Below are positions 1 to 64,000 of a DNA stretch of 64,000 bases, piece after piece. The DNA is taken from the NCBI GenBank assembly GCA_965223855.1, contig CBDCXM010000002.1, forward strand, positions 128,001 through 192,000. The letters run 5' to 3'. The stretch comes from Candidatus Multivoradales bacterium. Lineage in GTDB: Bacteria; Acidobacteriota; Thermoanaerobaculia; Multivoradales; JAHEKO01. Within the stretch, counting starts at the first letter, position 1, and each line of letters begins with the position of its first letter. The notes under the pieces were generated by a model that was not told where the DNA came from, made no database searches, and saw only the letters and a list, made by a program, of their open reading frames with translations. The position numbers and the translations under genes were made by a program.

Positions 1-3000
1 CCAGACAGAGCTCACCCTCGACGGTGAGGGCTCCGCTTCGACTGAGTTCACGGCGTCCTCGGGAGAGATTCTCTACGGACGACTCCAGGCCGAGAGTGCG
101 GTTCAGGACGATCGGGGCAAGAGGGTCGCCTCGTCGGTGGAGGCCCGCTTCGCGTCCCGCGACCGCTTCGTAGGCATCTCGCAGTCGGACTGGGTACTGA
201 AGACGGGCACGCCGGCCTCGGTCGATGCCTGGGTAGCGGATGAGCATGGCAACCTGCTGCCCGATCAGGAGGTCGCGTTCACCATCGAGAGGGAGGTCAC
301 CCACGCCGCTCGCGTTCGGGGCGCGGGCAGCGCGTACCTGACGAGGTACGAGCGTTCCTGGGAGACGGCCGCCGCCTGCAGCGGCCTGACGACCGATGAG
401 CCGGCGAGCTGCAGCTTCTCTCCTCCCCAGGCCGGCCGCTACCGCCTGACGGCGGCGATCGCCGATACGCGTGGTCGGCCCGTGTCGAGCACCCTCCATC
501 GCTGGACGGTCGGAGCCGGGCGGGTTCTGTGGGAGGAGCCCCCCGGGCATCATCTCCAGATCGAGGCGGAAGCCTCCGTGCTCCGGGTCGGCGAGACGGC
601 CAGATACCTGGTCAAGAACCCTTTCCCCGGCGCAAGAGCGCTCGTCACTCTGGAGCGGCTCGGCACCATTCGCAGCTGGACGACGACGTTCGAGTCTTCG
701 AGCGAGCTGATCGAGTTCGAGGTCGAGCCCGATCTGCTGCCGGGCTTCTACCTTTCGGTCGTCGTCACGTCGCCGCGCGTCGCCCCGGCACCGCCGTCCG
801 AGGGCGGCGTCGATCTCGGCAAGCCTGCGTTCCGCCTCGGGTACGCGAGGACCGAGGTTCGCGATCCGTACAAGGAACTCGACGTCGAGGTCACTCCGCA
901 GGACGAGGTGACGAAGCCTCGGCAGCGGGTGCGGGCCGAGATATCGGTATCGACGCGGCAGGGTGAAACTCCTCCAGCCGAGGTCGCGGTCGCGGTTCTC
1001 GACGAGGCGGTCCTCGATCTCCTGAGCGCAGGCGAGGCGACGTTCGACCCCTATGTGGGGCTCTATCGACTCGCCCCGCTCGACGTTGCGAACTACAACC
1101 TCGTCAAGGCTCTGGTGGGTTGGCGCAAGATCGAGAAGAAGGGGGCCGACGCCGGTGGAGGTGGTGGAGGCGACGACCGGCTGCGTTCGATCTTCGACTT
1201 CGTCGCCTACTGGAACCCGGCTGTCGAGACGGACTCCAGCGGGCAGGCGACGATCGAGTTCGATCTGCCCGACAACCTGACCGGCTGGCGTGTCCTCGCG
1301 GTTGCGGCGACCCGTGGTGACCGGGTCGGACTCGGCTCGGCGAGCTTCCGAACCAATCTGCCGACGGAGGTGCGTCCCGCCCTGCCGAACCAGGTGATCG
1401 AGGGCGACGCCTTCGAGGCGCGCTTCACGGTGATGAATCGCACCGACAGCAGACGGCGGCTGAGGATCTCGGCGCGGGCGACAGGAGCCGTCGATGGAGC
1501 CCCCGCCATGGAGACGAGGATCCGGGCCGAGCCGTTCCAGCGGTACGTCGTGTCTTTGCCGATCACCACGACCACGCCGGGTGAGATAGGGCTCGAAGTT
1601 CGTGCCGGAGATCGCATGGACGAGGACGCGCTCACGGTGCACCTCCCGGTTCTCCCTGCGGCCTCGCTACTCACCGCTGCCGACTACGGCTCTCTGACAG
1701 GGACTTCCGACACGCGCACCGTCGCCTTCCCGGCCGAGATGCGCACCGATGTCGGCGCACTCGAAGTGACGGCCAGCCCGACGGTGATCGGCTCTCTCGA
1801 GCGCGCCTTCACCTACCTTCGCGACTATCCGTACTCGTGCTGGGAGCAGAGGCTGAGCAAGGGGGCGATGGCGGCGTACTTCCTTGCATTGCGCCCCTAT
1901 CTTTCGGAGGAGGTCGAATGGCCGGAAGCCGCTGCCGACTTGAAGCGCACCCTTGAGCGAGCGGCTGACTTCCAGGCACCGAACGGCGGGATGGTCTACT
2001 GGTTGCCGCTCGACCAGTATGCGAGCCCCTATCTTTCGGCGTACACGGCGCTGGTCTTCGGCTGGCTCGAGGAACTCGGTTACGAGCCTCCCGCCGCCGT
2101 CGAGGAGCGGCTTCACGAGTACCTTCGCACCTACCTGAGGAAGGACGTTCTGCCGGACTTCTACAGTCGCGGAATGAGTTCGACCGTGCGTGCGGTGGCC
2201 CTCGCGGCACTGGCCGCCGCCGATGACCTCGCACCCGAGGATCTGGAGCGCTACGCCGCTCACGTCGACGAGATGAGCCTGTTCGGCAAGGCGCACTACC
2301 TGCTCGCGGCCGCAGGGATCGGCGCGGACTCGGAAGAGAGACGTCGGGTCGTCGGGGCGATCCTCGATCACGCGCAGGAGAGCGCCGGCAAGATCGTCTT
2401 CTCCGAGCCGCTCGACGACGGCTACTCGCGCATCCTCCACTCCGAGTTGCGGACCCAGTGTGCCGTCCTCAGCAGCATCCTGGCGGAGCTGCCGGGTGAG
2501 AGGGTCTCACAGGTCGCACCGCGTCTCGTGAGGCACCTCACTCAGTCGCGCCGGCAGCGGCACCGCTGGGAGAACACCCAGGAGAACCTCTTCTGCGCCC
2601 GCGCTCTCTCCGCCTATGCGGAGCGCTTCGAGTCGGTATCTCCCGACATGAAGGCAAGGGCCTCGATCGGTGGCGCTCAGTTCGGCGAGGGGAGCTGGAG
2701 CGATTTCCGGGACCCCGCGCTCACCTTCAGTCGCCCGATCACCGTTCGAGATCCCGGGACCGAGGCGGCGGTGACTGTCGAGCGCGAAGGTGCGGGGCGC
2801 CTCTACTACTCGGTCAGGCTCGCCTGGGCACCTGCCGATCCCGGCCAACGCACCCACAATGCCGGCTTCGACGTTCGGCGCGAATACAGCGTCGAGCGGG
2901 AGGGAGGTTGGGAGCTGCTCGACTCTCCGGCGCTCTTGCGCCAGGGCGAGCTCGTCAGGGTCGATCTCTACGTCAGTCTGCCGGCCGCGCGCAACTTCGT

Positions 3001-3364
3001 TGTCGTCGAGGACCCGGTGCCGGGTGGCCTCGAGCCCGTCCAGCGCGAGCTCGCCACATCATCGACGATCGATGCCGACAAGGAACGTACCGGGATGCCA
3101 CCGAATGCGTTCTTCTTCACCCGTGACGACTGGCGCTGGTTCGGCTGGACGCGATGGAGCTTCTACCATCGGGAGCTGCGCCACGATGCAGTCCGCTTCT
3201 ATTCCGAGTACCTCCCGGCCGGCAGCTACCACCTGTCCTATGTCGCACAGGCGATCGCTCCCGGGAGCTTCCGGGCACTCCCCGTTCGGGCCGAGGAGAT
3301 GTATGACCCCGACGTGTTCGGAGCGGGGCTTTCGAGGCCGTTCGAGATCGAGGCTCTGCCTTGA
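1..3364 (+). CDS. Bacterial alpha-2-macroglobulin family protein (5'-truncated by window edge)
   Basis: Frame is open from position 2. Thioester motif YPYSCWEQ, Gly-rich bait region (GADAGGGGGGDDRLR), LPDNLTGWR and C-terminal AEEMYDP; pbpC lies directly downstream. Confidence 0.95.
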   Translation, partial: QTELTLDGEGSASTEFTASSGEILYGRLQAESAVQDDRGKRVASSVEARFASRDRFVGISQSDWVLKTGTPASVDAWVADEHGNLLPDQEVAFTIEREVTHAARVRGAGSAYLTRYERSWETAAACSGLTTDEPASCSFSPPQAGRYRLTAAIADTRGRPVSSTLHRWTVGAGRVLWEEPPGHHLQIEAEASVLRVGETARYLVKNPFPGARALVTLERLGTIRSWTTTFESSSELIEFEVEPDLLPGFYLSVVVTSPRVAPAPPSEGGVDLGKPAFRLGYARTEVRDPYKELDVEVTPQDEVTKPRQRVRAEISVSTRQGETPPAEVAVAVLDEAVLDLLSAGEATFDPYVGLYRLAPLDVANYNLVKALVGWRKIEKKGADAGGGGGGDDRLRSIFDFVAYWNPAVETDSSGQATIEFDLPDNLTGWRVLAVAATRGDRVGLGSASFRTNLPTEVRPALPNQVIEGDAFEARFTVMNRTDSRRRLRISARATGAVDGAPAMETRIRAEPFQRYVVSLPITTTTPGEIGLEVRAGDRMDEDALTVHLPVLPAASLLTAADYGSLTGTSDTRTVAFPAEMRTDVGALEVTASPTVIGSLERAFTYLRDYPYSCWEQRLSKGAMAAYFLALRPYLSEEVEWPEAAADLKRTLERAADFQAPNGGMVYWLPLDQYASPYLSAYTALVFGWLEELGYEPPAAVEERLHEYLRTYLRKDVLPDFYSRGMSSTVRAVALAALAAADDLAPEDLERYAAHVDEMSLFGKAHYLLAAAGIGADSEERRRVVGAILDHAQESAGKIVFSEPLDDGYSRILHSELRTQCAVLSSILAELPGERVSQVAPRLVRHLTQSRRQRHRWENTQENLFCARALSAYAERFESVSPDMKARASIGGAQFGEGSWSDFRDPALTFSRPITVRDPGTEAAVTVEREGAGRLYYSVRLAWAPADPGQRTHNAGFDVRREYSVEREGGWELLDSPALLRQGELVRVDLYVSLPAARNFVVVEDPVPGGLEPVQRELATSSTIDADKERTGMPPNAFFFTRDDWRWFGWTRWSFYHRELRHDAVRFYSEYLPAGSYHLSYVAQAIAPGSFRALPVRAEEMYDPDVFGAGLSRPFEIEALP

Positions 3365-5580
3365 AGAGGCTCGTCGCGGGAAGTGCTGCAACTCTCGCCG
3401 CCGGTGCGCTTTGTCTGGCGATCGCCACTCTGCGTTCCCTTGAACCGGTTCCGGAGTCTCTTCCGCCCGCCGTCGGAGAATCCCCGGGTCCGATCTACAC
3501 CGACCGCGAGGGCGTGCCACTGCATGTCAGCTACTCGCAGCGTTGGAACACGGAGCATCGAACGCCGCTCCATGACATCCCCGAGCTGCTCGTTGCGGCG
3601 TTCGTCGAATCGGAAGACCAGCGCTTCTTCGAACATCGAGGTGTCGATTGGGCAGCGCGCGGCCATGCGCTGGTCGAGAATCTGTCGGCTCGCCGAGTCG
3701 TTCGAGGAGCCAGTACGATCACGGAGCAGGCCGCGCGACTGGTCACGCCGCGTGCGCGCACCTTCTGGTCCAGGTGGGTCGAGGGCTTCGAGGCCGGACG
3801 GCTGGAGAAGCGCTTCACCAAGGGCGAGATTCTCGAGTTCTACCTCAACCAGGTGCCCTACGCACGACAGCGCCGCGGCGTCGCGCAGGCCGCTCTCGAC
3901 TATTTCGATCGTGATCTCACCACCCTGCATCCCCGGGAGATGCTGGCGCTGGCGATCCTCGTTCGGAGCCCCAGTCGTTTCGATTTGCGGCGATCGACAG
4001 AGGCGATCGCTCGGCGGGTGGACGATCTTGCTCGGAGACTCGCCGAGTCCGGGACGATCGACGCAGCGACACTCGCTGCCGTCGAGCGCGGCGCGCTGGA
4101 GTTGCGCCCGCCGAGTCTGCAGACCGAGGCGCCCCACTTCGTAGGCCACCTGAAGAGGCTGTCCCTGATCGAGGCTGGAGGCAGAAGGTCGGCGACGACC
4201 CTTTCCGGTGGTATGCAAAGGCACGTCACCGCCCTGCTCGACCGTCAGGTTGAGCAGCTCGGGCACCTCGGCGTCACCGATGGCGCCGCCGTCGTCATCG
4301 ACCATCGCAGCGATGAGGTCCTGGCCTGGGCCAACGCCGGCGGCTATTCGCCCGATGTTGCCGGTTCGCAGATCGATGCCGTCCTGGTTCGGCGGCAGCC
4401 CGGTTCGACCCTCAAGCCGTTCGTCTACGCGCTGGCTCTGGAGAGTGGCTGGACGGCTGCTACCCGGATCGACGACACGCCTCTCGCGCGTCCGGTGGGC
4501 AGCGGCCTGCATCAGTTCCGCAACTACAGCCGGAGGCACTACGGACCGGTCACACTGCGACAGGCGCTCGGAAACTCACTGAACATCCCGGCGGTGAGGG
4601 CCGTGCGACATGTCTCGCCTCGCAGCCTCCTCGATCTCCTGCATCGACTGGGCTTCGAGAGCCTCGATCGCCACCCCGACCTCTACGGCGAGGGGCTGGC
4701 ACTCGGCAACGGCGAAGTGACGCTGCTGGAGTTGACCGCCGCCTATGCGACTCTCGCGCGCGGAGGTGTTCGGCGGGATCTGCGCCTGTTGCGCGACGCC
4801 CGACCCGGGGCGGGCGTCAGGGTGATCGATCCCGAGGTGAGCTCGATCGTGTCGGACATCCTGGCCGATCCCGAAGCGCGCAGCCTCGAGTTCGGCCGGC
4901 ACGGGATACTTGCGCTTCCGGTACCGACCGCGGTCAAGACCGGGACCTCCACCGGCTATGCCGACGCCTGGGCACTCGGCTTCTCCGACCGCTTCACCGT
5001 GGGGGTGTGGCTGGGCAACCTGGACCGTCGGGAGATGGACGGCGTTTCGGGAGCGATCGGCCCGGCACCGGTGCTGCGGGCTACCTTCGCCGAGCTGCGC
5101 CGGCGCACCGGCGAGCATCGTCTCCCGGCGACTCGCTCGCTCCGGCGGATCGAGGTCTGCAGAGACTCGGGGGCGTTGCCGACACCGTCCTGCCCGCGGA
5201 TTCGCGAGCTCTTCCGGGAAGCACACGCGCCCGAGGACACCTGCTCTCTCCATTCTCTCGCTCGAGGGCATGTTACCGACAGGGGGGCGCCCGGGGCGCC
5301 CGAGTTCGGGAGCTACCGACTCACCCAGCCGACCCCCGGGCTGCTGTTGGCGATGGATCCTCGAATTCCGGATCACCTGGAGGCCTTCTCGTTCAGGTTG
5401 AATCGTCCAGGCGGGGTGTCGATCGACTGGATCGTCGACGGAGACGTGATCGCCCGACGACCGGGCGGCGACGAATTCCTCTGGCAGCTGAGGCCGGGAG
5501 CCCACACCGTGCTGGCGAGAGTGCACACCGCGACGGGAGACATCGTGGAGACGGAGCCGGTGGCGTTCGAGGTGCGGTGA
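3361..5580 (+). CDS. pbpC: Penicillin-binding protein 1C (transglycosylase/transpeptidase)
   Basis: EDQRFFEHRGVD and GASTITEQ transglycosylase motifs; STLK, SLN and KTGT transpeptidase motifs; 4-bp overlap with the A2M gene, the canonical pairing. Confidence 0.95.
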   Translation: MKRLVAGSAATLAAGALCLAIATLRSLEPVPESLPPAVGESPGPIYTDREGVPLHVSYSQRWNTEHRTPLHDIPELLVAAFVESEDQRFFEHRGVDWAARGHALVENLSARRVVRGASTITEQAARLVTPRARTFWSRWVEGFEAGRLEKRFTKGEILEFYLNQVPYARQRRGVAQAALDYFDRDLTTLHPREMLALAILVRSPSRFDLRRSTEAIARRVDDLARRLAESGTIDAATLAAVERGALELRPPSLQTEAPHFVGHLKRLSLIEAGGRRSATTLSGGMQRHVTALLDRQVEQLGHLGVTDGAAVVIDHRSDEVLAWANAGGYSPDVAGSQIDAVLVRRQPGSTLKPFVYALALESGWTAATRIDDTPLARPVGSGLHQFRNYSRRHYGPVTLRQALGNSLNIPAVRAVRHVSPRSLLDLLHRLGFESLDRHPDLYGEGLALGNGEVTLLELTAAYATLARGGVRRDLRLLRDARPGAGVRVIDPEVSSIVSDILADPEARSLEFGRHGILALPVPTAVKTGTSTGYADAWALGFSDRFTVGVWLGNLDRREMDGVSGAIGPAPVLRATFAELRRRTGEHRLPATRSLRRIEVCRDSGALPTPSCPRIRELFREAHAPEDTCSLHSLARGHVTDRGAPGAPEFGSYRLTQPTPGLLLAMDPRIPDHLEAFSFRLNRPGGVSIDWIVDGDVIARRPGGDEFLWQLRPGAHTVLARVHTATGDIVETEPVAFEVR

Positions 5581-5632
5581 CGGCGTCGCCGGGGAGTGGA
5601 GACTCGCTGAAAGGTGGAACTGTGACCGGGCC

Positions 5633-8600
5633 TCAGGGAATCGTCGTCGACCATGCCGAAGTGTCGCCCGACTCGAAGCCGTCGCTGAAGATCTCGGTGG
5701 TCGGGACGGAGTCTCCGTTGGCGTCCAGCTGTCTCAGGTAGGCCAACAGGTCGGAGCGGGCGCCGGTCGAGAGGGCGAGCACCCGCCGATGAGGCTCGGC
5801 CTGAGCGAGGTCGTCGGGCGACGAGACGACGATCTCGTCGAGGCTGACGTTGGGGAAGCTCGCCGTCGCCTCCACAGTGACGGTGTTGCCCGTGCCGGGC
5901 GAGAAGGAGAGCCCTTCGACCCGGACCCGCAGCCAGTTCGTGTGACGCCATCTCGGATCGTTGCCGGGATCGGGCACCGTGACGGTGGAGCCGGAGCCGT
6001 TGACGCGCACCGAGAGGGTCGTGGCGCTCCAACTGCTCACCCGCAGCTCGATCGCCCCGACGCCGCCGGCACCGCCGTCGATTCCGGCGAAGTCGACCCT
6101 GGCGCCCTGATCGTTGAGCGCCATGTAGGCGCGCCCGTGGACGGTGTCGTCGTTGTTGAGATCGACCCAGGTGTCGACGACCGATGCCCCGCCCGCGGGA
6201 GTGCCGTCCTCGGCCGGAAGCACTTCGCCCCCGGCGACGACGAAGACGTCCTCGAGTGTCGGTGCGGAGCCGTCGTGAAGGTAGGGTGCGGAGGCGAAGA
6301 TTCCCAGTAGCGTCGGTGTGTCGATGCCGTCGAGCACGCCGCCGAGCCGCCCGCCGGAGGTGGTGCGCAGGGTGCCGACGTCGTGAAGGATCACCGTTCC
6401 CGTCGTGCTGTCGGTGAACTCCGAGCCGCTGTGACAGCCCGCGCAGCCTTCGGCGGCGAAGACCGCGCGCCCTGCCGCGGCGCTCGGTGTCAGGGTGCCG
6501 TTGGCGGCCCGATGAGGGCTCCTCGGAAGGGCCTCGAAGGTCAATGAGGTCAGGTAGTCGGCGAGAGCGTCGAGCTCCGCGCTCAGCCCCGCCTTGGGAG
6601 GGCCGAGAGGGTCGCTGGTGGCGTCGAAGTCGGCGTCCGACAGGAATCCCGAGCCGCCGAAGGCGAACCGGATGTCGTTCTCGAAATCCTGGATCTCGTC
6701 GAAGTTGGCGCTCCAGTGAACGTTGCCGTGTCCCATGCCGCCGCGGCCGTTGAGGGTGATGGTGTTCCTCAGACCCTCGCCGCGACCGGTGAAGTCCCAG
6801 ACACGGCCGTCCTCGCCGCCGTCGAGATGACAGGTGGCGCAGCTCAGGTAGCCCTCGGCGCTCATCCTCGGGTCGCTCGCGTCGTAGAACAGCGTCTTGC
6901 CGGCGAGCACTGTGGGCGGTAGCGCCTCGGTGGTCGACGTCGCGACCGTGCTCGAAGCCAGTGTGATCGAGCCCGACCGGAAGAGCGGGCCCGCGTCGAC
7001 GGCACTCGCGTCGCGCGACAGGAAGTTCTTCACGAAGACGCGCTCGGTGTCGGAGTCGACGCAGACTCCCTGCGGCGCTCTTCCCACTGCGAGCCGTGCG
7101 ACGAGGCCGCCCAGCCCCGAGTCTCCTCCCGAGCCGCCGGGCGCTTCGAGGGCATCGAGTACCAGCACCTCGTTGTTGCCCTGGAGGGCGACGAAGAGGT
7201 AGTCGCCGAGCGGCGAGAAGGCGAGACCGTGCGCGGAGTCGCTGTTGTCGAGATCGACGGCCCGATCGAGGGTGCCGGCGGTGAGATCGACCCTGATCGC
7301 GAGGTTGCGGACCGTGTTGTCCTGGTCGAGGTCCTCGGCGAAGAGCGGTCCCTTCTCGGCGTTCGGCTTGTTGGCGGTCAACCAGGCGGATGTGCCGTCG
7401 GGAGAGACGGCGATCGCAGTCAGGTAGTTGGCGGTGCCGCGGCCGGAGGCGGTGCCGTCGCGGTTCTCGTCGCCGCCGAACTTCGGAATCTCGATCGTCC
7501 GATTGAGCGTGAAACTCGTCGCCGATACCTCCCATACCTCCGCGTGGTCGGGGGGCGAGAGGAAGCGCGCTACGAGGATGCCGGTGCCGTCACCGGTGAC
7601 GGCGAGCGCCCCCGGCGTCGGTCCGAGCGACAGGGTCCCTGTGCGGCTGCGACTGCTCACCTCGTACCGGCCGAGCGCTCCGCTGCCGTGCTCCGAGACG
7701 TACATCGAGGCCCCGTCCGGCGACGGGGCCAGTGCGATCGGGGCGGCGCCGTAGTCGAGGCCGATCTCGTCGATGAGCCCTCCGGTCGAGACGTCGAGGA
7801 TGACGACGCGGTCGTCGTCGTGACAGGTGACCCAGGCTTCATCACCCACGACCGCCACCGATCGCGGATCGGCACACGCCGGAACCTCGAGCGCGCGCTG
7901 GAGAGTGTCGCTGTCGATGGCGGCCACGCTGTCGTTGTCGGGGTTCACGACCCAGGCTAGACGCCCGGTCGCGTCGCATCCGATTGGCGAGCTGGCAACG
8001 GGGAAGGGTGCCGAAGGGGGATCGAGCACCGTCACGGTCCGGCTCTCGGAGACGATGCTGCCTGCCGGATCGCGCGCCTGGACGGTCGCCCGGTAGTGAC
8101 CGGCCTCCGCGAAGACGTGGTTGGCGTTGCCCTGGCTCGACCATGGAGTCTTCGGAGAGCCGTCGCCGAAGTCGAACCGGAACTCGACCGAATCGCCGTC
8201 GGGGTCGTCGGCGGTGGCGAACAGGTTCGTCATGCCCCCCGGCTCGGCGGGGTAGTCGGCGACGTCGAAGCTGGTGATGTCGGGAGGCCGGTTGCCGCCG
8301 ACAGTCGATCCGGTGGAGAAGGTGAACGAATAGCCCTCGATACCGTTCCCTGCGGCGTCCTTGATTCCTCCGGCGGGGAGGACGACCTCGTAGGTGGTGT
8401 CGGCCGCCAGCGGTGCGTCGGGGGTGAAGGTCAGGACATCGTCGAAGGAGAAGGTGAGGCGCCCCGGGATCGGGCTCCCGCCGAGCGGGCGGACGATGAA
8501 GGTCGTCCCGTTGATGATGGTGAAGCTCTCGAGCGTCTCGTGGATCAGCAGAGTGATCGGCGCGCCCACGGGATAGCCGGTGCGGCCCGACTGCGGGATG

Positions 8601-9721
8601 TGATAGCCGACCGACGGGCCGCGGTCGTCCGGCGTCGACTGATGAGCCCAGATCGCCATCCCCTCGTTGGGGCCGATGCCGCCGGTGACGAGGAGGTTGC
8701 CGAGTGGCAGGAGGAACTGGCTCGTGTCGATGCCGACACCGCCGTCGTTGGGGCGGGTGACGTTGGCGCCATCGAGGAACAGGACGGAGTCGAAGCTCCT
8801 CATGTCGACCTTGTGCCCGCCCATGAAGGCGAACTCGTCCTGGAACTGGATGTACATCGACGCGTCTCCGGGGAGCGCCCGATCGGCGACGAAGCGCAGG
8901 TCGGAGGGGTCGCTCACGTCGACGACGCGGAAGCCGTTGCCGCCGACTCGATAGGGGAAGACGACATAGAGCTTGCCGTCGCCGCCCCACAGCTCCGGCC
9001 AGTACCCTCCCGGTCCGCCGGTCGTCAGGACATCGAGCAACACCGGGTCGGTCGGGTCGCTGACGTCGTAGGTCGCCACTCCGGTGCGGCTCTGGTCGGA
9101 GGCGAAGATCAGCAGATCACCGACGAGGAACGGATGGCCGATGACACCGGTCTCCCCGAGGTGGTCCCACGAGGCGAGTTCGTTGCCGTCGAGGCTGATC
9201 GTCGCGTCGCCACCGACCGTGCCGTAGCTCCAGTAGGTGTCGCCGACGAACCACGGCTGAAAGAGGCAGCCGCGGACCCCGGCGCAGAGGAGCTGCGGAA
9301 AGGTGGTGCGTTCGAGCGTACCGGGTCCGGTCCGCCTCCACGACCACGGAGCCTCGGGAGGCCAGTTCGAGCCGAGGACGAGGTAGTCGCCGCTCTTGAA
9401 GTAGCCGTGGGCGTTGATCGGCATCGGCGTGATGCCGTGGTTGGCGACTTCCACGGGACTGGTCGGGTCGGAGAGGTCCCAGGTACGGACCAGGAAGTCC
9501 GCTCCCGGCTGGCTGGAGGGCACCTCCGGCACCGTGAACAGCACGCCGTTGTGGTAGGCGAGAATCGCGGTCCGCCCCTGCTGCGGAGCGTTGAGGCCGC
9601 TCAGCACCTCGCCGGCCGTCTGAGGCACGTTGGGGAATCCCGGCACCACCGGCGGCTGAGCGGTCGCCGCGGTCGCCAGCGAGGCGAACACGACTCCCAG
9701 CAAGGCACGCGACCGGCGCAT
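5633..9721 (-). CDS. Large secreted multidomain protein: N-terminal propeller, Ig-like, PKD, YVTN-type beta-propeller, di-heme cytochrome c (CcP/MauG-like), CBM-like insert, DGFES tail
   Basis: Signal peptide from ATG 9721 (MRRSRALLGVVFASLATAATA); PKD motif FDFGDGS; two CxxCH motifs (CATCH, CAGCH); TPTLLG..SAPYLHDGS; C-terminus EIFSDGFESGDTSAWSTTIP. Confidence 0.85.
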   Translation of the reverse strand: MRRSRALLGVVFASLATAATAQPPVVPGFPNVPQTAGEVLSGLNAPQQGRTAILAYHNGVLFTVPEVPSSQPGADFLVRTWDLSDPTSPVEVANHGITPMPINAHGYFKSGDYLVLGSNWPPEAPWSWRRTGPGTLERTTFPQLLCAGVRGCLFQPWFVGDTYWSYGTVGGDATISLDGNELASWDHLGETGVIGHPFLVGDLLIFASDQSRTGVATYDVSDPTDPVLLDVLTTGGPGGYWPELWGGDGKLYVVFPYRVGGNGFRVVDVSDPSDLRFVADRALPGDASMYIQFQDEFAFMGGHKVDMRSFDSVLFLDGANVTRPNDGGVGIDTSQFLLPLGNLLVTGGIGPNEGMAIWAHQSTPDDRGPSVGYHIPQSGRTGYPVGAPITLLIHETLESFTIINGTTFIVRPLGGSPIPGRLTFSFDDVLTFTPDAPLAADTTYEVVLPAGGIKDAAGNGIEGYSFTFSTGSTVGGNRPPDITSFDVADYPAEPGGMTNLFATADDPDGDSVEFRFDFGDGSPKTPWSSQGNANHVFAEAGHYRATVQARDPAGSIVSESRTVTVLDPPSAPFPVASSPIGCDATGRLAWVVNPDNDSVAAIDSDTLQRALEVPACADPRSVAVVGDEAWVTCHDDDRVVILDVSTGGLIDEIGLDYGAAPIALAPSPDGASMYVSEHGSGALGRYEVSSRSRTGTLSLGPTPGALAVTGDGTGILVARFLSPPDHAEVWEVSATSFTLNRTIEIPKFGGDENRDGTASGRGTANYLTAIAVSPDGTSAWLTANKPNAEKGPLFAEDLDQDNTVRNLAIRVDLTAGTLDRAVDLDNSDSAHGLAFSPLGDYLFVALQGNNEVLVLDALEAPGGSGGDSGLGGLVARLAVGRAPQGVCVDSDTERVFVKNFLSRDASAVDAGPLFRSGSITLASSTVATSTTEALPPTVLAGKTLFYDASDPRMSAEGYLSCATCHLDGGEDGRVWDFTGRGEGLRNTITLNGRGGMGHGNVHWSANFDEIQDFENDIRFAFGGSGFLSDADFDATSDPLGPPKAGLSAELDALADYLTSLTFEALPRSPHRAANGTLTPSAAAGRAVFAAEGCAGCHSGSEFTDSTTGTVILHDVGTLRTTSGGRLGGVLDGIDTPTLLGIFASAPYLHDGSAPTLEDVFVVAGGEVLPAEDGTPAGGASVVDTWVDLNNDDTVHGRAYMALNDQGARVDFAGIDGGAGGVGAIELRVSSWSATTLSVRVNGSGSTVTVPDPGNDPRWRHTNWLRVRVEGLSFSPGTGNTVTVEATASFPNVSLDEIVVSSPDDLAQAEPHRRVLALSTGARSDLLAYLRQLDANGDSVPTTEIFSDGFESGDTSAWSTTIP

Positions 9722-9809
9722 GCCGTCAGTCTGCCCTCGTGTCGCCGTGCCGGCAGTAACCTGCTTCACGCTCCGACGCGGGAGCGCCGCCGACATTGCG
9801 AGCTAGGTC

Positions 9810-10373
9810 TCAGCTGCCGCCGCTGACCTGAGCGCCTGCGGGGTAGGAAATGAAGAAGCCGTCCGCCCAGACGATGTCGCCGTCGTAGTTGGTGGAGATG
9901 AAGGGGCCGACCGTGTAGGTGGCTCCGGACGCTGCGAGATCGCGCGCCAGGCTGCGGATTCCGAGGGTCGGATAGTCCCCGAGGTCGCTCTGGTTGAGTC
10001 GATACTGGTAGGTGCCGCCCCAGCCGTCGTAGCGGGGCACACTCTGGATGTAGAAGAAGGTCGGGCTCTGGTAGAGGACGCTCTGGAGGTCGTCGGCCAG
10101 GAGGACGTCGCCGAAGTTGAAGTTGAAGGTCTGCGCTCCAGCGGCCGCCGCTCCCGCCTGGTCGGTCAGCCACGAGAACCAGGCGCCGCCGACCTGGCGA
10201 ACGTCGGTTACGGTCCGCTTCTGCTTGGCCTTCTGCAGCGAATCGAGCAGGTTGGGGATGAGGATCGCCGCGATCACGCCGATGATCGCGACGACGATCA
10301 ACAGCTCGATGAGCGTGAAGCCCCGGCCGGGCCGGGACGATCTCCAGTTGCTGAAGCTTCCTAGAGTTGGCAT
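9810..10373 (-). CDS. Prepilin-type N-methylation protein (type IV pilin / GspG-like pseudopilin)
   Basis: G|FTLIELLIVVAIIGVIAAILIP class III signal peptide; DGWG motif. Confidence 0.9.
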   Translation of the reverse strand: MPTLGSFSNWRSSRPGRGFTLIELLIVVAIIGVIAAILIPNLLDSLQKAKQKRTVTDVRQVGGAWFSWLTDQAGAAAAGAQTFNFNFGDVLLADDLQSVLYQSPTFFYIQSVPRYDGWGGTYQYRLNQSDLGDYPTLGIRSLARDLAASGATYTVGPFISTNYDGDIVWADGFFISYPAGAQVSGGS

Positions 10374-10643
10374 CTGCGACTCCTCTGCGCGTCCCCGAGT
10401 GATCGTCGACCGTTCGATTCTCGGACATCCGAACGGCTGGTTGGGAAGTGGAGGTGCAGAGCGCGTGCCATCTGCAATCAGCTTGCGGGTCGTTGACCGA
10501 TCGTCCCGGCGGCGGTTGTCAGAAGGGACTTCGAGTGACAGGGTTTTTCATCGCGCTGACAAAATTGGGCGTGGACTCCTCCACACGAGCCGGCTGGGCG
10601 AAAGCGAGGCGGTCGCGCTCGCTGACGCGAGGCGCGACGGGCA

Positions 10644-12530
10644 GTGACAGGCTACGATTCCTCGGTGGAGACGACACAGAATGCGGTTTCCGGTCGACGC
10701 CGCAGGTGGTGGCGGCGGGTCGCGCTGGCGCTCGTGGCGGTCGAGATCCTCTATCTCGTCGCCGCCAACCTGCTCCTCAACACCGACCGTGGCCACGCAT
10801 GGCTCGAGCGGCGGCCGGAGAAACTTTCGTTCGAATGGAGCGCCGCCTGGACCTGGCTGCCCGGTCTCTTCCATGTTCGTGACCTCGAGCTCTCGGGGCG
10901 CGCCCGTCGAGCGACCTGGACGATCGCGGCTGAGTCCGCACGCACCTGGATCTGGCTGCCGTCCCTCGCTTCGAGGCATGTTCGGCTCCTCTCCGTCACT
11001 GCGACGGGTGTCGGTATCGACATCGATCCGCTGCCGCCACCCGAGGAGCCGCGGCCGCTACGCATGAAGCGTGGCTGGCGGACGACTCTCCACCGGGTGG
11101 AGGCGGAGTCGTTGTCCCGTCTCCGCTTCGGTCGACAGGTGCTCCACGGCGAGGGGAGCCTCCGCGGGAGCGCCTCCTTCGAGATTCGCGGCCCGATGGA
11201 GTTCGACGTCAGCCGCCTGCGCTGGCGTGGTGGACGGTTCGAGGTCGATGGCGCGACGGCTGCGGAGCAGGTGGCCCTCGACGTGGCGTTGACCGTCGCG
11301 CCTGTCACGCCGGGTGAGGGGATGCTCGCGGCGCTGCTTTCCGCCGCCAGCGGTACCCTCGCCGTCGAGTCGGAGACCTCGAGCCTCAGGTTCGTCACCT
11401 ACTATCTGAAACGCTTCCCGTGGATCGATCTCGGTGGCGAGGGGCATCTGCAACTGGAGGCGGCTCTGAGGGCCGGGCGTTTGCTCCCCGGGAGCCGGCT
11501 CGACTTCGAGGGGTCGAGAGTGACAGCGAGCTACCTGGGGCTCTCCGCTGTCGGCAGTGGCCGGCTGGCGGGACGAGTGCCGGACGGGGGCGACGAGGTG
11601 CGGCTCGCTGCCGAACTCGACCGCTTCGAGGTCGCGAGTCTCCTCGAGGGAGTTCCACTGGTGATCGGGGAGAATCTCGCGGTCACCGCGGTCTCCGATT
11701 CCGCAGCGATCGATCACCCGGCCGAGGGGGTCGAAGTGGAGGCCGTGATGCCGAAGGCGACCGTTCCCGACCTGCGTGCCGTCGATCCCTACATCCCGGA
11801 GTCGATAGGACTCGCCGTGACCGGCGGCGAGGCCGAGATGAGCGCCGAGTTCGACTACAGCGCCCGCGCGGGATCGGGGAGCGGATGGCTCGAGTTCGAG
11901 GGCAGGAGGGTGGAAGCGCGCTTCGACGAGGACGAGCTCGAGGGAGAGGTGCTTCTCGAAGCCCGGTTCCCGTCGATGAACCTCCAGGAGGGGAGACTCG
12001 CCCTCGACGGGACCCGTCTCGAGGTGACCCGAGCCCGTGGCGTAGGGCCCCTGGCGCCCGGCGAGGAGGGATGGTGGGGGAGGGTCCAGATCTCGGAGGG
12101 CTCGTTGCTGAAGAACTTCGGCGAGAAGGGCACTCCGGCGATTCTCGACGGTCGGCTCGACGCCCAGCTGCTCGACACCACTCCGGTGACGACGATCCTG
12201 CGCGACCGCGTGCCGCGGCTTTCCTGGTTTGACGAACTGCTGACCGTCGAGCGGGTGGACCTCTCTTCACTCTTCCGGCTCCAGGGGGCCGAGGTGGGCT
12301 TGTCGGAGCTCGAGCTCTTCGGCGGCGAGCACGGGCGGCTCAAGCTCGATGCCGAGCTCGATCTGGCGGTGGCCGACGGTGCGAGGGAGATCGAAGGGGT
12401 TCTGCTGGCCGTCTGGGGGCCGCTGTCTGCGGCGGTCGAGCTGGGAGACGGGGGGCGCGACTGGAAGCTGACCCGGTCGAAAGCCTGGTACCGCGAGCAG
12501 GCGGAGCGCTACCGGCAGTCCAGGCGGTAG
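10644..12530 (+). CDS. Membrane-anchored beta-rich hypothetical protein (possibly AsmA-like)
   Basis: 628-aa ORF with one N-terminal TM helix followed by amphipathic beta-strand patterning; the family call is inferred. Confidence 0.65.
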   Translation: MTGYDSSVETTQNAVSGRRRRWWRRVALALVAVEILYLVAANLLLNTDRGHAWLERRPEKLSFEWSAAWTWLPGLFHVRDLELSGRARRATWTIAAESARTWIWLPSLASRHVRLLSVTATGVGIDIDPLPPPEEPRPLRMKRGWRTTLHRVEAESLSRLRFGRQVLHGEGSLRGSASFEIRGPMEFDVSRLRWRGGRFEVDGATAAEQVALDVALTVAPVTPGEGMLAALLSAASGTLAVESETSSLRFVTYYLKRFPWIDLGGEGHLQLEAALRAGRLLPGSRLDFEGSRVTASYLGLSAVGSGRLAGRVPDGGDEVRLAAELDRFEVASLLEGVPLVIGENLAVTAVSDSAAIDHPAEGVEVEAVMPKATVPDLRAVDPYIPESIGLAVTGGEAEMSAEFDYSARAGSGSGWLEFEGRRVEARFDEDELEGEVLLEARFPSMNLQEGRLALDGTRLEVTRARGVGPLAPGEEGWWGRVQISEGSLLKNFGEKGTPAILDGRLDAQLLDTTPVTTILRDRVPRLSWFDELLTVERVDLSSLFRLQGAEVGLSELELFGGEHGRLKLDAELDLAVADGAREIEGVLLAVWGPLSAAVELGDGGRDWKLTRSKAWYREQAERYRQSRR

Positions 12531-12636
12531 CCGCCCGGCCCCCCGGGGAGGCCGAGTCAGGGGCCCGGGCCCTCGAAGGAGCCTCGCAGCCGCTGTGGGA
12601 AGCTCCCGGGCAGCAGGGTCGGGCTAGAATCTCGCG

Positions 12637-14307
12637 ATGCCCAAGGCGCCGAATCGAGGCACGACAACGATGTTGAGTGGGACGTCGCAAGCCCGCCGAC
12701 CGTCGGCCGACGAGCTGCGGACGGCGGAGCAACGACCTTCGGAGCGGCTGACGACACGGACGACAGCAGAGAACAGCGAAGAGGGAGTCGAACCGAGCGC
12801 GGAGAGTCTCCGTGAGGCTGCCCGCGTTCTCGAGGCGATCGTCGAGGACCGGGCACTCCTGGCGAAGCTCTCGAGGGAGGAACAGCGACGTCTCGTCGAG
12901 GCTGCCGGCCTCGTCTGGTGCCCCGACACGTCTCAGCGGAGAAGACTGGTCAAGGCGTTGGCGGCGCGGCGTCGGGCTGCGCGGGTCGATCGGGAGGAGA
13001 AGGTGCTGCACGAGACGGGGATCCGCTCGCTGCGGCGCAAGCCAACGTTCACGACGCCCAACTTCTTTCCGCCTCGGACCGGATCGGAGCCGTCCTCCGA
13101 GGAGGCGCCGCGCACGGGTCGGAGCGAGCGGCCGCTTCACTGCTACGTCTGCAAGGAGCGCTACCGCGAGGTCCACCACTTCTACGACCAGTTGTGTCCG
13201 GCGTGCGCGGAGTTCAACTACGCGAAGCGAGACGAGAGCGCCGACCTTTCAGGGAGGGTGGCACTGGTGACGGGAGGGCGGGTCAAGATCGGCTATCAGG
13301 CCGGCCTGAAGCTGCTGCGCTGCGGGGCGAAGCTCATCGTCAGCACCCGGTTTCCCAGGGACGCCGCACGACGCTACGCGGAGGAGCCCGACTCGCGCGA
13401 GTGGCTCGACCGGGTCGAGATTTTCGGCCTCGACCTGCGGCACACGCCGAGCGTCGAGGCGTTCTGTGCAGAGCTCGTCCGGCGTCGGAGCCGACTCGAC
13501 TATGTGATCAACAACGCCTGTCAGACCGTGCGGCGCCCACCCGCCTTCTACGCCCACATGCTGGAGGTCGAGCGAGCCACACTTCGGGAGCTGCCCGTCG
13601 AAGTGAGCGAGCTCGTGGGAAGCTACGAGCAGGCGCGGACCGGGAAGGTCGGGAAGGCCGGGGACGGAGAACTGGTGGCTGTCCCGAGCCTGCCCGCAGG
13701 GCTTTCCATCGCGCCGGAGCTCAGCCAGCTCGAACTGGTGGCGGGCGACGAGGAACGGGGCGAGTCCCTCTTCCCGGCGGGCAAGCTCGATCAGGATCAG
13801 CAGCAGGTCGATCTCAGGGAGACCAACTCCTGGCGCCTGCTTCTCGACGAGGTACCGACCGTAGAACTGCTCGAGGTGCACCTCGTCAACGCGGTCGCGC
13901 CGTTCCTCATCAACGCGCGACTCAAGCCGCTGATGGTGGCGGCCCCGGGGAGGGATCAGCATGTCGTCAACGTCTCGGCCGTGGAGGGGCAGTTCTATCG
14001 CACGTCGAAGACCACCCGGCACCCCCACACCAACATGGCCAAGGCGTCGCTGAACATGATGACGAGGACCTCGGCGGCGGATTACCACAACGACGGGATC
14101 CACATGAACAGCGTCGACACCGGCTGGGTGACCGACGAGGATCCCGAGGTGATCGCGGCCCGCAAGGTCGCGGAGCACCGCTTTCATCCGCCGCTCGACA
14201 TCGTCGATGGGGCGGCGCGAATCCTCGATCCGATCATCGACGGGGTGAACACCGGCGGGCACCTCTGGGGACAGTTCCTGAAGGACTACCGGCCGACCGC
14301 CTGGTAG
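12637..14307 (+). CDS. SDR family oxidoreductase with N-terminal Zn-ribbon extension
   Basis: TGGRVKIG Rossmann motif, INNA, VNVS, TNMAK; CYVC...CPAC. Confidence 0.88.
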   Translation: MPKAPNRGTTTMLSGTSQARRPSADELRTAEQRPSERLTTRTTAENSEEGVEPSAESLREAARVLEAIVEDRALLAKLSREEQRRLVEAAGLVWCPDTSQRRRLVKALAARRRAARVDREEKVLHETGIRSLRRKPTFTTPNFFPPRTGSEPSSEEAPRTGRSERPLHCYVCKERYREVHHFYDQLCPACAEFNYAKRDESADLSGRVALVTGGRVKIGYQAGLKLLRCGAKLIVSTRFPRDAARRYAEEPDSREWLDRVEIFGLDLRHTPSVEAFCAELVRRRSRLDYVINNACQTVRRPPAFYAHMLEVERATLRELPVEVSELVGSYEQARTGKVGKAGDGELVAVPSLPAGLSIAPELSQLELVAGDEERGESLFPAGKLDQDQQQVDLRETNSWRLLLDEVPTVELLEVHLVNAVAPFLINARLKPLMVAAPGRDQHVVNVSAVEGQFYRTSKTTRHPHTNMAKASLNMMTRTSAADYHNDGIHMNSVDTGWVTDEDPEVIAARKVAEHRFHPPLDIVDGAARILDPIIDGVNTGGHLWGQFLKDYRPTAW

Positions 14308-14310
14308 AAG

Positions 14311-15681
14311 GTGAGCCGGCAGCGGATCGGACAGGCGATGGCAGGCGCTCGACTGGAACCGTCCTCCCCGGCCGCTCGGCGGATGCTGTGGGCGGTGCTG
14401 CTGTTGCTCCTCGCCGTCGGGGCGGACCGCTGGCGGAACCACCTTTCCCGAACTCCCGGAATCGACTTCTACCAGTACTGGGCCGTTCCGAAAGCGCGCG
14501 CAGAGGCGCCCGGGGTGCTCGGATCGCCGTACTCCGACCAGGAAGGCTACGCCCGGGTCCTGGCGCAGATCGCCGACGCCGCCGGTGACCGTCGCCTCGC
14601 GGCTGTGACCGAGTACCGCCGCGATCCCGGGTTTGCCAGCACCCCGCTGGTCTATGTCCTCGGCTCCTGGCTACCGAGCGGCTACTCGTCGGCGCTTGCG
14701 CTCTACCAGGGGCTGCACCTGCTGGCCCTGCTCGGAGGGTGGTGGCTGCTGGCGAGGAATCTGGAGTTCCGGACGCTGGACGCGACCCTGCTCGCGGCGG
14801 TAACGGTGATCTTTCACATGCCGGTGCTCGCCGAGCTCAGGGTGCTCAACACCAACGCCTTCCAGCTCGCCGCCCTGGCCGGTGCGTGCCGGCTGCTGCG
14901 GGAGTCCACGCTCCTGGCACGGAGCGCGTCCCTGTGCCTCGTGATCTTCGTCGCCTTTCTCAAGCCGGTCTGGGCGCTGCTCGTCCCGCTCTGGTTCCTC
15001 CTGGCCGCTCGACGGGGTGGGCGGGAGGCCACTCGTGCCGGCGCCGTCGGCGTTGCCTTCGCAGCGGCTTGCGTCCTCTGGCCTGCCCTGGAGTTCGGCT
15101 TCGGGGTCTGGCCCGATTGGTTCGGCCACGTCCTCGGCAGCGGGAGCGGAGCGATCGACTACGCCGTTTCAGACGGCAACCGCTCCACCCTGGTGTGGCT
15201 GGCGGAGACCCTGGGATGGAGCAGAGAGCTGTCGGCCGTCGTCGTGGCGGCGGTTCTCGGAACGGTTCTCGTGGGCGCAGTGCTCCGTGCTGCGACCCGA
15301 GGTCGTTCCTGGCGCGACCTGGTGGGCGAACTGGCGGCTGCGCCCGAAAGAGTGATGGGAGCCGCGATCGTCGTCTCTCTCGCCTTGTCGCCTCTCGCCT
15401 GGTGGCACTACCAGGTTCTCGCCCTGATGCCACTGGCGACGCTCTGGTCCGTCACCGCGTCGAGAGTGCAGGCAGTCCTCGGATGGACCGCCTTCCTGCT
15501 CGCATCGGGCCGGTTGGGGCCGGTGTTCGCCTTCTTCATCGACCCGGAGGCGGCGACGGCCGCCGCAGCGACGCTCGCCTGGTTGCCGCTGTGGATCGGC
15601 CTGCTCCTGCCGTGGGCGGGCGAAGCGCGGCAGCGCCACACTCTCCAGCCCGAGGGCGAGGGTCTCCCCGCCGGGCCTTAG
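14311..15681 (+). CDS. GT-C fold membrane glycosyltransferase (GT87-like)
   Basis: DFYQYW after the first TM helix, many TM helices, FLKP and SPLAWWHY motifs. Confidence 0.75.
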   Translation: MSRQRIGQAMAGARLEPSSPAARRMLWAVLLLLLAVGADRWRNHLSRTPGIDFYQYWAVPKARAEAPGVLGSPYSDQEGYARVLAQIADAAGDRRLAAVTEYRRDPGFASTPLVYVLGSWLPSGYSSALALYQGLHLLALLGGWWLLARNLEFRTLDATLLAAVTVIFHMPVLAELRVLNTNAFQLAALAGACRLLRESTLLARSASLCLVIFVAFLKPVWALLVPLWFLLAARRGGREATRAGAVGVAFAAACVLWPALEFGFGVWPDWFGHVLGSGSGAIDYAVSDGNRSTLVWLAETLGWSRELSAVVVAAVLGTVLVGAVLRAATRGRSWRDLVGELAAAPERVMGAAIVVSLALSPLAWWHYQVLALMPLATLWSVTASRVQAVLGWTAFLLASGRLGPVFAFFIDPEAATAAAATLAWLPLWIGLLLPWAGEARQRHTLQPEGEGLPAGP

Positions 15682-15687
15682 CCCGGC
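15670..15687. terminator. Possible GC-rich stem-loop between convergent genes
   Basis: GCCGGGC-CTTA-GCCCGGC overlapping the stop codon; no U-tract. Confidence 0.25.
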
Positions 15688-15710
15688 AGGGAGGCGCCCC
15701 GCTCGGACGA

Positions 15711-17600
15711 TCAGCGCAGCGCTTCGACCGTCGAGGGATCCTCGTCGGTCACCGTCTGGCCGGCACCCTCGCCGGTCACGACGGCCACGTTGGTGTAAGC
15801 CTCGATGAGCGGCGGCTCGGTGCAGGTGTAGGTCACCGTTTCGCCGACCGCCAGATCGCCGATGAAGAGATCGCACAGCGGCAGCAGTGCGTCGGTGACC
15901 TCGACGTTGACGAGCGGCACGTCGCCGGTGTTGGTCACCGCGATCTCCCAGTCGAGCGGGAAGAACGGCTCGACCACCCGTAGGTCCGGCCCTTCCGCCT
16001 GCTTGCGGATGTCGATGGCCGGGGTGCCCTGCGGGCAATCCACGAAGTCGACGTTGAAATCCCCGTCGCCCTTGTGCACGAAGTGAGGCCCGCTGTCGGG
16101 CTGCGAGACCAGGAACCATTCGAACCAACCCGAGGCCCCCAGGTCGCCGTCCTTCTCGTTGGCTCCGACTCCCCACTGGAAGTCGTGGCCGCGCGGGAAG
16201 ATGTCGATGACGGCTCCCTCCCACTCGCCGATGCCGAAGAACATGCCGACGAAGTCCGAGTAGAAGATGAAGTTGCCGTCGGTGTACTCGCCGCTCAGGT
16301 TGACGATGATGTTGAAACCCTGGTTCGGGTTCGAGCGGCGACGCACCGTCCCGGTCATCGTCGCCGTGCCGTCACCGTTGGAGACGAACTCTCCGGGATC
16401 CGGATCGAAGATGAGGTCGGTGGCGATGTCCGGCATCCAGATCGCGTGGCCGGTGTCGGAGTACTCCTCGACGCAGACCTCGATCGGGTCGCACTCCGGG
16501 AAGTCGACGTTGATGTCGCCGATGTCGTCCCAGTAGAAGTGGTCGCCGTTGTCGGGCTGCTTGAGGGTCTTGTAGTAGAACCAGCCGGAAGCGCCGAAGT
16601 CGCCGTCCTTGTCGTTGGCGCCGACGCCCCACTGGAAGTCGTGGCCGCGTGGCGTGATCTCGACCTCGGCTCCCTCCCAGTCGCCCGTACCTCTGAGGAT
16701 GCCGCTGAAGTCGGTGTAGTAGACCCAGTTGCCGTCGGTGTACTCGCCGGTGAGATCGACCACGACGTTGAATCCCTTGTCGGGGTTCGAGCGCTTGGAG
16801 ATGTGCCCGGTAAGCCTCGCCGTGCCGTTGTCGAAGCGCTCGAAGAGGCCCGACATCGGCTCGAAGATGAGATCGGTCGCGATGCCGCGGATCCAGAACG
16901 CATGCCCGGTGTCGGAGTACTCCTCGACGCAGAACTCCTCGATGGAGCCGGCGTTGCAGGTGACGTCGATCCGGACGTTGTCGATGCCGAAGAACTCGTG
17001 TCGGCCGCCGTAGTACTTGGTGACCCGGAAGCGAATCGTCGTCGTCGAGGAGATGAAGGCGCTGATGTCGGTCGAGTAGGTGTCGTCCGTGGCGTGGTCG
17101 AGGCCCGAGAAGACCTCGAGCGTGACCCAGTTCACACCGTCGACGCTGATGTCCAGGGTCACTTCGTCGCCCGGATCGACCGCGTCGGGGACACGCCAAT
17201 CGAAGCTCAGGGTTGCGGTGTCGTAGCCGCTGAGGTCGGCGGTTCTCCGCGCTCCCGGTTTCATGCCGGTGTCGGGCCGATCCTCGATATTGAGCTCGTA
17301 GTTCTTGATCTCGACCTGACCGTCCCAGGGACCGCCGCCGTACGGGTCGTCCTCGATCCAGTCGGTCGACCACTCGAGACTCCCGTCGTCTCCCTTGTAG
17401 GAGGCGTGGTCGAAGCGATCGAGGAAATAGCCGCTGCAGTCGGTGACGGGATCGGCCGTACCCGATGTCTGCTCGACGTTGGCGCCGGCCTTGCTCGGGT
17501 CGGCCTCGGTGCGTCTCGGTGTGGTCGCTAGGACGGTGATCGCGATGGCGAAGCACGCGAAAAGAAGAAACGCCGTCCGGGATTGGCTCCTACCCCCCAT
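15711..17600 (-). CDS. Secreted acidic protein with two tandem ~152-aa repeats and a C-terminal Ig-like domain
   Basis: Signal peptide; unit CVEEYSDTGHA...FQWGVGAN.KDGD.GASGWF occurs twice; C-terminal VTNTGDVPL..V.VTD and YTNVAVVTG. Confidence 0.85.
   Translation of the reverse strand: MGGRSQSRTAFLLFACFAIAITVLATTPRRTEADPSKAGANVEQTSGTADPVTDCSGYFLDRFDHASYKGDDGSLEWSTDWIEDDPYGGGPWDGQVEIKNYELNIEDRPDTGMKPGARRTADLSGYDTATLSFDWRVPDAVDPGDEVTLDISVDGVNWVTLEVFSGLDHATDDTYSTDISAFISSTTTIRFRVTKYYGGRHEFFGIDNVRIDVTCNAGSIEEFCVEEYSDTGHAFWIRGIATDLIFEPMSGLFERFDNGTARLTGHISKRSNPDKGFNVVVDLTGEYTDGNWVYYTDFSGILRGTGDWEGAEVEITPRGHDFQWGVGANDKDGDFGASGWFYYKTLKQPDNGDHFYWDDIGDINVDFPECDPIEVCVEEYSDTGHAIWMPDIATDLIFDPDPGEFVSNGDGTATMTGTVRRRSNPNQGFNIIVNLSGEYTDGNFIFYSDFVGMFFGIGEWEGAVIDIFPRGHDFQWGVGANEKDGDLGASGWFEWFLVSQPDSGPHFVHKGDGDFNVDFVDCPQGTPAIDIRKQAEGPDLRVVEPFFPLDWEIAVTNTGDVPLVNVEVTDALLPLCDLFIGDLAVGETVTYTCTEPPLIEAYTNVAVVTGEGAGQTVTDEDPSTVEALR
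16020..16935 (-). repeat. Intragenic tandem duplication, period 456 bp
   Basis: CGGTGTCGGAGTACTCCTCGACGCAGA at 16451 and 16907; the two protein units align throughout. Confidence 0.9.
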
Positions 17601-17794
17601 GGTATTGCCCTCCGGTGTTGCCGGCCGATCAGGGACCGACCGCGTTCAGATTGTCCGGTGATCTTAGAACGGGCGGGCCGCCGTTGTGAAGTACGTCACA
17701 CGTCTTTTCTCGGAGCTGGACGTGCCCCCCGACGGGCTCGAGCGGTGATGGACGTAGGACCGGTCGGCCGGCCCGGTGGCGAGGGCCGCCGCGC

Positions 17795-18346
17795 TCAGGG
17801 GGTCCGCGACAGCACGGCGCGGAAGCGAGGAGCACCGTGACGCGTCAGGTCGTACGTGAGCTCCCGACCGTCCGGGGAGATCGAGAGAGTCCAGACGTTG
17901 GTCGCCGCCTCGGGGATCAGCTCGGCCGTGTACTCGTCGGCGGGGAAGGCCTGAGAGTTGTCGGTGCCCGTGCCGTCGGCCCATCCGCCGTACAGTGTGA
18001 CCTCGTCCGGTGTTCCGTCGGCGTGGCGGTGATCGTGGCGGAGCCTGATCCCCTCGGACGAGCGCTCGAGACGCCAGGTCCGCGATCGATCCTCGCCGAC
18101 GGTGAAGGGGATGAGGATCTCGTCTTCTCCGCACTGTGCGACATGCGCCGTCAGGACCTTCCCGTGGAGCGGGTGCTCCGGATCGTCGGGGAAGGTCGAA
18201 GAGCCCTCGAAGACGGCACCACAGAGCATGCGGACCCGGTCGAAGAAGGGCTCTCCGGGTGCCGGTGGTGACGCCGCTGGCGCGGTACTCGCCGGCGCCA
18301 GGGCCAGCAGGAGGGCGAGAGCGAGAGTGTGGGCGAATCGACGCAT
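17795..18346 (-). CDS. Secreted conserved hypothetical protein
   Basis: Signal peptide; DRSRTW, LRHDHRHADG and YGG motifs typical of a conserved family. Confidence 0.8.
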   Translation of the reverse strand: MRRFAHTLALALLLALAPASTAPAASPPAPGEPFFDRVRMLCGAVFEGSSTFPDDPEHPLHGKVLTAHVAQCGEDEILIPFTVGEDRSRTWRLERSSEGIRLRHDHRHADGTPDEVTLYGGWADGTGTDNSQAFPADEYTAELIPEAATNVWTLSISPDGRELTYDLTRHGAPRFRAVLSRTP

Positions 18347-18410
18347 CGGCGGGGTCCGAGCAGCGACTCTACACCGGCGAGGCCCCCACCTTCGTTATCC
18401 TCGGTGTCAC

Positions 18411-19898
18411 ATGCTGCACGCCGCGTTTCACGAACCGGGCACGAGGATCTACCGTGCCGTCCAGGGAGCCGTCTGGGGCCTGATCGTCCTTTCGATCGTG
18501 CTGCTGGCCGTCGAGGCTGTACTGCCCGACACCAGCGAGTGGCGCTCGCGGCTGGCGGCGATCGACCGAATCGTGCTGATCGTCTTCGCCCTCGAGATCG
18601 TGCTCCGCGTCGCCTCCTACCGGCCTCCGACTCTCAAGGTCTTCGACCGACCGCCCTTCGGGCGTCTCCAGGTGCATCTCACCTCCCGCCTCGGCTATCT
18701 GCTGAAGCCCATGCAGCTCATCGATCTGCTGGCGGTGCTCGCCCTCTTCCCGGAGCTGAGGGGACTGCGGGCTCTCAGGCTGCTGAGGCTGCTGCGTTCG
18801 AGCCGGGTGTTCCGCTACCGCAACCCGTTTGCGATCGTGCTCCGCTCGCTGGAAGAGAACGGCCTGCTCTTCCTCTTCGCCTTCAGCGTGCTCGGGATCG
18901 CCACGTTGCTCGGCGGTGTGAGCTTCTACCTGGTCGAGGCGAAGGCCAATCCCGGCCTCGACTCGGTGGTCGACGGCATGTGGTGGTCGCTGGTGACGAT
19001 GACGACGGTCGGCTTCGGCGACATCTCACCGGTGACCGGCCTCGGTCGGGTCGTCGGCGCTGTGCTGATGGTGGCGGGCATGTTCACCCTGGCGCTCTTC
19101 GCCGGCATCGTCGGTTCGAGTCTGGTCCATGGGATGCTCAGCATCCGGGAGGAGCAGTTCAGAATGAGTGACTACGTCAATCACGTCGTCGTCTGCGGCT
19201 ACGACGAGAGCACCCACCTGCTGCTCGATGCTCTGTCGCGGGAGATCGACCTCGACGACACCTCGGTGGTGCTCTTCGACGACCACGAGAGGCCACGCGA
19301 CCTGCCACCCGAGTTCCACTGGGTCGAGGGAGATCCGACCAAGGAGAGCGAACTCGACAAGGTACGGCTGACCCACGCCGCGGCGGCGATCGTCACCGGC
19401 TCGCGAAGTACGAGCCCGCAGTTCGCAGACGCCCGGACCATCCTGACCGTGTTCACGATCCGGTCGTTCATGCGGCGGCAGGAGGGAAGGGGAGAGCGCC
19501 ATCGGCCGCTCTACGTCGTGGCGGAGATCCTCGATGCCGAGAACGTCGATCACGCCCGCACCTCGGGTGCCGACGAGGTGATCGAGACCCGCCGCATCGG
19601 CTACTCGATGATCGCTCACGCGGTCGGATTCCACGGCACGGCTGCGGTCATGAGCCGTGTTCTCGTTTCGGGGTCGCACAACGTCTACGTCGGCTGCGTC
19701 CCCGATCACGCCGGAGAGGTGGTCACCTTCGGCGAACTGCTGCGTCGGGCGAAGCTGGCTTCGCAGGGAGGCCTCGTCATCGGCCTGCGCACTCCCGCAG
19801 GCAAGGAAATCATCAACCCGGCGCGCTCGCTCGAAGTCGAGCCCGGGTCGCTGCTGATCTACCTTGCCAAGGAGCCGCTTCTCGACGCCCCGGATTGA
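18411..19898 (+). CDS. Potassium channel with voltage-sensor-like domain and RCK (TrkA-N) domain
   Basis: S4-like LRGLRALRLLRLLR; selectivity filter TTVGFGD; VVVCGY...GDPT RCK motifs. Start set to ATG 18411. Confidence 0.92.
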   Translation: MLHAAFHEPGTRIYRAVQGAVWGLIVLSIVLLAVEAVLPDTSEWRSRLAAIDRIVLIVFALEIVLRVASYRPPTLKVFDRPPFGRLQVHLTSRLGYLLKPMQLIDLLAVLALFPELRGLRALRLLRLLRSSRVFRYRNPFAIVLRSLEENGLLFLFAFSVLGIATLLGGVSFYLVEAKANPGLDSVVDGMWWSLVTMTTVGFGDISPVTGLGRVVGAVLMVAGMFTLALFAGIVGSSLVHGMLSIREEQFRMSDYVNHVVVCGYDESTHLLLDALSREIDLDDTSVVLFDDHERPRDLPPEFHWVEGDPTKESELDKVRLTHAAAAIVTGSRSTSPQFADARTILTVFTIRSFMRRQEGRGERHRPLYVVAEILDAENVDHARTSGADEVIETRRIGYSMIAHAVGFHGTAAVMSRVLVSGSHNVYVGCVPDHAGEVVTFGELLRRAKLASQGGLVIGLRTPAGKEIINPARSLEVEPGSLLIYLAKEPLLDAPD

Positions 19899-19916
19899 GG
19901 CCCCGAAGAGCGGGCC

Positions 19917-20282
19917 TCAGCGGGCCTGCTTGAGGACTTCGATGCCGACGATCTCGCCGTCCGAGCGCCGGAAGTTGACTCGCACTCGATGACCGACGTC
20001 GAGATCACCGAACGAGAGCTTCCGCCGACCCCCGAAGTCGCGCTTCGCCTGAGCGCGGATACGGAGCTTCTCTCTGAGCGTCAGGACGTGCTCGCGGCCG
20101 TCTCCCTCGTCCAGCAGCACGACGGTGCGCCCTTCGAGGATCTTCCTCACCTCGCAGGTCCGATGTCCGATCAGTTGCCGGGCATCGATTCCACCGGCGT
20201 CGGGGTCGGGGATTTCAGGGATCGACGCGAGGGCGGCAGATGCGGCGAGCAGAGCGGCGATGGCGAACGAGGCGAGACGCAT
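19917..20282 (-). CDS. Small secreted hypothetical protein (OB-fold-like)
   Basis: Signal peptide; LSFGDLDVGHRVRV pattern. Confidence 0.7.
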   Translation of the reverse strand: MRLASFAIAALLAASAALASIPEIPDPDAGGIDARQLIGHRTCEVRKILEGRTVVLLDEGDGREHVLTLREKLRIRAQAKRDFGGRRKLSFGDLDVGHRVRVNFRRSDGEIVGIEVLKQAR

Positions 20283-20326
20283 GGAGCTTCCTCCCAGTGC
20301 AGGAGCCCGACCGAGCGGTCGAGCCG

Positions 20327-21751
20327 GTGACCGTTGACAAGGATACGCGGGCCGGAGCCCGGGTGGATCGGTGGTGGTTGTTCCTGCTCGCCGGAGCGAG
20401 CTCGATCGGGTATCTCGCGCTGGCGCGATGGCCGTTCTCGAACCGCGCGGCGGACGTCGGGCTCTACCTGTCGATCATGGCGCTCCTGTCGGCCGGTTAC
20501 GCGACGGGCTGGTGGCTCTGCGCCCGGACGGAGGGCCGACCCGAACTCACACGGAGCCTGTTACCGGTCCTCTTCACGGCGGCGGTGCTGTTCCGGCTGA
20601 TCCTTCTCACCACGGGCCTGCCGCAGGAGCGGGTGGCGGAGGCGGTGCTGGCGGACCTCGGCGGCCGTCCGCAGCGCACCGACACGTTCCTGCTCTACGA
20701 CAACGACCTGTGGCGCTATCTCTGGGACGGGCATGTGCTCGCTGCCGGGCTCGACCCGTATCGGACGCTTCCGGACGAGGCCGACGAGTGGGGGCTGATC
20801 GACGAGGAGCCGTGGCCGACGGTGCTCACCAACGTCAGCTACACGCGCTATCACTCGATCTATCCACCGCTGACGCAGTACTGGTTCGCCGCCCTCGCGC
20901 AACTGGCCCCCGGCAGCACCCTCGCCGCCCGAGCGTCGCTGATGCTGCTGGACCTCGCGCTGTGCTGGCTGCTGTGGCGGGCGACGCGACGAGCGTGGGT
21001 CTGCCTCGCGTATGGCTGGAACCCGATGGTGATCGCCGAGTTCACCGGCTCCGGGCACCCGGATCCGCTGATGCTGCTTCCACTCGCTGCCGCGGTCGTC
21101 CTCGGGCGTCGGCGCCCTCTTGCCGCGGCGATCGCTCTCGGAGTGGGCGTGCTGGCCAAGCTCACTCCGGTGGTGGCGGCGCCATGGCTCGTCGGGCGGC
21201 GATGGTCCTCCGCGGGCGTCGCGATGGCCACCGTGGCGCTCGGATGCCTGCCGCTGGCTGCCGGTCTCCCTGCGTGGTTCGAGGCAATGGCCCGCTTCGG
21301 CGCCAACTGGACCTTCAACTCCGGCGCCTGGCTCTCGCTGCGCGAGGTCTTCGATCGCATGGGAGTCGGAGCACCCGAGCGGTGGGCCGACGTCGTTGCC
21401 GCTATCCTCCTGAGTCTGCTGCTCGTGCGGCTCTGGTGGCGGCGGGATGCCGTCAGCCTCGCGACGGCGACGACGATCGCCGTCTTCGGGATCGTCCTGC
21501 TCTCACCGGCCGTCATGCCCTGGTACGTGCTGTGGCTGCTGCCGCTGGCGCTGTTGATCGACGACGGCGGCCGCTCGGCCGTCGTCGCCGCGGTCTGGGC
21601 CGCGGTCGCTCAACTGTCCTATCTCGCCTACGTGGATCCGGCGATCGGCGGCGGCTGGAAGTGGATCGAGTACGGCGTCCTGGCTGGCGCTCTGGTGGTC
21701 TGGCAGCGTCGTGGCGGCTGGCGGGTCGATCGTTCTTCGCTGGCGCGTTGA
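20327..21751 (+). CDS. GT-C fold membrane glycosyltransferase (GT87/mannosyltransferase-like)
   Basis: DLWRYLWDG, IYPPL, YGWNP..EFTGSGHPD and MPWY motifs; start position approximate. Confidence 0.85.
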   Translation: MTVDKDTRAGARVDRWWLFLLAGASSIGYLALARWPFSNRAADVGLYLSIMALLSAGYATGWWLCARTEGRPELTRSLLPVLFTAAVLFRLILLTTGLPQERVAEAVLADLGGRPQRTDTFLLYDNDLWRYLWDGHVLAAGLDPYRTLPDEADEWGLIDEEPWPTVLTNVSYTRYHSIYPPLTQYWFAALAQLAPGSTLAARASLMLLDLALCWLLWRATRRAWVCLAYGWNPMVIAEFTGSGHPDPLMLLPLAAAVVLGRRRPLAAAIALGVGVLAKLTPVVAAPWLVGRRWSSAGVAMATVALGCLPLAAGLPAWFEAMARFGANWTFNSGAWLSLREVFDRMGVGAPERWADVVAAILLSLLLVRLWWRRDAVSLATATTIAVFGIVLLSPAVMPWYVLWLLPLALLIDDGGRSAVVAAVWAAVAQLSYLAYVDPAIGGGWKWIEYGVLAGALVVWQRRGGWRVDRSSLAR

Positions 21752-21838
21752 GACTCCAGTCCCCGCGGCCTCTCCTGTCCGACGATCCGCCGCGGCCGAT
21801 CTTGAGCGGGAGTGGTGAGGGGCTTCGCGACGCTCTTG

Positions 21839-22924
21839 CTAGCGATCGGGCCCGGCGAAGGCCGGTTCGTCTGCTTCGTCCGAAGCGACAGCCTCTTCCC
21901 AGGCCCGTTCGAACGTCGCGCCGACGAAGGGCTCGAACACCGCTTCCGACGCGGCATCTACGGCGAGCGCCGCGCGCCAACGTTCGATGTCGAGGCCGGC
22001 GAACGCCTCCTCGGCATCCGCGTCCTTGCCGGCGCGGGCCCGGGCGTGATCGACGAGGGTGGCGAAGAGTTAGCGGACCAGCTCGAGATGCTCGAGGCCC
22101 CGGCGCGGTGCGCCGTGTCCGGGGAAGAGCCGCTCCGGCTCCATCGCCGCCAACGCGTCGAGTGACGCGATCGCTGTCGCCGGCGAGCCGTGGCCACCGA
22201 ACGGCAGGTCGTCCAGCAGGTCGCCGGTCGCGGCGAGGCGCACCTGCGGCAGCCAGACGACGACATCGCCGTCGGTGTGTCCCGGCAGGTGAAGCAGCTC
22301 GACGCGGCGCCCGCCGAGATCGACGCTCAACGAGCGTGTGAAGCCGACTGTCGGCCTCTCCACGACGCTCGTTCGCAGGGCGGAGAACCGTAGCAGCGCT
22401 CGCTCGATTCTCTCCTCCGCGTCGGGTCGCTCGGCTTCGGCGAGGGGGGAGCCGTCGCGGCGCACTCCCTCGACGAGGCGCTGCTCGGCCGCCTCGATCG
22501 CGCCCGCCAGGGCGTCCGCATCCTCGATCAGCGAAGGTCGCGCCCGTTCGACGATGTCGCGAGCGGTCCATCGATGCGAGACGAGCGAAGCCTCGGGGAA
22601 CGCTTCGAGCAGTCGGGCCATCCCCAGCGTGTGGTCGGTGTGCCAGTGGGTGGCGACGATCCAGCGCAGCGGAACCGGGCTGAGTCTCCGGATCTCGGCC
22701 ACGAGGAGGTCGAGCGCGGCTTCTCCCTGAGGCGCGTCCACCAGCAGCGCCTCGCGTTCACCGACGACGAGCAGTGCGTTCGCATCGTCGAAGCGTGCGG
22801 CTGTCGGCTGGACGAAGCCATGAACTCCCTCCGACAACGTCGTCGTTTCTAGTGCCGGTTCTCCGGTGGCGCTCGTCGCGACCAGCATGCAGACGACGAG
22901 GGTCGCGCAGAACTTCATCGACAC
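21839..22924 (-). pseudogene. Secreted MBL-fold metallo-hydrolase with an in-frame TAA at 22070-22072 (truncated allele or base-call error)
   Basis: THWHTDH, GHTDGD, TGDL and PGHG motifs; the frame continues 76 codons past the TAA to a TAG at 21839. Confidence 0.7.
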
Positions 22925-23004
22925 AGTCTAGCCCGGACTTCTCACAGGTGCCGTCTGTGCGGAACTTCACCCGTTCGGGCAACCGGTCGGTTTAGGCTCG
23001 GGAG

Positions 23005-25437
23005 ATGAACGCCGCGCGATCGAGGGTCTCTCGCCTGCTCCTGGCGTGTTTCCTGGGCGCGAGCGGGCTGCTCGCCGCCTCCTTCCCGAACGGATTCCAG
23101 GTCGATGAGGTTCTCGCCGACCTCGATTCGCCCGCGACCCTCGCCTTTTCACCCGACGGCCGGCTCTTCCTCGGCGAGCGAATCTCCGGTCGTCTGCTGG
23201 TGGCGAAGCGATCCGGGAACTCCTGGTCGATCAACGCGACGCCCTTCTACACGTTCGACATCCCCAAGGACGGCAACGGCAATCCGGTACGGCATCGCTC
23301 GTCCGGGCTGCGCGATATCGCCTTCGACCCGGACTTCGAGAGCAACGGCTTCGTCTACGCGTTCTACATGCGCAACAACCCGCGTCACAACCGCGTGGTG
23401 CGCATCCAGGCGAGCGGCGCCAATCCGGATGTCGCATTGCCCGGCTCCGAGGCGCTCCTGATCGACCTGCCGTTCAACAGCACCGGCTCGTCCGGCAGTC
23501 ACAACGGCGGAGCGCTCGAGTTCGGGGCCGACGGCAAGCTCTACATCAGCACCGGGGACGGCTGGTCGGGCGGCGACTCCGTGCAGACGCTCACCACCTT
23601 CACCGGCAAGTTGCTGCGGATCAACTCGAACGGCTCGATCCCGAGCGACAACCCGTTCTTCGACCAGGCGACCGGCCGCTACCGCTCGATCTACGGGCTC
23701 GGGCTGCGCAACCCGTTCTCGATGTCCTTCGATCCCAAGAGCGGTGAGCTGTTCGTCAACGACGCCGTCGGACCGGCGAAGGCGGACGTCTTCCTCGTCG
23801 AGGCTGCCGCCAACTACGGCCACCAGGGGACCGGTGGCGGAGGGGTGCCGCGCAACCCCTGGGCCAACGTCGGGGCGGCCGGTTCGCTCGTCACGGGAGG
23901 CGCCTGGTACCCGGCGTCGGGCTCCTTTCCTTCCGAATACGACGGTAGCTACTTCGTCGCTCTTTGGGGCAACAACGGCGCCTCCAACGATGGCGCCATC
24001 GGCCGGGTGCTCGGGTTCGGCCAGCCGACTACGGTCGGCTTCGGCACCGAGGTGCACAGCGGCGACCGCAAGCCGGTGCTGACGCGGGTCGATCCCGTCA
24101 CCGGAGACCTCTTCTACCTGCTCACGACCTATGAGACCGGCGCCGGCTCGATCGAGCGGGTTCGCTGGACCGGCCAGAACTCGGTCGCGACGCCGACCTT
24201 CGACCCGGCGCCCGGCCAGTACGACGATCCGGTGACGCTGACGATGGCGACGACGACGGCGGGAGCGACGATTCGCTACACGCTGGACGGTTCGACGCCG
24301 ACCGGCACCAGTACCCTTTACGTCGGCCCGATCCTCATCTCCCGCACGACGATCGTGAAGGCCCGGGCCTTCGCGCCGCCGCTGCTCGACAGCTCGGTGG
24401 CCGAGGGGTTCTTTCAGATCGGGCCGAGCATGAACCTGCCGCCGGTCGCCGAGGCGGGGCCGGATCAGGTGGCGGCAGTCGACGAGCTGGTGGTGCTCAA
24501 CGGGTCCGCGTCGACCGACCCGGACGGAGACGACGAGAAGATGAGCGAGGAGTGGGTACAGATCGCCGGGCCGCCGCTCGACTTCGTCGGTGACGACCTG
24601 GTCGCCTTCGTCACGCCCGAGGAGACCGGCTTCTATCGCTTCGAGCTGACGGTCTCCGACGGTGAGCTTGCGGATTCCGACACGACCGCCCTGACGGTGC
24701 TGCCGTGTCTCGACGACGTCCGCGACGGGCTCGTCGGTCGATGGTCGTTCGAGGAGGGCTCGGGGACCGTGGTTCTCGACAGCTCGAGCGGTGCACTCAA
24801 CGGCACCGTCGCCGGCGCGACCTGGAGCCAGCAGACCGCCGACGGGAGCGCCTGGGCGCTCGACTTCGACGGAGTCGACGATCAGGTCGACATGGGGACC
24901 TTCGATCTCGGCGGCTCGGCCTTCACCATCGCGCTCTGGATGCGCGCCGACGACTTCGGTCAGATGGACGGCCGCTTCGTCTCCAAGGCTTCCGGCGTGC
25001 AGCCCGACGACCACTACTGGATGGTGTCGACGATCCTGCAATCGTCCGAGACCCGCCTTCGGTTCCGTCTCCGGACCGGTGGTTCGACGACCACGCTGAT
25101 CGCCGGGTCCGGAGCGCTCGCCACCGGAGTGTGGACCCACGTGGCGGCCGTCTACGACGGCGCCGAGATGCGCCTCTACAAGGACGGCGTGGAGGTCGGC
25201 TCCACGCCCAAGAGCGGCGCCGTCGATACCGACCCCCTCGTGCCGGTCGCTTTCGGCGATCAGCCCGGCGGCACCCGGCCGTTCGACGGCCTGCTCGACG
25301 AGGTGCGGCTCTACGATCGAGCGCTGACGGTAGAGGAGCTCGCCGTGCTGGTGACCGGCGAGAGCGACTGCGTCGTGGTGTTCGCGGACGGTTTCGAGAC
25401 CGGCGACACTTCCGCCTGGTCGACCACCATCCCCTAG
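23005..25437 (+). CDS. Secreted PQQ-dependent sugar dehydrogenase-family protein with FN3-associated, PKD-like and LamG domains and DGFET tail
   Basis: HNGGALEFGADGKLYISTGD and GLRNPF; IRYTLDGSTP; AEAGPDQ; LamG WTHVAAVYDG...DEVRLYDRAL; C-terminus VFADGFETGDTSAWSTTIP. Confidence 0.9.
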   Translation: MNAARSRVSRLLLACFLGASGLLAASFPNGFQVDEVLADLDSPATLAFSPDGRLFLGERISGRLLVAKRSGNSWSINATPFYTFDIPKDGNGNPVRHRSSGLRDIAFDPDFESNGFVYAFYMRNNPRHNRVVRIQASGANPDVALPGSEALLIDLPFNSTGSSGSHNGGALEFGADGKLYISTGDGWSGGDSVQTLTTFTGKLLRINSNGSIPSDNPFFDQATGRYRSIYGLGLRNPFSMSFDPKSGELFVNDAVGPAKADVFLVEAAANYGHQGTGGGGVPRNPWANVGAAGSLVTGGAWYPASGSFPSEYDGSYFVALWGNNGASNDGAIGRVLGFGQPTTVGFGTEVHSGDRKPVLTRVDPVTGDLFYLLTTYETGAGSIERVRWTGQNSVATPTFDPAPGQYDDPVTLTMATTTAGATIRYTLDGSTPTGTSTLYVGPILISRTTIVKARAFAPPLLDSSVAEGFFQIGPSMNLPPVAEAGPDQVAAVDELVVLNGSASTDPDGDDEKMSEEWVQIAGPPLDFVGDDLVAFVTPEETGFYRFELTVSDGELADSDTTALTVLPCLDDVRDGLVGRWSFEEGSGTVVLDSSSGALNGTVAGATWSQQTADGSAWALDFDGVDDQVDMGTFDLGGSAFTIALWMRADDFGQMDGRFVSKASGVQPDDHYWMVSTILQSSETRLRFRLRTGGSTTTLIAGSGALATGVWTHVAAVYDGAEMRLYKDGVEVGSTPKSGAVDTDPLVPVAFGDQPGGTRPFDGLLDEVRLYDRALTVEELAVLVTGESDCVVVFADGFETGDTSAWSTTIP

Positions 25438-25617
25438 GACGCAGGGTCGGTTCCCGCCGGGCAGTTTGCTCGCTCCCGGGCGGCGCGTATCTTCGCTTCG
25501 CCCACACGGGAGAATCGAGACGCAACGGAAGCGACTACGGGAACGGTGCACCCTGTCTCTGTCGAGCCGGCGCGCAGAATACGTGGTGCCCGGGTCCCGT
25601 AGACTGGGTGGGCATCA

Positions 25618-26142
25618 ATGAGCAACAGGGAACAGCAGTCGTTGCGTTGCGAGAGCTGTGGGGCGGGTGCGGTCGCTCCTGCAGTGGCGGGTGTGTTCGA
25701 ATGCGCTCACTGCGGCTCGGTCCATCTTCCGAGCTTCGAGCGACTCGCGGACGCGGAGGTCAGCAGCGTTCGAGCAGGGGAAGAGTGTCCAATCTGCGGC
25801 ACCGCTCTCTTCCACGCCCGAGCGGACCGTTGGAGTGTTCTCCAATGTCGCAGCTGCGCGGGACTGTTCGTGTCCGGGAACGACTTCTGGAGGATCGTCG
25901 AGTACCGCCGTGCACGGCTTCGTGAGGACTGCGAAGCGCCCTCGTCGATGATGAAGCGGGAGCGTGCGCGGTCGATCGAGTGCCCAGCCTGCCCTACCCG
26001 CATGAAGGCGCATCCGTACCACGGCCCCGGGCGGTTCGTCATCGACTGGTGTCCGCAGTGTTCGGCGGTATGGCTCGATCGCGGTGAGCTTCGACTGGCG
26101 ACAACGAGCTGCTGGCCCGAGGGTTCATGGTCCTCCGGGTAG
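25618..26142 (+). CDS. Triple zinc-ribbon (zf-TFIIB-like) protein
   Basis: Six CxxC motifs; IDWCPQCSAVWLDRGEL. Confidence 0.8.
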   Translation: MSNREQQSLRCESCGAGAVAPAVAGVFECAHCGSVHLPSFERLADAEVSSVRAGEECPICGTALFHARADRWSVLQCRSCAGLFVSGNDFWRIVEYRRARLREDCEAPSSMMKRERARSIECPACPTRMKAHPYHGPGRFVIDWCPQCSAVWLDRGELRLATTSCWPEGSWSSG

Positions 26143-26185
26143 AGTGCATGGAGCTCCAGGCCGATCTCGCGACGGAGCGAGGCTC

Positions 26186-27067
26186 GTGACTTCCGCGAGC
26201 GTCTGCCTCAACTGCGACACCCCGCTCGACGGCCGCTACTGCGTCGCTTGCGGCCAGGACTCGCGGCCGCCGCAGCGTTCCCTCCTCGCGATTCTCGGTG
26301 AGTTCCTGTCAGAGCTCGTGTCCTTCGAGGGGCGTATGTTCCGCTCGCTGGCGACCCTTGTGGTCCCGGGCAAGTTGACGCTGCTCTACCTGGAGGGAAA
26401 GCGGGCTCGCTTCACTCCGCCGTTTCGGCTCTATCTCATCGCCAGTCTGCTGCTGTTCTCGACAACCCTCACACTGACCCCGCCCGACCCGGAGGGGCTC
26501 AATCTCTTCATCGGCGGGGTGAGGATCGGAGAGCAGCGCGAAGGTGACGTCACGAGGACGATCGAGCTGATCAAGGACGAAGGGTGGGGGCGCGTTCTCC
26601 CTTCCGTCGCTGGAGAACGGATCGAGCGCCTCCGTGCGATGAGCGCCGAAGATGCAGTCTCGGTGGTCTTCTCAGGGTTGAGGCGGTACCTGCCGGCCGG
26701 CTTTATCGTGCTGGTGCCTCTCGTAGCTTTCGCACTGCACCTGCTGTTCCTGTTTCCGAAACGAGCGCGTCGCTGGTTCGTCGAACACCTCGTGACAGCC
26801 GTTCATCTGCAGGCGGCGCTCTTTCTGGCCGTCTCGATCGGATGGACTGTGGGACCCCTGTTCATCGAGGAGGCAGGGAAGTACCTGATTGTCGTCGCGG
26901 CCTTGCTGAGTTGGTTTCTTGTCTATCTTCCGTGGACGTTGCGCCGTGTCTATGGGCAGTCGAGGACGTGGACGGCTGTGAAGTGGTTCCTCCTGCTGTG
27001 GCTGTACGGGCAGTGCGCCGGGCTGATCATGTCGATCGCCATTCTGTTGGCGATCTGGAACGTCTGA
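26186..27067 (+). CDS. DUF3667 domain membrane protein
   Basis: CLNC...YCVACGQ, PGKLT..YLEGKRARFTPPFRLYL, TM helices; GTG start at 26186 inferred. Confidence 0.88.
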   Translation: MTSASVCLNCDTPLDGRYCVACGQDSRPPQRSLLAILGEFLSELVSFEGRMFRSLATLVVPGKLTLLYLEGKRARFTPPFRLYLIASLLLFSTTLTLTPPDPEGLNLFIGGVRIGEQREGDVTRTIELIKDEGWGRVLPSVAGERIERLRAMSAEDAVSVVFSGLRRYLPAGFIVLVPLVAFALHLLFLFPKRARRWFVEHLVTAVHLQAALFLAVSIGWTVGPLFIEEAGKYLIVVAALLSWFLVYLPWTLRRVYGQSRTWTAVKWFLLLWLYGQCAGLIMSIAILLAIWNV

Positions 27068-27069
27068 GC

Positions 27070-28617
27070 TCAGCCGAAGTGCCGGAAGCGTTCCCAGACC
27101 GTCGATAGCGGCACTCTGGGCCGCCACACCTTCCAGATCGGCATCCGGTCGCGCCAGCGCATGCAGTAGGCGCATTCGTGACGATCGAGGAGAGAGACCT
27201 CCTCGAAGAGCTCGCGCAGTTCCTCCTCCCGGCCGCCGATCACCAGGCCGCCGTCGACGTCGTCGTCGGGCGGCCCCCACAGGAAGTAGCTGTTGTGGTC
27301 GCTGTGGACGCTCGGGAAGCCTGCGAACTCGGGCCCACCGCGGAAGTGCTCGAGCGCGCCCGCCTGGCCGTAGGAGGGGGCGACGATCGCCAGCTTCGCC
27401 CCGGTGGGGAAGTCGGCGGCCACGAGCGCGCGATCGACGTCCTCGACGAACGCCTCCCATTCGAGGCGGTCGGCGAACCACTGCGGCAGGGGAGACGTCT
27501 TTCCCTCACCCGACTCGATCTGCGGCACCACGCCGAGCGCGCCGGCGTAGCGCGAGAGCATCTCGGGAGGCAGGACCGGCGAGCCGATCGGCAGCAGGAC
27601 GAGTCCGCAGAGCGCCATCCACGCCACCGCGACCGGTCGCAGCCAGCGTCGCCGGTCGGCCGTCAGGCGGTCGAGCCACATCCCGCCGGCGGCGAACAGA
27701 ACGGGGTAGATGCCGGTGATGCGATCGGGCCGGCTTTTCTCACTCGCGACCATCAGCACGAAGAGGATCGCGCAGGCGAGCCCGACGTGGCGCCACTGCC
27801 TCGCCGACGGAACTCGCAGCAGGAAGTACAGGCCGAGCAGCCACAGCGGCAGTGTCCCCGGGTTCATCACCAGTACCTGGAAGAGGGCGACCGCCCACCA
27901 CGGGGTCGGCTCGTTCTTGTAGAGATCGGCGTTGCGGTAGAACTCGAGCGAAGGCCAACCGTGCTGCGCCTGCCAGAGCAGGTTGGGCGCAAGCATCGCC
28001 AGCGCGAGGGCGGCACCTGCCCACAACCAGGGTGATCGGAGGTGCCGCCTTGCAGGCGTCCAGGGGAGCGCGAGTGCCAGCCCGACCGCCAGCAGCACGA
28101 ACGTATGCTTGTTGAGCAGGGCGATGCCGGAGAGGGCGCCGAAGGCGAGCCACAGCCGCGGCTCGTCACGAGCCTCGATCTCGACCAGTACCCAGCAGGC
28201 TGCGAGCCATAGCGCCAGTCCGAGCGCGTTCATCGAGAACATGCCGAAGAAGATCTGCGGCACAGAGGCGATCAGGATTGCGGCTCCGGCGACGAGCTGG
28301 CCGAAGGGGGAGGCTCCCAGCCGTCGCGCCAGCAGCCCCGTACCGGCGACTGTGGCGGCTCCGATCAGCGCCGGCAGGATGCGCAGCGCCAGTAGCGAGT
28401 CTCCGAGAAGCGCCCGGTTGGCGGCGAGCATCGCCGGTGCCAGGGGAGGGTGATCGACGTAGCCCCAGGCGAGCCGCTCGGCGCAGGCGAGGTAGTAGAA
28501 CTCGTCGATGAAGCGGCCGTAGCTGCCTAGAACTCCGGGCAGCAGGAAGAGCAGGAACGAGGCTCCTGTCAGGAGAAGGAGGGAGCTGTCGGGCAGTCGG
28601 AGGGATCGTTCGTTCAT
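27070..28617 (-). CDS. GT39/ArnT-like (PMT family) membrane glycosyltransferase
   Basis: DEFYYLAC..LAWGYVDHPPL, PNLLWQ..HGWP, YGQAGAL, HNSYFLWGPP; ATG at 28617. Confidence 0.88.
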   Translation of the reverse strand: MNERSLRLPDSSLLLLTGASFLLFLLPGVLGSYGRFIDEFYYLACAERLAWGYVDHPPLAPAMLAANRALLGDSLLALRILPALIGAATVAGTGLLARRLGASPFGQLVAGAAILIASVPQIFFGMFSMNALGLALWLAACWVLVEIEARDEPRLWLAFGALSGIALLNKHTFVLLAVGLALALPWTPARRHLRSPWLWAGAALALAMLAPNLLWQAQHGWPSLEFYRNADLYKNEPTPWWAVALFQVLVMNPGTLPLWLLGLYFLLRVPSARQWRHVGLACAILFVLMVASEKSRPDRITGIYPVLFAAGGMWLDRLTADRRRWLRPVAVAWMALCGLVLLPIGSPVLPPEMLSRYAGALGVVPQIESGEGKTSPLPQWFADRLEWEAFVEDVDRALVAADFPTGAKLAIVAPSYGQAGALEHFRGGPEFAGFPSVHSDHNSYFLWGPPDDDVDGGLVIGGREEELRELFEEVSLLDRHECAYCMRWRDRMPIWKVWRPRVPLSTVWERFRHFG

Positions 28618-28677
28618 GGCGACAGGGTAGAGGCGTGTCGGCTCCCGGCCGGCCGTTGTCGCCGTTCCGGCAATGGC

Positions 28678-28710
28678 GCGGGACGAGCGGGACTGAGGCG
28701 GGACGAGCGG
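28678..28710 (-). promoter_or_regulatory. Probable LytTR-regulator binding direct repeat
   Basis: GCGGGACGAGCGG at 28678-28690 and 28698-28710 (minus strand CCGCTCGTCCCGC, similar to the AlgR site CCGTTCGTC), adjacent to a LytS/LytTR pair. Confidence 0.65.
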
Positions 28711-28777
28711 CACCGGCTGGTCGGTGCTCGAAACCTATACTGGAAGGGTGCTCCGCAAGCCTCCTCCGCGCCTGACC

Positions 28778-29887
28778 ATGGTCGATCGTCCGAACCTCCG
28801 GATCTGGTTCTCGATCGTCCTCGCTCTCGGCCTGCTCCTCTTCACGTACCACTACCTGGCCGCGGTGACCTCGGGCCATGCGATCTCGCCGCTCGAACCG
28901 CTGATCAACGAGCTGACCGCCGCCTTCGGTGCCGGGTTGCTGTTCTGGGGCGTTCGCGCCCTGGCGCTGGCAAAGCCTCTGGAGCGCGGTCGGATCGTCG
29001 CCAGGATCCCTGTCTACGTCGCGGCGCTCGTGGCCTACACGGTTCTCCACACCAGCTCGAACTGGCTGTCGCGTGCAGCTCTCTATCCGGTCGCAGGGCT
29101 CGGGCGTTTCGACTACGGCGAGATGCCGCTGCGCTACTTCATGGAGTTCCCGATCGATCTGATCTCCTTCGTCCTCATGGTGGGCGCGGTCCGCTGGGCC
29201 GAGCTGCGACGCCTGGAACGGGATCGGGAGAACCGCGAGCTCCGGCTGGAGCGCAGCCTCACCGAGGCACGGCTCGCCAACCTGCGGCTGCAGCTCCAGC
29301 CGCACTTCCTCTTCAACGCGCTCAACACGATCTCCTCGGTTCTTCATCGCGACCCGGACATCGCCGACGAGCTGCTGGAGCGCCTCGCCCACCTGCTGCG
29401 GGGAGCTCTGTCGTCCGAACGCGATGACCTGGTGCCACTCGAGCGGGAGCTCGACTGGCTGCGGGCCTACGTGGCGCTCCTCGAAGCTCGCTTCGAAGAG
29501 CGACTCGTGTTCGAGGTCGACGTCCCCGACGACCTCAGGCGGCAGCTGCTTCCGGCGATGAGTCTCCAGCCGCTGGTCGAGAACGCCGTGAGGCATGGTG
29601 GTCTCGAGCAGCGCGGCACCGGCCGGATCCGAGTTACCGCGGAGGAGGCCGAGGGAGGCCGCTCCTGGCAGGTGGCGGTGTGCGACGACGGGGAGCGCTT
29701 CGATGTCGAGGCGGCCGGCAACGGCGGCGGCTTCGGCCTGCGATCGGTTCGCGAGCGCCTCGAGCTGCTCTTCGGCGGAGCCGCTCGACTGGAACTGGTC
29801 GGACGGGAGAGGGGCGGTTGTCGGGCGGTCCTGACGATGCCGCTCGATCCGGCGGTTCCGGGTGCCGCCGGGGGCGTCGGGGGGTGA
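28778..29887 (+). CDS. LytS/YehU-family sensor histidine kinase
   Basis: LQLQPHFLFNALN, LQPLVENAVRHG, DDG, GFGL; N-terminal TM helices. An alternative start exists at 28724. Confidence 0.93.
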   Translation: MVDRPNLRIWFSIVLALGLLLFTYHYLAAVTSGHAISPLEPLINELTAAFGAGLLFWGVRALALAKPLERGRIVARIPVYVAALVAYTVLHTSSNWLSRAALYPVAGLGRFDYGEMPLRYFMEFPIDLISFVLMVGAVRWAELRRLERDRENRELRLERSLTEARLANLRLQLQPHFLFNALNTISSVLHRDPDIADELLERLAHLLRGALSSERDDLVPLERELDWLRAYVALLEARFEERLVFEVDVPDDLRRQLLPAMSLQPLVENAVRHGGLEQRGTGRIRVTAEEAEGGRSWQVAVCDDGERFDVEAAGNGGGFGLRSVRERLELLFGGAARLELVGRERGGCRAVLTMPLDPAVPGAAGGVGG

Positions 29888-30669
29888 CTCACTCGATCCT
29901 GATCGTCGACGACGAGGCTCCGGCGCGCCGCAAGACTCGCCGGTTGCTCGAGGGCGAGAGCGACTGGAAGGTCGTGGGAGAAGCGGTCGACGGGGACGAC
30001 GCTGTCGAGAAGATTCGCGGCCTCGACCCCGACGTCGTTCTGCTCGACATCCAGATGCCGAAGCGCTCGGGATTCGAGGTCATCGACGAGGTCGGTGTCG
30101 ACGACATGCCGGTGGTCATCTTCTCCACGGCGTTCGACGAGCACGCCGTCGCCGCCTTCGAGGTCGAAGCGGTCGACTACCTCCTCAAGCCCTACTCCGC
30201 CCGCCGGCTGCGAGGGGCTCTGGAGCGAGCTCGCCGGCGACTGGCGGAGGATCCGGCTGCCGCGTCGAAGCAGTTGCAGCAGGTCCTGGCGACCCTGCGT
30301 GGCCCGGAACCGCGCTTCCTGCGACGACTGCAGGTCGAAGTCTCACCCCACCGGGAAGTGCTGGTCGATGTCTCGACGATCGACCTGCTGCGGGCGAAGC
30401 GCAACTACGTGGGCCTCGAGAGCGGTTCGGTCACCTACCGCTGCAGAGGCCCCCTTTCCAGGCTCGAGCAGCGGCTCGATCCGGAGGAGTTCGTGCGGAT
30501 CAACCGGTCCGAGATCGTGCGAGTCGGCGCGGTGGTCGAGTTGCAGCCGTGGTTCCACGGCGACTATCGGGTGATTCTGGCGAGCGGAGAGACGCTCTCG
30601 TGGAGCCGGCGCTACCGGGCACGTGGCAAGCGGGCGTTCGAGGGGAGAGGGGGGGGGGCCGACGAGTGA
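29884..30669 (+). CDS. LytTR-family response regulator
   Basis: IVDDE, LDIQMP, DYLLKP receiver motifs; FVRINRSEIV and SRRY LytTR motifs; GTGA overlap with the kinase. Confidence 0.95.
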   Translation: MTHSILIVDDEAPARRKTRRLLEGESDWKVVGEAVDGDDAVEKIRGLDPDVVLLDIQMPKRSGFEVIDEVGVDDMPVVIFSTAFDEHAVAAFEVEAVDYLLKPYSARRLRGALERARRRLAEDPAAASKQLQQVLATLRGPEPRFLRRLQVEVSPHREVLVDVSTIDLLRAKRNYVGLESGSVTYRCRGPLSRLEQRLDPEEFVRINRSEIVRVGAVVELQPWFHGDYRVILASGETLSWSRRYRARGKRAFEGRGGGADE

Positions 30670-30693
30670 CGAGTCACCCGCCGGCCTCCGGGA

Positions 30694-31263
30694 CTACTCG
30701 GAGCGGGTGAGGAGTACTTCCATGTTCTGCATCTCCTCGCCGCCCTCCGGAGTGATGTAACCGGCGACCGTGAAGGTGTCGTCGCCGGTCCACTCCGTCG
30801 TCACCCGCATCGTCATCGGGTTGCCCGTCATCGGGTCCGTGAACGTCGTGCTGAGGTCGCCCGCCGTCTCACCGGTGAACATCATGGTGCTGGTCATCAT
30901 GCTGTCCATCCAGACGTTGGTGTAGAGCTGCTTCATTTTGTCGTAGCCGTTGATGCCGATGCCGGTGAACGGCTGCCCCATCATCTCGCTCGACCACACC
31001 GCCTTGACGAAGCGGCCGTCGAGCATCGACTCGGCGGTCATGGTGCCGGTCGCCTCCATCGGCGGCTGGCCGGGCATCATCCAGGTCTTCTGGGTGTAGG
31101 TCCAGCTGCCGACCATCTTCGCCAGCGCTTCATGCTCTTCTCCGGGCGTCGCCATCTCGGCCATCATCGCCATCGGGTCCCCTTCCTGAGCGTTGGAAGG
31201 TGCCGCCGGGAGCGGGGTGAGTGCCAGTGCGGCGAACGCCATTGCGAGAGTGAGTCGTTTCAT
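30694..31263 (-). CDS. Secreted DUF1579-family protein (Met-rich)
   Basis: Signal peptide; PGEEHEAL..MVGSW, GYD...Y..VWMDSM. Confidence 0.85.
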   Translation of the reverse strand: MKRLTLAMAFAALALTPLPAAPSNAQEGDPMAMMAEMATPGEEHEALAKMVGSWTYTQKTWMMPGQPPMEATGTMTAESMLDGRFVKAVWSSEMMGQPFTGIGINGYDKMKQLYTNVWMDSMMTSTMMFTGETAGDLSTTFTDPMTGNPMTMRVTTEWTGDDTFTVAGYITPEGGEEMQNMEVLLTRSE

Positions 31264-31373
31264 CAGTCTTCCCTTTTCCGGATTTCTCGGGTTGCCGAGC
31301 GAGCCTCGCTCACTCGAGGTTGGTGGTCCTCTGGCCTGGCCGAGCCGACCGGGTCCGCCGCGCCGACCGGCCG

Positions 31374-31718
31374 TCAGTCGACGGCGAGCAACTCGTCGAT
31401 GTCCTCCGCGACCGCCTCGCAGGCGGACCGCATCGAGTTCCGCTCTTCCTGGGTCGCCTGCTGAAGCTCGGTCAGCGCCTCCGTCAGCTCCGCCTCGGCC
31501 TCGAGGGCGAGCTGATGCCTCGCCTGCTGCCCGGACGCCTGTTCGGCGCGCGAGACGAAGCGACGAGCCTCCTGCAGATGCCGCTGCGCGCGCTCGAAGG
31601 CGTCGGTCTCCTCGGCGGAGGCGCCGAGGGTGACGAAGAGCGGAACGGCGGCGGCAGCGCCCTGCGCCATGCGTTTGAGGAACGTCCTGCGGTCGGGCTT
31701 TTCGGCGGGATGGTTCAC
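31374..31718 (-). CDS. Small Glu-rich helical protein with twin-arginine signal
   Basis: GTG at 31718; DRRTFLK, h-region and ASA cleavage site; 79-aa mature part containing 15 Glu. Confidence 0.75.
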   Translation of the reverse strand: MNHPAEKPDRRTFLKRMAQGAAAAVPLFVTLGASAEETDAFERAQRHLQEARRFVSRAEQASGQQARHQLALEAEAELTEALTELQQATQEERNSMRSACEAVAEDIDELLAVD

Positions 31719-31747
31719 GAGCCGAAGTGTAGCAAGGAGTCCTCCCG

Positions 31748-33505
31748 TCAGGCGGCTCCGGCAGGAACGTACCAGCGCTCCTCCAGGGCGGCGATCCACC
31801 GCACCCAGGCTTCCGCTTCGGCGGATGACAGCCGCGGCCGCGGTCCGGAGTCGAAGAGGGCCACGAGCGCCTCCTCCGGCGACAGCCGGGTCCTGACCGC
31901 CCCGTCCGCGGCCTCCGCAGCGATCGTCAGCCGCGTCGCCCGGCGGACCTCGGCATCGAGAGGGGTGAGGCTCCTCTCAGGATGTCGTGCTTTGCCGGCC
32001 CGATCGCCGACAGCAGCGAACACGTCGTCGCCCTCCACCGTGCCCCGGATCGGGGGAGCGCTCGCCACCTCGGCGGATCTGTCGAGCGCGCGATCGGGGA
32101 TCGGGAAGGAGGCGAGCAGTCCCTTTCGAGCCCAGGCACACAGCAGATCCCAGCACTGCGGCAGCGGGTCTGCCCCTAGGTAGCCCTCGCCCGCTCGCGC
32201 CAGCTCCTCGCTCAACCGCTCGACCGGGAGCCCTTCGCCGAGGCCGAGCCAGAGCGCCGCGGCCGCGGCGTTGAGCAGGTGGAGACGACCGCGCACCGGT
32301 TCGTACACGACCAGGCTCTCGCCCAACTCGAAGCTGCGCACGCCGGGAGCGGGCGTGAGGTCGGGTGGGGCGGCCGGGACGTGGGGATCGAGGAGGTGGG
32401 CGGCGCCACGATCCGCGGGGCGCAGGAGCGGGAACCCCGAGACGAACGACGCGCACTGCTCGGAGGGCCAGAGCGGTCGCCACTCGCCGAAGTCGCCGTC
32501 GAGGTGGCCGAGGACGTCCCGGACGAGCCGCTCTTTGAGTCGTCTCGAGCGACCGAGTGCCGCGGCCTCGCCGATCGGTTCGAGCTCCATCGGCGGACCG
32601 GCGTTCGCCTCGAGGATCCAGGGTCGGCCGTCTGTGTCCACCTGAACGTCGATACCGAGGAAGTCGTAACAACCCTCGACGTGTGGCGTCGCCTGGCGAC
32701 TGCGGATCAGCGCTTCGTCGCGGCAGGCGAGGACCAGCCCTAGGATGGCGAGCTGTGCCGTTTCCAGGGTCGCCTCGACATCGAAGTCGAAGCTGGTGGA
32801 CAGCGAGCGGTAGAGCTCGAGGTCGCCGTCGCGACTCCACCATCGCTGCTCACCGTTACGATCCTGGATCTCAGAGTTGGTGAAGTGAGCCGCGGGTTGC
32901 GCCCGTCCATCGGCGTCGAGCGAGTAGGGGAGCGACGCGAAACGGCAGGTACCGACCGGATGCAGGTGGCAACGCAACGGATCGAGCGACTCCAGAAGCA
33001 GATAGAAGCGCAGGCTGTACTTGCGGCCGTCGATCAGGTGCGGGTCGAGGTAGCGCTGCACGATGCGGGGGGTGGCGTCGTCGGCGACCTCGGCCGGGCC
33101 TGCTGCGAGACGCATCCCCCGACCGCGGGTAGAGGCCCAGCGCTTGACGACCCAGACGCCCGGCTCCTGTCTCGCTGCCGACTCCCAGCGGCGACGCTCG
33201 TCCGGCAGCAGAAAGGTCTCCGGGTGATGTCCGAACAGGTCCTCCCGACCGGTCGCCCACAACGCCGCTCGAAGGTTGGCCAGGAGGTTCGGCTTGAGCG
33301 CGAAGGCGCCGATCCCGGGAAAGCGATTCACTCGCCGGCCCGGTTCGAGGGCGGCGAAGACGCCTTCGGGAGGAAGGGCTCGCGCCAGGTAGAGCCGCCA
33401 GTCGCCGTCGCCCGCCGGCGACCACCCTCGACGTTCGAGTTCCGGGCGCCACAGCTCGATCTCGGCGGAGGCGAGCGTCGGATCGGCCGACCAGGTCCTG
33501 GTCAT
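31748..33505 (-). CDS. Tubulin-tyrosine ligase (TTL/TTLL)-like ATP-grasp enzyme fused to a PqqD-like RiPP recognition element
   Basis: VNRFPG, PETFLLP, WVVK..STRGRG, VQRYL.PHLIDGRK..LRFY, CRFAS.PY, HFTN, LGID...PWILEAN.GP; then LGESLVVYEP..GRLHLLN.AAAALW...L.RKGLL. Confidence 0.88.
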   Translation of the reverse strand: MTRTWSADPTLASAEIELWRPELERRGWSPAGDGDWRLYLARALPPEGVFAALEPGRRVNRFPGIGAFALKPNLLANLRAALWATGREDLFGHHPETFLLPDERRRWESAARQEPGVWVVKRWASTRGRGMRLAAGPAEVADDATPRIVQRYLDPHLIDGRKYSLRFYLLLESLDPLRCHLHPVGTCRFASLPYSLDADGRAQPAAHFTNSEIQDRNGEQRWWSRDGDLELYRSLSTSFDFDVEATLETAQLAILGLVLACRDEALIRSRQATPHVEGCYDFLGIDVQVDTDGRPWILEANAGPPMELEPIGEAAALGRSRRLKERLVRDVLGHLDGDFGEWRPLWPSEQCASFVSGFPLLRPADRGAAHLLDPHVPAAPPDLTPAPGVRSFELGESLVVYEPVRGRLHLLNAAAAALWLGLGEGLPVERLSEELARAGEGYLGADPLPQCWDLLCAWARKGLLASFPIPDRALDRSAEVASAPPIRGTVEGDDVFAAVGDRAGKARHPERSLTPLDAEVRRATRLTIAAEAADGAVRTRLSPEEALVALFDSGPRPRLSSAEAEAWVRWIAALEERWYVPAGAA

Positions 33506-33582
33506 CGCGATCTCCACCTATCGCGGGCCCTCTGGATCGCCACGCTTGAACGGCCCTCCCGGCATCGAGTACCCTTCGCGCC

Positions 33583-34413
33583 ATGTTGCGCACCACAACC
33601 CCTGTCCTGACCGCCGCCGCTTTGCTGACTCTGGTTGCTTTCGCACCGGGTCTCCACGCCGACGAGGAAGAGCTCGATCTCTCCGCGCCGCCGGACGTGG
33701 CGGCGATTCCGGACGATGCCGAGGTCACTGCGAGCGGTCTCGGATCGCGGGTGCTCTCCGAGGGCGACGGTGAGTCGCGGCCGACTCCGACCTCCTGGGT
33801 CCGGGTGCACTACACCGGCTGGACGACGGAGGGCGAGGTCTTCGACAGCTCGCGGCAGCGCGGCAAGTCGCTGACCCTCCCTCTCGACAAAGTTATCGAC
33901 GGCTGGACCGAAGGGCTTCAGCTCATGGTCGAGGGCGAGACGCGCCGGATCTGGGTGCCGGAGGAGCTGGCGTACGCCGGTAAGGAGGGATCTCCGAAGG
34001 GGATGCTGGTCTTCGACGTCGAGCTGCTCGAGATTTTCGAGCTGCCGACGACGCCGGAGCACCTGACCGCTGCACCGGCGAACGCCGAGAAGCACCGCAA
34101 GGGGCTCCGTAGCGTCGTGCTCCAGGAGGGGACGGGAGACCGCAAGCCGAAGGACAACAGCTCGGTGGCCGTCAACTACACCGGCTGGGACGCGAGCGGC
34201 AAGATGATCGACACCAACATCTACCAGGGGCAGCCGGCGACCTTCCCGCTCACGGCGGTGATCAAGGGCTGGACCGAAGGGTTGCAACTGATGGTCGAGG
34301 GCGAGAAGCGCCGCTTCTGGATTCCCGCCAAGCTCGCCTATGAGGGGATCGAGGGAAAGCCGCAGGGGATGCTGGTCTTCGACATCGAACTGGTGTCGAT
34401 CCCGGTTTACTGA
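33583..34413 (+). CDS. Secreted tandem double-domain FKBP peptidyl-prolyl isomerase
   Basis: Signal peptide; two copies of V.YTGW...VI.GWTEGLQLMVEGE.RR.W.P..LAY...MLVFD.EL. Confidence 0.95.
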   Translation: MLRTTTPVLTAAALLTLVAFAPGLHADEEELDLSAPPDVAAIPDDAEVTASGLGSRVLSEGDGESRPTPTSWVRVHYTGWTTEGEVFDSSRQRGKSLTLPLDKVIDGWTEGLQLMVEGETRRIWVPEELAYAGKEGSPKGMLVFDVELLEIFELPTTPEHLTAAPANAEKHRKGLRSVVLQEGTGDRKPKDNSSVAVNYTGWDASGKMIDTNIYQGQPATFPLTAVIKGWTEGLQLMVEGEKRRFWIPAKLAYEGIEGKPQGMLVFDIELVSIPVY

Positions 34414-34446
34414 GTCCTGTTCCCGAAGCGTGACCGGCAGGGGGCT

Positions 34447-36501
34447 TTATTCGCCTCCGCCTGGCCCCTCCTCTCGAGCGTCGTGACGCTCGAACCAGGC
34501 GAGGATGTTGGCGACCTTGGCGATCAATTGACTCGGTCGGGCCGCGATGCCGTGTGAGGCTCCGGGCACCCTGACGAGAGCCGCCGGCACCTTCTCGAGC
34601 ACGAGCGCCTGGTAGTACTGCTCCGATTCGGACATCGGAGTGCGGTAGTCCTCTTCACCGGTCAGCACCATCGTCGGCGTCGTCACGTTGCCGACCAGCG
34701 ACAGCGGTGAGCGCTTCCAATACTGCTCCTGGTGCTCCCAGGGCGGCCCCGGGAACCAGTACTTGTAGAAGAAGTTGTAGGCGTCGGCGGTGAGTACGAA
34801 CGACGTCCAGTGAATGACCGGCTTCGCGACCACGGCGGCGCGGAAGCGGTCGGTCTTGCCGACGATCCAGGCCGTCAGCACCCCTCCGCCACTGCCTCCG
34901 GTGACGAACAGACGGTCCTCGTCGATGAAGCCGCGCTCGACGACCGCATCGACGACCGACATCAGATCGTCGTAGTCCTCGCCGGGGTAGTTGTGGTGGA
35001 TGAGATTGCCGAACTCCTCCCCGTAGCTGCTGCTGCCGCGCGGATTGGCGTAGACCACGACGTAGCCGGCGGCTGCGAACAGCTGGATCTCGGCGGCGAA
35101 CCGCGGGCCGTAGTCGGCGAACGGCCCGCCGTGAATCTCCAGGATCAGCGGGTAGCTCCCTTTCGGGTCGAAGCCGGGCGGGAACGCCACCCACGCCTGG
35201 ATCTTCCTGCCGTCGTGGGAGGATTCGGTCCAGATCTCTTCGACCGGAGCGAGGTCGCGGTGGGCGAGGAGGTCCTCGTTGAGCCGGGTCAGCACCCGTG
35301 ACGAGGTGCTGGATCCCCGGGTGGCCGTCACGAGGTCCGCAGGCCGATCGGGAGTCGTGGTGGTGAAGACCACCCGGTCGCCGTGGGCATCGAACTGGCC
35401 TCCGGAGTAGGGGCGCCCGAGGGAGAGCCCACCGACCGGCTGCGCGACCTCTTCGACGGAGCCGTCGAGCCCGGCGAGCGCAAGTCGGGTCGTGCCGCGG
35501 TCGGTGTAGAGCAGGTAGACGCCTCGCCCGTCGTCGTGCCAGGCGATCTGTCCCACCGAACGTCCGAGATCGGACGCCAGTTCGCGGCGCTCGGAACCGT
35601 CGCGTCGCTGCACGTACAGGCGGTCGAGCTGGTAGCCCTGATAGCGATCGTCGAACCCGCGGTAGGCGACCCACTCGCCGTCCGGCGATAGTGCCGGCGA
35701 ATCGTCCGGGCCGCGACGGTCGGTGAGGGGACGCAGCTCACCCGACGAGACGTCGATCTCCCAGACCTCGCTGTCGTTCGGCTCGTACTCCCAGTCGTCG
35801 CGCCGGTTGGCCGAGAAGACGATGCGGTTCGAGTCGGGGCTCCAGGAGAGCGGGCCGAAATGGTTGAAGTTTCCCGAGGTGAGCTGCCTCGGCGTGCCGC
35901 CGATGGCCGGGAGGATGAACAGGTGCACGTGTCCGGGATCGACGAAACCGGCGCCGTCGAAGCGGTAGATCATCCGCTCGATGACCTTCACCGGCGGCGC
36001 CCATTCCGCTCCCTCCGGTGCGGCCGGCATCGAGGCGAGCGCTTCGGACTCGTCCGGCACCTTCATCGCAAAGGCCAGCGAGGCTCCGTCAGGAGACCAT
36101 TCGAGGGCTCGCGGTGGCGCCTCGAGATGCGACACCCGGGCGTCGCGGCCGTCGCCGAGCCACAGGACGTGGATCTGGCTCGAGCCGCCGCTGCTCGAGA
36201 CGTAGGCGAGCCGGCTGCCGTCCGGGGACCATCTCGGTGAGCGCGGGCTCCCGGGACCGGTCACCAGTGGGCGCGGCACACCGCCGTCGATGTCTGCGAT
36301 CCAGATCTCCGAGCTGCGCTGGTCGACCTGGATGTCCATCGAATTGCGAACGAACGCCACCCGGTCGCCGGCGGGGGAGATGCGGGGATCGGAGGCCCAC
36401 TCGAGCTCGAAGACGTCTCGAAGCTGCAGGGGCTCTCCTTCGAGCGCGACGGGTGCAAGGACGACGAGGAGCAGGGCGATGACGATGCGGGGTCGGAGCA
36501 T
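34447..36501 (-). CDS. S9 family peptidase (acylaminoacyl-peptidase-like) with beta-propeller
   Basis: WSPDG repeats, HGGP, GGSGGG nucleophile motif, EEDYRT, ASHG; signal peptide from ATG 36501. Confidence 0.95.
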   Translation of the reverse strand: MLRPRIVIALLLVVLAPVALEGEPLQLRDVFELEWASDPRISPAGDRVAFVRNSMDIQVDQRSSEIWIADIDGGVPRPLVTGPGSPRSPRWSPDGSRLAYVSSSGGSSQIHVLWLGDGRDARVSHLEAPPRALEWSPDGASLAFAMKVPDESEALASMPAAPEGAEWAPPVKVIERMIYRFDGAGFVDPGHVHLFILPAIGGTPRQLTSGNFNHFGPLSWSPDSNRIVFSANRRDDWEYEPNDSEVWEIDVSSGELRPLTDRRGPDDSPALSPDGEWVAYRGFDDRYQGYQLDRLYVQRRDGSERRELASDLGRSVGQIAWHDDGRGVYLLYTDRGTTRLALAGLDGSVEEVAQPVGGLSLGRPYSGGQFDAHGDRVVFTTTTPDRPADLVTATRGSSTSSRVLTRLNEDLLAHRDLAPVEEIWTESSHDGRKIQAWVAFPPGFDPKGSYPLILEIHGGPFADYGPRFAAEIQLFAAAGYVVVYANPRGSSSYGEEFGNLIHHNYPGEDYDDLMSVVDAVVERGFIDEDRLFVTGGSGGGVLTAWIVGKTDRFRAAVVAKPVIHWTSFVLTADAYNFFYKYWFPGPPWEHQEQYWKRSPLSLVGNVTTPTMVLTGEEDYRTPMSESEQYYQALVLEKVPAALVRVPGASHGIAARPSQLIAKVANILAWFERHDAREEGPGGGE

Positions 36502-36573
36502 GAGGGCCTCACTTGATCGCGGGCTGCGGCCCGCTGAACGGTTTCCGAATGGGAAGCTGACTATACTGGCGAG

Positions 36574-37347
36574 GTGATCCTCTCCTTCGCGAATCTGAAA
36601 GGGGGAGTCGGCAAGACGACGAGTGCGGTCAGCGTCGCGGCTGCGCTGGCTCGCTCCCACCTGAAGGTTCTGCTCGTCGATCTCGATCCGCAGGCCAACG
36701 CCGCCTACTCGGTGGGAGTGCCGGCGAAGACCGCCGGCGGCTCGCTCGCGGAGGTCTTCATCGACAACCGGCCGCTGCGAGAGGTGCTCTGGGAAACGCC
36801 GATCGAAGGACTCGATGTCGCCGTTGCGGGAGTCGAGCTTTCGACCCGCCAGTTGGAGGTCATGCGGCGCTCGTACCCGACACGGCTGTTGCAGAAGGCG
36901 CTGGTCGGGGTCCGGACTCGCTATGACTTCGTCGTGATCGACTGCCCGGCCGGCCTCGATCTGGCGGCGCTGATGGGACTGCAGGCATCGACTGCGTTTA
37001 TCGTGCCGACATCACCGAACTACCTCGGACTCGAATCGCTCGAGCTCTTCTTCCAGGGGCTCGAGCAGTTGCCGGCCGAACTCAAGCCGAGGGTGCGACT
37101 GCTCGGTATCCTGCTGACCGTGGTGGATCACCGGGTGCGGCTCACCGAGGAGGTCTGCAGCGAAGTGAGGCGGCGCTACGGTCGCGCGGTCTTTCGCACC
37201 GAGATTCCCATCAACGTCCGGCTGGCGGAGGCCGCGGAGTCCGGCCGCGGGATCTTCGGCTACCAGAGCTGGTCGAAGGGCGCCGCCGCCTACAGCCGGC
37301 TGGGCGCGGAGATGCTGCGGCGCGCCCGGCGACTCGGCCTCGAGTGA
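36574..37347 (+). CDS. ParA/Soj family ATPase (no adjacent parB)
   Basis: KGGVGKTT deviant Walker A, DLDPQAN, IDCP, IPINVRLAEA. Confidence 0.93.
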   Translation: MILSFANLKGGVGKTTSAVSVAAALARSHLKVLLVDLDPQANAAYSVGVPAKTAGGSLAEVFIDNRPLREVLWETPIEGLDVAVAGVELSTRQLEVMRRSYPTRLLQKALVGVRTRYDFVVIDCPAGLDLAALMGLQASTAFIVPTSPNYLGLESLELFFQGLEQLPAELKPRVRLLGILLTVVDHRVRLTEEVCSEVRRRYGRAVFRTEIPINVRLAEAAESGRGIFGYQSWSKGAAAYSRLGAEMLRRARRLGLE

Positions 37348-37739
37348 GCCGTCGCGAGTGCGACGCAGGCGCCGTGCGGGGCCTGGGAAGCTCCCTGTGG
37401 CGAGGCTTGCGCGGCCGGTGTCCGGCGTGCGGCGAGGACCGTCTGTTCGAGAGCTGGATTCGCGTGCGGCCGGCCTGCCGCCGGTGCAGCACGGAGTTTC
37501 TGGAGAACCAGGGCGACCCGTGGGCCTTCCTGGTAGTGGTCGATCGGATCTTCGTTCTGCTGCTGGTGGTCCTGATCTACTTTCGCTGGGCTCCTCGCTC
37601 GGCAGTAGGGCTGATCGTACTCTTCGGGGTGCTGACGGGAGCTTTCGTCGCGACGACACCGCATCGCTTCGGTCTCTGTTTGGCGATCGCCTGGTGGGTG
37701 AGGAGGCGGGGGAGGTCGAAGCCTGTCGTCGGGCCGTAG
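37344..37739 (+). CDS. DUF983 domain membrane protein
   Basis: RGLRGRCPACGEDRLF...CRRC followed by two TM helices. Confidence 0.8.
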   Translation: MSRRECDAGAVRGLGSSLWRGLRGRCPACGEDRLFESWIRVRPACRRCSTEFLENQGDPWAFLVVVDRIFVLLLVVLIYFRWAPRSAVGLIVLFGVLTGAFVATTPHRFGLCLAIAWWVRRRGRSKPVVGP

Positions 37740-37766
37740 AGCCGCTGCGCTTCGGTCCCGGCGCCC

Positions 37767-38045
37767 CTCCTGGTGTTCAAAAGCCGGCAGCCGAGCCCGA
37801 CTGTCCCTCGGCCGGGTGCTGCAGACAAGGCATGCTCCTGGGACAGCGGGCATCTCGATGGAGCTGTGGCTGTCGTCGTAGGCCGGAGCCTCCTCCAGCA
37901 CACGCCTGATCAGACCCTTGCTTTTGTCCAGACGAGCGCCGGGTAGGGCAGGGCCTGCGGGGCTGATACCGAGGCGCTGGGAGGCCCCGCTTCAGGTCTC
38001 GAGTTGGTCGGGCTCCCGGCGAGCGAGCGGGCCTGGCCGAGGGCG
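37767..38045. ncRNA. Candidate structured non-coding element (two long imperfect hairpins)
   Basis: Lies in a ~350-bp gap between convergent genes; nested pairings found by eye; no RNA family recognised. Confidence 0.25.
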
Positions 38046-38089
38046 ATCCGGTGCTCGGGTCGCTCGAACGTCTGAAGTCGGGGGCAGCT

Positions 38090-38926
38090 TCAGTCGTCCC
38101 CGTAGCGGGGGATCGGGTCGAGGTCTGGCTCGAGGAACTCGCCGCGCGCGCCATCCGAGAACAGTCGCTCGGCAGAGTAATGCTCGAGCATCACTCTCGA
38201 ATCGAGGAGCATCGGGTTGCGGTCGAGAAACTCGTCGGCCGACGAACAGGCGGCCGACTCGCGCAACATGAAGTGCCGAACGGCGAGAATCCACGAGCGT
38301 GTGAGCGTCTCGTGGTAGCGAGCCGGATCGACACCGAGGTGGGTGAGGAAGTTGGTAAGAGCACGGCGTGTCCGGTGCTTCGCTTCGGCGGCGGAACGGC
38401 TGCAAAGGTAGACGTACGCCAGCCGGACGTGCGCGCGGTGATCGAAGTCCGGCTCGGCGACCTCGCAGGCTTCGAAGGCTCGCACGAACTCCAGATCGTC
38501 CGCGGAGGCACTGTGGGCAAGCCCCTCTCCGCGCGAGGCCAGGAGTGTGGAGAGCTTCGGAGTCGGCTGCAGCCGGCCGGCCGAGTCCTTCTCGAACGGT
38601 TCGACTCCGACGATGGCGTCGAGTGGAATCGGACCGTAGATGTGAGGGTAGAGCTCGTTGCCGCCCTCCAGATTCTCCCATCGCACCGGAGTCGGAGACG
38701 AGTCGTCGGAGTCGAGTCGGTCGAGAGCGATCTCGAGCAGCAGCAGGTCGTCGCGGCCGCGAAAGATGCGTTCGGCTACGGACAGCACCTGGTGGGCTTC
38801 GGAGCAGTGCACGAAGCCGTCGGCGGCGAACGCGGAGGGAGTGTAGACAGTCCCGGCAGCCGCGTGCTCGTCGCCTTCGGCGATGTGGAATACGGTGAGA
38901 GGCGGGCTCCAATCCTCAGGGGGCAT
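38090..38926 (-). CDS. DUF952 domain fused to a conserved helical hypothetical domain
   Basis: FHI...GFVHCS..QV...YPHIYGPI, followed by FDHRAHVRLAY...YHETLT...YS...LFS..AR..F.EPDL; ATG at 38926. Confidence 0.8.
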   Translation of the reverse strand: MPPEDWSPPLTVFHIAEGDEHAAAGTVYTPSAFAADGFVHCSEAHQVLSVAERIFRGRDDLLLLEIALDRLDSDDSSPTPVRWENLEGGNELYPHIYGPIPLDAIVGVEPFEKDSAGRLQPTPKLSTLLASRGEGLAHSASADDLEFVRAFEACEVAEPDFDHRAHVRLAYVYLCSRSAAEAKHRTRRALTNFLTHLGVDPARYHETLTRSWILAVRHFMLRESAACSSADEFLDRNPMLLDSRVMLEHYSAERLFSDGARGEFLEPDLDPIPRYGDD

Positions 38927-38933
38927 CGTGAGC

Positions 38934-39401
38934 CTACTCGGTGCTCCCCTGTGCTTCGATCTCGAGAGCCTCCTCCAGTGTCTTCTCGTCGATGTGCTCC
39001 TGGAGCCCCGCGAGGGCGGCGCCGACTTCGGGGCTGGTGAACATCTCCCGCCCGGCGACCTGGCCCAGGACATTGAAGCTTGCCTCGAAGGTTGCCGCAC
39101 CGTCGTAGCGAAACGCGTCAGCCGCCTCGGTCCGGCAGCTCTCGGTCACCAGCCGCATGATGAGCTCGGCCATGTTTCGGTTGGCGCCATCTGTCTGCTC
39201 TTTGCTGATCGACACGATGTCCTGCACGGCGGGATGGCTGGCAGCCGCCGAGAACATCCATCTCACGAGCGCTGTGCGGTCCTCAGTTGTCGTCGAGTCG
39301 ACAAGGCACTTGCCCAGGGCGTCCGTGTGCGGGCCGGCCAGAACACGAGTCGCTCCGGCAGGCAACGTCATCAGCAATATCGCAAGCCCCAGGACGCGCA
39401 T
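38934..39401 (-). CDS. Secreted conserved hypothetical protein
   Basis: Signal peptide; GPHTDALGKCLVDSTT.EDR..LVRWMF..HP. Alternative start at 39425. Confidence 0.8.
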   Translation of the reverse strand: MRVLGLAILLMTLPAGATRVLAGPHTDALGKCLVDSTTTEDRTALVRWMFSAAASHPAVQDIVSISKEQTDGANRNMAELIMRLVTESCRTEAADAFRYDGAATFEASFNVLGQVAGREMFTSPEVGAALAGLQEHIDEKTLEEALEIEAQGSTE

Positions 39402-39421
39402 TCCTCTCTTCTCCTTGTGAC

Positions 39422-40444
39422 TCATAGTCCTCCGATCGTAGCGGTCGTGACCCAATGCCTTGCCAGTGCGCGACGTGCTTCCTCCTCCTTGAGAGAGAAG
39501 TCCCGTCCGTTGCGGCCGCCCGGCATCCATTTCCACCAGAACATCCCGGCGACGAAGTCCTGTTGCTCGAGCCGGGCGAGAGCGACATCCATCAACCGCT
39601 CGCGGAGGAGGCGATTGCCGGGGGTGTCGTGGCTGCCGTACGTCCAGGGCTCTCGGGCGGCGTGAGTCGCCCGGTTGTAGCCGATCTCGGCGAAGAGCAC
39701 TCGCTTCTCGAAGCGCGAGGACAGCTCCGCGAGCTGCCGGAGGTGGGGGCTCCACCCTTGCTCGATCTTGCCTGCGTCGGGATCCTCCTCACCCGAGAGC
39801 GGAAAGTAGCCGTGTACGCCGATCAGATCGACGGCGTCCCAGAAGCCGACCTTCCCGACACCGTCCCAGTTGGCGGCGTAGGTGAGAGTGCCGGAGTAGA
39901 CGGCTCGCACGGCGGCGATGACGGCACGCCAATCGTCTTCCCGATGCATCGTCCGTTCGTACTCGACACCCACAGCGAGAAGCTCGATGCCGTGACGCTC
40001 GGCGAAGGCCGCCTGATCGACGATGAAGGCACGGTAGTCGGCGAAGAAGCGTTGCCACTTCTCCTCGGTGTCGAAGTCGATCGATCCGCGCCACTCGAAA
40101 CTGCCCCAGTAGCCGAGGTGAGGCTTCCAGAAGATCCGCACCTCGCTCCGCCGCATGCGCTCGACGGCGTCGGCCAGGTAGCCGGTCTCGGCGGCGGGCC
40201 GGAATCGAATCGCCCCGTCGGTGCCGACCCAGGCGTAGGGGTGGATCGAGGCCCAGTTGGCTCCAAGGGAGGTGATCTCTTCGAGCGCCTCACTCATGGC
40301 TGGGGTACCCCAGATCTGTCCGGCGCGTGGGCACGAGATGATCACGCCGCGCACGAAGCCGTCTCCGCTTCCCGTCGAGGCTGAGAGCGGGAGGGCTCCC
40401 GCGATCGCGATCAGTCCGGCCAGGACAGGGCTGCGCCGCGGCAC
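39422..40444 (-). CDS. Glycoside hydrolase family 113-like TIM-barrel protein
   Basis: KPHL, WRG.I, GVEY, LTYAANWD, FWDAVD.IG..YFPL, FAEIGY, G.FWWKW; start approximate. Confidence 0.82.
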   Translation of the reverse strand: MPRRSPVLAGLIAIAGALPLSASTGSGDGFVRGVIISCPRAGQIWGTPAMSEALEEITSLGANWASIHPYAWVGTDGAIRFRPAAETGYLADAVERMRRSEVRIFWKPHLGYWGSFEWRGSIDFDTEEKWQRFFADYRAFIVDQAAFAERHGIELLAVGVEYERTMHREDDWRAVIAAVRAVYSGTLTYAANWDGVGKVGFWDAVDLIGVHGYFPLSGEEDPDAGKIEQGWSPHLRQLAELSSRFEKRVLFAEIGYNRATHAAREPWTYGSHDTPGNRLLRERLMDVALARLEQQDFVAGMFWWKWMPGGRNGRDFSLKEEEARRALARHWVTTATIGGL

Positions 40445-40451
40445 GAGCTCG

Positions 40452-40997
40452 TCAGTTCTTGCGCCGGCTGAAGAGTCTGACGAGCTGATCGCGCGACGTG
40501 TTGGCGGCCGCCTGCTGGCGCTCCCCGATGCTGCCCGGACGATCGGCCTGGCGTCCGGCGACTCGCGCCTCCGCAGCACGCTCTTTCTCGACTGCGGTGC
40601 GGTAGGACTCGACGACCTTGAGGGTTGCGGCTCGCTCGACGAGACCGACGAGGCGCCCATTGTCGATCACCGGCAGGGTAGGGAAGTTGCAGCACAGGAA
40701 CTGCTCCACGACGCGGAAGAAATCCATCCCCGGCTCACACGAAGGAAAGTCGGTCGACATGTGGTCGCCCACCGTCGCCCCTTCGGCGGTCTCGGTGTAG
40801 AGGAGCGAGGAAACGGCGCGCATCGCGTCCTTCTCCGTGAACATGCCGACGACAGCTCCGTCCTCGAGCACCGCGGTGGCGGTGACATTCGCTCCGACCA
40901 GCCTCTCAATCGCCGAGAAGATCGGCTCGTCCGGAGCGAGGCGCAGTCTCGGTTCCCGCATCCAGTCGCGGGCGGCGGGCAGTCTCGGCTGGCTCAA
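40452..40997 (-). CDS. CBS domain pair protein
   Basis: ARDWM...VVGMFTEKD and VGDHM...LPVIDNGRLVGLV. Confidence 0.88.
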   Translation of the reverse strand: MSQPRLPAARDWMREPRLRLAPDEPIFSAIERLVGANVTATAVLEDGAVVGMFTEKDAMRAVSSLLYTETAEGATVGDHMSTDFPSCEPGMDFFRVVEQFLCCNFPTLPVIDNGRLVGLVERAATLKVVESYRTAVEKERAAEARVAGRQADRPGSIGERQQAAANTSRDQLVRLFSRRKN

Positions 40998-41218
40998 CCC
41001 GACTCTCCTCGGTGAGCGCCTTCGAGGGTCGCCAGAGCTTCGCGCTTGAGTCGATCCCGGTTCGGGCAGGTGGCACAGGTGATCGGCTCACCGTCGGAGT
41101 CGAGAACCGCGGGACCGCCGCAGGAACCTCGCAGGCAGCGGCCCGTGACGAGGACGCCGACCGACATCGCCAGCATGATGGCGGCAAAGAGTGCCAGGGT
41201 CAGGAGGAGGAGTGTCAT
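40994..41218 (-). CDS. nqrM: Na+-NQR maturation factor NqrM
   Basis: TM helix followed by MSVGV...LRGSCGG...CATC; directly downstream of apbE. Confidence 0.85.
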   Translation of the reverse strand: MTLLLLTLALFAAIMLAMSVGVLVTGRCLRGSCGGPAVLDSDGEPITCATCPNRDRLKREALATLEGAHRGESG

Positions 41219-42294
41219 CGTTCTGTCTCTACGGGAAGTGGAAGCTCAGCGGATTCTAGCAATCGATCGAAGGACTCGGAGGTGCGCTCGACGAAGCCGT
41301 CGTCGGTCCGGTCCAGAAAGAGCACCGCCCACCCCTCGACTCGCGCGACTTCCAGCCCCTCTTCGCTTCCCAGGACCAGCATCGCCGTAGCGACGGCATC
41401 GGCGACGGCACATTCGTCATGAAGCACGGTCGTGGACGCGGTGCGATGGGTTGCCGGCCCTCCTGTCCGCGGGTCGAGGACGTGACTGATTCGACGTCCT
41501 TCCACTTCGCGATAGTTCCGATAGTCGCCGCTCGTCGCCATCGCAAGATCCCTCAAGGGAACGACTCGCTGAACGACACCGCGCGCCGCATCCGGACGCT
41601 CGATCCCGAGTGTCCACGCCGCGCCGTCCGGCCGGCGTCCCCCTGCCCGCACCTCCCCCCCGAGCTCGATCAGGTGCCACACGAATCCGAGCGCTTCCAG
41701 CGCCGCCGCCGCGCGGTCGACCGCGTACCCCTTGGCCACGCCCGAAAGGTCGATCTGGAGACCCGGGAGGGCCTTCTCGGCGGTTCCCGCCTCTCGATCG
41801 ATGCTCAGGTGAGCGTCACCCACCACCTCGCGCGCCGTCTCGAGAGTCGTCGGATCCGGATCTCCACGGTGCGCCGCGCTCCCGAATCCCCAGGCTGCGA
41901 CCAGCGGTGCGACCGTGACGTCGAAGGCTCCTCCCGTCCGCGCCGAGACATCAAGTGCGATCGAGAGGACGTCCAGGGTTGGAGGAGACATGGGCTGCGG
42001 CTCGGTCGACGGAGTGTCGTTGAAGCGAGTCACCTCGGACGCTCGATAGGTGGTCATCGCGTCATCCACCGCGCGGAAGGCTTGGTCGACGGCATCCCTC
42101 GCCGCCTCCAGCTCGGCCTCGGTGGCGGGCGTCCCCAACTTCACCGAGTAGGTGGTGCCCATCACCTCTCCCACGAACGAAGCGGGACCGGGCGCGGGAG
42201 CCGGCGCACAGCCGAACCCGAACCACCCAACCATCAACAGGCCGGTCGCCCGAAGGTGCCACACGAATCCGCGGGATGCGGAGGTGGGCCTCAC
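41215..42294 (-). CDS. apbE: FAD:protein FMN transferase ApbE (lipoprotein)
   Basis: MGTTY, GAFDVTV.PL..WGFG, DLSGVAKGYAVD, ATSGDYRNY, SHVLDPRTG, ADA.ATA; probable GTG start at 42294 after an AGAGGGG SD-like sequence. Confidence 0.95.
   Translation of the reverse strand: MRPTSASRGFVWHLRATGLLMVGWFGFGCAPAPAPGPASFVGEVMGTTYSVKLGTPATEAELEAARDAVDQAFRAVDDAMTTYRASEVTRFNDTPSTEPQPMSPPTLDVLSIALDVSARTGGAFDVTVAPLVAAWGFGSAAHRGDPDPTTLETAREVVGDAHLSIDREAGTAEKALPGLQIDLSGVAKGYAVDRAAAALEALGFVWHLIELGGEVRAGGRRPDGAAWTLGIERPDAARGVVQRVVPLRDLAMATSGDYRNYREVEGRRISHVLDPRTGGPATHRTASTTVLHDECAVADAVATAMLVLGSEEGLEVARVEGWAVLFLDRTDDGFVERTSESFDRLLESAELPLPVETER
41672..41688 (+). repeat. Transposase-associated 15-17-nt motif, copy inside the apbE core
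   Basis: AGGTGCCACACGAATCC, identical to 42254-42270 and 48550-48566. Confidence 0.9.
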
Positions 42295-42370
42295 TTCACC
42301 CCTCTTACGCAGGTGCCACACGAATGCGACGGCCTCCACCCATTCCTCGGCGCAGGAGTGCCAGGCGAAT
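42254..42370 (+). repeat. Cluster of the same motif (2 exact + 1 degenerate) at the nqrF-apbE junction
   Basis: Exact copies at 42254-42268 and 42311-42325; GAGTGCCAGGCGAAT (11/15 match) at 42356-42370. Confidence 0.88.
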
Positions 42371-42408
42371 ACGAGCGGAACGCGAGCTGCGACCGCTTCT
42401 CGGCAGGC

Positions 42409-43638
42409 TCAACCGCCGAAGTCGTCGAAGAGGATGTTCTCCGGCTCGACCCCGAGGCTGTCGAGCATCTCCCGGCACGCCTGGAGCATCAGCGGCGGGC
42501 CGCAGATGTAGTACTCGCAGTCTTCGGGCGCCGGGTGGTCCTTGAGGTAATTGTCGAGCAACACCTGGTGAATGAAGCCCGTATATCCACTCCAGTTGTC
42601 TTCCGGCATCGGATCGGAGAGAGCCAGGTGCCACTCGAAATTGTCGTTCGCGGCGGCGATCTCGTTGAAGTCGTCCTCGTAGAACGACTCGCGTCGGCTG
42701 CGCGCGCCATACCAGAAGGAGACCTTGCGATCGGTGCCGAGGCGCTTGAACTGGTCGAAGATGTGGGACCGCATCGGTGCCATGCCGGCCCCGCCGCCGA
42801 TGAAGATCATCTCGGCGTCGGTGTCCTTGGCGAAGAACTCTCCGAACGGCCCGGAGATCACCACTTCGTCCCCCGGCTTGAGGTTGAAGATATAGGAGGA
42901 CATCACGCCCGGCGGAGTGCCTTCCGGCGCCCTCGGCGGGGGAGAAGCGACGCGGACGTTGAGCATGATCATGCCGCGCTCTTCCGGGTAGTTGGCCATC
43001 GAGTAGGCCCGCTGCGCCGGCTCGTCCACCACTGACACGTAACGCCACAGATTGAACTTGTCCCAGTCCTCGCGGTACTTCTCGGCGACGTCGAAATCCT
43101 CGTACTTCGCGACGTGAGGCGGGCATTCGATCTGGATATAGCCGCCGGCCCGGAACGGCACCGACTCACCCTCCGGAAGCTCCAGAACCAGCTCCTTGAT
43201 GAAGGTGGCGACGTTGTCGTTCGACCGCACCTTGCAGGTCCACCGCTTGACGTCGAGGATCTCCGGCTCCATCTCGATCGACATGTCACCCTTGACCTTC
43301 ACCTGGCAAGAAAGACGGCAGCCTTCCCGCGCCTCACCGCGACTGATGTGCCCCGCCTCGGTCGGCAGCATCGCCCCGCCGCCATCGAGGACGTTGACCT
43401 TGCAGACTCCGCAGCTCCCCTTCCCGCCGCATGCGGACGGGACGAAGATCCCCTTGTCGGCCAGCGCACCGAGCAGCGTGCCGCCGGCGGAGACGGTCAT
43501 CGCCAGATCCGGATCACCGTTGACCTCGATCGTGACGTCTCCCGACTGCACGAGTCGGGCGCGCGCGGCGAGTACGATCGCCACCAGCGACAGGATGACC
43601 GCCGTGAACATCGCAACGCCGATGAGGATGGTCGACAT
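42409..43638 (-). CDS. nqrF: Na+-translocating NADH:quinone reductase subunit F
   Basis: [12 protein letters not shown] 2Fe-2S motif, [24 protein letters not shown]-terminal DDFGG. Confidence 0.98.
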
Positions 43639-44252
43639 CAGAGCTGAATCCCGGAGAACGCCAGGAAGGCGATAGCGAGCAGGCCGGTCAGAAGGAAGGC
43701 CATTCCGAGGCCGCGCAGACCCTCCGGCACGTTGCTGTAGCGCAATCGCTCCCGGCACGAGGCGAGCGCCACGATGGCGAGCGCCCAGCCGACACCGGAG
43801 CCGAAGCCGAAGACGGCGCTCTCGGTGAGGTTGTACTCACGCTCCACCATGAAGAGCGACGCGCCGAGGATGGCGCAGTTGACGGCGATCAGCGGCAGGA
43901 AGACGCCGAGCGTGGTGTAGAGCGCCGGAGCGTAGCGATCGAGCGCCATCTCGACGATCTGGACCGCTGCGGCGATCGAGCCGATGTAGGAGAGCAGCCC
44001 GAGGAAGGAAAGGTCGTAGCCACCCAGAGACTCGTTGACCCAGGAGAGCGCTCCTTCCTTGAGGAGGTAGGAGTAGACGAGGTTGTTCAGCGGCACCGTG
44101 ACCGTCATGACGAAGATCACCGCCGCTCCGAGCCCGATCGCCGTCTCGACCTTCTTGGAACAGGCGAGGAAGGTGCACATGCCGAGGAAGAAGGCGAGCG
44201 CCAGATTCTCGACGAAGATCGCCTTGATGGCGAGGTTCAGGTACTGTTCCAT
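43638..44252 (-). CDS. nqrE: Na+-NQR subunit E
   Basis: [30 protein letters not shown]-terminal FSGIQL. Confidence 0.97.
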
Positions 44253-44875
44253 CAGTCCTCCTCCACCTGCTCGGGCTTCCAGGTCCTCAGCCCCCAGATC
44301 AGGAAGGCGATGAGGAAGAACGCCCCGGGCGAGAGCACCATCAGGCCGTTCGGGACGTACCAACCCCCCTCGGAGACCAGGGGCAGCACCGGATGGCCGT
44401 AGATCTTTCCGGAGCCCAGCAGCTCACGGAAGAAGCCGACGATCAGGAGTACGACGGCGTAGCCGAAGCCGTTGCCGAGGCCGTCGAGAAGACTCTTGCC
44501 CGGCGAGTTCTGCATCGCATATCCCTCGGCGCGCCCCATGATGATGCAGTTCGTGATGATGAGGCCGACGAAGACCGAGAGCTGCTTGGAGACGTCGAAG
44601 AGGAAAGCCTTGAGAACCTGGTCGGCGACGATCACGAACGAGGCGATGATCGTCAGCTGGACGATGATGCGGATGCTCGACGGGATGTGATTGCGCAGCA
44701 GGCTCACGGAGACGTTCGAGGCCGACAGCACGGCGATCACGGCGGCCGACATGACCACCGAGGTCTCGAGCTTGGTCGTTACGGCCAGCGCCGAACAGAT
44801 GCCCAGGACCTGAAGGGCGATCGGGTTGTTCGTGAAGATCGGATCGAGGACGATCTGCGAGTTCTTGTCGGCCAT
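44252..44875 (-). CDS. nqrD: Na+-NQR subunit D
   Basis: [36 protein letters not shown]. Confidence 0.97.
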
Positions 44876-45678
44876 CAGGCGGCGCTCCTCTCGGCGCTGG
44901 GACGATCGTCGTTGGCGAGGCGCAGCTTCTCGAGGTACGGGCCGAACCCATCGGGACCGAGCCAGAAGTCGAGCATGTTGGTGATCCCGCGGCTGGTGAT
45001 GGTCGCCCCGGAGAGGCCATCGACCTGGAGCGGCGCCTCTGAGGCCGGCGGCGCCAGCCCCTTGACCACCTCGAGGGCGGGTTGCCAGGAGTCGTCGAAC
45101 ACCTCCCTGCCGGGCCACAGCGCCTTCCATCTCGGGTTGTCGACTTCGCCTCCGAGCCCGGGCGTCTCCTTGTGCTCGTAGTAGGTGATGCCGACCACGG
45201 TGTCGGTGTCGTCATCGAGCGCCAGATAGCCGTAGAGCGTGCCCCACAGCCCGTAGCCCTCGATCGGCAGCACCACCTTGTCGAGGGCGCCGGAGTCGTC
45301 GAGGACCTTGTAGACGAGCGCCAGTTCGGGCACCCGGTTGACCCGAGCCGGATTGCTCTCGACCGCTCGCGAGCGGGCCGGGTCCTTCTTGGCTTTCTGC
45401 TGGTCGTAGGTCTGAGTGTCGCCTTCCGCCTCTTCGCCGGTGGCGAGGTCGACGAGCACCGCCTCGAGGCGTGCCGACTTGGCGGCGAGCTCGTCGCCTG
45501 CCGGCTTTTCGCCGGCGGCGATCAGTCCGGCCGCCTCGAGCACGTTGAGCTGCCGATCGAGCACCTTGTTGGCCTCCTGCTCTTCCTTGAGAGTGACGGC
45601 GGAGCTCGAGACCATCACCGCGCACAGCACGCAGAGGCCGGCGGAGAAGAGCAGGGTGTAGAGGACGCTATGCCGCAT
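44875..45678 (-). CDS. nqrC: Na+-NQR subunit C
   Basis: [20 protein letters not shown] site [10 protein letters not shown]. Confidence 0.97.
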
Positions 45679-46888
45679 ATCGGGCCTGTCGACGTTTGAT
45701 GTTCGCGCGGACGACGAAGTGGTCGATCGTCGAGGCGAATACGTTCATGAAAAGGATGGCGAGCATCATCCCCTCCGGATAGGCGGGGTTGAGCACCCGC
45801 ACGACGATCGCCATGACACCGACGAGGAAGCCGTAGATGTACTTGCCGGCGTTCGTGTGGGCCGCCGAGACGGGGTCGGTTGCCATGAAGACGGCGCCGA
45901 AGGCCCAGCCGCCGAGGACGATCTGCCAGTGGAACGGCACGTTGATCAGCAGGTTGGTCTCGGAGCCGACAGCATTGAGCAGGGCGGTCGTGGCGAAGGT
46001 GCCGATGACGAGCGACACCATGATGCGCCACGAGCCGATGCCGGAGAGCACCAGGATGGCGGCGCCGATGAGGCACGCGATGGCGGAGGTCTCTCCCATC
46101 GAGCCCGGGATGGTTCCGACGAGCGCGTCCTTCCAGGCCAGTCCCTTCTCGAGACCCGCCACGCCGTCCGTGGCGGCGATCGAGAGCCAGGTCGCGCCGC
46201 TGTAACCGTCGGGGCTCGTCTGGGCGGCGATCCACACCTTGTCTCCGGAGATCTCCGCAGGGTAGGCGAAGAACAGGAACGCGCGCGCCGTGAGTGCCGG
46301 GTTGAGGATGTTCATCCCGGTGCCTCCGAAGACCTCCTTGCCGACGATGACGCCGAAGAGGACGCCGAGGGCGACCTGCCAGAGAGGGATGGTCGGCGGC
46401 AGGGTCAACGGCAGCAGCATGCCGGTGACGAGGAAGCCCTCGTTGATCTCGTGCTTGCGGACGATGGAGAAGAGAGCTTCGGCGTTGCCTCCGACCACGA
46501 ACGTGACGAGAAGCACGGGAAGGTAGTAGAGAGCGCCGTGGGTGATGCAGGCGAGCATGTCGGCCGGGTTGAAGGCGAGACCGAGACGCTCCATCGCCGT
46601 CGTCTGCCAGGTGTCGAGTGGCAGTGCTCCGCCCGTGATCGCCCGATGGGCTTGGAGGCCGGTGTTGTACATCGCCATGAACATCGTCGGGATGAGCGCC
46701 ACGACGACGGTCATCATCATCCGCTTGAGATCGAGCGCGTCGCGGACGTGCGTCGAGCCCGACGTGACCGTCCCGGGGGTGTAGAGGAACGTGTCCGGGG
46801 CCTCGTATAGGGCATGGAACTTCTCGAGCTTGCCTCCGGGCTCGAAATGCTTCGACTGGCGATCGAGGAACCTACGCAGGAACTTCAT
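45668..46888 (-). CDS. nqrB: Na+-NQR subunit B
   Basis: [25 protein letters not shown] site [26 protein letters not shown]. Confidence 0.97.
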
Positions 46889-48255
46889 CAGCCTTCCTTC
46901 TCGATCGTGGTCAGCATCGACCGCAGGTACTCGCCGTAGTTGTGCTTGCCGGGGCAGACGAAGGACAGCACTCCGAGGTCCTCCTCGTCGAGTTCGAGGA
47001 CGCCGAGTGTCTCGGCCTGCTCCAGGTCTCCGGCGGCGAGCGAGCGCAGCAGATAGGAGGGCGGGATGTCGAAGGGAAACACCTTCTCGTACATGCCGAT
47101 CGGGACGATGGCGCGGTCGGAGCCGTTCTTGGTGGTGGAGAAGGGGAACCTCCGGCCCGGCAGGAGCTTCGAGGCGAACACGTTGACGACGGAGAACTTG
47201 TCGGTGCCGGGCGTCAGCCAACCGAGGAACTCGCGCTCCCGACCCTCGCGCAGGACGGTCACCTGGTTGTGATGCCGGCCGAGGAAGCCGTGGATCTCGC
47301 CCATGGCCCTGCGTCCGTAGAGCGGTGAGCCGGAGATGACGCGGTTGTCACCCTCGACGAGCTCGCCGCGCACCAGATCGTCGAGGTGGGCTCCGATGCG
47401 GGTTCGAAGGAGTCGCGGCCGCTCGACCGCGGGCCCGGCCAGTGCGATCGTGCGCTGCACGTCGAGGTTGCCGGTCTCGAAAAGGTGCCCGATCGCCAGC
47501 ACTTCCTGGTAGCCGATCCACCAGACGGTGCGTTGGCGACTCGCGGGTGCAAGTTGGTGGATGTGGTAGCCGGCCGTGCCGGAGGGATGGGGGCCGGAGA
47601 ACTGCTCGTGCCGGAAGTCGCCCGCGGGCAGCGTCGGAGTGAATCCGGTGTGGGTGCAGACAAAGACCGGCCCGTCGGTCAACTTGCCGAGGGCGGTGAG
47701 GCCGCGCTCCAGGTCTCCTTCGCGACCGGCGATCACCTGTCGCGGATCGGGGGAAAGGGGGTGGGAGTCGGTGAGATTGACGAAGATCGCCGCGGCAGTG
47801 GAGTCGGGTTCGGGAACCCGGCTGAACGGCCGGCGCCGCAGGGCGACCCACTGCCCGGACTCGACCAGCAGTGCCCGAACCTGGTCACCGGTCATCGCGT
47901 TCGGATGCTGACCGGAGAAGGCGCGGAATCGACTGGCACCTCCCTTGCCGCCGCGCTCCGCCGCCGTGAGCTCGACGACGACCGACTGCAGTGCTCGCCG
48001 GTCGCCGCGGTGGACTCCGACCACCTTGCCGTCGGCCGGGGAGGTGTGGAGCACGCCGGGAGTCTTCTTGTCCTCGAACAGGACCTGCCCTCTTTGTACC
48101 GAGTCGCCGACGCCGACCTTCATCGTCGGCTTGAGGCCGACGAAGTCGTGGGCCAGGACGGCGACGCGGGCGACCTGGCGGGCATCCTCGACGATGGCTT
48201 CAGGGCTGCCCGTGATCGGGAGGTCGATCCCGGTACGCGTTCTGTGGTGGGCCAT
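46888..48255 (-). CDS. nqrA: Na+-NQR subunit A
   Basis: [38 protein letters not shown]...FVCPGK..YG..LR..L..IEKEG. Confidence 0.97.
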
Positions 48256-48309
48256 TCGTATCTGGTTCCAGTGCTGTGAGCCGGGTGGCTGAGAGGCGAT
48301 TCTGTCTGC

Positions 48310-48327
48310 TTGTGAAAAAAATCACAA
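48310..48327. promoter_or_regulatory. Palindromic operator upstream of nqrA (Rex-type or CRP-family box)
   Basis: TTGTGAAAAAAATCACAA: one mismatch to the Rex consensus TTGTGAA-N4-TTCACAA and an exact TGTGA-N6-TCACA match. Confidence 0.75.
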
Positions 48328-48487
48328 GCTCAATCACACATCCCGCTGACCGGGACTCGACGAAACGAGACGCGGCCGGACCGACGGTTTCCGGCGCAGC
48401 GGTTTGTGAATCCCCATTGTCCCCGACCGCCGAGATCGCCGTCAACACTCCGCCGCCGAGCGTTGCCCCGAGCAGGTGCAGTGGGGA

Positions 48488-48566
48488 AGGTGCCACACGA
48501 ATGTCCGCCGGCCGAGTAGGTGCGCCCGCAGAGTAGGTGCCCGCAGAGTAGGTGCCACACGAATCC
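48488..48566 (+). repeat. REP-like repeat cluster upstream of the HUH transposase
   Basis: AGGTGCCACACGAAT at 48488 and 48550; GAGTAGGTGC three times at 48514, 48531 and 48546. Confidence 0.9.
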
Positions 48567-48626
48567 AGACAACGAGGTTCTCATCCGCTGTGAGATCCGG
48601 GTGTGCGATGCCGTCTGGCTGGTGTG

Positions 48627-49529
48627 ATGGCACGCCCGCTGCGATACCTCCCTTCAGAGGCTCTGGTAGAAGTTACCTGCCGCGTACTTCAGCGCAGATT
48701 CCTCCTTCGGCCGTCGCCGGCCCTCAACGCGATCGTCATAGGAGCCCTCGCTCGAGGGCAGGAGCGGTACGGGATGAGGGTCTGCGCCTTCATCTACCTC
48801 TCGAACCACTGCCACCTCCTGCTCTATCCGACCGACGGCAAGCAGCTTGCCGACTTCATGCGCTACGTGAACTCGAAGATTGCGCGAGAGGTCTGTCGGC
48901 TGCATGACTGGGGTGAGAAGGTGTGGGGCAGGCGCTATGTGGGCATCAGGGTGTCGGACACGAGGGTAGATCAGGTTCGCCGGCTCCGGTATCTGCTCTC
49001 GCAGGGCTGCAAGGAGGGGCTCGTCGCCTCTCCTCGGCATTGGCCCGGTGCGACGTCCACGAGAGCACTGATGCAGGACGAAGAGGTCGAAGGAGTCTGG
49101 ATCGACAGGACGTCTCAGTACCGTGCCAAAGGAGGGCGAGGAGCAGGGCCCGAAGCTCGGTTCACGACTCGCCATCGTCTGAAGCTCACGCCGCTGCCGT
49201 GCTGGGAAGGTACTCCGGACGCCGAATGGAGAGCAGAGGTGAGGAGGCTCGTCAAGGAGATCGAGGACGAGGCGCCGAGAAAGGTCCTGGGGAGGAGGGC
49301 GATCCTTCGACAGCATCCTCATGATCGTCCGAAAGGGCCTGCGTCATGGAGGCCCGCACCTCGGTTCCACGCCATCGAGCGGGAGGTCAGACAGTCTCTC
49401 GAGAACGCCTATCGGCTGGCGGTCATCGCCTACCGTGAGGCACGCGAGGAACTGCTTGAGGGGAGGGAGGCTCGCTTCCCATGCGGTTGCTTCCCTCCTG
49501 CCCTGAGTTTCGTTCGGATGCAGGTGTGA
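48627..49529 (+). mobile_element. REP-associated tyrosine transposase (RAYT)-like HUH/Y1 transposase
   Basis: MARPLR start, YLSNHCHLL (HUH), W.RRY, LRYLLSQGCKEGLV..P..WPG (catalytic Tyr region); no tnpB; GTAG-containing repeats adjacent. Confidence 0.88.
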
Positions 49530-49792
49530 CCGCAGTGTCTGACCGTCCTAGCGACGACAGCAGGATCGCCGGAACTCCGCGCTAGCTGGACGACCGGGAA
49601 GGTAGAGGCGAGGGCTTCACAGAGACCTGGCCCGTCGGCAGCTGCCTTCTGCTTCTCCGGCGCTACTTGGTGCTGTCGTCAGCCCATCGGAACGGGCGGT
49701 GGGCGCGCGAAGGCCGCGCCTTACGCTCCGCATGAAGAGTGGCTCGCGCCGGCGGACCTCCACCGGAGCCCTTGCTACCAGTCGTGGTCGGC

Positions 49793-49807
49793 AATCGTGT
49801 GGCACTT
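49793..49807 (-). repeat. Inverted degenerate motif copy downstream of the transposase
   Basis: The reverse complement reads AAGTGCCACACGATT (13/15 match). Confidence 0.75.
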
Positions 49808-49817
49808 TGTTTCTTCT

Positions 49818-51602
49818 CTACTGCGTCTTGTGCCGCGTTGCGACGCGTCGGCGCAGGGACTCGATGGAATCGTCTGGCACCGCGGTGATGAGCTGGCGGG
49901 TGTAGGGGTGTCGCGGGGCGGAGTAGATCCGCTCGGCGGCGCCGAACTCGACGAGGCGGCCGGCTCTCATGACGGCGATCATGTCGGAGGCGAAGCGGAC
50001 GACGGAGAGGTCGTGGCTGATGAAGAGGTAGGCGAGGTTGCGCTCCTCCTGGAGGTCCTTGAGGAGGTTGAGGACCTGGGCCTGGACGGAGACGTCGAGC
50101 GCCGAGACGCACTCGTCGCAGATGACGAGATCCGGATCGACGGAGAGCGCGCGGGCGATGGCGATGCGCTGCCGCTGCCCGCCGGAGAACTCGTGCGGGT
50201 AGCGTTCGAGGTGATCGGCCTCCAGCCCAACTTCGGCAAGCAGGGCGGCTGCTCGTTCTCGACGGTCGCTTCGGCTGTCACCGATTCCGTGGACCGCCAT
50301 CGGCTCCGTCAGCAGGGCGCCGACTCGCATCCTCGGGTTGAGCGAACCGTAGGGGTCCTGGAAGATCATCTGGAAGCGACGGCGGGATCTCCGAAGCACT
50401 TTTCCGCGCAACGTCGCCAGATCCACGCCGTCGAACATCACCGACCCGGCGGTCGGCTCGATCAGTCGCAGGACGGCTCGTCCGAGGGTCGTCTTGCCGC
50501 AACCCGACTCGCCGACGAGCCCGACCGTCTGGCCGCGGTAGATGTCGAGATCGACCGCATCGACCGCCCGGACCGGCGGCGAGCCGCCACGCAACCAGCT
50601 CTGCCGACCGGGATACTCCACCTCCAGGCCTCGGATCGAGAGCAGGGGAGTCTCGCCTTCTTCGACGAAGGTGGCTTCGCTGTCACCGCCTGAGTCGAAC
50701 CCGGGGTGGAGGCGCCGGGGCCGCCCGGCCGATTCGTAGGAGGCGAGGTCGAGCGCTCCACCGTCCCGCTCCGCCGTGAGGAAGTCGCCGACGGTCGGTA
50801 GCCGCCGGAAGGTCGTGTCGAGTCTCGGGCGGCAGGCGAGAAGCCCACGGGTGTAGGGATGCCGCGGCCGCTCGAAGAGTTCGAGCACCGGCGCCGTCTC
50901 GACCAGCTTGCCCTGGAAGAGCACCGCGACATCGTCCGCGATCTCGGCGATAACCCCCAGGTCGTGGGTGATGAAGAGCATCGCCATCCCGCGCTCGTCG
51001 CGCAGCCGGCGGAGCAGTTCGAGAATCTGAGCCTGCAGCGTCACATCGAGCGCGGTCGTCGGCTCGTCGGCGATCAGCAGCCTCGGCGACCCGGCGAGCG
51101 CCATCGCGATCATCACTCGCTGCTTCTGGCCGCCGGAGAGTTCATGCGGAAACGAGTGGTACCTCTCGGCCGGCCCCGGAAGGCCGACCTCCTCGAACAG
51201 TGTTACGGCCCTCTCGGCCGCCTCCCGCCGCGATGTGCGCTCGTGAAGACGGATCGTCTCGGCCACCTGTTGCCCGACCTTGTAGACCGGGTTGAGGGCG
51301 GCGCCCGGCTCCTGAAACACCATGGCAATCTCGGCGCCGCGGATCGGACGCAGCTCGCGCGGCGGAAGCCTCACCAGGTCGCGACCGAGCCAGGAGACGC
51401 TGCCGGCGGTGAGACGGGCGTTGTCCGGAAGCAGTCCGAGCACCGACAGAGAAGTCACGGATTTCCCGGAACCGGACTCGCCGACCAGCCCGAGCGTGCG
51501 TCCGGGCTCGATCGAGAAGCTGACGTCGTCGACGGCGATCGCCGTGCCGCCGAACTCGGTTCTGAGTCCGTCGACTTCGAGCAGCGGCTTGATCTCTGTC
51601 AT
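49818..51602 (-). CDS. Peptide/nickel ABC transporter ATP-binding protein with two fused ATPase domains
   Basis: [17 protein letters not shown] and [21 protein letters not shown]; HPYT twice; ATG at 51602. Confidence 0.95.
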
Positions 51603-51738
51603 GGAAGAGGTCTCGAACCCGGGAGCCGTGCCGGTCGCTGACACCGGCGCCTCACGATCGCGAAACTCTAGCAGCGCCTCGCGGACATGCTCGCCTCCTC
51701 GTCTATGATCGGCACGCATCAGCCGAAAGGAGTCGCCC

Positions 51739-53376
51739 TTGACAGCCATCCGCCCCATCACCGAAGTCGCTCGCGACCTCGGAATCGCCGACGATCACCT
51801 CGTCCCGTACGGTAGCGACAAGGCAAAGGTGCGTCTCGCCGCCCTCGAGGGCCGCCCTCAGGGACGACTCGTCCTAGTCTCGGCCATCACGCCGACGAGC
51901 GCAGGCGAGGGCAAGACGACGACCTCGATCGGCCTCGCGCAGGGGCTGGCGAAGATCGGAAAGAAGGTCTGCCTGGCTCTGCGCGAGCCGTCGCTCGGCC
52001 CGACCTTCGGCAAGAAGGGAGGCGCCACCGGCGGTGGCCGTTCGATCGTCGTCCCTACGGTCGACATCAACCTTCACTTCACCGGCGACTTTCACGCGAT
52101 CACGAGCGCCAACAACCTGCTGTCGGCGATTGTCGACAACCACATCTACCATCGCAAGGAGCCCGATCTCGACCCGCGGCGGGTGCTGTGGCGGCGAGTG
52201 ATCGACCTCAACGACCGGGCGCTGCGCCACACCGTGGTCGGCCTCGGCGGGAAGCTCCAGGGGGTACCGCGCGAGACCGGGTTCGACATCACCCCGGCTT
52301 CCGAGATCATGGCGATTCTCTGTCTGGCGCAGGACGAGGACGACCTGCGACGACGCCTCGGCAAGATTCTCGTCGGCTTCACCTACCAGGAGGAGCCGGT
52401 CCTTGCGCGAGATCTCGGTGCCGTCGGGGCGCTGATGGTGCTGCTGCGCGACGCGATCCTGCCCAACCTCGTGCAGTCGATCGAGGGAGTTCCGACGTTC
52501 ATCCACGGCGGGCCGTTCGCGAATATCGCCCACGGCTGCAACTCGGTGCTGGCTACGCGGATGGCGCTCGCACACTCCGACTGGGCGATCACGGAGGCTG
52601 GTTTCGGCTTCGACCTCGGAGCAGAGAAGTTCTTCGACATCAAGTGCCAGTCGGCCGGCCTCGAGACCGCCGCCGTCGTGCTGGTCGCTACGGTGAGAGC
52701 CCTCAAGCGCCACGGCGGCGTGCCGGCCAGACGTCTCGGAGAGGACAATCCTGACGCCGTCGCCAGGGGGCTGCCGAATCTTCACAAGCACGTGCAGAAC
52801 ATCCGCGCCTTCGGCCAGATCCCGGTCGTCGCTCTCAACCGGTTTCATACCGACAGCTCGGAGGAGATCTCGGCGGTCGAGAGCGCTTGTGCCGAGGCGG
52901 GGGTGCCGTTCGCCGTCTCGAACCACTTCGCCGAGGGTGGCGACGGCGCCACCGAGCTCGCCCGCACGCTGGTCGAGCATGCCGAGACTCAGTCGTCCCG
53001 CTTCACGCCGCTCTACGACTGGTCCGAGCCAGTGCGCGACAAGATCGACAAGGTCGCCCGCACCATGTACGGCGCCCGCGAGGTGGTGTACTCCAAGCTC
53101 GCGGACAAGGATCTGGCGCGGCTCGAGGATCTCGGCTACGGCGGCCTGCCGGTGTGCATCGCCAAGGCGCCCACGTCGCTCACCGACGACCCGCGCATCG
53201 CCGGTCGTCCCGAGGACTTCGCCGTCACCGTTCGTTCGTTCGAGCTCTCGGCGGGTGCCGGTTTCCTGATCCCCCTTCTCGGTGACGTCATGAGGATGCC
53301 AGGCCTGCCGCGTGAGCCGCAGGCCGAGTCGATGGATCTCGTCGATGGGGAGATTCAGGGTCTGATGGGAGCGTGA
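51739..53376 (+). CDS. fhs: Formate--tetrahydrofolate ligase
   Basis: AGEGKTTT, LREPSLGP.FG.KGGA.GGG, INLHFTGD, HGGPFANIAHGCNS, TEAGFG.DLGAEKF, MPGLP. Confidence 0.97.
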   Translation: MTAIRPITEVARDLGIADDHLVPYGSDKAKVRLAALEGRPQGRLVLVSAITPTSAGEGKTTTSIGLAQGLAKIGKKVCLALREPSLGPTFGKKGGATGGGRSIVVPTVDINLHFTGDFHAITSANNLLSAIVDNHIYHRKEPDLDPRRVLWRRVIDLNDRALRHTVVGLGGKLQGVPRETGFDITPASEIMAILCLAQDEDDLRRRLGKILVGFTYQEEPVLARDLGAVGALMVLLRDAILPNLVQSIEGVPTFIHGGPFANIAHGCNSVLATRMALAHSDWAITEAGFGFDLGAEKFFDIKCQSAGLETAAVVLVATVRALKRHGGVPARRLGEDNPDAVARGLPNLHKHVQNIRAFGQIPVVALNRFHTDSSEEISAVESACAEAGVPFAVSNHFAEGGDGATELARTLVEHAETQSSRFTPLYDWSEPVRDKIDKVARTMYGAREVVYSKLADKDLARLEDLGYGGLPVCIAKAPTSLTDDPRIAGRPEDFAVTVRSFELSAGAGFLIPLLGDVMRMPGLPREPQAESMDLVDGEIQGLMGA

Positions 53377-54071
53377 GGCACCTTCGGGCGGCAAGGAGAC
53401 CTCGGCTGCGGCGCCGATCGGAGTCGGCCGGTGAGCAGCCGGTCGTGCTGCTCCACGGTCTCGCGCGGGGACGCTGGTCGATGGCGCGGATCGAGCGTCG
53501 GCTGCGGCGGGACGGATACGTCGTACACAACATCGGCTACCCGTCGAGGCCCCGCTCGCTCCATCATGCACTCGGGTCGGTCGAGGCGGAGCTCGACAAG
53601 CGCGACCTCGTCGGGTCGCGACCGCTGTACTGGGTCACCTACTCCCTCGGCGGCCTCCTGGCGCGCGCCTACATGGGGCGGCATCAGCGCAGTGGCGATC
53701 GGATGGTGATGCTCGCTCCGCCAAACCAGGGGACCGAGATCGTCGACGTCGTCGGCAGCTGGAAATTGTTCCGGGCGGCGTTCGGTGACCTGGCGGCCGA
53801 GCTCGGGACCGAGGAGGGGAGTCTGCCTCGCACCCTCGAGGTGCCCGATGCGGAGGTCGGCGTCATCGCCGGCAACCGGTGGGTCAACCCGCTCGGCCCG
53901 CTGATGTTCGAAGAGGATCACGACGGCACCGTGACCGTCGAAAGCACGAAGCTGCCCAACCTGCGCGACCATCTGGTGGTCCCGCACAGCCACACCTTCC
54001 TCATGGCGGCGTCGGACGTCGCGCGGCAGACCTCACACTTCCTGCGCCACGGCCTCTTCGAGAGATCCTGA
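53373..54071 (+). CDS. Alpha/beta hydrolase (small lipase/esterase-like)
   Basis: VVLLHGL, TYSLGG, LAPPNQG, DGTV, SHTF; GTGA overlap with fhs. Confidence 0.88.
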   Translation: MRHLRAARRPRLRRRSESAGEQPVVLLHGLARGRWSMARIERRLRRDGYVVHNIGYPSRPRSLHHALGSVEAELDKRDLVGSRPLYWVTYSLGGLLARAYMGRHQRSGDRMVMLAPPNQGTEIVDVVGSWKLFRAAFGDLAAELGTEEGSLPRTLEVPDAEVGVIAGNRWVNPLGPLMFEEDHDGTVTVESTKLPNLRDHLVVPHSHTFLMAASDVARQTSHFLRHGLFERS

Positions 54072-54094
54072 GGCCCGGCAAGTCCCGGGAGACC

Positions 54095-54604
54095 ATGGCA
54101 CCCGACGACGAGTTGGAAGAACTGCGAGACGCGCTCGCCGGGGTGACACCGCTCGACGGGGGGCCGCAGCGGGTTGAGAGGCGGCGTCCGCGAGGGAGGC
54201 GTGCCCACGCGCCTTCCCGATCGTCCAGCGCTCCTCGCATTGAAGTCGAGACGTGGGGGGAGTACCACCAGGGGCTGGCCGCGCGCGGAGACTCGCTCCA
54301 GCTGCGCAAGCTGGAGGCTGGTGAGTGGAAGGTCGATCGCGTGGTCGATCTTCATGGAGAGAGTGAGGAGTCCGCCCGTCTCGTGCTGCTCGAGGAGGTG
54401 CGACGGGCCCGCAGGGCGGGGCAGCGGGTGCTCAGGGTGGTCCATGGCCGGGGGCTTCGTTCTGCCGCCGGGCCGATTCTGCGGAATGCCGTTCGAGGCT
54501 GGCTGGGATCCCCGCCGCTGGCCGCCGAGATCGTCGCCTTCACCTCTGCCGGCCCGCTCGGCGCCGCCGGCGGGGCGACCGTGGTTCTGCTGAGACCCCG
54601 CTGA
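54095..54604 (+). CDS. Smr/MutS2-C domain protein
   Basis: VDLHG, VVHGRG.RS, GGATVVLL; ATG at 54095. Confidence 0.9.
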   Translation: MAPDDELEELRDALAGVTPLDGGPQRVERRRPRGRRAHAPSRSSSAPRIEVETWGEYHQGLAARGDSLQLRKLEAGEWKVDRVVDLHGESEESARLVLLEEVRRARRAGQRVLRVVHGRGLRSAAGPILRNAVRGWLGSPPLAAEIVAFTSAGPLGAAGGATVVLLRPR

Positions 54605-54655
54605 CGTCCCGGCTGACGTCCCGGCTGCCGCCGGCCAGGCCCCGGGCGCGGCCGG

Positions 54656-55387
54656 TTATCGTGCCGCCGCTTCGAGAGTCCGTCGCAGCGCTCGTGCTTC
54701 GTGCTCGAGCGCTGTCGCAGCCCGGACTTCGAGTTTAGCCGCGGACTCGGTCTCTTTCTCGTCGCCCAGGCCGGCGTCCCGAAGCCGCCTCAGGTCGCGC
54801 AGGATGCGGTCGCGCAGGGACTCGGCGTCATCGACTCCGCGGAAGACCGCCTTGTGGAGGTCGTGCTGCTTGCCGTCCTTCTCGAGGTCGTTCTGGCCGC
54901 CGCCGCCCGCCGTGCGAATCTCGAGATCGGCGATGCCGAAGAAGCGCTGCAGCGGCCCCTGGCGCACGCTGACGTTCTGCACGTTGGCGAAGCTCACCGT
55001 CTGCTCGCGGATGCGGAAGATCCCTTCGCGCACCCGCAGGCTTCGATCGGTGACGGCGTACCAGCGCAACTCGTAGTCGAGGCGCCGGACGGCGTAGGAG
55101 AGGACGAGCTGGATCGCGAACAGCCCCAGGGCGAGCAGTTCGAGCCCGCGCACGTAGCGGCCGATCAGCGCGTCGAGCTGCTCCGGCAGCATCGAGCCGA
55201 AGAAGAGGCCGAAGACGATGCCCGCGAGAGCGCCGAGCTGGCGGAGCCCCCACTCGGTGAGCCGATAGCGGAAGTAGCCCGGCGCCGCTCGGAAGACCCT
55301 GGCCGACTCGGCACGGCCGGACGGGAGGTCGGGCGGCGGCGGCACGCGGTAGAGCCGCAGCAGCAGGGAGCGAAGGCGGTCGATCAA
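54656..55387 (-). CDS. Bacterial PH-domain (bPH_2/YdbS-like) membrane protein
   Basis: Y.VTDRSLRVREG, VQNVSVRQGPLQRFFG...I.TAG. Confidence 0.88.
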   Translation of the reverse strand: MIDRLRSLLLRLYRVPPPPDLPSGRAESARVFRAAPGYFRYRLTEWGLRQLGALAGIVFGLFFGSMLPEQLDALIGRYVRGLELLALGLFAIQLVLSYAVRRLDYELRWYAVTDRSLRVREGIFRIREQTVSFANVQNVSVRQGPLQRFFGIADLEIRTAGGGGQNDLEKDGKQHDLHKAVFRGVDDAESLRDRILRDLRRLRDAGLGDEKETESAAKLEVRAATALEHEARALRRTLEAAAR

Positions 55388-55929
55388 GGTTCGAGCCCGA
55401 CCGTGTCGTCAGGCGCCGTGTCGTCAGGCGCCCGGCGCTCCTCCAGGAGACGCCGGATCGCCCGCAGCTCCTCCGTCGCCGCTTCGAGCGCCGCCGCCGT
55501 CGGGCTGTGCTCTTCCTCGTCGGCGAGGCCCCGCATTTTCGAGTAGAGGAAGTCGCGCACCTCCTCGAACTGCGGCAGTCCTTCGAGCGTCATCTCCGCC
55601 TTCGCGCTGGCGCTCGCAGTCTGGATCTGGATGCGCGCGAGGCCGAGCCAGCGCTCGACGGCGTTGCTGACGAGGTGGATGTCCTGGATCCTGGCGTAGG
55701 TGAGGTGGATCTCGCGACGGAACAGCACTCCCCAGCGCATCGAGACTCCCTCTTCGTCGAAGCCGTAGCGCAACGACCGGTACCGGAAGCGAAGGAAGAT
55801 GAGGAAAAGCCAGAAGAGCGGTCCCGCGACCAGCGAGAAGACGATGTAGTAGGTCCACAATGCCGGGTCGGGTCGCTCCAGGCCCCGCACCCGGGCCAGC
55901 GACGGGGTCGCCGGGCGCTCTGAGTTCAC
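55384..55929 (-). CDS. Bacterial PH-domain (bPH_2/YdbS-like) membrane protein
   Basis: LRY.FD..GV...WGVLFRRE..L.YARIQD...ERWLGL..I.IQTA. Confidence 0.88.
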   Translation of the reverse strand: MNSERPATPSLARVRGLERPDPALWTYYIVFSLVAGPLFWLFLIFLRFRYRSLRYGFDEEGVSMRWGVLFRREIHLTYARIQDIHLVSNAVERWLGLARIQIQTASASAKAEMTLEGLPQFEEVRDFLYSKMRGLADEEEHSPTAAALEAATEELRAIRRLLEERRAPDDTAPDDTVGLEP

Positions 55930-58900
55930 GGCCGGGTCTCTCCGTGCACCCAGCCGTGTTGCTCACCGAGCCGCCGCAGCCAGGTCGAGGTCGCCGGCGG
56001 CAACGTGTCGCCGCCCTCGAGCTCGAAGAAGAACGGTTCCCGGGTGGAGGTCCCGCTGCCGATCTGCGTCATCGTCGAAACGTCGTAGAGACGGCCGTTG
56101 ATCATCGTGTGCGTGACGTACTCGGAGCGCTTCAGGTCAACCAGCGGGTCGCCGTCGATGACGACCAGGTCGGCGAGCTTGCCCGGCTCGATCGACCCGA
56201 TGTCGCCGTCGAGACCGAGATACCAGGCGCCGTCGAGGGTGCCTCCACGCAGTGCCTCCCACGGCGACATTCCGCCTTGTTCCATCATCCACATCTCCCA
56301 GTGCGAGGCGAGCCCCTCCCGCTGGCCGTGGGCGCCGATCATCACGCCGACACCGCGATCCCGCAGCGCCTTGGCGAACCGGGCGACGTCGATGTGGTTG
56401 TAGTGGTCGTCCGGTGCCGTCTGGCGGCGGATCGCCCGCGGTTCGACAAGGAAGCGCGGAACGTAACGCAGCAGGCGCTCGTTCTTCCACACCTCGGTAC
56501 GGTCGTACCAGTAGAACTCACCCGACATGCCGCCGAAAGCGACACCGAACGTCGGCGAGTAACCGGTCCCGCTCTGCGACCACAGTTGCAGCACGTCTTC
56601 GTACCCGCGGGCGAGCGACAGCGAGTGCTCGATGCCGGTGTGCCCGTCGATGATCTCGGTCATGTTGTGCTGGAAGTTCATCCCCCCTTCCGGGACGACC
56701 ATCACTCCGAGCTCGCGCGCCGCGGCGAGGATCTGCTGGCGCTGATCGCGCCGCGGCTGCTGGTAGCTCTTGACGGTGAAGGCGCCGACGTCGTTGAGCC
56801 TCCGAACGTGGAACCGGGCGTCGTCGAGCGAGTCGACCTTGCTCGAGAAACCGGGAACTCTGGCGCCGTAGAGGATGGTGCCTGTCGAGAAGATCCGAGG
56901 CGCCAGGGTGAGGCCGGCGCGCTGCAGCTCGGCCGCCGAGAAGATGCTGGCGGTGTCGTTCGATGGGTCGTGGATCGTCGTCACGCCGAAGGCGAGATTC
57001 GAGTACTGAAGCCAGTTCTGCTGCGGCTGCAGGCCCGAGCGGGCCATCGCCCCGTGCGCGTGGACGTCGATGAAGCCGGGCACGATGGTGCGCCCGTCGA
57101 GCTCGACGACGGTCGCCTCTTCCGGCACGGCGACCTCCGCGGCCGGTCCGACGGTCGTGATCCGGTTCCCTTCCACGAGCACCACGCCGTTGTCGATGAC
57201 CTCCTGCTGACCGTCGCGAGCGCCGCGCATGGTGACGACGCGCGCACCTGTGAGGGCGAGCATGCCGGATGGCCGATCGGCATCGATCGCGAAGCCGAGG
57301 TCGAGGCCCTCCTCTGCCGGTTCCGGGAGCTCTTCCGGCGAGTCGGCGAAGAAGCCGAAGGCGTCGTTCAGCCGCCGCGAGTAGAGGGTCGCACCGTTGG
57401 CCCAGGAGAGCGTCGTTCCGTCCGCCGACCAGTGGAGGAACTCTCCCGAGCGGCCGGAGACCTTCGACACCGGCAGGCCCCCGCCGGAGCCGTCGAGCGA
57501 TAGGGCGCCGCCCGCCCGCGGGAACGCCGCCACGAACGCGTCGTACGACTGCCTGAAGCCGACCCAGCGGCCGTCCGGAGAGACCTCGAACTCGGTGATG
57601 CCCGTACCGCGGGCGTGGGTGAGCTCGTCGTGCCCCGAGAGGTTGACGCTCTTGAGAATCAACTCCTGGTCCTCGCCGTCTTCGGCGAAGTAGATCCGGT
57701 CCTCGCGGGCACCGAAATGCGGACGTGCGCCGCGATCGAGGATCCGCTCGGGCGCTGCGGATCCGTCGGCGGGCACCCGGTAGAGGCCCGGTTCGAGCGA
57801 CCAGAGGGGCGACAGCAGGTATCCACCGGTGATCTTGCGGAAGACCACGGTCTCGCCGTCGGGCGAGAAGGCCGGCTCGACGTAGTGACCCGGATTCTCG
57901 GTCAGAGTGCGACCTTCGCCGCCGCCGATCGGGACGACCCGCACGCTGCCGAGCCCCTGATCGCTCCAGGTCGTGTAGACGACCCGGCGGCCGTCGCGCG
58001 ACACCCGCGGGTGGAACTCCCAGTGATCGCTCTGGCGGGTCAGCCGCCGCCGCTCGCCGGAGGCGACTTCGTGGACCCAGAGATGTCCCAGCGCCTGGAA
58101 GACGACCCGGCTGCGGTCCGGCGTGTACTGCGCCCAGCGCAGCATCCGGATCTTCGCTTCGTCGGGAGCGACCTCCACCGGGACCCGCAGCGTCTCCTGC
58201 ATCCGGCGCTCGGTGGTAATCCGTACCGGGATCTCCGTCACCTGCCGCGACTCGACATCGATTCGGTGGTAGCCGCCACCCGACCAGAAGACGATGGCAC
58301 GGCTGTCGGGCGTCCAGGCGAAGGCGGGGTAGTTGCCCTGATTGCCGTTCGTCTCCTGGAGATCGCGCTCGAGACCGCGATGGATCGCCCACTCCTTGCC
58401 GCTCTCGAGATCCTTGAGGTAGAGCGCGCTCGTGAGGCCCGGGACCCGCTTCACGAAGGCGAGCCGGGTGCCGTCGGGCGACGGGGTCGGGCGGATGGCG
58501 CCGCCCGGACCGCTGGCGAAGGTGTCGCGCACTCCCGTCTCGAGATCGAGCCGCTGGACCACGAAGATCTGACCGGTCGAGTCCTTGTTGTACTGCCAGA
58601 CCCGGCCCGGCGTCGTGTCCTGGCTGTAGAAGAGGTACCGGCCATCGACGGAGAGCGAGGGTTCGGCGAGATTCTTCTGACTCTGCGGTCCGTGGGATCT
58701 CTCCACGAGCTGGACTCCGTCGCCGCCGGACGCGTGGTACAGCCAGATTTCGCCGCCCGGGATCGAGCGCGTTCCGACGATGCCCTTCTTGGCGACGATG
58801 TAGTCGCCGTCGGGGCTCCACCAGGGGTTGTAGATCAGATCCTCGCTCTCGCTGCTGACCTGGCGCGCGTCACTGCCGTCGGCCGCCATCACCCAGATGT

Positions 58901-59318
58901 TGTCGGCTCCGTCGCGGTCGGAGATGAACGCGATCTCCGTGCCGTCGGGGCTGTAGCGCCCCTGGATGTTCCATTCGATCCCTTCGGTCAGCGCGGACGC
59001 CATGCCGCCGGCGATCGGCACGGTGTAGAGGTCGCCGAGCATGTCGAACAGCAGCGTCTCGCCGTCGGGGCTCACATCGACGTTCGACCAGGTGGTCTCG
59101 GTCGTGTCGATGGTGACCGAGCGCCACTCGCCGGGAGGGTTCGAGACGTCCCAATCCTCCTCGGTCTGATCGTCGGGTGGCTCTACGGTGTCCGCGGTCT
59201 CGGCTCTCTCCTCGTCAGGGGAGGCAGCCGGGGCGGCCGCGAAGGCGGAGTCGAGGATCGCACCAAGGGGCACACAGAGAACGAGCGACAGCAGCGCTAC
59301 GGAGATTCGTGGACGCAT
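55926..59318 (-). CDS. Secreted amidohydrolase with N-terminal TolB/PD40-type beta-propellers
   Basis: Signal peptide from ATG 59318; SPDG repeats; PGFIDVHAH, GVTTIHDP, GSIEPGKLADLVVIDGDPL. Confidence 0.93.
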   Translation of the reverse strand: MRPRISVALLSLVLCVPLGAILDSAFAAAPAASPDEERAETADTVEPPDDQTEEDWDVSNPPGEWRSVTIDTTETTWSNVDVSPDGETLLFDMLGDLYTVPIAGGMASALTEGIEWNIQGRYSPDGTEIAFISDRDGADNIWVMAADGSDARQVSSESEDLIYNPWWSPDGDYIVAKKGIVGTRSIPGGEIWLYHASGGDGVQLVERSHGPQSQKNLAEPSLSVDGRYLFYSQDTTPGRVWQYNKDSTGQIFVVQRLDLETGVRDTFASGPGGAIRPTPSPDGTRLAFVKRVPGLTSALYLKDLESGKEWAIHRGLERDLQETNGNQGNYPAFAWTPDSRAIVFWSGGGYHRIDVESRQVTEIPVRITTERRMQETLRVPVEVAPDEAKIRMLRWAQYTPDRSRVVFQALGHLWVHEVASGERRRLTRQSDHWEFHPRVSRDGRRVVYTTWSDQGLGSVRVVPIGGGEGRTLTENPGHYVEPAFSPDGETVVFRKITGGYLLSPLWSLEPGLYRVPADGSAAPERILDRGARPHFGAREDRIYFAEDGEDQELILKSVNLSGHDELTHARGTGITEFEVSPDGRWVGFRQSYDAFVAAFPRAGGALSLDGSGGGLPVSKVSGRSGEFLHWSADGTTLSWANGATLYSRRLNDAFGFFADSPEELPEPAEEGLDLGFAIDADRPSGMLALTGARVVTMRGARDGQQEVIDNGVVLVEGNRITTVGPAAEVAVPEEATVVELDGRTIVPGFIDVHAHGAMARSGLQPQQNWLQYSNLAFGVTTIHDPSNDTASIFSAAELQRAGLTLAPRIFSTGTILYGARVPGFSSKVDSLDDARFHVRRLNDVGAFTVKSYQQPRRDQRQQILAAARELGVMVVPEGGMNFQHNMTEIIDGHTGIEHSLSLARGYEDVLQLWSQSGTGYSPTFGVAFGGMSGEFYWYDRTEVWKNERLLRYVPRFLVEPRAIRRQTAPDDHYNHIDVARFAKALRDRGVGVMIGAHGQREGLASHWEMWMMEQGGMSPWEALRGGTLDGAWYLGLDGDIGSIEPGKLADLVVIDGDPLVDLKRSEYVTHTMINGRLYDVSTMTQIGSGTSTREPFFFELEGGDTLPPATSTWLRRLGEQHGWVHGETRP

Positions 59319-59499
59319 GGGACCTCCCGGTTCGGGCGACGGACCGCCATCTGGATCGTGCGGCCGTCGACGAGGGTGAACCGGGATTCTACGCAAGGGC
59401 GGCCGGACGGACCGATGATCGGTCGTCCGGTTGAACTTCCCGCCTGTGTCCTGAGTGTCGGACGCCGGCCGAGTGCGTCACGGCGCTCGACGATCGGGA

Positions 59500-61554
59500 T
59501 CAGGAGTTGCCGTCGATGATGCGCGGGACCTGCCGGCAGTTGTAGCAGGCGAGCGCGAAGTCCTGATCGGTCGGGTCACCGTTGCCGGGGACGCCGTCCG
59601 AGTTGATGTTGGCGGCGGTGACACGCAGGGTCAGCGGCCGGCTGGGGCCGGGGGCTAGGAACACGCCTTCGGTGTTGTTGGCGCCGTCGGCGCTCCCGCC
59701 GGTCGTCGAGAGACCGTTCGAGGCGAAGTGGTTGCCGCGGAAGGTCGAACCGCCATCGATCACCGTCAGATCGAGGTCGTTGTTCCAGGCCGGCGTCGCT
59801 CCGCCGAGTCCGTGACCGGGAGCGTCGGTCCATACGAGCATGATGTCGACCGGTCGACCCGGGTCATCAGCCTCGATGGTCGTCTGCCATTGCTGGCCGG
59901 TCGCCTGCAGCAGCGCGCTCTGATCCCAGAGCAGCACGCCCTCCTGAGGGTCGAGGACTCGCTCGAGGTCCATCCGGCCCCATCCCTGACGGCTGTCGAA
60001 CGGGTGGCCGAGAGTGCCTCCGTCGGCGTCGTCGTGTCCCGCGAGGTCACGCGCCGCGGCCAGGAAGGTGGCCTTGACGAGGGCCGGGCTCGGGTCCGCG
60101 CCGTCGTAATGTCCGCGATGGCGTTCGATGAAGAGCGCCACCGCTCCGGAAACCTGGGGCGACGCCATGCTCGTGCCACACAGCAGTCCGTAGCTGTTGG
60201 TCGGATAGGTGGCATCGACCCGGCACCCCGGCGCGACGAGATCCGGGAGGTGCCTGCCGTCGAGCGCCGGCCCGTGCGCCGAGTTGGCGGAGAGATCGTC
60301 GATGTTCGGATCCTGCGCGCCGCTCGAGTACTGCATCTTCGTCGAGCCGACACCGAAGAGGTTTTTCGCCTCGTCGGGAGTTCCCTGCGTGCTGGTGCCT
60401 CCGTTGCCGTTCATGATCGACAACACGTAGGTGAACTGCTGGTTCCCGGCGACCGTGTTGTCGGCGTCGCGGACTCCGATGTCCACCTGCATGGTGTGGT
60501 TGTCGTAGCCACGCGGCGAACCGGCCGGGCCCCAGCTGTTGCCCGACAGCAGCGCGCCGTTCTGCCACGACTGACGCATCAGTTTGAGCATGCCTCCGGC
60601 CTGGGTGTAGTGACCGCTGTAGCGCTGTTCGATCAGATTCGCCCCGGGCGCGACCCCGAGGCCACGCAGGAAGCCGCTCGAGTCGGTGACCCCGCTCGTG
60701 CCGTCACCCGCCATGATGCCGGCGGTATGGGTGCCGTGGCCGCTGCTCGTCGTGCTGCAGGTGTCGCCGACGCATGGCAGGAAACGATTCACGAGGTCCG
60801 GGTGCGAGTCCTGCACGCCGCCGTCGACGTTGGCGATCGTCACACCGCTGCCGTCGAGGCCGACCGAGGTCAGCCAGTTCCAGTAGCCGGCGAAGGCGAA
60901 GTTGGAGCCGTTGACGTTGTTGACGTTGACCTGGCTGCTCATCTCCGAGCGCAGCCCGCCGTCGGTCGGCGTCGGCTGGATGGTGTAGGTGCCGCTAAGG
61001 CTCGCCGCCTCCGACAGCAGGTCCGGTCTCAGCTCGAAGCGCACCTCGAGGAAGCGATCATCGATCCACGCGCTGTCGAGAATCCTCGCGCCCAGCTTGT
61101 GGAGCGCCTCGATCGTCAGGTCGAGGCGATCGTGCCGATAGAAGAGCCCGTGATACGACTGCACTCCGTCACCGCCACGCCAGCGGGGGAGTACGCGAAA
61201 GTCGGGGTAGAAGGGCCCGCTCCAGCGGATCCGCTCGGAGTGCCGGCGTGCCGACTCGACGGCGCTCGCGTCTCCCCAGACAATGTAGCTGAACGGATGG
61301 ATGTACTGGACGATCTCCAGCCTGTTGCGCAGCAGATCCTCCCGGGAGGCGTCGTCGATCGGCCCCAGGAACTGAACGAGGTGGAGGTCCGCGCCGGGCG
61401 AGGTCCGGAACCAGGAATCCGACAGGGGCTCGCCGGCGGGCGGTCCGGCGAGAGGGTCGAACGATCGATCGCCCAGGTGGAGGGTGTAGTCGTCCGCCGA
61501 GACGGCGACGACCGCCAGGAAAGCGAGGAGGCAGAGAATGGCGTGACGTTTCAT
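59500..61554 (-). CDS. Secreted S8 subtilase
   Basis: D (NVDGG), HGTHTAG and GTSMASP catalytic triad; C-terminal LVWTD..NNDLDL domain. Confidence 0.95.
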   Translation of the reverse strand: MKRHAILCLLAFLAVVAVSADDYTLHLGDRSFDPLAGPPAGEPLSDSWFRTSPGADLHLVQFLGPIDDASREDLLRNRLEIVQYIHPFSYIVWGDASAVESARRHSERIRWSGPFYPDFRVLPRWRGGDGVQSYHGLFYRHDRLDLTIEALHKLGARILDSAWIDDRFLEVRFELRPDLLSEAASLSGTYTIQPTPTDGGLRSEMSSQVNVNNVNGSNFAFAGYWNWLTSVGLDGSGVTIANVDGGVQDSHPDLVNRFLPCVGDTCSTTSSGHGTHTAGIMAGDGTSGVTDSSGFLRGLGVAPGANLIEQRYSGHYTQAGGMLKLMRQSWQNGALLSGNSWGPAGSPRGYDNHTMQVDIGVRDADNTVAGNQQFTYVLSIMNGNGGTSTQGTPDEAKNLFGVGSTKMQYSSGAQDPNIDDLSANSAHGPALDGRHLPDLVAPGCRVDATYPTNSYGLLCGTSMASPQVSGAVALFIERHRGHYDGADPSPALVKATFLAAARDLAGHDDADGGTLGHPFDSRQGWGRMDLERVLDPQEGVLLWDQSALLQATGQQWQTTIEADDPGRPVDIMLVWTDAPGHGLGGATPAWNNDLDLTVIDGGSTFRGNHFASNGLSTTGGSADGANNTEGVFLAPGPSRPLTLRVTAANINSDGVPGNGDPTDQDFALACYNCRQVPRIIDGNS

Positions 61555-61669
61555 GGGACCCCCGAAAGCACGGAACGGCAGACGGCCACCGGAACACCGA
61601 TGGAGCGAGCGCCCGAGAGGCGCCGGAATTATAGCGCAGCGAGCGACAATAAACGTCGCAATCGGTCGA

Positions 61670-62677
61670 TCACGGGTGGATCAGACGCGCGAAACTCGCC
61701 GGATCGATGTTGGCGCCGCAGACGACGAGCCCGACTCGCCGTCCGGCCAGCCGTTCTCGCAGCGGCCCCCACAAGGCGGCCGTGGACGCTGCGGTGGCGG
61801 GCTCCCCTGCAAGCTTGAGCTCGGTCAGGAGGAGCCGCATTGCCGCCACCAGCGAGTCGTCGGTGACGAGCACCAGTTCGTCGATGTAGCGGCGGCACAG
61901 CGCGAACGAGTACGGCGCGGCGTGGGGCGCTCCCAGGCTGTCGGCGACGGTGTTGACGCTTTCGATGCGCTGCGGGCTTCCAGCTTCGAAGCTGCGATGC
62001 ATCGAGTCGGCACCCTGCGGCTCGACGCCGAACACCCGGCACGAAGGCTGCAACGCCTTGACGGCGGTCGCCACGCCGGCGGCGAGACCGCCGCCTCCGA
62101 CCGGAACGATCACTGCGTCGAGGTCGGGGACCTGCTCGGCGAACTCGAGGCCGACGGTCGCCGTGCCGAGGACGGTCAACGGCCCCTCGAACGGATGGAC
62201 GAAGGCGCGCCCCTCGTCGCGTTCGATCGCTTGAACGATGTCGAATGCGCTGTGCACGTCGGGCGCCTTGACCACCTCCGCTCCGAACGCGCGACACGCT
62301 TCGACACGAGCCGGATTGGCGGACTCGATCATGACGACCTTAGCCGTGGTGCCGAGCTCGCGGGCGGCGTAGGCGACGGCGATCGCGTGATTGCCGGCGC
62401 TCACCGCCGTCACGCCGCGCCCGAGCTGGTCGTCGTCCAGTACCAGCATGTTGAGGAGGGCGCCCCTCGGCTTGAAGGTGCCGGCAAACTGGAACAGCTC
62501 GAGTTTGAGGAACACCTCGGTATCGCTGCCGAGATGGCGCTCGATCTCGAGCCCGCGCCACCGCCATGCGGGCGTCGTGCGGATCCGTGCACCGAGCCTG
62601 ACGCGAGCCTCGCGGATGGCGTCGAGGTCGGGCGGCTCGATGTGGGCGGCTTCGGGACTCGTCTCTTCGAACTTCAG
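61670..62677 (-). CDS. PLP-dependent threonine/serine dehydratase (serine racemase-like)
   Basis: KLELFQ..GTFKPRG, SAGNHA, VGGGGL, CGANID; probable CTG start at 62677. Confidence 0.9.
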   Translation of the reverse strand: MKFEETSPEAAHIEPPDLDAIREARVRLGARIRTTPAWRWRGLEIERHLGSDTEVFLKLELFQFAGTFKPRGALLNMLVLDDDQLGRGVTAVSAGNHAIAVAYAARELGTTAKVVMIESANPARVEACRAFGAEVVKAPDVHSAFDIVQAIERDEGRAFVHPFEGPLTVLGTATVGLEFAEQVPDLDAVIVPVGGGGLAAGVATAVKALQPSCRVFGVEPQGADSMHRSFEAGSPQRIESVNTVADSLGAPHAAPYSFALCRRYIDELVLVTDDSLVAAMRLLLTELKLAGEPATAASTAALWGPLRERLAGRRVGLVVCGANIDPASFARLIHP

Positions 62678-62802
62678 TGGCGGGGCCTCCGCGCAGATTC
62701 TCGCACGGCGGCCCCGCCGGTAGAGGGGGCGTGACGCCGGCGGGTCGCGCCGGCAGCCGCCTCTCTGGGACTCCTTGGCGGGAGGACGATTCGCCGGGGA
62801 GG

Positions 62803-63654
62803 CTATTCGCCCGGCACCCCCGGAAGGCCGGCGCAGTCGGTCTCCTCGCCGTTGACGACGCACTCGCAGTCACCGTCGCTGCAGGTGACCTTCACCTCGC
62901 ACTCGTCGGCGCCGCCGCAGTCGAAGTCGCCGAAGGCGGCACCCGCATCGCAGTCGTCGCCGTCACAGTCGAGCTGGAGCACCTTGACGCCGTCCCCGTC
63001 TCCGAAGCGCATCACGTGGTGTTGGCCGTGGGCTCCGGGTCCGATGCGGATCGACTTGCCTTCGCCGTTGCGGAACATGTGCTGCAACCCGTGGCCGTGG
63101 AACGCCATCTTCCGCTCGCGTTCCTCGATCGTCGCCGTCCGCTGCTCGACCTGGCCGTCACGCCAGATCTCGAGAGCCGCGACGTGCCCCTCTTCCAGCT
63201 TCCCTACGGCTCGCGCGAGGCCTACGCTGCTGGTCACGCTCTCCCCGTCGAGCAGGGTGATGATGTCGCCGGCCTCGAGACCGGCTCGCTGGGCGGGACT
63301 GTCGTCTACGACCTTGCCGACCATGACACCGACGTCGGACGGCACGCCGAAGTGTTCTCGGAGCTCCGAGGTCAGATCGGTGAGCTGGACGCCGAGGTAG
63401 CCTGCGGTGCCACCGAAACCGCCGAGGAGTTCGCCGAAGCTCTCTCCGTTCCACTCGAACTCGCCGTCGCCGAGGACCATGACCTCCGCCGGCTCACAGT
63501 CGCCGTCGTCGCAGTGAGTCTTCGTCTCGATCCGGACGACTCTCCTGCCGGAGTCGTCGGCGATCGCGAGGGGGGTCAGGGGCGTCAGTCCAGCCGCGAC
63601 GAACAGCAGGAGCGCGGCGGGGACGAGTGGCAGCCGTCTCTCGTTGGGGTTCAT
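62803..63654 (-). CDS. Secreted PDZ-domain protein with Cys-rich acidic segments
   Basis: Signal peptide; GYLGVQL..LT.ELR.HFG, SPA.RAGL.AGDII; no protease domain visible. Confidence 0.85.
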   Translation of the reverse strand: MNPNERRLPLVPAALLLFVAAGLTPLTPLAIADDSGRRVVRIETKTHCDDGDCEPAEVMVLGDGEFEWNGESFGELLGGFGGTAGYLGVQLTDLTSELREHFGVPSDVGVMVGKVVDDSPAQRAGLEAGDIITLLDGESVTSSVGLARAVGKLEEGHVAALEIWRDGQVEQRTATIEERERKMAFHGHGLQHMFRNGEGKSIRIGPGAHGQHHVMRFGDGDGVKVLQLDCDGDDCDAGAAFGDFDCGGADECEVKVTCSDGDCECVVNGEETDCAGLPGVPGE

Positions 63655-63783
63655 GCGTGATTCCTCCATCGTTGTTGGGTTTCACAGGAGTGCGAGGGAG
63701 ACGCGCTCCGGTCTTTCAATCGAGTAACGCCCGAGTGTCCAAGCGGTTCCGGCGCCGAAGAGCGCGTCGGATAGTCTCTCCCG

Positions 63784-64000
63784 ATGACGCGCCGCCCCCA
63801 ACCCTGGTATCAGGACGGATTGCGATTCGCCTGCACCCGTTGCGGCGCGTGCTGCAAGGGGGAGGGCTTCGTCTGGGTCGACGAACGGGAAGTGAGCGAG
63901 CTGGCCGACTCCATGAGGCTGTCGGTCGACGACTTCGGCCGGCGATTCCTGCGGCAGGTCGGCTCACGCCTCGCACTGATCGACGGGCCCGACGGAGCCT
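63784..64000 (+). CDS. YkgJ-family cysteine cluster protein (3'-truncated; absent from the ORF track)
   Basis: My translation from ATG 63784: MTRRPQPWYQDGLRFACTRCGACCKGEGFVWV..., open to the window end. Confidence 0.85.
   Translation, partial: MTRRPQPWYQDGLRFACTRCGACCKGEGFVWVDEREVSELADSMRLSVDDFGRRFLRQVGSRLALIDGPDGA

Follow-up and report, generated by a model that had tools for sequence, protein, structure and literature searches.

A probable TIRtron with a RAYT-like Y1 transposase and likely spare left ends around the nqr-apbE genes of a Thermoanaerobaculia bacterium

Elements of the IS200/IS605 type, such as IS608 and ISDra2, carry subterminal hairpins, have no inverted repeats and occur as near-identical copies, and the Y1 enzymes studied so far, to our knowledge, recognize DNA hairpins. 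In 2013, Di Nocera, De Gregorio and Rocco gave the name TIRYT/TIRtron to RAYT-like genes with inverted repeats on either side and also reported extra repeat copies occurring as singles, dimers or clusters (PMC3733652). The main text of that work describes different genes in one genome carrying different repeats and defines an Acidobacteria group; TnpA-Y1 subclass 2.1 was later equated with TIRYT (Quentin et al. 2018, PMC6006769). In this study, we examined a locus in the genome of Candidatus Multivoradales bacterium (GCA_965223855.1), where a sequence-only reading had noticed a 15-nt motif dispersed around a transposase gene and had taken the pattern to be unlike classical REPINs. The pattern is not new; it matches the architecture named by Di Nocera et al., as described in PMC3733652.

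The window (the whole stretch of DNA analyzed, 64,000 nt of contig CBDCXM010000002.1) holds five exact copies of the 15-mer AGGTGCCACACGAAT, all on the + strand, at 41672, 42254, 42311, 48488 and 48550, and no sixth. Copies with two mismatches lie at 42626 (+) and 49793 (-), while 0.05 matches per window are expected by chance and none of 100 shuffles reached seven. Genome-wide, the exact 15-mer occurs six times in 4,520,844 bases; five of these copies are at the nqr-apbE/transposase locus, within 7 kb of the transposase gene, and the sixth (C9:1593639) adjoins the right end of a paralogous unit. The motif is therefore not uniformly abundant, and the sequence-only reading was correct in its five exact sites with a single orientation, in the lack of further exact copies in the window, in a degenerate copy at 42356 and in an inverted 13/15 copy at 49793. 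Its description of the copies as local, one-way and nearly non-palindromic likewise agrees with the genome counts and with DNA folding, in which no hairpin was predicted at the motif copies (six folds compared with shuffles, z from -0.75 to +1.68). The match at 42626 was rejected as a motif copy; it is ordinary nqrF coding sequence, reading NF[ETD]WHLALS[DE]P in this genome and in all seven relatives matched. Logan short-read contigs over 41000-42442 and 46876-50178 showed 0 differences, so that the copies are not an assembly artefact, with the proviso that the Logan runs may derive from the same sample as the genome assembly. A strain variant in the Logan contigs, with 16 differences, also carries the unit described below.

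Terminal inverted repeats bound a 1.26-kb unit (48550-49807), and the 15-mer is their conserved core. The unit consists of the following parts:

48550..48575, + strand: left terminal inverted repeat, core 15-mer at 48550-48564
48590..48616, + strand: candidate promoter-like box of two parts (GTGAGA-N16-CGTCT), some 10 nt ahead of the ATG
48627..49529, + strand: gene for a Y1 HUH tyrosine transposase of TIRYT type, 300 amino acids (HUH = H61-C-H63, Tyr122)
49782..49807, - strand: right terminal inverted repeat, core at 49793-49807, 13/15 identical to the left core

Positions 48552-48575 pair with 49782-49805 (24 nt, 83%), the left repeat at 48550 is where homology between paralogous units starts, and 10 nt separate the right repeat from the stop codon of an ABC ATPase gene. 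The motif, earlier read as short singlets, is thus the terminal inverted repeat of the whole unit rather than a free-standing REP-like singlet, with its left copy at 48550 and its right copy at 49793. GT precedes the gene-nearest copy and gives it the GTAG head seen earlier, but this head is not a family feature, being present at only 2 of 15 paralog left ends. The two-part box has the same spacing in the clade examples compared by eye and, judged from its sequence, may be promoter-like. A search of Rfam over 41000-50300 revealed no RNA family match at E ≤ 1, and no excised circle or empty-donor joint at the repeats was found in the contig data, which are blind to rare forms.

The unit is classified as a TIRtron with a TIRYT enzyme because it encodes a RAYT-like Y1 HUH tyrosine transposase. 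The protein belongs to the Y1 superfamily according to Pfam (PF01797 Y1_Tnp, 27 bits versus a gathering cut-off of 23), and H61, H63 and Y122 are invariant across 53 homologous sequences. Using an AlphaFold model (pLDDT 87.7) as query, Foldseek identified E. coli TnpA-REP as the closest structure (4er8, E 3e-6); in VIA, the model matched 4er8 with Z 14.8 over 153 residues (rmsd 2.7) and IS608 TnpA with Z 9.1, and its fold also matches ISDra2 TnpA. The best NCBIfam match is REP_Tyr_transpos (NF047646), at 44.6 bits below its cut-off of 80. Pfam, NCBIfam and structure comparison together support the earlier view of the gene as HUH and RAYT-like, and the motif belongs to the transposase. The HUH motif reads NHCH and the tyrosine motif YLLSQG (family consensus YLLEQG). 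Y1_Tnp is the sole Pfam domain at E ≤ 0.01, with no HTH or DnaA_C domain detected by Pfam. VIA alignment gave no separate match for residues 242-300, where a remote HTH may exist, and a protein atlas search with residues 145-300 returned unnamed clusters only (best score, 0.90). The C-terminal half is conserved among homologs.

The genome encodes 19 full-length paralogs plus one split copy, with 54-70% identity, and a separate count found 22 gene matches, giving a range of 19-22 copies; 19 open frames of 300-304 amino acids are intact. An inverted repeat of 13-15/15, always of the GGTGYC type, flanks 13 of the 20 paralogs, the left repeat preceding the ATG by 50-114 nt and the right repeat following the end of the tblastn match by 241-354 nt; at a threshold of 13/15, the other seven have a weak repeat or none. 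The proteins form three clades (support 100/100, 100/100 and 98/97), which correspond to three repeat cores, one per clade: CACAC/CACTC, GTCACAGG and CC[AG]GG[TC]. Paralog repeats thus track protein clades, as predicted by the proposal that each homolog would have its own flanking variant. Among paralog pairs, the closest are 82-91% identical in DNA over 1.0-1.24 kb, a stretch that begins with the left repeat and ends at the right repeat or close to it; since no pair exceeds 91%, no recent whole-unit move is visible. Fragments and split copies of family members exist as well, and 12 of 20 paralog genes lie on the G-rich strand, i.e., without strand bias.

Furthermore, the family is present in 24 of 31 related genomes (a tally that includes the unpublished genome G005), and a same-type repeat pair was found at 17 of 46 loci of other genomes versus one control window; at the remaining 29 loci, the GGTGYC repeat type was not found. 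The JGI label for relatives is "REP element-mobilizing transposase RayT." A degenerate form of the motif has 96 matches in the genome studied here versus 2 in the reversed sequence, 38 of them within 600 nt of a paralog and 58 farther away. Many of the distant matches form same-direction clusters (0 of 17 clusters are mixed), and the variant AGGTGCCAGGTGAAT is scattered genome-wide in clusters distant from any paralog.

Upstream of the unit, the following features surround the nqr-apbE genes:

41215..42294, - strand: apbE, FMN transferase lipoprotein (ApbE, 263.7 bits), putative GTG start at 42294
41672..41688, + strand: copy inside apbE, 17 nt common to the 42254 and 48550 copies
42254..42325, + strand: second left-end array, lying in the nqrF-apbE spacer and reaching into the first apbE codons
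42356..42370, + strand: degenerate or other-variant copy GAGTGCCAGGCGAAT, in the nqrF-apbE spacer
42409..48255, - strand: nqr operon from nqrF to nqrA, between the two left-end arrays (context, outside the unit)
48488..48502, + strand: additional complete left-repeat copy, 62 nt outward from the working left end
48507..48555, + strand: three tandem units of 15-17 nt, each combining outside DNA with the first 6 nt of the repeat (..GAGTAGGTGC)

Pfam domains identify NqrF (42409-43758) and NqrA (46888-48255). Three genomes of the same genus (G001-G003) have an empty site where the unit sits, with 240-280 nt between the ABC gene and nqrA versus 1,562 nt here, and the unit has inserted between the ABC ATPase gene and the nqr promoter. 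A conserved regulatory palindrome of this promoter, TGTGA-N6-TCACA at 48311-48326, is also found in G001-G003. Both outer flanks of the inserted block align with one ~30-nt stretch in the 3' end of the G001 ABC gene (p ~0.02 each), and they gave no significant alignment with each other (p 0.27); on sequence grounds, there is a weak hint of a target-site duplication. The nqrF-apbE spacer measures 246 nt versus 133-153 nt in three relatives, i.e., it is about 100 nt longer, and none of 11 relatives' loci has the motif at the homologous sites. None of the three outcomes that the sequence-only reading had named as refuting (uniform abundance, copies at these sites in relatives, an artefact) was thus observed.

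apbE carries one motif copy internally and one in its signal-peptide codons. Read on the - strand, the internal copy is GGA TTC GTG TGG CAC CT, encoding G F V W H L. The gene aligns gap-free with 11 relatives, whose residues at this position are G-x-x-x-[YFWL]-[ML]; the 41672 copy replaces five codons with the length unchanged. A wider homology around it (44 nt, 75% with the 42311 copy) was rejected, the flank-only local alignments not being significant. A GC3-based in-gene classifier was considered unreliable because it missed apbE. Candidate in-gene copies were also seen at about the middle of the open reading frame of an HATPase_c_3 protein (contig C3) and near the start of a methyltransferase open reading frame (C9).

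The arrays revealed a recurrent breakpoint. The 10-mer GAGTAGGTGC has three extra copies upstream of the left end and none in the control window. The second array consists of a full copy (42254-42268), a partial AGGTGG (42282-42287) and another full copy (42311-42325), and 33 of 41 positions agree between its 42254 unit and the 48488 unit; the nearby GAGTGCCAGGCGAAT is closer to the repeat variant of other paralogs than to the local repeat. Ahead of the left end, a duplication that joins 4 nt from outside to repeat positions 1-6 was detected in 6 of 15 paralogs (controls, 0) and at 9 of 17 foreign loci (control, 1), and right ends show the same pattern. In every array with a placeable break, in different genomes and at both ends, the break falls after repeat position 6. 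Many of the arrays simply repeat 13-37 nt in tandem, outside DNA included.

Taken as a whole, the locus is best explained by a 1.26-kb TIRtron whose TIRYT enzyme owns the 15-mer, with the extra same-direction copies (48488-48555, 42254-42370 and 41672) as spare left ends; we hold this explanation to be likely. The recurrent break after position 6 marks a predicted cut site. The enzyme would recognize its own repeat and nick it between AGGTGC and the following C, and repair after staggered nicking, or a strand transfer that is one-ended or aborted, would then duplicate the end along with a few bases from outside. Such duplications would build arrays beside the element and occasionally seed nearby copies, with the enzyme, rather than host replication or recombination, as the putative copy-maker and possibly active at present. 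Regarding the earlier proposal that the enzyme spreads copies in cis, the locality was confirmed, and the enzyme as agent is plausible. The length-neutral replacement in apbE is not explained by simple transposase insertion, and replication slippage alone could yield tandem arrays. Further points against this explanation are the distance of 6 kb to the second array, the lack of predicted hairpins of the kind that Y1 enzymes recognize, the absence of paralog pairs above 91% identity and of circles or empty-donor joints in the contig data, and the seven paralogs and 29 foreign loci at which the repeat is weak or was not found.

In a bolder version, which we think unlikely, the enzyme would write its own end into nearby DNA also by short templated replacement and would be drawn to natural look-alikes. 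The five apbE codons turned into a perfect copy fit templated replacement. The look-alike idea fits two conserved coding look-alikes, one at either edge of the locus: FEWHL in nqrF (13/15, left-end orientation) and AVPDDS in the ABC gene (12/15, right-end orientation, 60 nt outside the right end). A left end (42254/42311) and the right end (49807) enclose the whole nqr operon, making it a possible 7.5-kb cargo, and a backward joint from 48476 to 41520 in the contig data might be a trace of such a cargo form. The 6956-nt offset is common to this joint and a weak 47-nt repeat, with no further similarity on that diagonal.

Host processes, namely slippage, unequal recombination or the relic of an earlier insertion, may instead have made the copies around a real TIRtron, a possibility that we regard as clearly the less probable one. 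The relic version, covered by the same tentative estimate, assumes that an earlier insertion between nqrF and apbE moved or was deleted and its outer left-end array stayed. All copies in a cluster pointing one way, the plain tandem repeats with outside DNA and the homology of the 42254 array to the present left-end array, as a left-behind footprint would show, are in line with host processes. However, slippage leaves unexplained both the recurrence of the position-6 break in different genomes and at both ends and the isolated apbE copy, and no right-end relic was found at the nqrF-apbE site. The paralogs could also have ceased to be transposons and be nickases kept by the host, with repeats of use to the cell, such as marked sites of nicking or pausing. 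They are old and diverged yet intact, widespread among related genomes, conserved in their C-terminal half and preceded by the conserved promoter-like box, and RAYTs in general have been argued to be domesticated (PMC5581495). Nevertheless, we find this quite improbable: whole units were duplicated repeat-to-repeat, fragments and split copies exist, and three genomes of the same genus lack the insertion seen here, all of which are features typical of a mobile element.

A classical REP/RAYT system (REPtron), i.e., a degenerate case of a single-copy domesticated RAYT with GTAG-headed hairpin repeats, would account for the best structural and NCBIfam matches, the JGI name RayT and the GTAG at the gene-nearest copy. 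It is very unlikely given the NCBIfam score below cut-off, the rarity of GTAG at left ends, the lack of predicted hairpins and of inverted doublets among the extra copies, the 19-22 gene copies instead of one and a tyrosine motif YLLSQG, not Y-x3-NP (motif definitions as given in PMC6006769). That the motif is a regulator binding site of the nqr-apbE operon, with the transposase as a bystander, seems extremely unlikely. The copies do bracket the operon on its transcribed strand, but the motif family flanks paralogous transposases as inverted pairs here and in other genomes, relatives have the same operon without the motif, and the conserved palindrome of the nqr promoter is another sequence.

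TIRYT, so far a named type of element, raises the question of how a Y1 enzyme, normally a reader of DNA hairpins, handles inverted repeats that form none. The genome offers a natural series of about 20 diverged enzyme/repeat pairs in three clades, a data set for which residues read which bases, and together with the breakpoint it allows a direct and cheap biochemical test. Moreover, such repeats reshape genes of the host: apbE now has repeat sequence in its start region and at five internal codons, and the likely spare left ends have spread into and around the neighboring nqr-apbE respiratory genes.

Compared with known systems, the unit matches the TIRtron architecture as described in PMC3733652, with a RAYT-like Y1 gene bracketed by non-REP terminal inverted repeats and a moderately abundant repeat family (the 96 matches) of singles and clusters. 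Set against the motif GGGGWSAS, shared by some TIRtron members only, the repeat core GGTG[CT]CA[CG], in the forms GGTGCCAC, GGTGTCAC and GGTGCCAG, agrees at 6-7 of 8 positions with the consensus as quoted in the text of PMC3733652. In contrast, 19-22 diverged paralogs stand against one to three copies per genome in the TIRtron examples named there, and the main text of that paper mentions neither Thermoanaerobaculia nor micro-duplicated ends that break at a fixed point, nor an in-gene copy that leaves the length unchanged. In the scheme of PMC6006769, the protein shares a Y1 core with an added C-terminal region with subclasses 2.1 and 2.3 and class 3; about 300 amino acids and multiple copies of low mutual identity with subclass 2.3; and Acidobacteria, a Q in the tyrosine motif and atypical repeats with class 3. 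Subclass 2.1, however, has a C-terminal HTH (Bac_DnaA_C, HTH_23 or HTH_28) and Y-x3-NP, whereas Pfam detected no HTH here, and the motif Y-x3-Q-G differs from both Y-x3-NP (class 2) and Y-x4-Q (class 3), as does the length of 300 amino acids from the class 3 median of 178. Judged on the key motifs given in PMC6006769, the protein fits into none of the 12 TnpA-Y1 subclasses.

Like E. coli TnpA-REP, its best structural match, the gene is bracketed by inverted cognate repeats with extra copies dispersed, but it has no GT[AG]G foot or hairpin, is multi-copy and scores below the NCBIfam cut-off; the family shows neither GT[AG]G-footed hairpin REPs (GTAG at 2 of 15 paralog left ends, no predicted hairpin) nor the single copy per genome and the Y-x3-NP motif typical of RAYTs. 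The HUH/Tyr fold and the Y-x3-Q motif are common to the protein and IS200/IS605 TnpA (ISDra2 alignment, E 5e-4), and the unit also agrees with these elements in its multi-copy state and in duplication as a whole, whereas inverted repeats, no predicted hairpin at the repeats and copies at most 91% identical set it apart. While the element class itself (TIRYT/TIRtron) is already known, new are a Thermoanaerobaculia family with a Y-x3-Q motif and without a Pfam-detectable HTH tail, end micro-duplications whose break, where it can be located, always follows repeat position 6, and a copy that replaces five apbE codons without a change in length.

The 15-nt motif AGGTGCCACACGAAT occurs exactly at 41672, 42254, 42311, 48488, and 48550, always on the plus strand, as the sequence-only reading had reported when it proposed a RAYT-like transposase spreading motif singlets in cis. 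Allowing two mismatches added 42626 (plus strand) and 49793 (minus strand), with 0.05 matches per window expected by chance from shuffles. In the source genome, G000 (4.52 Mb, 68% GC, nine contigs), where the window spans C2:128001-192000, the motif is not uniformly abundant: only six exact copies exist, five of them at this locus and the sixth on contig C9, adjoining a paralogous unit at its right end. Contigs assembled from public short-read runs matched positions 41000-42442 and 46876-50178 without any difference, and a strain variant with 16 differences, seen in run X3, likewise has the unit. These runs may stem from the source sample and thus carry no independent biology, but their agreement rules out long-read assembly error, a doubt raised by the same reading, as the origin of the motif copies.

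The main features of the unit (48550-49807, ~1.26 kb) and its left flank are as follows.

48507-48555: tandem units, GAGTAGGTGC copies
48550-48575, plus strand: left terminal inverted repeat
48627-49529: transposase open reading frame, 300 aa
49782-49807, minus strand: right terminal inverted repeat

Tblastn analysis of G000 revealed 19 full-length paralogs and one split paralog with 54 to 70% identity, and a second genome search gave 22 matches. All 19 open paralogs have reading frames of 300 to 304 aa. Comparison of their flanks identified a left 15-mer, [AG][AG]GT[GT][CT]C....GAAT, 40 to 115 nt before the ATG codons and its reverse complement about 230 to 420 nt past the gene ends. A blind search for inverted 15-mers (at least 13/15) found pairs in 13 of 20 loci, every time the same element, and in the window the pairing reaches 24 nt at 83% (48552-48575 with 49782-49805). 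The closest paralog pairs show 82 to 91% DNA identity across 1.0 to 1.24 kb, from the left repeat to, or near to, the right repeat, indicating that the duplicated unit runs from repeat to repeat. What had been read as a nearly non-palindromic singlet is the inverted-repeat end of this unit. Furthermore, a tree of the 19 proteins resolves three well-supported clades that carry three repeat cores, in line with the earlier suggestion that each homolog has its own flanking k-mer.

Repeat cores by clade
This unit's clade: CACAC/CACTC
Second clade: GTCACAGG
Third clade: CCGGGT/CCAGGT/CCAGGC

In one region of contig C9 (1063311-1078506), a single clade is represented within 15 kb by three full paralogs plus two fragments; two of the paralogs are arranged head to tail.

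A degenerate repeat pattern matched 96 sites in G000 and two in the reversed sequence. Of these 96 matches, 38 lie within 600 nt of a paralog and another 18 are no more than 10 kb away; the remaining 40 are more distant and form same-direction clusters mainly of the variant AGGTGCCAGGTGAAT. None of the 17 extra-copy clusters is mixed in direction, and in 13 the motif sense lies on the G-rich strand (p = 0.049), a weak hint of a strand preference. The near copy at 42626 was rejected as a true copy, as it falls in a conserved nqrF stretch, NF[ETD]WHLALS[DE]P, present in G000 and in 7/7 pattern-matched relatives. A second look-alike (12/15) covers the AVPDDS codons of the ABC ATPase gene (49870-49884) in right-end orientation, ~60 nt outside the right repeat, and is conserved in relatives. 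Conserved coding look-alikes thus stand at both locus edges, the nqrF one comprising the FEWHL codons (42626-42640, 13/15, left-end direction); they may be due to chance, or the element may favour DNA that resembles its own ends.

The ABC ATPase gene and nqrA are separated by about 240 to 280 nt in three genomes of the same genus (G001 to G003) and by 1,562 nt in G000, where the gap holds the unit and its outer array. Beyond the insertion, the nqr promoter region is conserved among these genomes, including a TGTGA-N6-TCACA palindrome (48311-48326) of the CRP-family type. Its full extent, cTTGTGA-aaaaaa-TCACAAg (48309-48328), is a perfect palindrome ~60 nt upstream of nqrA; since it is kept in G001, G002, and G003, the operon is probably regulated from this site. 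The stretch from the array to nqrA contains one sigma-70-like site (48445-48416, minus strand), and an Rfam search returned no family match. The ABC ATPase (49818-49880, minus strand) reads ...RRRVA as in relatives and then continues with a different tail, TRHKTQ*, adjoining the right repeat, which indicates that the insertion rewrote its last codons.

The 300-aa protein matched Pfam Y1_Tnp with 27 bits (cut-off 23) and scored 44.6 against NCBIfam REP_Tyr_transpos, below the cut-off of 80. H61 and H63 (NHCH) and Y122 are invariant in 53 aligned homologs, and the C-terminal half is conserved as well. The closest structure to the AlphaFold model (pLDDT 87.7) was E. coli TnpA-REP 4er8 (Foldseek E 3e-6; VIA Z 14.8 over 153 residues, rmsd 2.7), followed by IS608 TnpA (VIA Z 9.1), and sequence-profile searches matched only ISDra2 transposases in the PDB (E 5e-4). 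The sequence-only reading was right in seeing a RAYT-like enzyme with a motif of its own. A two-part box, G[TC][GA]AG[AG]-N16-CGTC[TC], at 48590-48616 ends ~10 nt before the ATG and recurs, by eye, at equal spacing in the compared examples of all three paralog clades. It is similar to ECF-sigma promoters; as a promoter, it would yield a nearly leaderless mRNA.

Searches for protein relatives gave 668 matches, typically of about 301 aa, some of them named RayT by JGI. Species-representative genomes contain 59 loci, mostly in Thermoanaerobaculia MAGs with several copies each and some in Myxococcota. Complete flanks were available for 46 loci, of which 17 have a GGTGYC-type inverted pair (at least 11/15); one control window was positive, and some loci lacked room for a control. 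Overall, the family is present in 24 of 31 related genomes, a tally including the unpublished genome G005, with up to 22 matches each.

Outside many left ends lie two to five tandem units, in each of which 4 to 10 outside bases are joined to repeat positions 1 to 6. Additional copies of such a 10-mer, with 4 outside nt followed by 6 repeat nt, were found within 90 nt at 6 of 15 G000 paralogs (control, 0) and at 9 of 17 foreign loci (control, 1), and wherever the next base differs, the array units break exactly behind position 6. The pattern is mirrored at right ends. This anatomy suggests a nick after repeat position 6 (AGGTGC|C), which would be followed by staggered repair or aborted strand transfer. 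In several paralogs, the unit's last ~145 to 190 nt, with the right repeat included, are tandemly duplicated two to three times downstream, among others at these places in G000.

Tandem right-end duplications
C9:525171-525470
C9:92513-92602
C9:1992681-1992892

Between the stop codon of nqrF and the conserved MGTT[YW] codons of apbE, G000 has 246 nt, three relatives have 153, 136, and 133 nt, and one more distant genome has 313 nt; five further loci gave no pair. The extra ~100 nt of the G000 spacer contains the copies at 42254, 42311, and 42356, and none of 11 relatives has the motif at the corresponding places of the apbE locus. The 42254 copy and the 25 nt that follow it, among them a partial AGGTGG, are identical at 33 of 41 positions to the 48488 copy and its flank, indicating that the array in the nqrF-apbE spacer duplicates the one located beyond the present left end. 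Within apbE, G000 has the codons GGA TTC GTG TGG CAC CTG (GFVWHL), where relatives have, e.g., GGC CTC GCC GAC TAC ATG. G000 ApbE aligns without gaps to 11 relatives, with 29 residues from AKG to GGE in all, so the in-gene copy replaced five codons and left the length unchanged. This rules out an insertion; the simplest idea is that a short templated patch would have made the copy. Directly downstream of apbE, a 74-aa reading frame (40994-41218, minus strand) could, by position alone, be nqrM.

Short-read contigs also contain a backward joint from 48476 to 41520, the two positions being separated by 15 other letters, at depths of 6.6 (run X1) and 4.2 (run X2). The joint would be consistent with a tandem duplication of the apbE'-nqr-promoter segment or with its circular form. 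A weak 47-nt repeat has the same offset of 6956 nt, and no other similarity was found on this diagonal.

As single-stranded DNA, six repeat regions folded no better than shuffles, and a GTAG head occurs at just 2 of the 15 left ends, so that the REP definition fails for these repeats. The class is known already: Di Nocera et al. 2013 (PMC3733652) describe RAYT-like genes between inverted repeats as TIRYTs and the units as TIRtrons, with repeat families occurring as singles, dimers, and clusters, a common GGGGWSAS motif, and an Acidobacteria group. They also report REP clusters reiterated in tandem together with flanking DNA, and a term search of the main texts of PMC3733652 and PMC6006769 found no mention of end micro-duplications. 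Quentin et al. 2018 (PMC6006769) equate most TIRYTs with subclass 2.1, characterized by an HTH tail and Y-x3-NP. In contrast, the present protein lacks an HTH tail in Pfam and has YLLSQG (family consensus, YLLEQG) at its tyrosine, i.e., Y-x3-Q, which is the IS200 spacing under the definitions of PMC6006769, whereas class-2 RAYTs have Y-x3-NP. By their published motifs, it falls outside all 12 subclasses. Compared with these systems, the new features are the family, its expansion to about 20 pairs of enzyme and repeat, the fixed breakpoint, and the apbE copy that leaves the length unchanged.

Follow-up and report, generated by a model that had tools for sequence, protein, structure and literature searches.

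Terminal-repeat copies of a RayT-like element lying in register within apbE and other conserved genes

The apbE locus and its repeat copies

The window analysed here, a stretch of 64 kb, carries apbE (41215–42294, minus strand; FAD:protein FMN transferase, a lipoprotein) behind nqrF (42409–43758, minus strand, ending at 42409). The apbE ORF matches the model of the ApbE family over its full length (Pfam PF02424, E = 2.6e-78, 263.7 bits against a cut-off of 25.6, profile positions 1–258 of 266), and its product scores 229.8 bits against NCBIfam PRK10461, below the equivalog cut-off of 498. The A, G, D and GG residues of the family (AKG...D and GGE/D motifs) are invariant or nearly so and retain the family spacing. 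Translation is proposed to start at GTG 42294, which AAGAGGGG precedes; the gene caller has 42339 instead. With the GTG 42294 start, ApbE begins MRPTSASRGFVWHLRATGLLMVGWFGFGC, and its lipoprotein signal peptide resembles the N-termini of homologues.

Mid-apbE lies a solo copy of a 17–18-base motif, AGGTGCCACACGAATCC(G), at 41672–41689 (plus strand; AGGTGCCACACGAATCCG), which together with C41671 accounts for six apbE codons. The plus strand at 41671–41689 reads CAGGTGCCACACGAATCCG (longer context gatCAGGTGCCACACGAATCCGagc), giving GGA TTC GTG TGG CAC CTG on the minus strand, that is, GFVWHL within ...AKGYAVDRAAAALEALGFVWHLIELGGEV. A preliminary description of this DNA had placed the motif in the middle of the gene with this peptide and had pointed to a second FVWHL near the N-terminus, and both observations hold. 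The second copy (42254–42271, plus strand; SRGFVWHLRATG...) is in the apbE frame and reads RGFVWHLR, which a start at GTG 42294 would place in the n-region of the ApbE signal peptide. The mid-gene copy is identical to the 42254 copy at 18/18 positions and to the inner left terminal inverted repeat (TIR) of a nearby element, at 48550, at 17/17.

Two further copies occupy the nqrF–apbE spacer. One, AGGTGCCACACGAATG (42311–42326, plus strand), lies upstream of the proposed Shine–Dalgarno sequence and, although in frame, is probably upstream of the apbE start. The other, AGGAGTGCCAGGCGAAT (42354–42370, plus strand), is degenerate and resembles another TIR variant of the genome. The ApbE MGT motif lies 246 nt from the nqrF stop here, as against 113–194 nt in eight relatives, and the spacer repeats therefore look like ordinary insertions. 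No sequence beyond the 15–17-nt units is shared between the apbE region and the element. Within nqrF, native codons encoding NFEWHL (TTC GAG TGG CAC CTG; 42626–42640, plus strand) form a near-match that has not been converted: the stretch agrees with the reverse complement of the motif at 14/15 positions (two mismatches to the 14-mer), and FxWHLA[LM]S is kept in all 17 nqrF 3' ends found among 22 loci.

Logan assemblies from three runs (two samples of one study, possibly the source of the genome) show 0 differences across the apbE site; with the same letters in independent assemblies, the motif is not an artefact of a single one. In four runs of one study (two samples), Logan contigs at depth 2–7 carry the motif allele alone at 41672–41689, although contigs of this kind lose rare variants and are uninformative as to an unconverted allele.

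To set the motif against its family, the best 120 ApbE homologues were drawn from 5.8 billion proteins. The AKG...GGE stretch that contains it is 32 residues long in 119/120 and 33 in the remaining one. At the five columns encoded by the motif, F occurs in 20 of the 120, V in 9, H in 15 and L in 48, and W in 1, the ApbE of this genome alone; FVWH is found in 0/119 of the others and in 0/29 of the other ApbE loci among 41 related genomes (30 loci in all). The 22 closer loci read G-[LHVFY]-x-x-[YFLAH]-[ML]-[VI]-E at equal spacing, a single one (L025) carrying one extra residue. The site thus reads G-F-V-W-H-L here against a family norm of G-x-x-[DRN]-[YF]-[ML]. No other homologue examined reads GFVWHL and apbE shows no net insertion, which supports the earlier proposal that the motif replaced native sequence rather than inserting into it.

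At the nucleotide level, the closest orthologue (61% amino acid identity) differs from apbE at 9/18 bases of the motif, agreeing at the other nine, as against 7/51 in the preceding stretch. At least 6/18 motif bases differ from every same-genus orthologue, and the motif-dictated glycine codon, GGA, is unusual among apbE orthologues. The patch falls on the most variable columns of the AKG...GGE stretch. The nearest ApbE among the 5.8 billion proteins is 60% identical and those of same-genus genomes are 54–61% identical; at such distances the ancestral apbE sequence is not directly readable, the event has to be reconstructed from distant orthologues, and a restriction of the divergence to the 15–17 nt is beyond what apbE can resolve. 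The apbE and GT1 alignments each include a row from an unpublished genome, G005 (L035 and L112, respectively), and no conclusion is based on either.

The TIRYT-type element and its repeat family

The motif is the TIR of a RayT-like Y1/HUH gene of TIRYT type (48603–49529, plus strand; 308 aa, HCH motif, Y-x3-Q). On the left of the gene, an outer TIR (48488–48503, plus strand) is followed at 48512–48566 (plus strand) by half-site repeats (gagtAGGTGCG, cgcagagtAGGTGCC) that lead into the inner TIR, AGGTGCCACACGAATCC (48550–48566). On the right, the inner (AGTGCCACACGATT; 49793–49806) and outer (GGTGCCAGACGATT; 49868–49881) TIRs are inverted, on the minus strand, and degenerate, with two mismatches each. 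Half-site repeats of the form N8-AGGTGCC lie outside the element ends and hint at cleavage behind AGGTGCC.

The 308-aa protein scores 27 bits against Pfam Y1_Tnp (cut-off 23, E = 5.4e-6) and 44.5 bits against NCBIfam REP_Tyr_transpos, below its cut-off of 80. A weak alignment (E = 0.02) to ISDra2 TnpA (2xm3) places NHCH on DHVH (the HUH motif) and RYLLSQ on KYIESQ (the catalytic Tyr segment). The protein family comprises at least 1,051 relatives at E <= 1e-20, typically of ~301 aa, some of them named "REP element-mobilizing transposase RayT" by JGI. About 20–22 diverged paralogues (54–70% amino acid identity) are present in this genome, and every one has a TIR variant to itself, among them AGGTGCCAGGTGAAT, AGGTGCCGGGTGAAT and AGGTGTCACAGGAAT; most of the 20 inspected, by eye and without a tally, show a TIR upstream and an inverted copy of it downstream.

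The exact 15-mer AGGTGCCACACGAAT occurs at 41672, 42254, 42311, 48488 and 48550, and at up to two mismatches the window holds 8 matches against 0.21 expected, a number reached by 0 of 100 shuffles. There are six exact 15-mers in the 4.52-Mb genome: five within 7 kb of the TIRYT gene and a sixth that serves as the right TIR to a paralogue of 70% identity. The chance expectation is ~0.01 per variant (9 million positions/4^15), and a reversed control of the motif gives 0 matches at 0 or 1 mismatch across the whole genome. The pattern GTG[CT]C-N4-[GC]AAT is matched 100 times as against 7 for its reverse, with arrays at several loci, as in a dispersed repeat family of TIR type. By strand relative to GC skew the copies divide 56 to 32, a count we set aside because copies in arrays are non-independent. 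Among 41 related genomes, 32 have the element family and 18 have a motif copy (at most one mismatch), 17 of these 18 also carrying the element gene.

A Y1/HUH RayT-like gene between non-hairpin TIRs matches the TIRYT/TIRtron class, not the hairpin REPs. We rejected a hairpin REP as the identity of the motif, as seven units showed no fold beyond that of shuffles (z-scores −0.5 to +1.0). The available text of Di Nocera et al. 2013 (PMC3733652) and Quentin et al. 2018 (PMC6006769) describes TIRs as a moderately abundant family with single, paired and clustered copies, and includes an Acidobacteria-specific TIRYT group and multi-TIRYT genomes. The present element departs from this published picture in its TIR (AGGTGCC-N4-GAAT, versus the published consensus GGGGWSAS), in its ~22 diverged paralogues within one genome and in its protein (~301–308 aa with NHCH and Y-x3-Q, versus the Y-x3-NP of class 2).

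Two neighbouring classes share features with the element and were also rejected. REP/RAYT systems (REPtrons and REPINs) similarly have a domesticated-looking HUH gene whose cognate flanking repeats are dispersed in the genome; a class 2 TnpAREP assignment is contradicted by Y-L-L-S-Q in place of Y-x3-NP, by the score of 44.5 bits against 80 and by the lack of GTAG-tagged palindromes. Here there is no palindrome and no constant GTAG tag (GTAG precedes some copies only), and the paralogues are many rather than a single copy. IS200/IS605 elements (class 1.1, ~150 aa, near-identical copies, subterminal hairpins) resemble it in Y-x3-Q spacing only; the protein here has 308 aa, paralogues at 54–70% identity and no hairpins.

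Repeat copies inside other genes

Overwriting of a partly matching site is strongly supported by a two-domain cyclase gene of the same genome (C9:2631922-2634567; Pfam Cyclase). It contains AGGTGCCACTCGAATCCT, which represents a different TIR variant from that in apbE and is identical at 18/18 positions to an intergenic copy at C9:1992628, ~640 kb away. The codons read GAG GTG CCA CTC GAA TCC TGG (EVPLESW). All 19 orthologues (76–86% amino acid identity) have GAG/CAG GTN CCN CTC GAC/GAG [TAC-like] TGG at this position, a 14/17 near-match to the repeat, and the motif adds no residues relative to them. CCA, GAA or TCC at the respective codons is found in 0/19 orthologues; this gene has all three, and CCA and GAA are rare codons supplied by the motif, as is GGA in apbE. 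Aligned at the nucleotide level with 18 orthologues, L087 being excluded as partial, the gene has a base unique to this genome in 16 of 849 columns; three of these fall in the 17-mer, every one of them a change towards the TIR variant.

A second case comes from G026, a related genome of a different family in the same order. Its FG-GAP/ASPIC gene reads AAC AGT CGA GGT GCC ACC CGA ATG (NSRGATRM) where NNxGP[AV]RL is found elsewhere; over 19 homologous loci, the P is present in 18/19 and the L in 19/19, with no gap. The native sequence agrees with the motif at about 8/15 positions. The local TIR variant that fills the site occurs 23 times in G026, the nearest listed copy being ~50 kb away. With apbE, these make three well-resolved in-register cases (apbE, cyclase and G026 FG-GAP).

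Other genic copies are less decisive. A GT1 gene (C9:2522082-2523287) has GGA TTC ACC TGG CAC against GGC TTC GAT TGG CAC in its closest orthologue (66% identity); since F-x-W is native there and the x position is variable, it is a weaker and ambiguous candidate, suggestive of replacement at most. The HATPase_c_3 gene at C3:158326-160026 contains an 18/18 TIR copy and has no orthologue in 151 genomes of the order, so that replacement and insertion look alike at that site. In the linker of a malQ-like gene of the related genome G034, three in-frame copies resemble an inserted array and, judged from the G034 gene alone, possibly add residues.

Summed over 11 TIR variants, exact copies within a crudely drawn coding mask number 12, with 0 for the reversed controls; at three mismatches the sites number 856 against 553. 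The mask covers 85% of the genome and is somewhat impure, taking in some intergenic arrays, and the reversed control, which includes a TAA, may be under-represented in genes. Taking the control counts together with a lineage-specific rate of ~2–3% per site to a given base, we estimate that drift would yield well under 0.1 exact genic copies; we observe at least three in this genome and one in G026. A scan of a 596-Gb contig collection for AGGTGCCACCCGAAT returned at least 116 loci, mostly in unrelated taxa; a 15-mer is expected ~1,000 times by chance in 596 Gb, and intragenic matches there are therefore uninformative.

Origin of the in-register copies

Templated in-register replacement of apbE codons by a TIR copy is the likely origin of the mid-gene motif, judging from these comparisons, and the in-register cases in the cyclase and G026 FG-GAP genes support replacement over insertion. 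Combining the observations, we somewhat favour an explanation in which the solo TIR copy was written into apbE by a single templated short-patch event, ~15–18 native bases being swapped for TIR sequence in register, and in which the same process has acted elsewhere. It would have made the 14/17 near-match in the cyclase gene exact and replaced NNxGP[AV]RL in the G026 FG-GAP gene. Another TIR copy would act as donor, its DNA entering the target in single-stranded form at a replication fork, whether by annealing or by being copied. In conserved genes, selection would then pass only products that are tolerated and leave the length unchanged; the repeats in spacers and linkers would build up as plain insertions and arrays.

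The preliminary description had also suggested that micro-homology guided the overwriting. This is supported in the cyclase gene, with its native 14/17 match, the one clear example among the three cases; for apbE, where the closest orthologue agrees at only 9/18, guidance is no more than a possibility. Native identities as low as ~9/18 (apbE) and 8/15 (G026) imply either that high similarity is unneeded or that selection merely filters length-neutral products.

Host functions might suffice to explain the same replacements. Template switching or very-short-homology gene conversion, with no role for TIRYT and with the 42254 copy as the apbE donor, would be helped by the position of that copy, which lies 582 nt upstream, matches at 18/18 positions and shares strand and orientation with the mid-gene one, and by the native 14/17 match of the cyclase target. 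Gene conversion was reportedly proposed for the evolution of REPs by Higgins et al. in 1988, which lends this route a precedent. It sits less comfortably with a sole exact cyclase donor found ~640 kb off, a nearest listed G026 copy ~50 kb off, flanks devoid of homology outside the 15–18-nt unit and the low native similarity in apbE and the FG-GAP gene, and we regard a host-only route as a minority explanation. Donors so far off speak against simple local slippage and favour a single-stranded intermediate, diffusible or carried by an enzyme, of a kind that would suit an HUH nickase-ligase; the TIRYT enzyme may release or nick donor DNA, which would account for the distances. The apbE copies carry the exact TIR variant of the element next to them, and in related genomes the motif and the element family tend to occur together, which amounts to an association with the enzyme, through adjacency and co-occurrence, and no further; that the enzyme is required for replacement is a tentative proposal, rather doubtful on this footing. 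The broader idea that TIRYT-family HUH enzymes are natural short-patch DNA writers, which liberate or carry single-stranded copies of their 15–18-base end-repeat and place them in trans elsewhere on the chromosome by equal-length exchange, is more speculative again.

An insertion with an equal-length deletion of native sequence, at once or in a later event, or an excision footprint, could mimic replacement if selection left only net-zero, in-frame products. Repeats do accumulate as insertions where length is free, as in the 246-nt spacer (113–194 nt in relatives) and the threefold array of the G034 malQ-like linker, and the apbE patch sits on the most variable columns of its stretch. The cyclase copy, however, consists of three point differences within a native 17-mer, which random insertion and deletion would not yield, and three independent, exactly net-zero outcomes are hard to reach through unguided deletions; we consider this origin improbable.

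Selection for a functional site, with a protein-binding motif built up in genes by successive point mutations, is very improbable. Half-site iterons (N8-AGGTGCC) flank the elements, and some protein probably does bind the sequence, but the host genes are unrelated (apbE, cyclase and FG-GAP), conserved residues (Y and P) and preferred codons have been given up, and apbE would have needed many simultaneous changes. Coincidence with native sequence is likewise very improbable: F-x-W-H-L-like peptides do arise naturally, as in the conserved 14/15 match of nqrF (NFEWHL) and the native F-x-W of GT1 proteins, but an exact 15-mer is expected ~0.01 times, the reversed control has no match even with one mismatch allowed, W occupies the apbE column in 0/119 other homologues and at least 6/18 bases are unlike every same-genus orthologue.

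Templated replacement would set these copies apart from known repeats in coding sequence. Intragenic REP/RPE copies (Rickettsia palindromic elements; GTAG/CGTC REPs) are likewise short, mobile-element-linked repeats in frame within functional genes; in the available text of PMC3733652 they are insertions that add residues, most encoding 20–30 aa, whereas in apbE, the cyclase gene and the G026 FG-GAP gene length is kept and native codons are overwritten. Codon-replacing, in-register TIR copies are not described in the parts of Di Nocera et al. (PMC3733652) and Quentin et al. (PMC6006769) available to us, and the titles and abstracts listed for TIRYT and for REPIN/RAYT gene conversion make no mention of in-register replacement; Additional file 3 of PMC3733652 might hold length-neutral cases. 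Within the accessible portions of the TIRYT/REP literature, 'gene conversion' appears only in reference lists.

The multiplication of REP/TIR-type repeats has lacked an explanation ever since they were discovered. DNA uptake sequences (USS/DUS) offer a partial parallel, being exact short motifs that take up codons in register at positions that tolerate them, with no indels; they number thousands of copies, are unlinked to transposase genes and arise from point mutation and uptake bias. The repeats studied here number ~100 and are the ends of HUH elements. The mechanism of REP dissemination was unelucidated as of 2021, according to the text available from a TnpAREP paper of that year (PMC8266576). 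In-register end-repeat copies point to a conversion-like route, above all in the cyclase gene with its three substitutions in a native near-match. Were TIRYT-family enzymes indeed writers of this kind, TIR/REP-type repeats would spread by overwriting, that is, by conversion and not by classical insertion, with conserved genes recording the length-neutral outcomes, and the HUH protein, if responsible, would amount to a short-patch editor that is compact and naturally programmable. Even a host-only route would mean that the ends of mobile elements can rewrite conserved housekeeping residues (the cyclase has S in place of Y, the FG-GAP protein A in place of P, and ApbE its unique W). Such repeats also mislead gene callers, which at this locus extended the apbE start over two repeat copies.

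Flanks of the TIRYT gene and strand orientation of the repeats

TIRYT, a RayT-like Y1/HUH gene (window 48603–49529, + strand), is bordered on both sides by terminal inverted repeats (TIRs) of the AGGTGCC-N4-GAAT type. Outside each TIR lie two to three tandem units, every one made of a spacer of ~8 nt and the half-site AGGTGCC, with the right side mirrored (GGCACC). These units lie in window 48512–48566 and recur in the left and right flanks of TIRYT paralogues of the source genome, G000 (for example, C9:526617, C9:3183558 and C8:737563). Each array uses a single spacer sequence, and spacers differ from locus to locus. The units could be iterons, or scars of recurrent cutting and religation 3′ of AGGTGCC.

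A non-coding tail of ~170–250 nt connects the TIRYT stop codon to the right TIR. In several paralogues the tail and right TIR are tandemly duplicated as one, forming MITE-like units downstream of C9:525739–526617, C9:3053090–3053986, C9:1993163–1994041 and C9:1819379–1820281. At the opposite end, many paralogues carry a conserved CCGTCTG-N-AGAG-N-C-like stretch immediately 5′ of the start codon (window 48567–48602 for TIRYT), which may be a 5′-UTR regulatory element.

Genome-wide in G000, the AGGTGCC...GAAT strand falls on the G-rich strand, presumed to be the leading strand, in 56 copies versus 32, a bias that is only a lead because copies in arrays are not independent.

TIR copies within other open frames

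In the related genome G034, AGGTGCCACCCGAAT occurs three times (C3:7229–7348), at spacings of 48 and 57 nt and in a single frame (RGATRI/M). The surrounding open frame encodes 1004 aa, joining a malQ-like part to a glgB-like part; the triplet looks like an array inserted into a linker, or an intergenic array that is read through. An 18/18 TIR copy, with codons VPGEW, is found in the gene for an accessory HATPase_c_3 protein of 567 aa (G000, C3:158326–160026), situated at a contig end and near a TIRYT paralogue; a search of 151 genomes of the order found no orthologue of this protein. The pair at G000 C8:403482–403538 (AGGTGCCAGGCGAAT, two TIR copies 42 nt apart) spans codons 76–95 in an open frame that is 690 codons long and has high GC3; the pair is either coding or 5′ of the true start.

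Surroundings of apbE

In the start region of apbE (window 42292–42339), ApbE as deposited or called (374 aa) begins at GTG 42339, giving a reading frame that crosses two repeat copies. An alternative GTG at 42294, preceded by AAGAGGGG, yields a normal lipoprotein signal peptide. It seems that the repeats led start calling astray. Directly 3′ of apbE, on the − strand, is a small Cys-rich membrane ORF of 74 aa (window 40994–41218). A Pfam search with it returned no match; it may resemble the NqrM maturation factor.

On the other side of apbE, the nqrF codons TTC GAG TGG CAC CTG (NFEWHL; window 42626–42640, − strand) agree with the reverse-complemented repeat at 14 of 15 positions. These codons are native, conserved and unconverted, and lie ~315–370 nt from the TIR copies in the nqrF–apbE spacer. 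The match may be coincidence, or a clue to the clustering of copies at nqrF–apbE.
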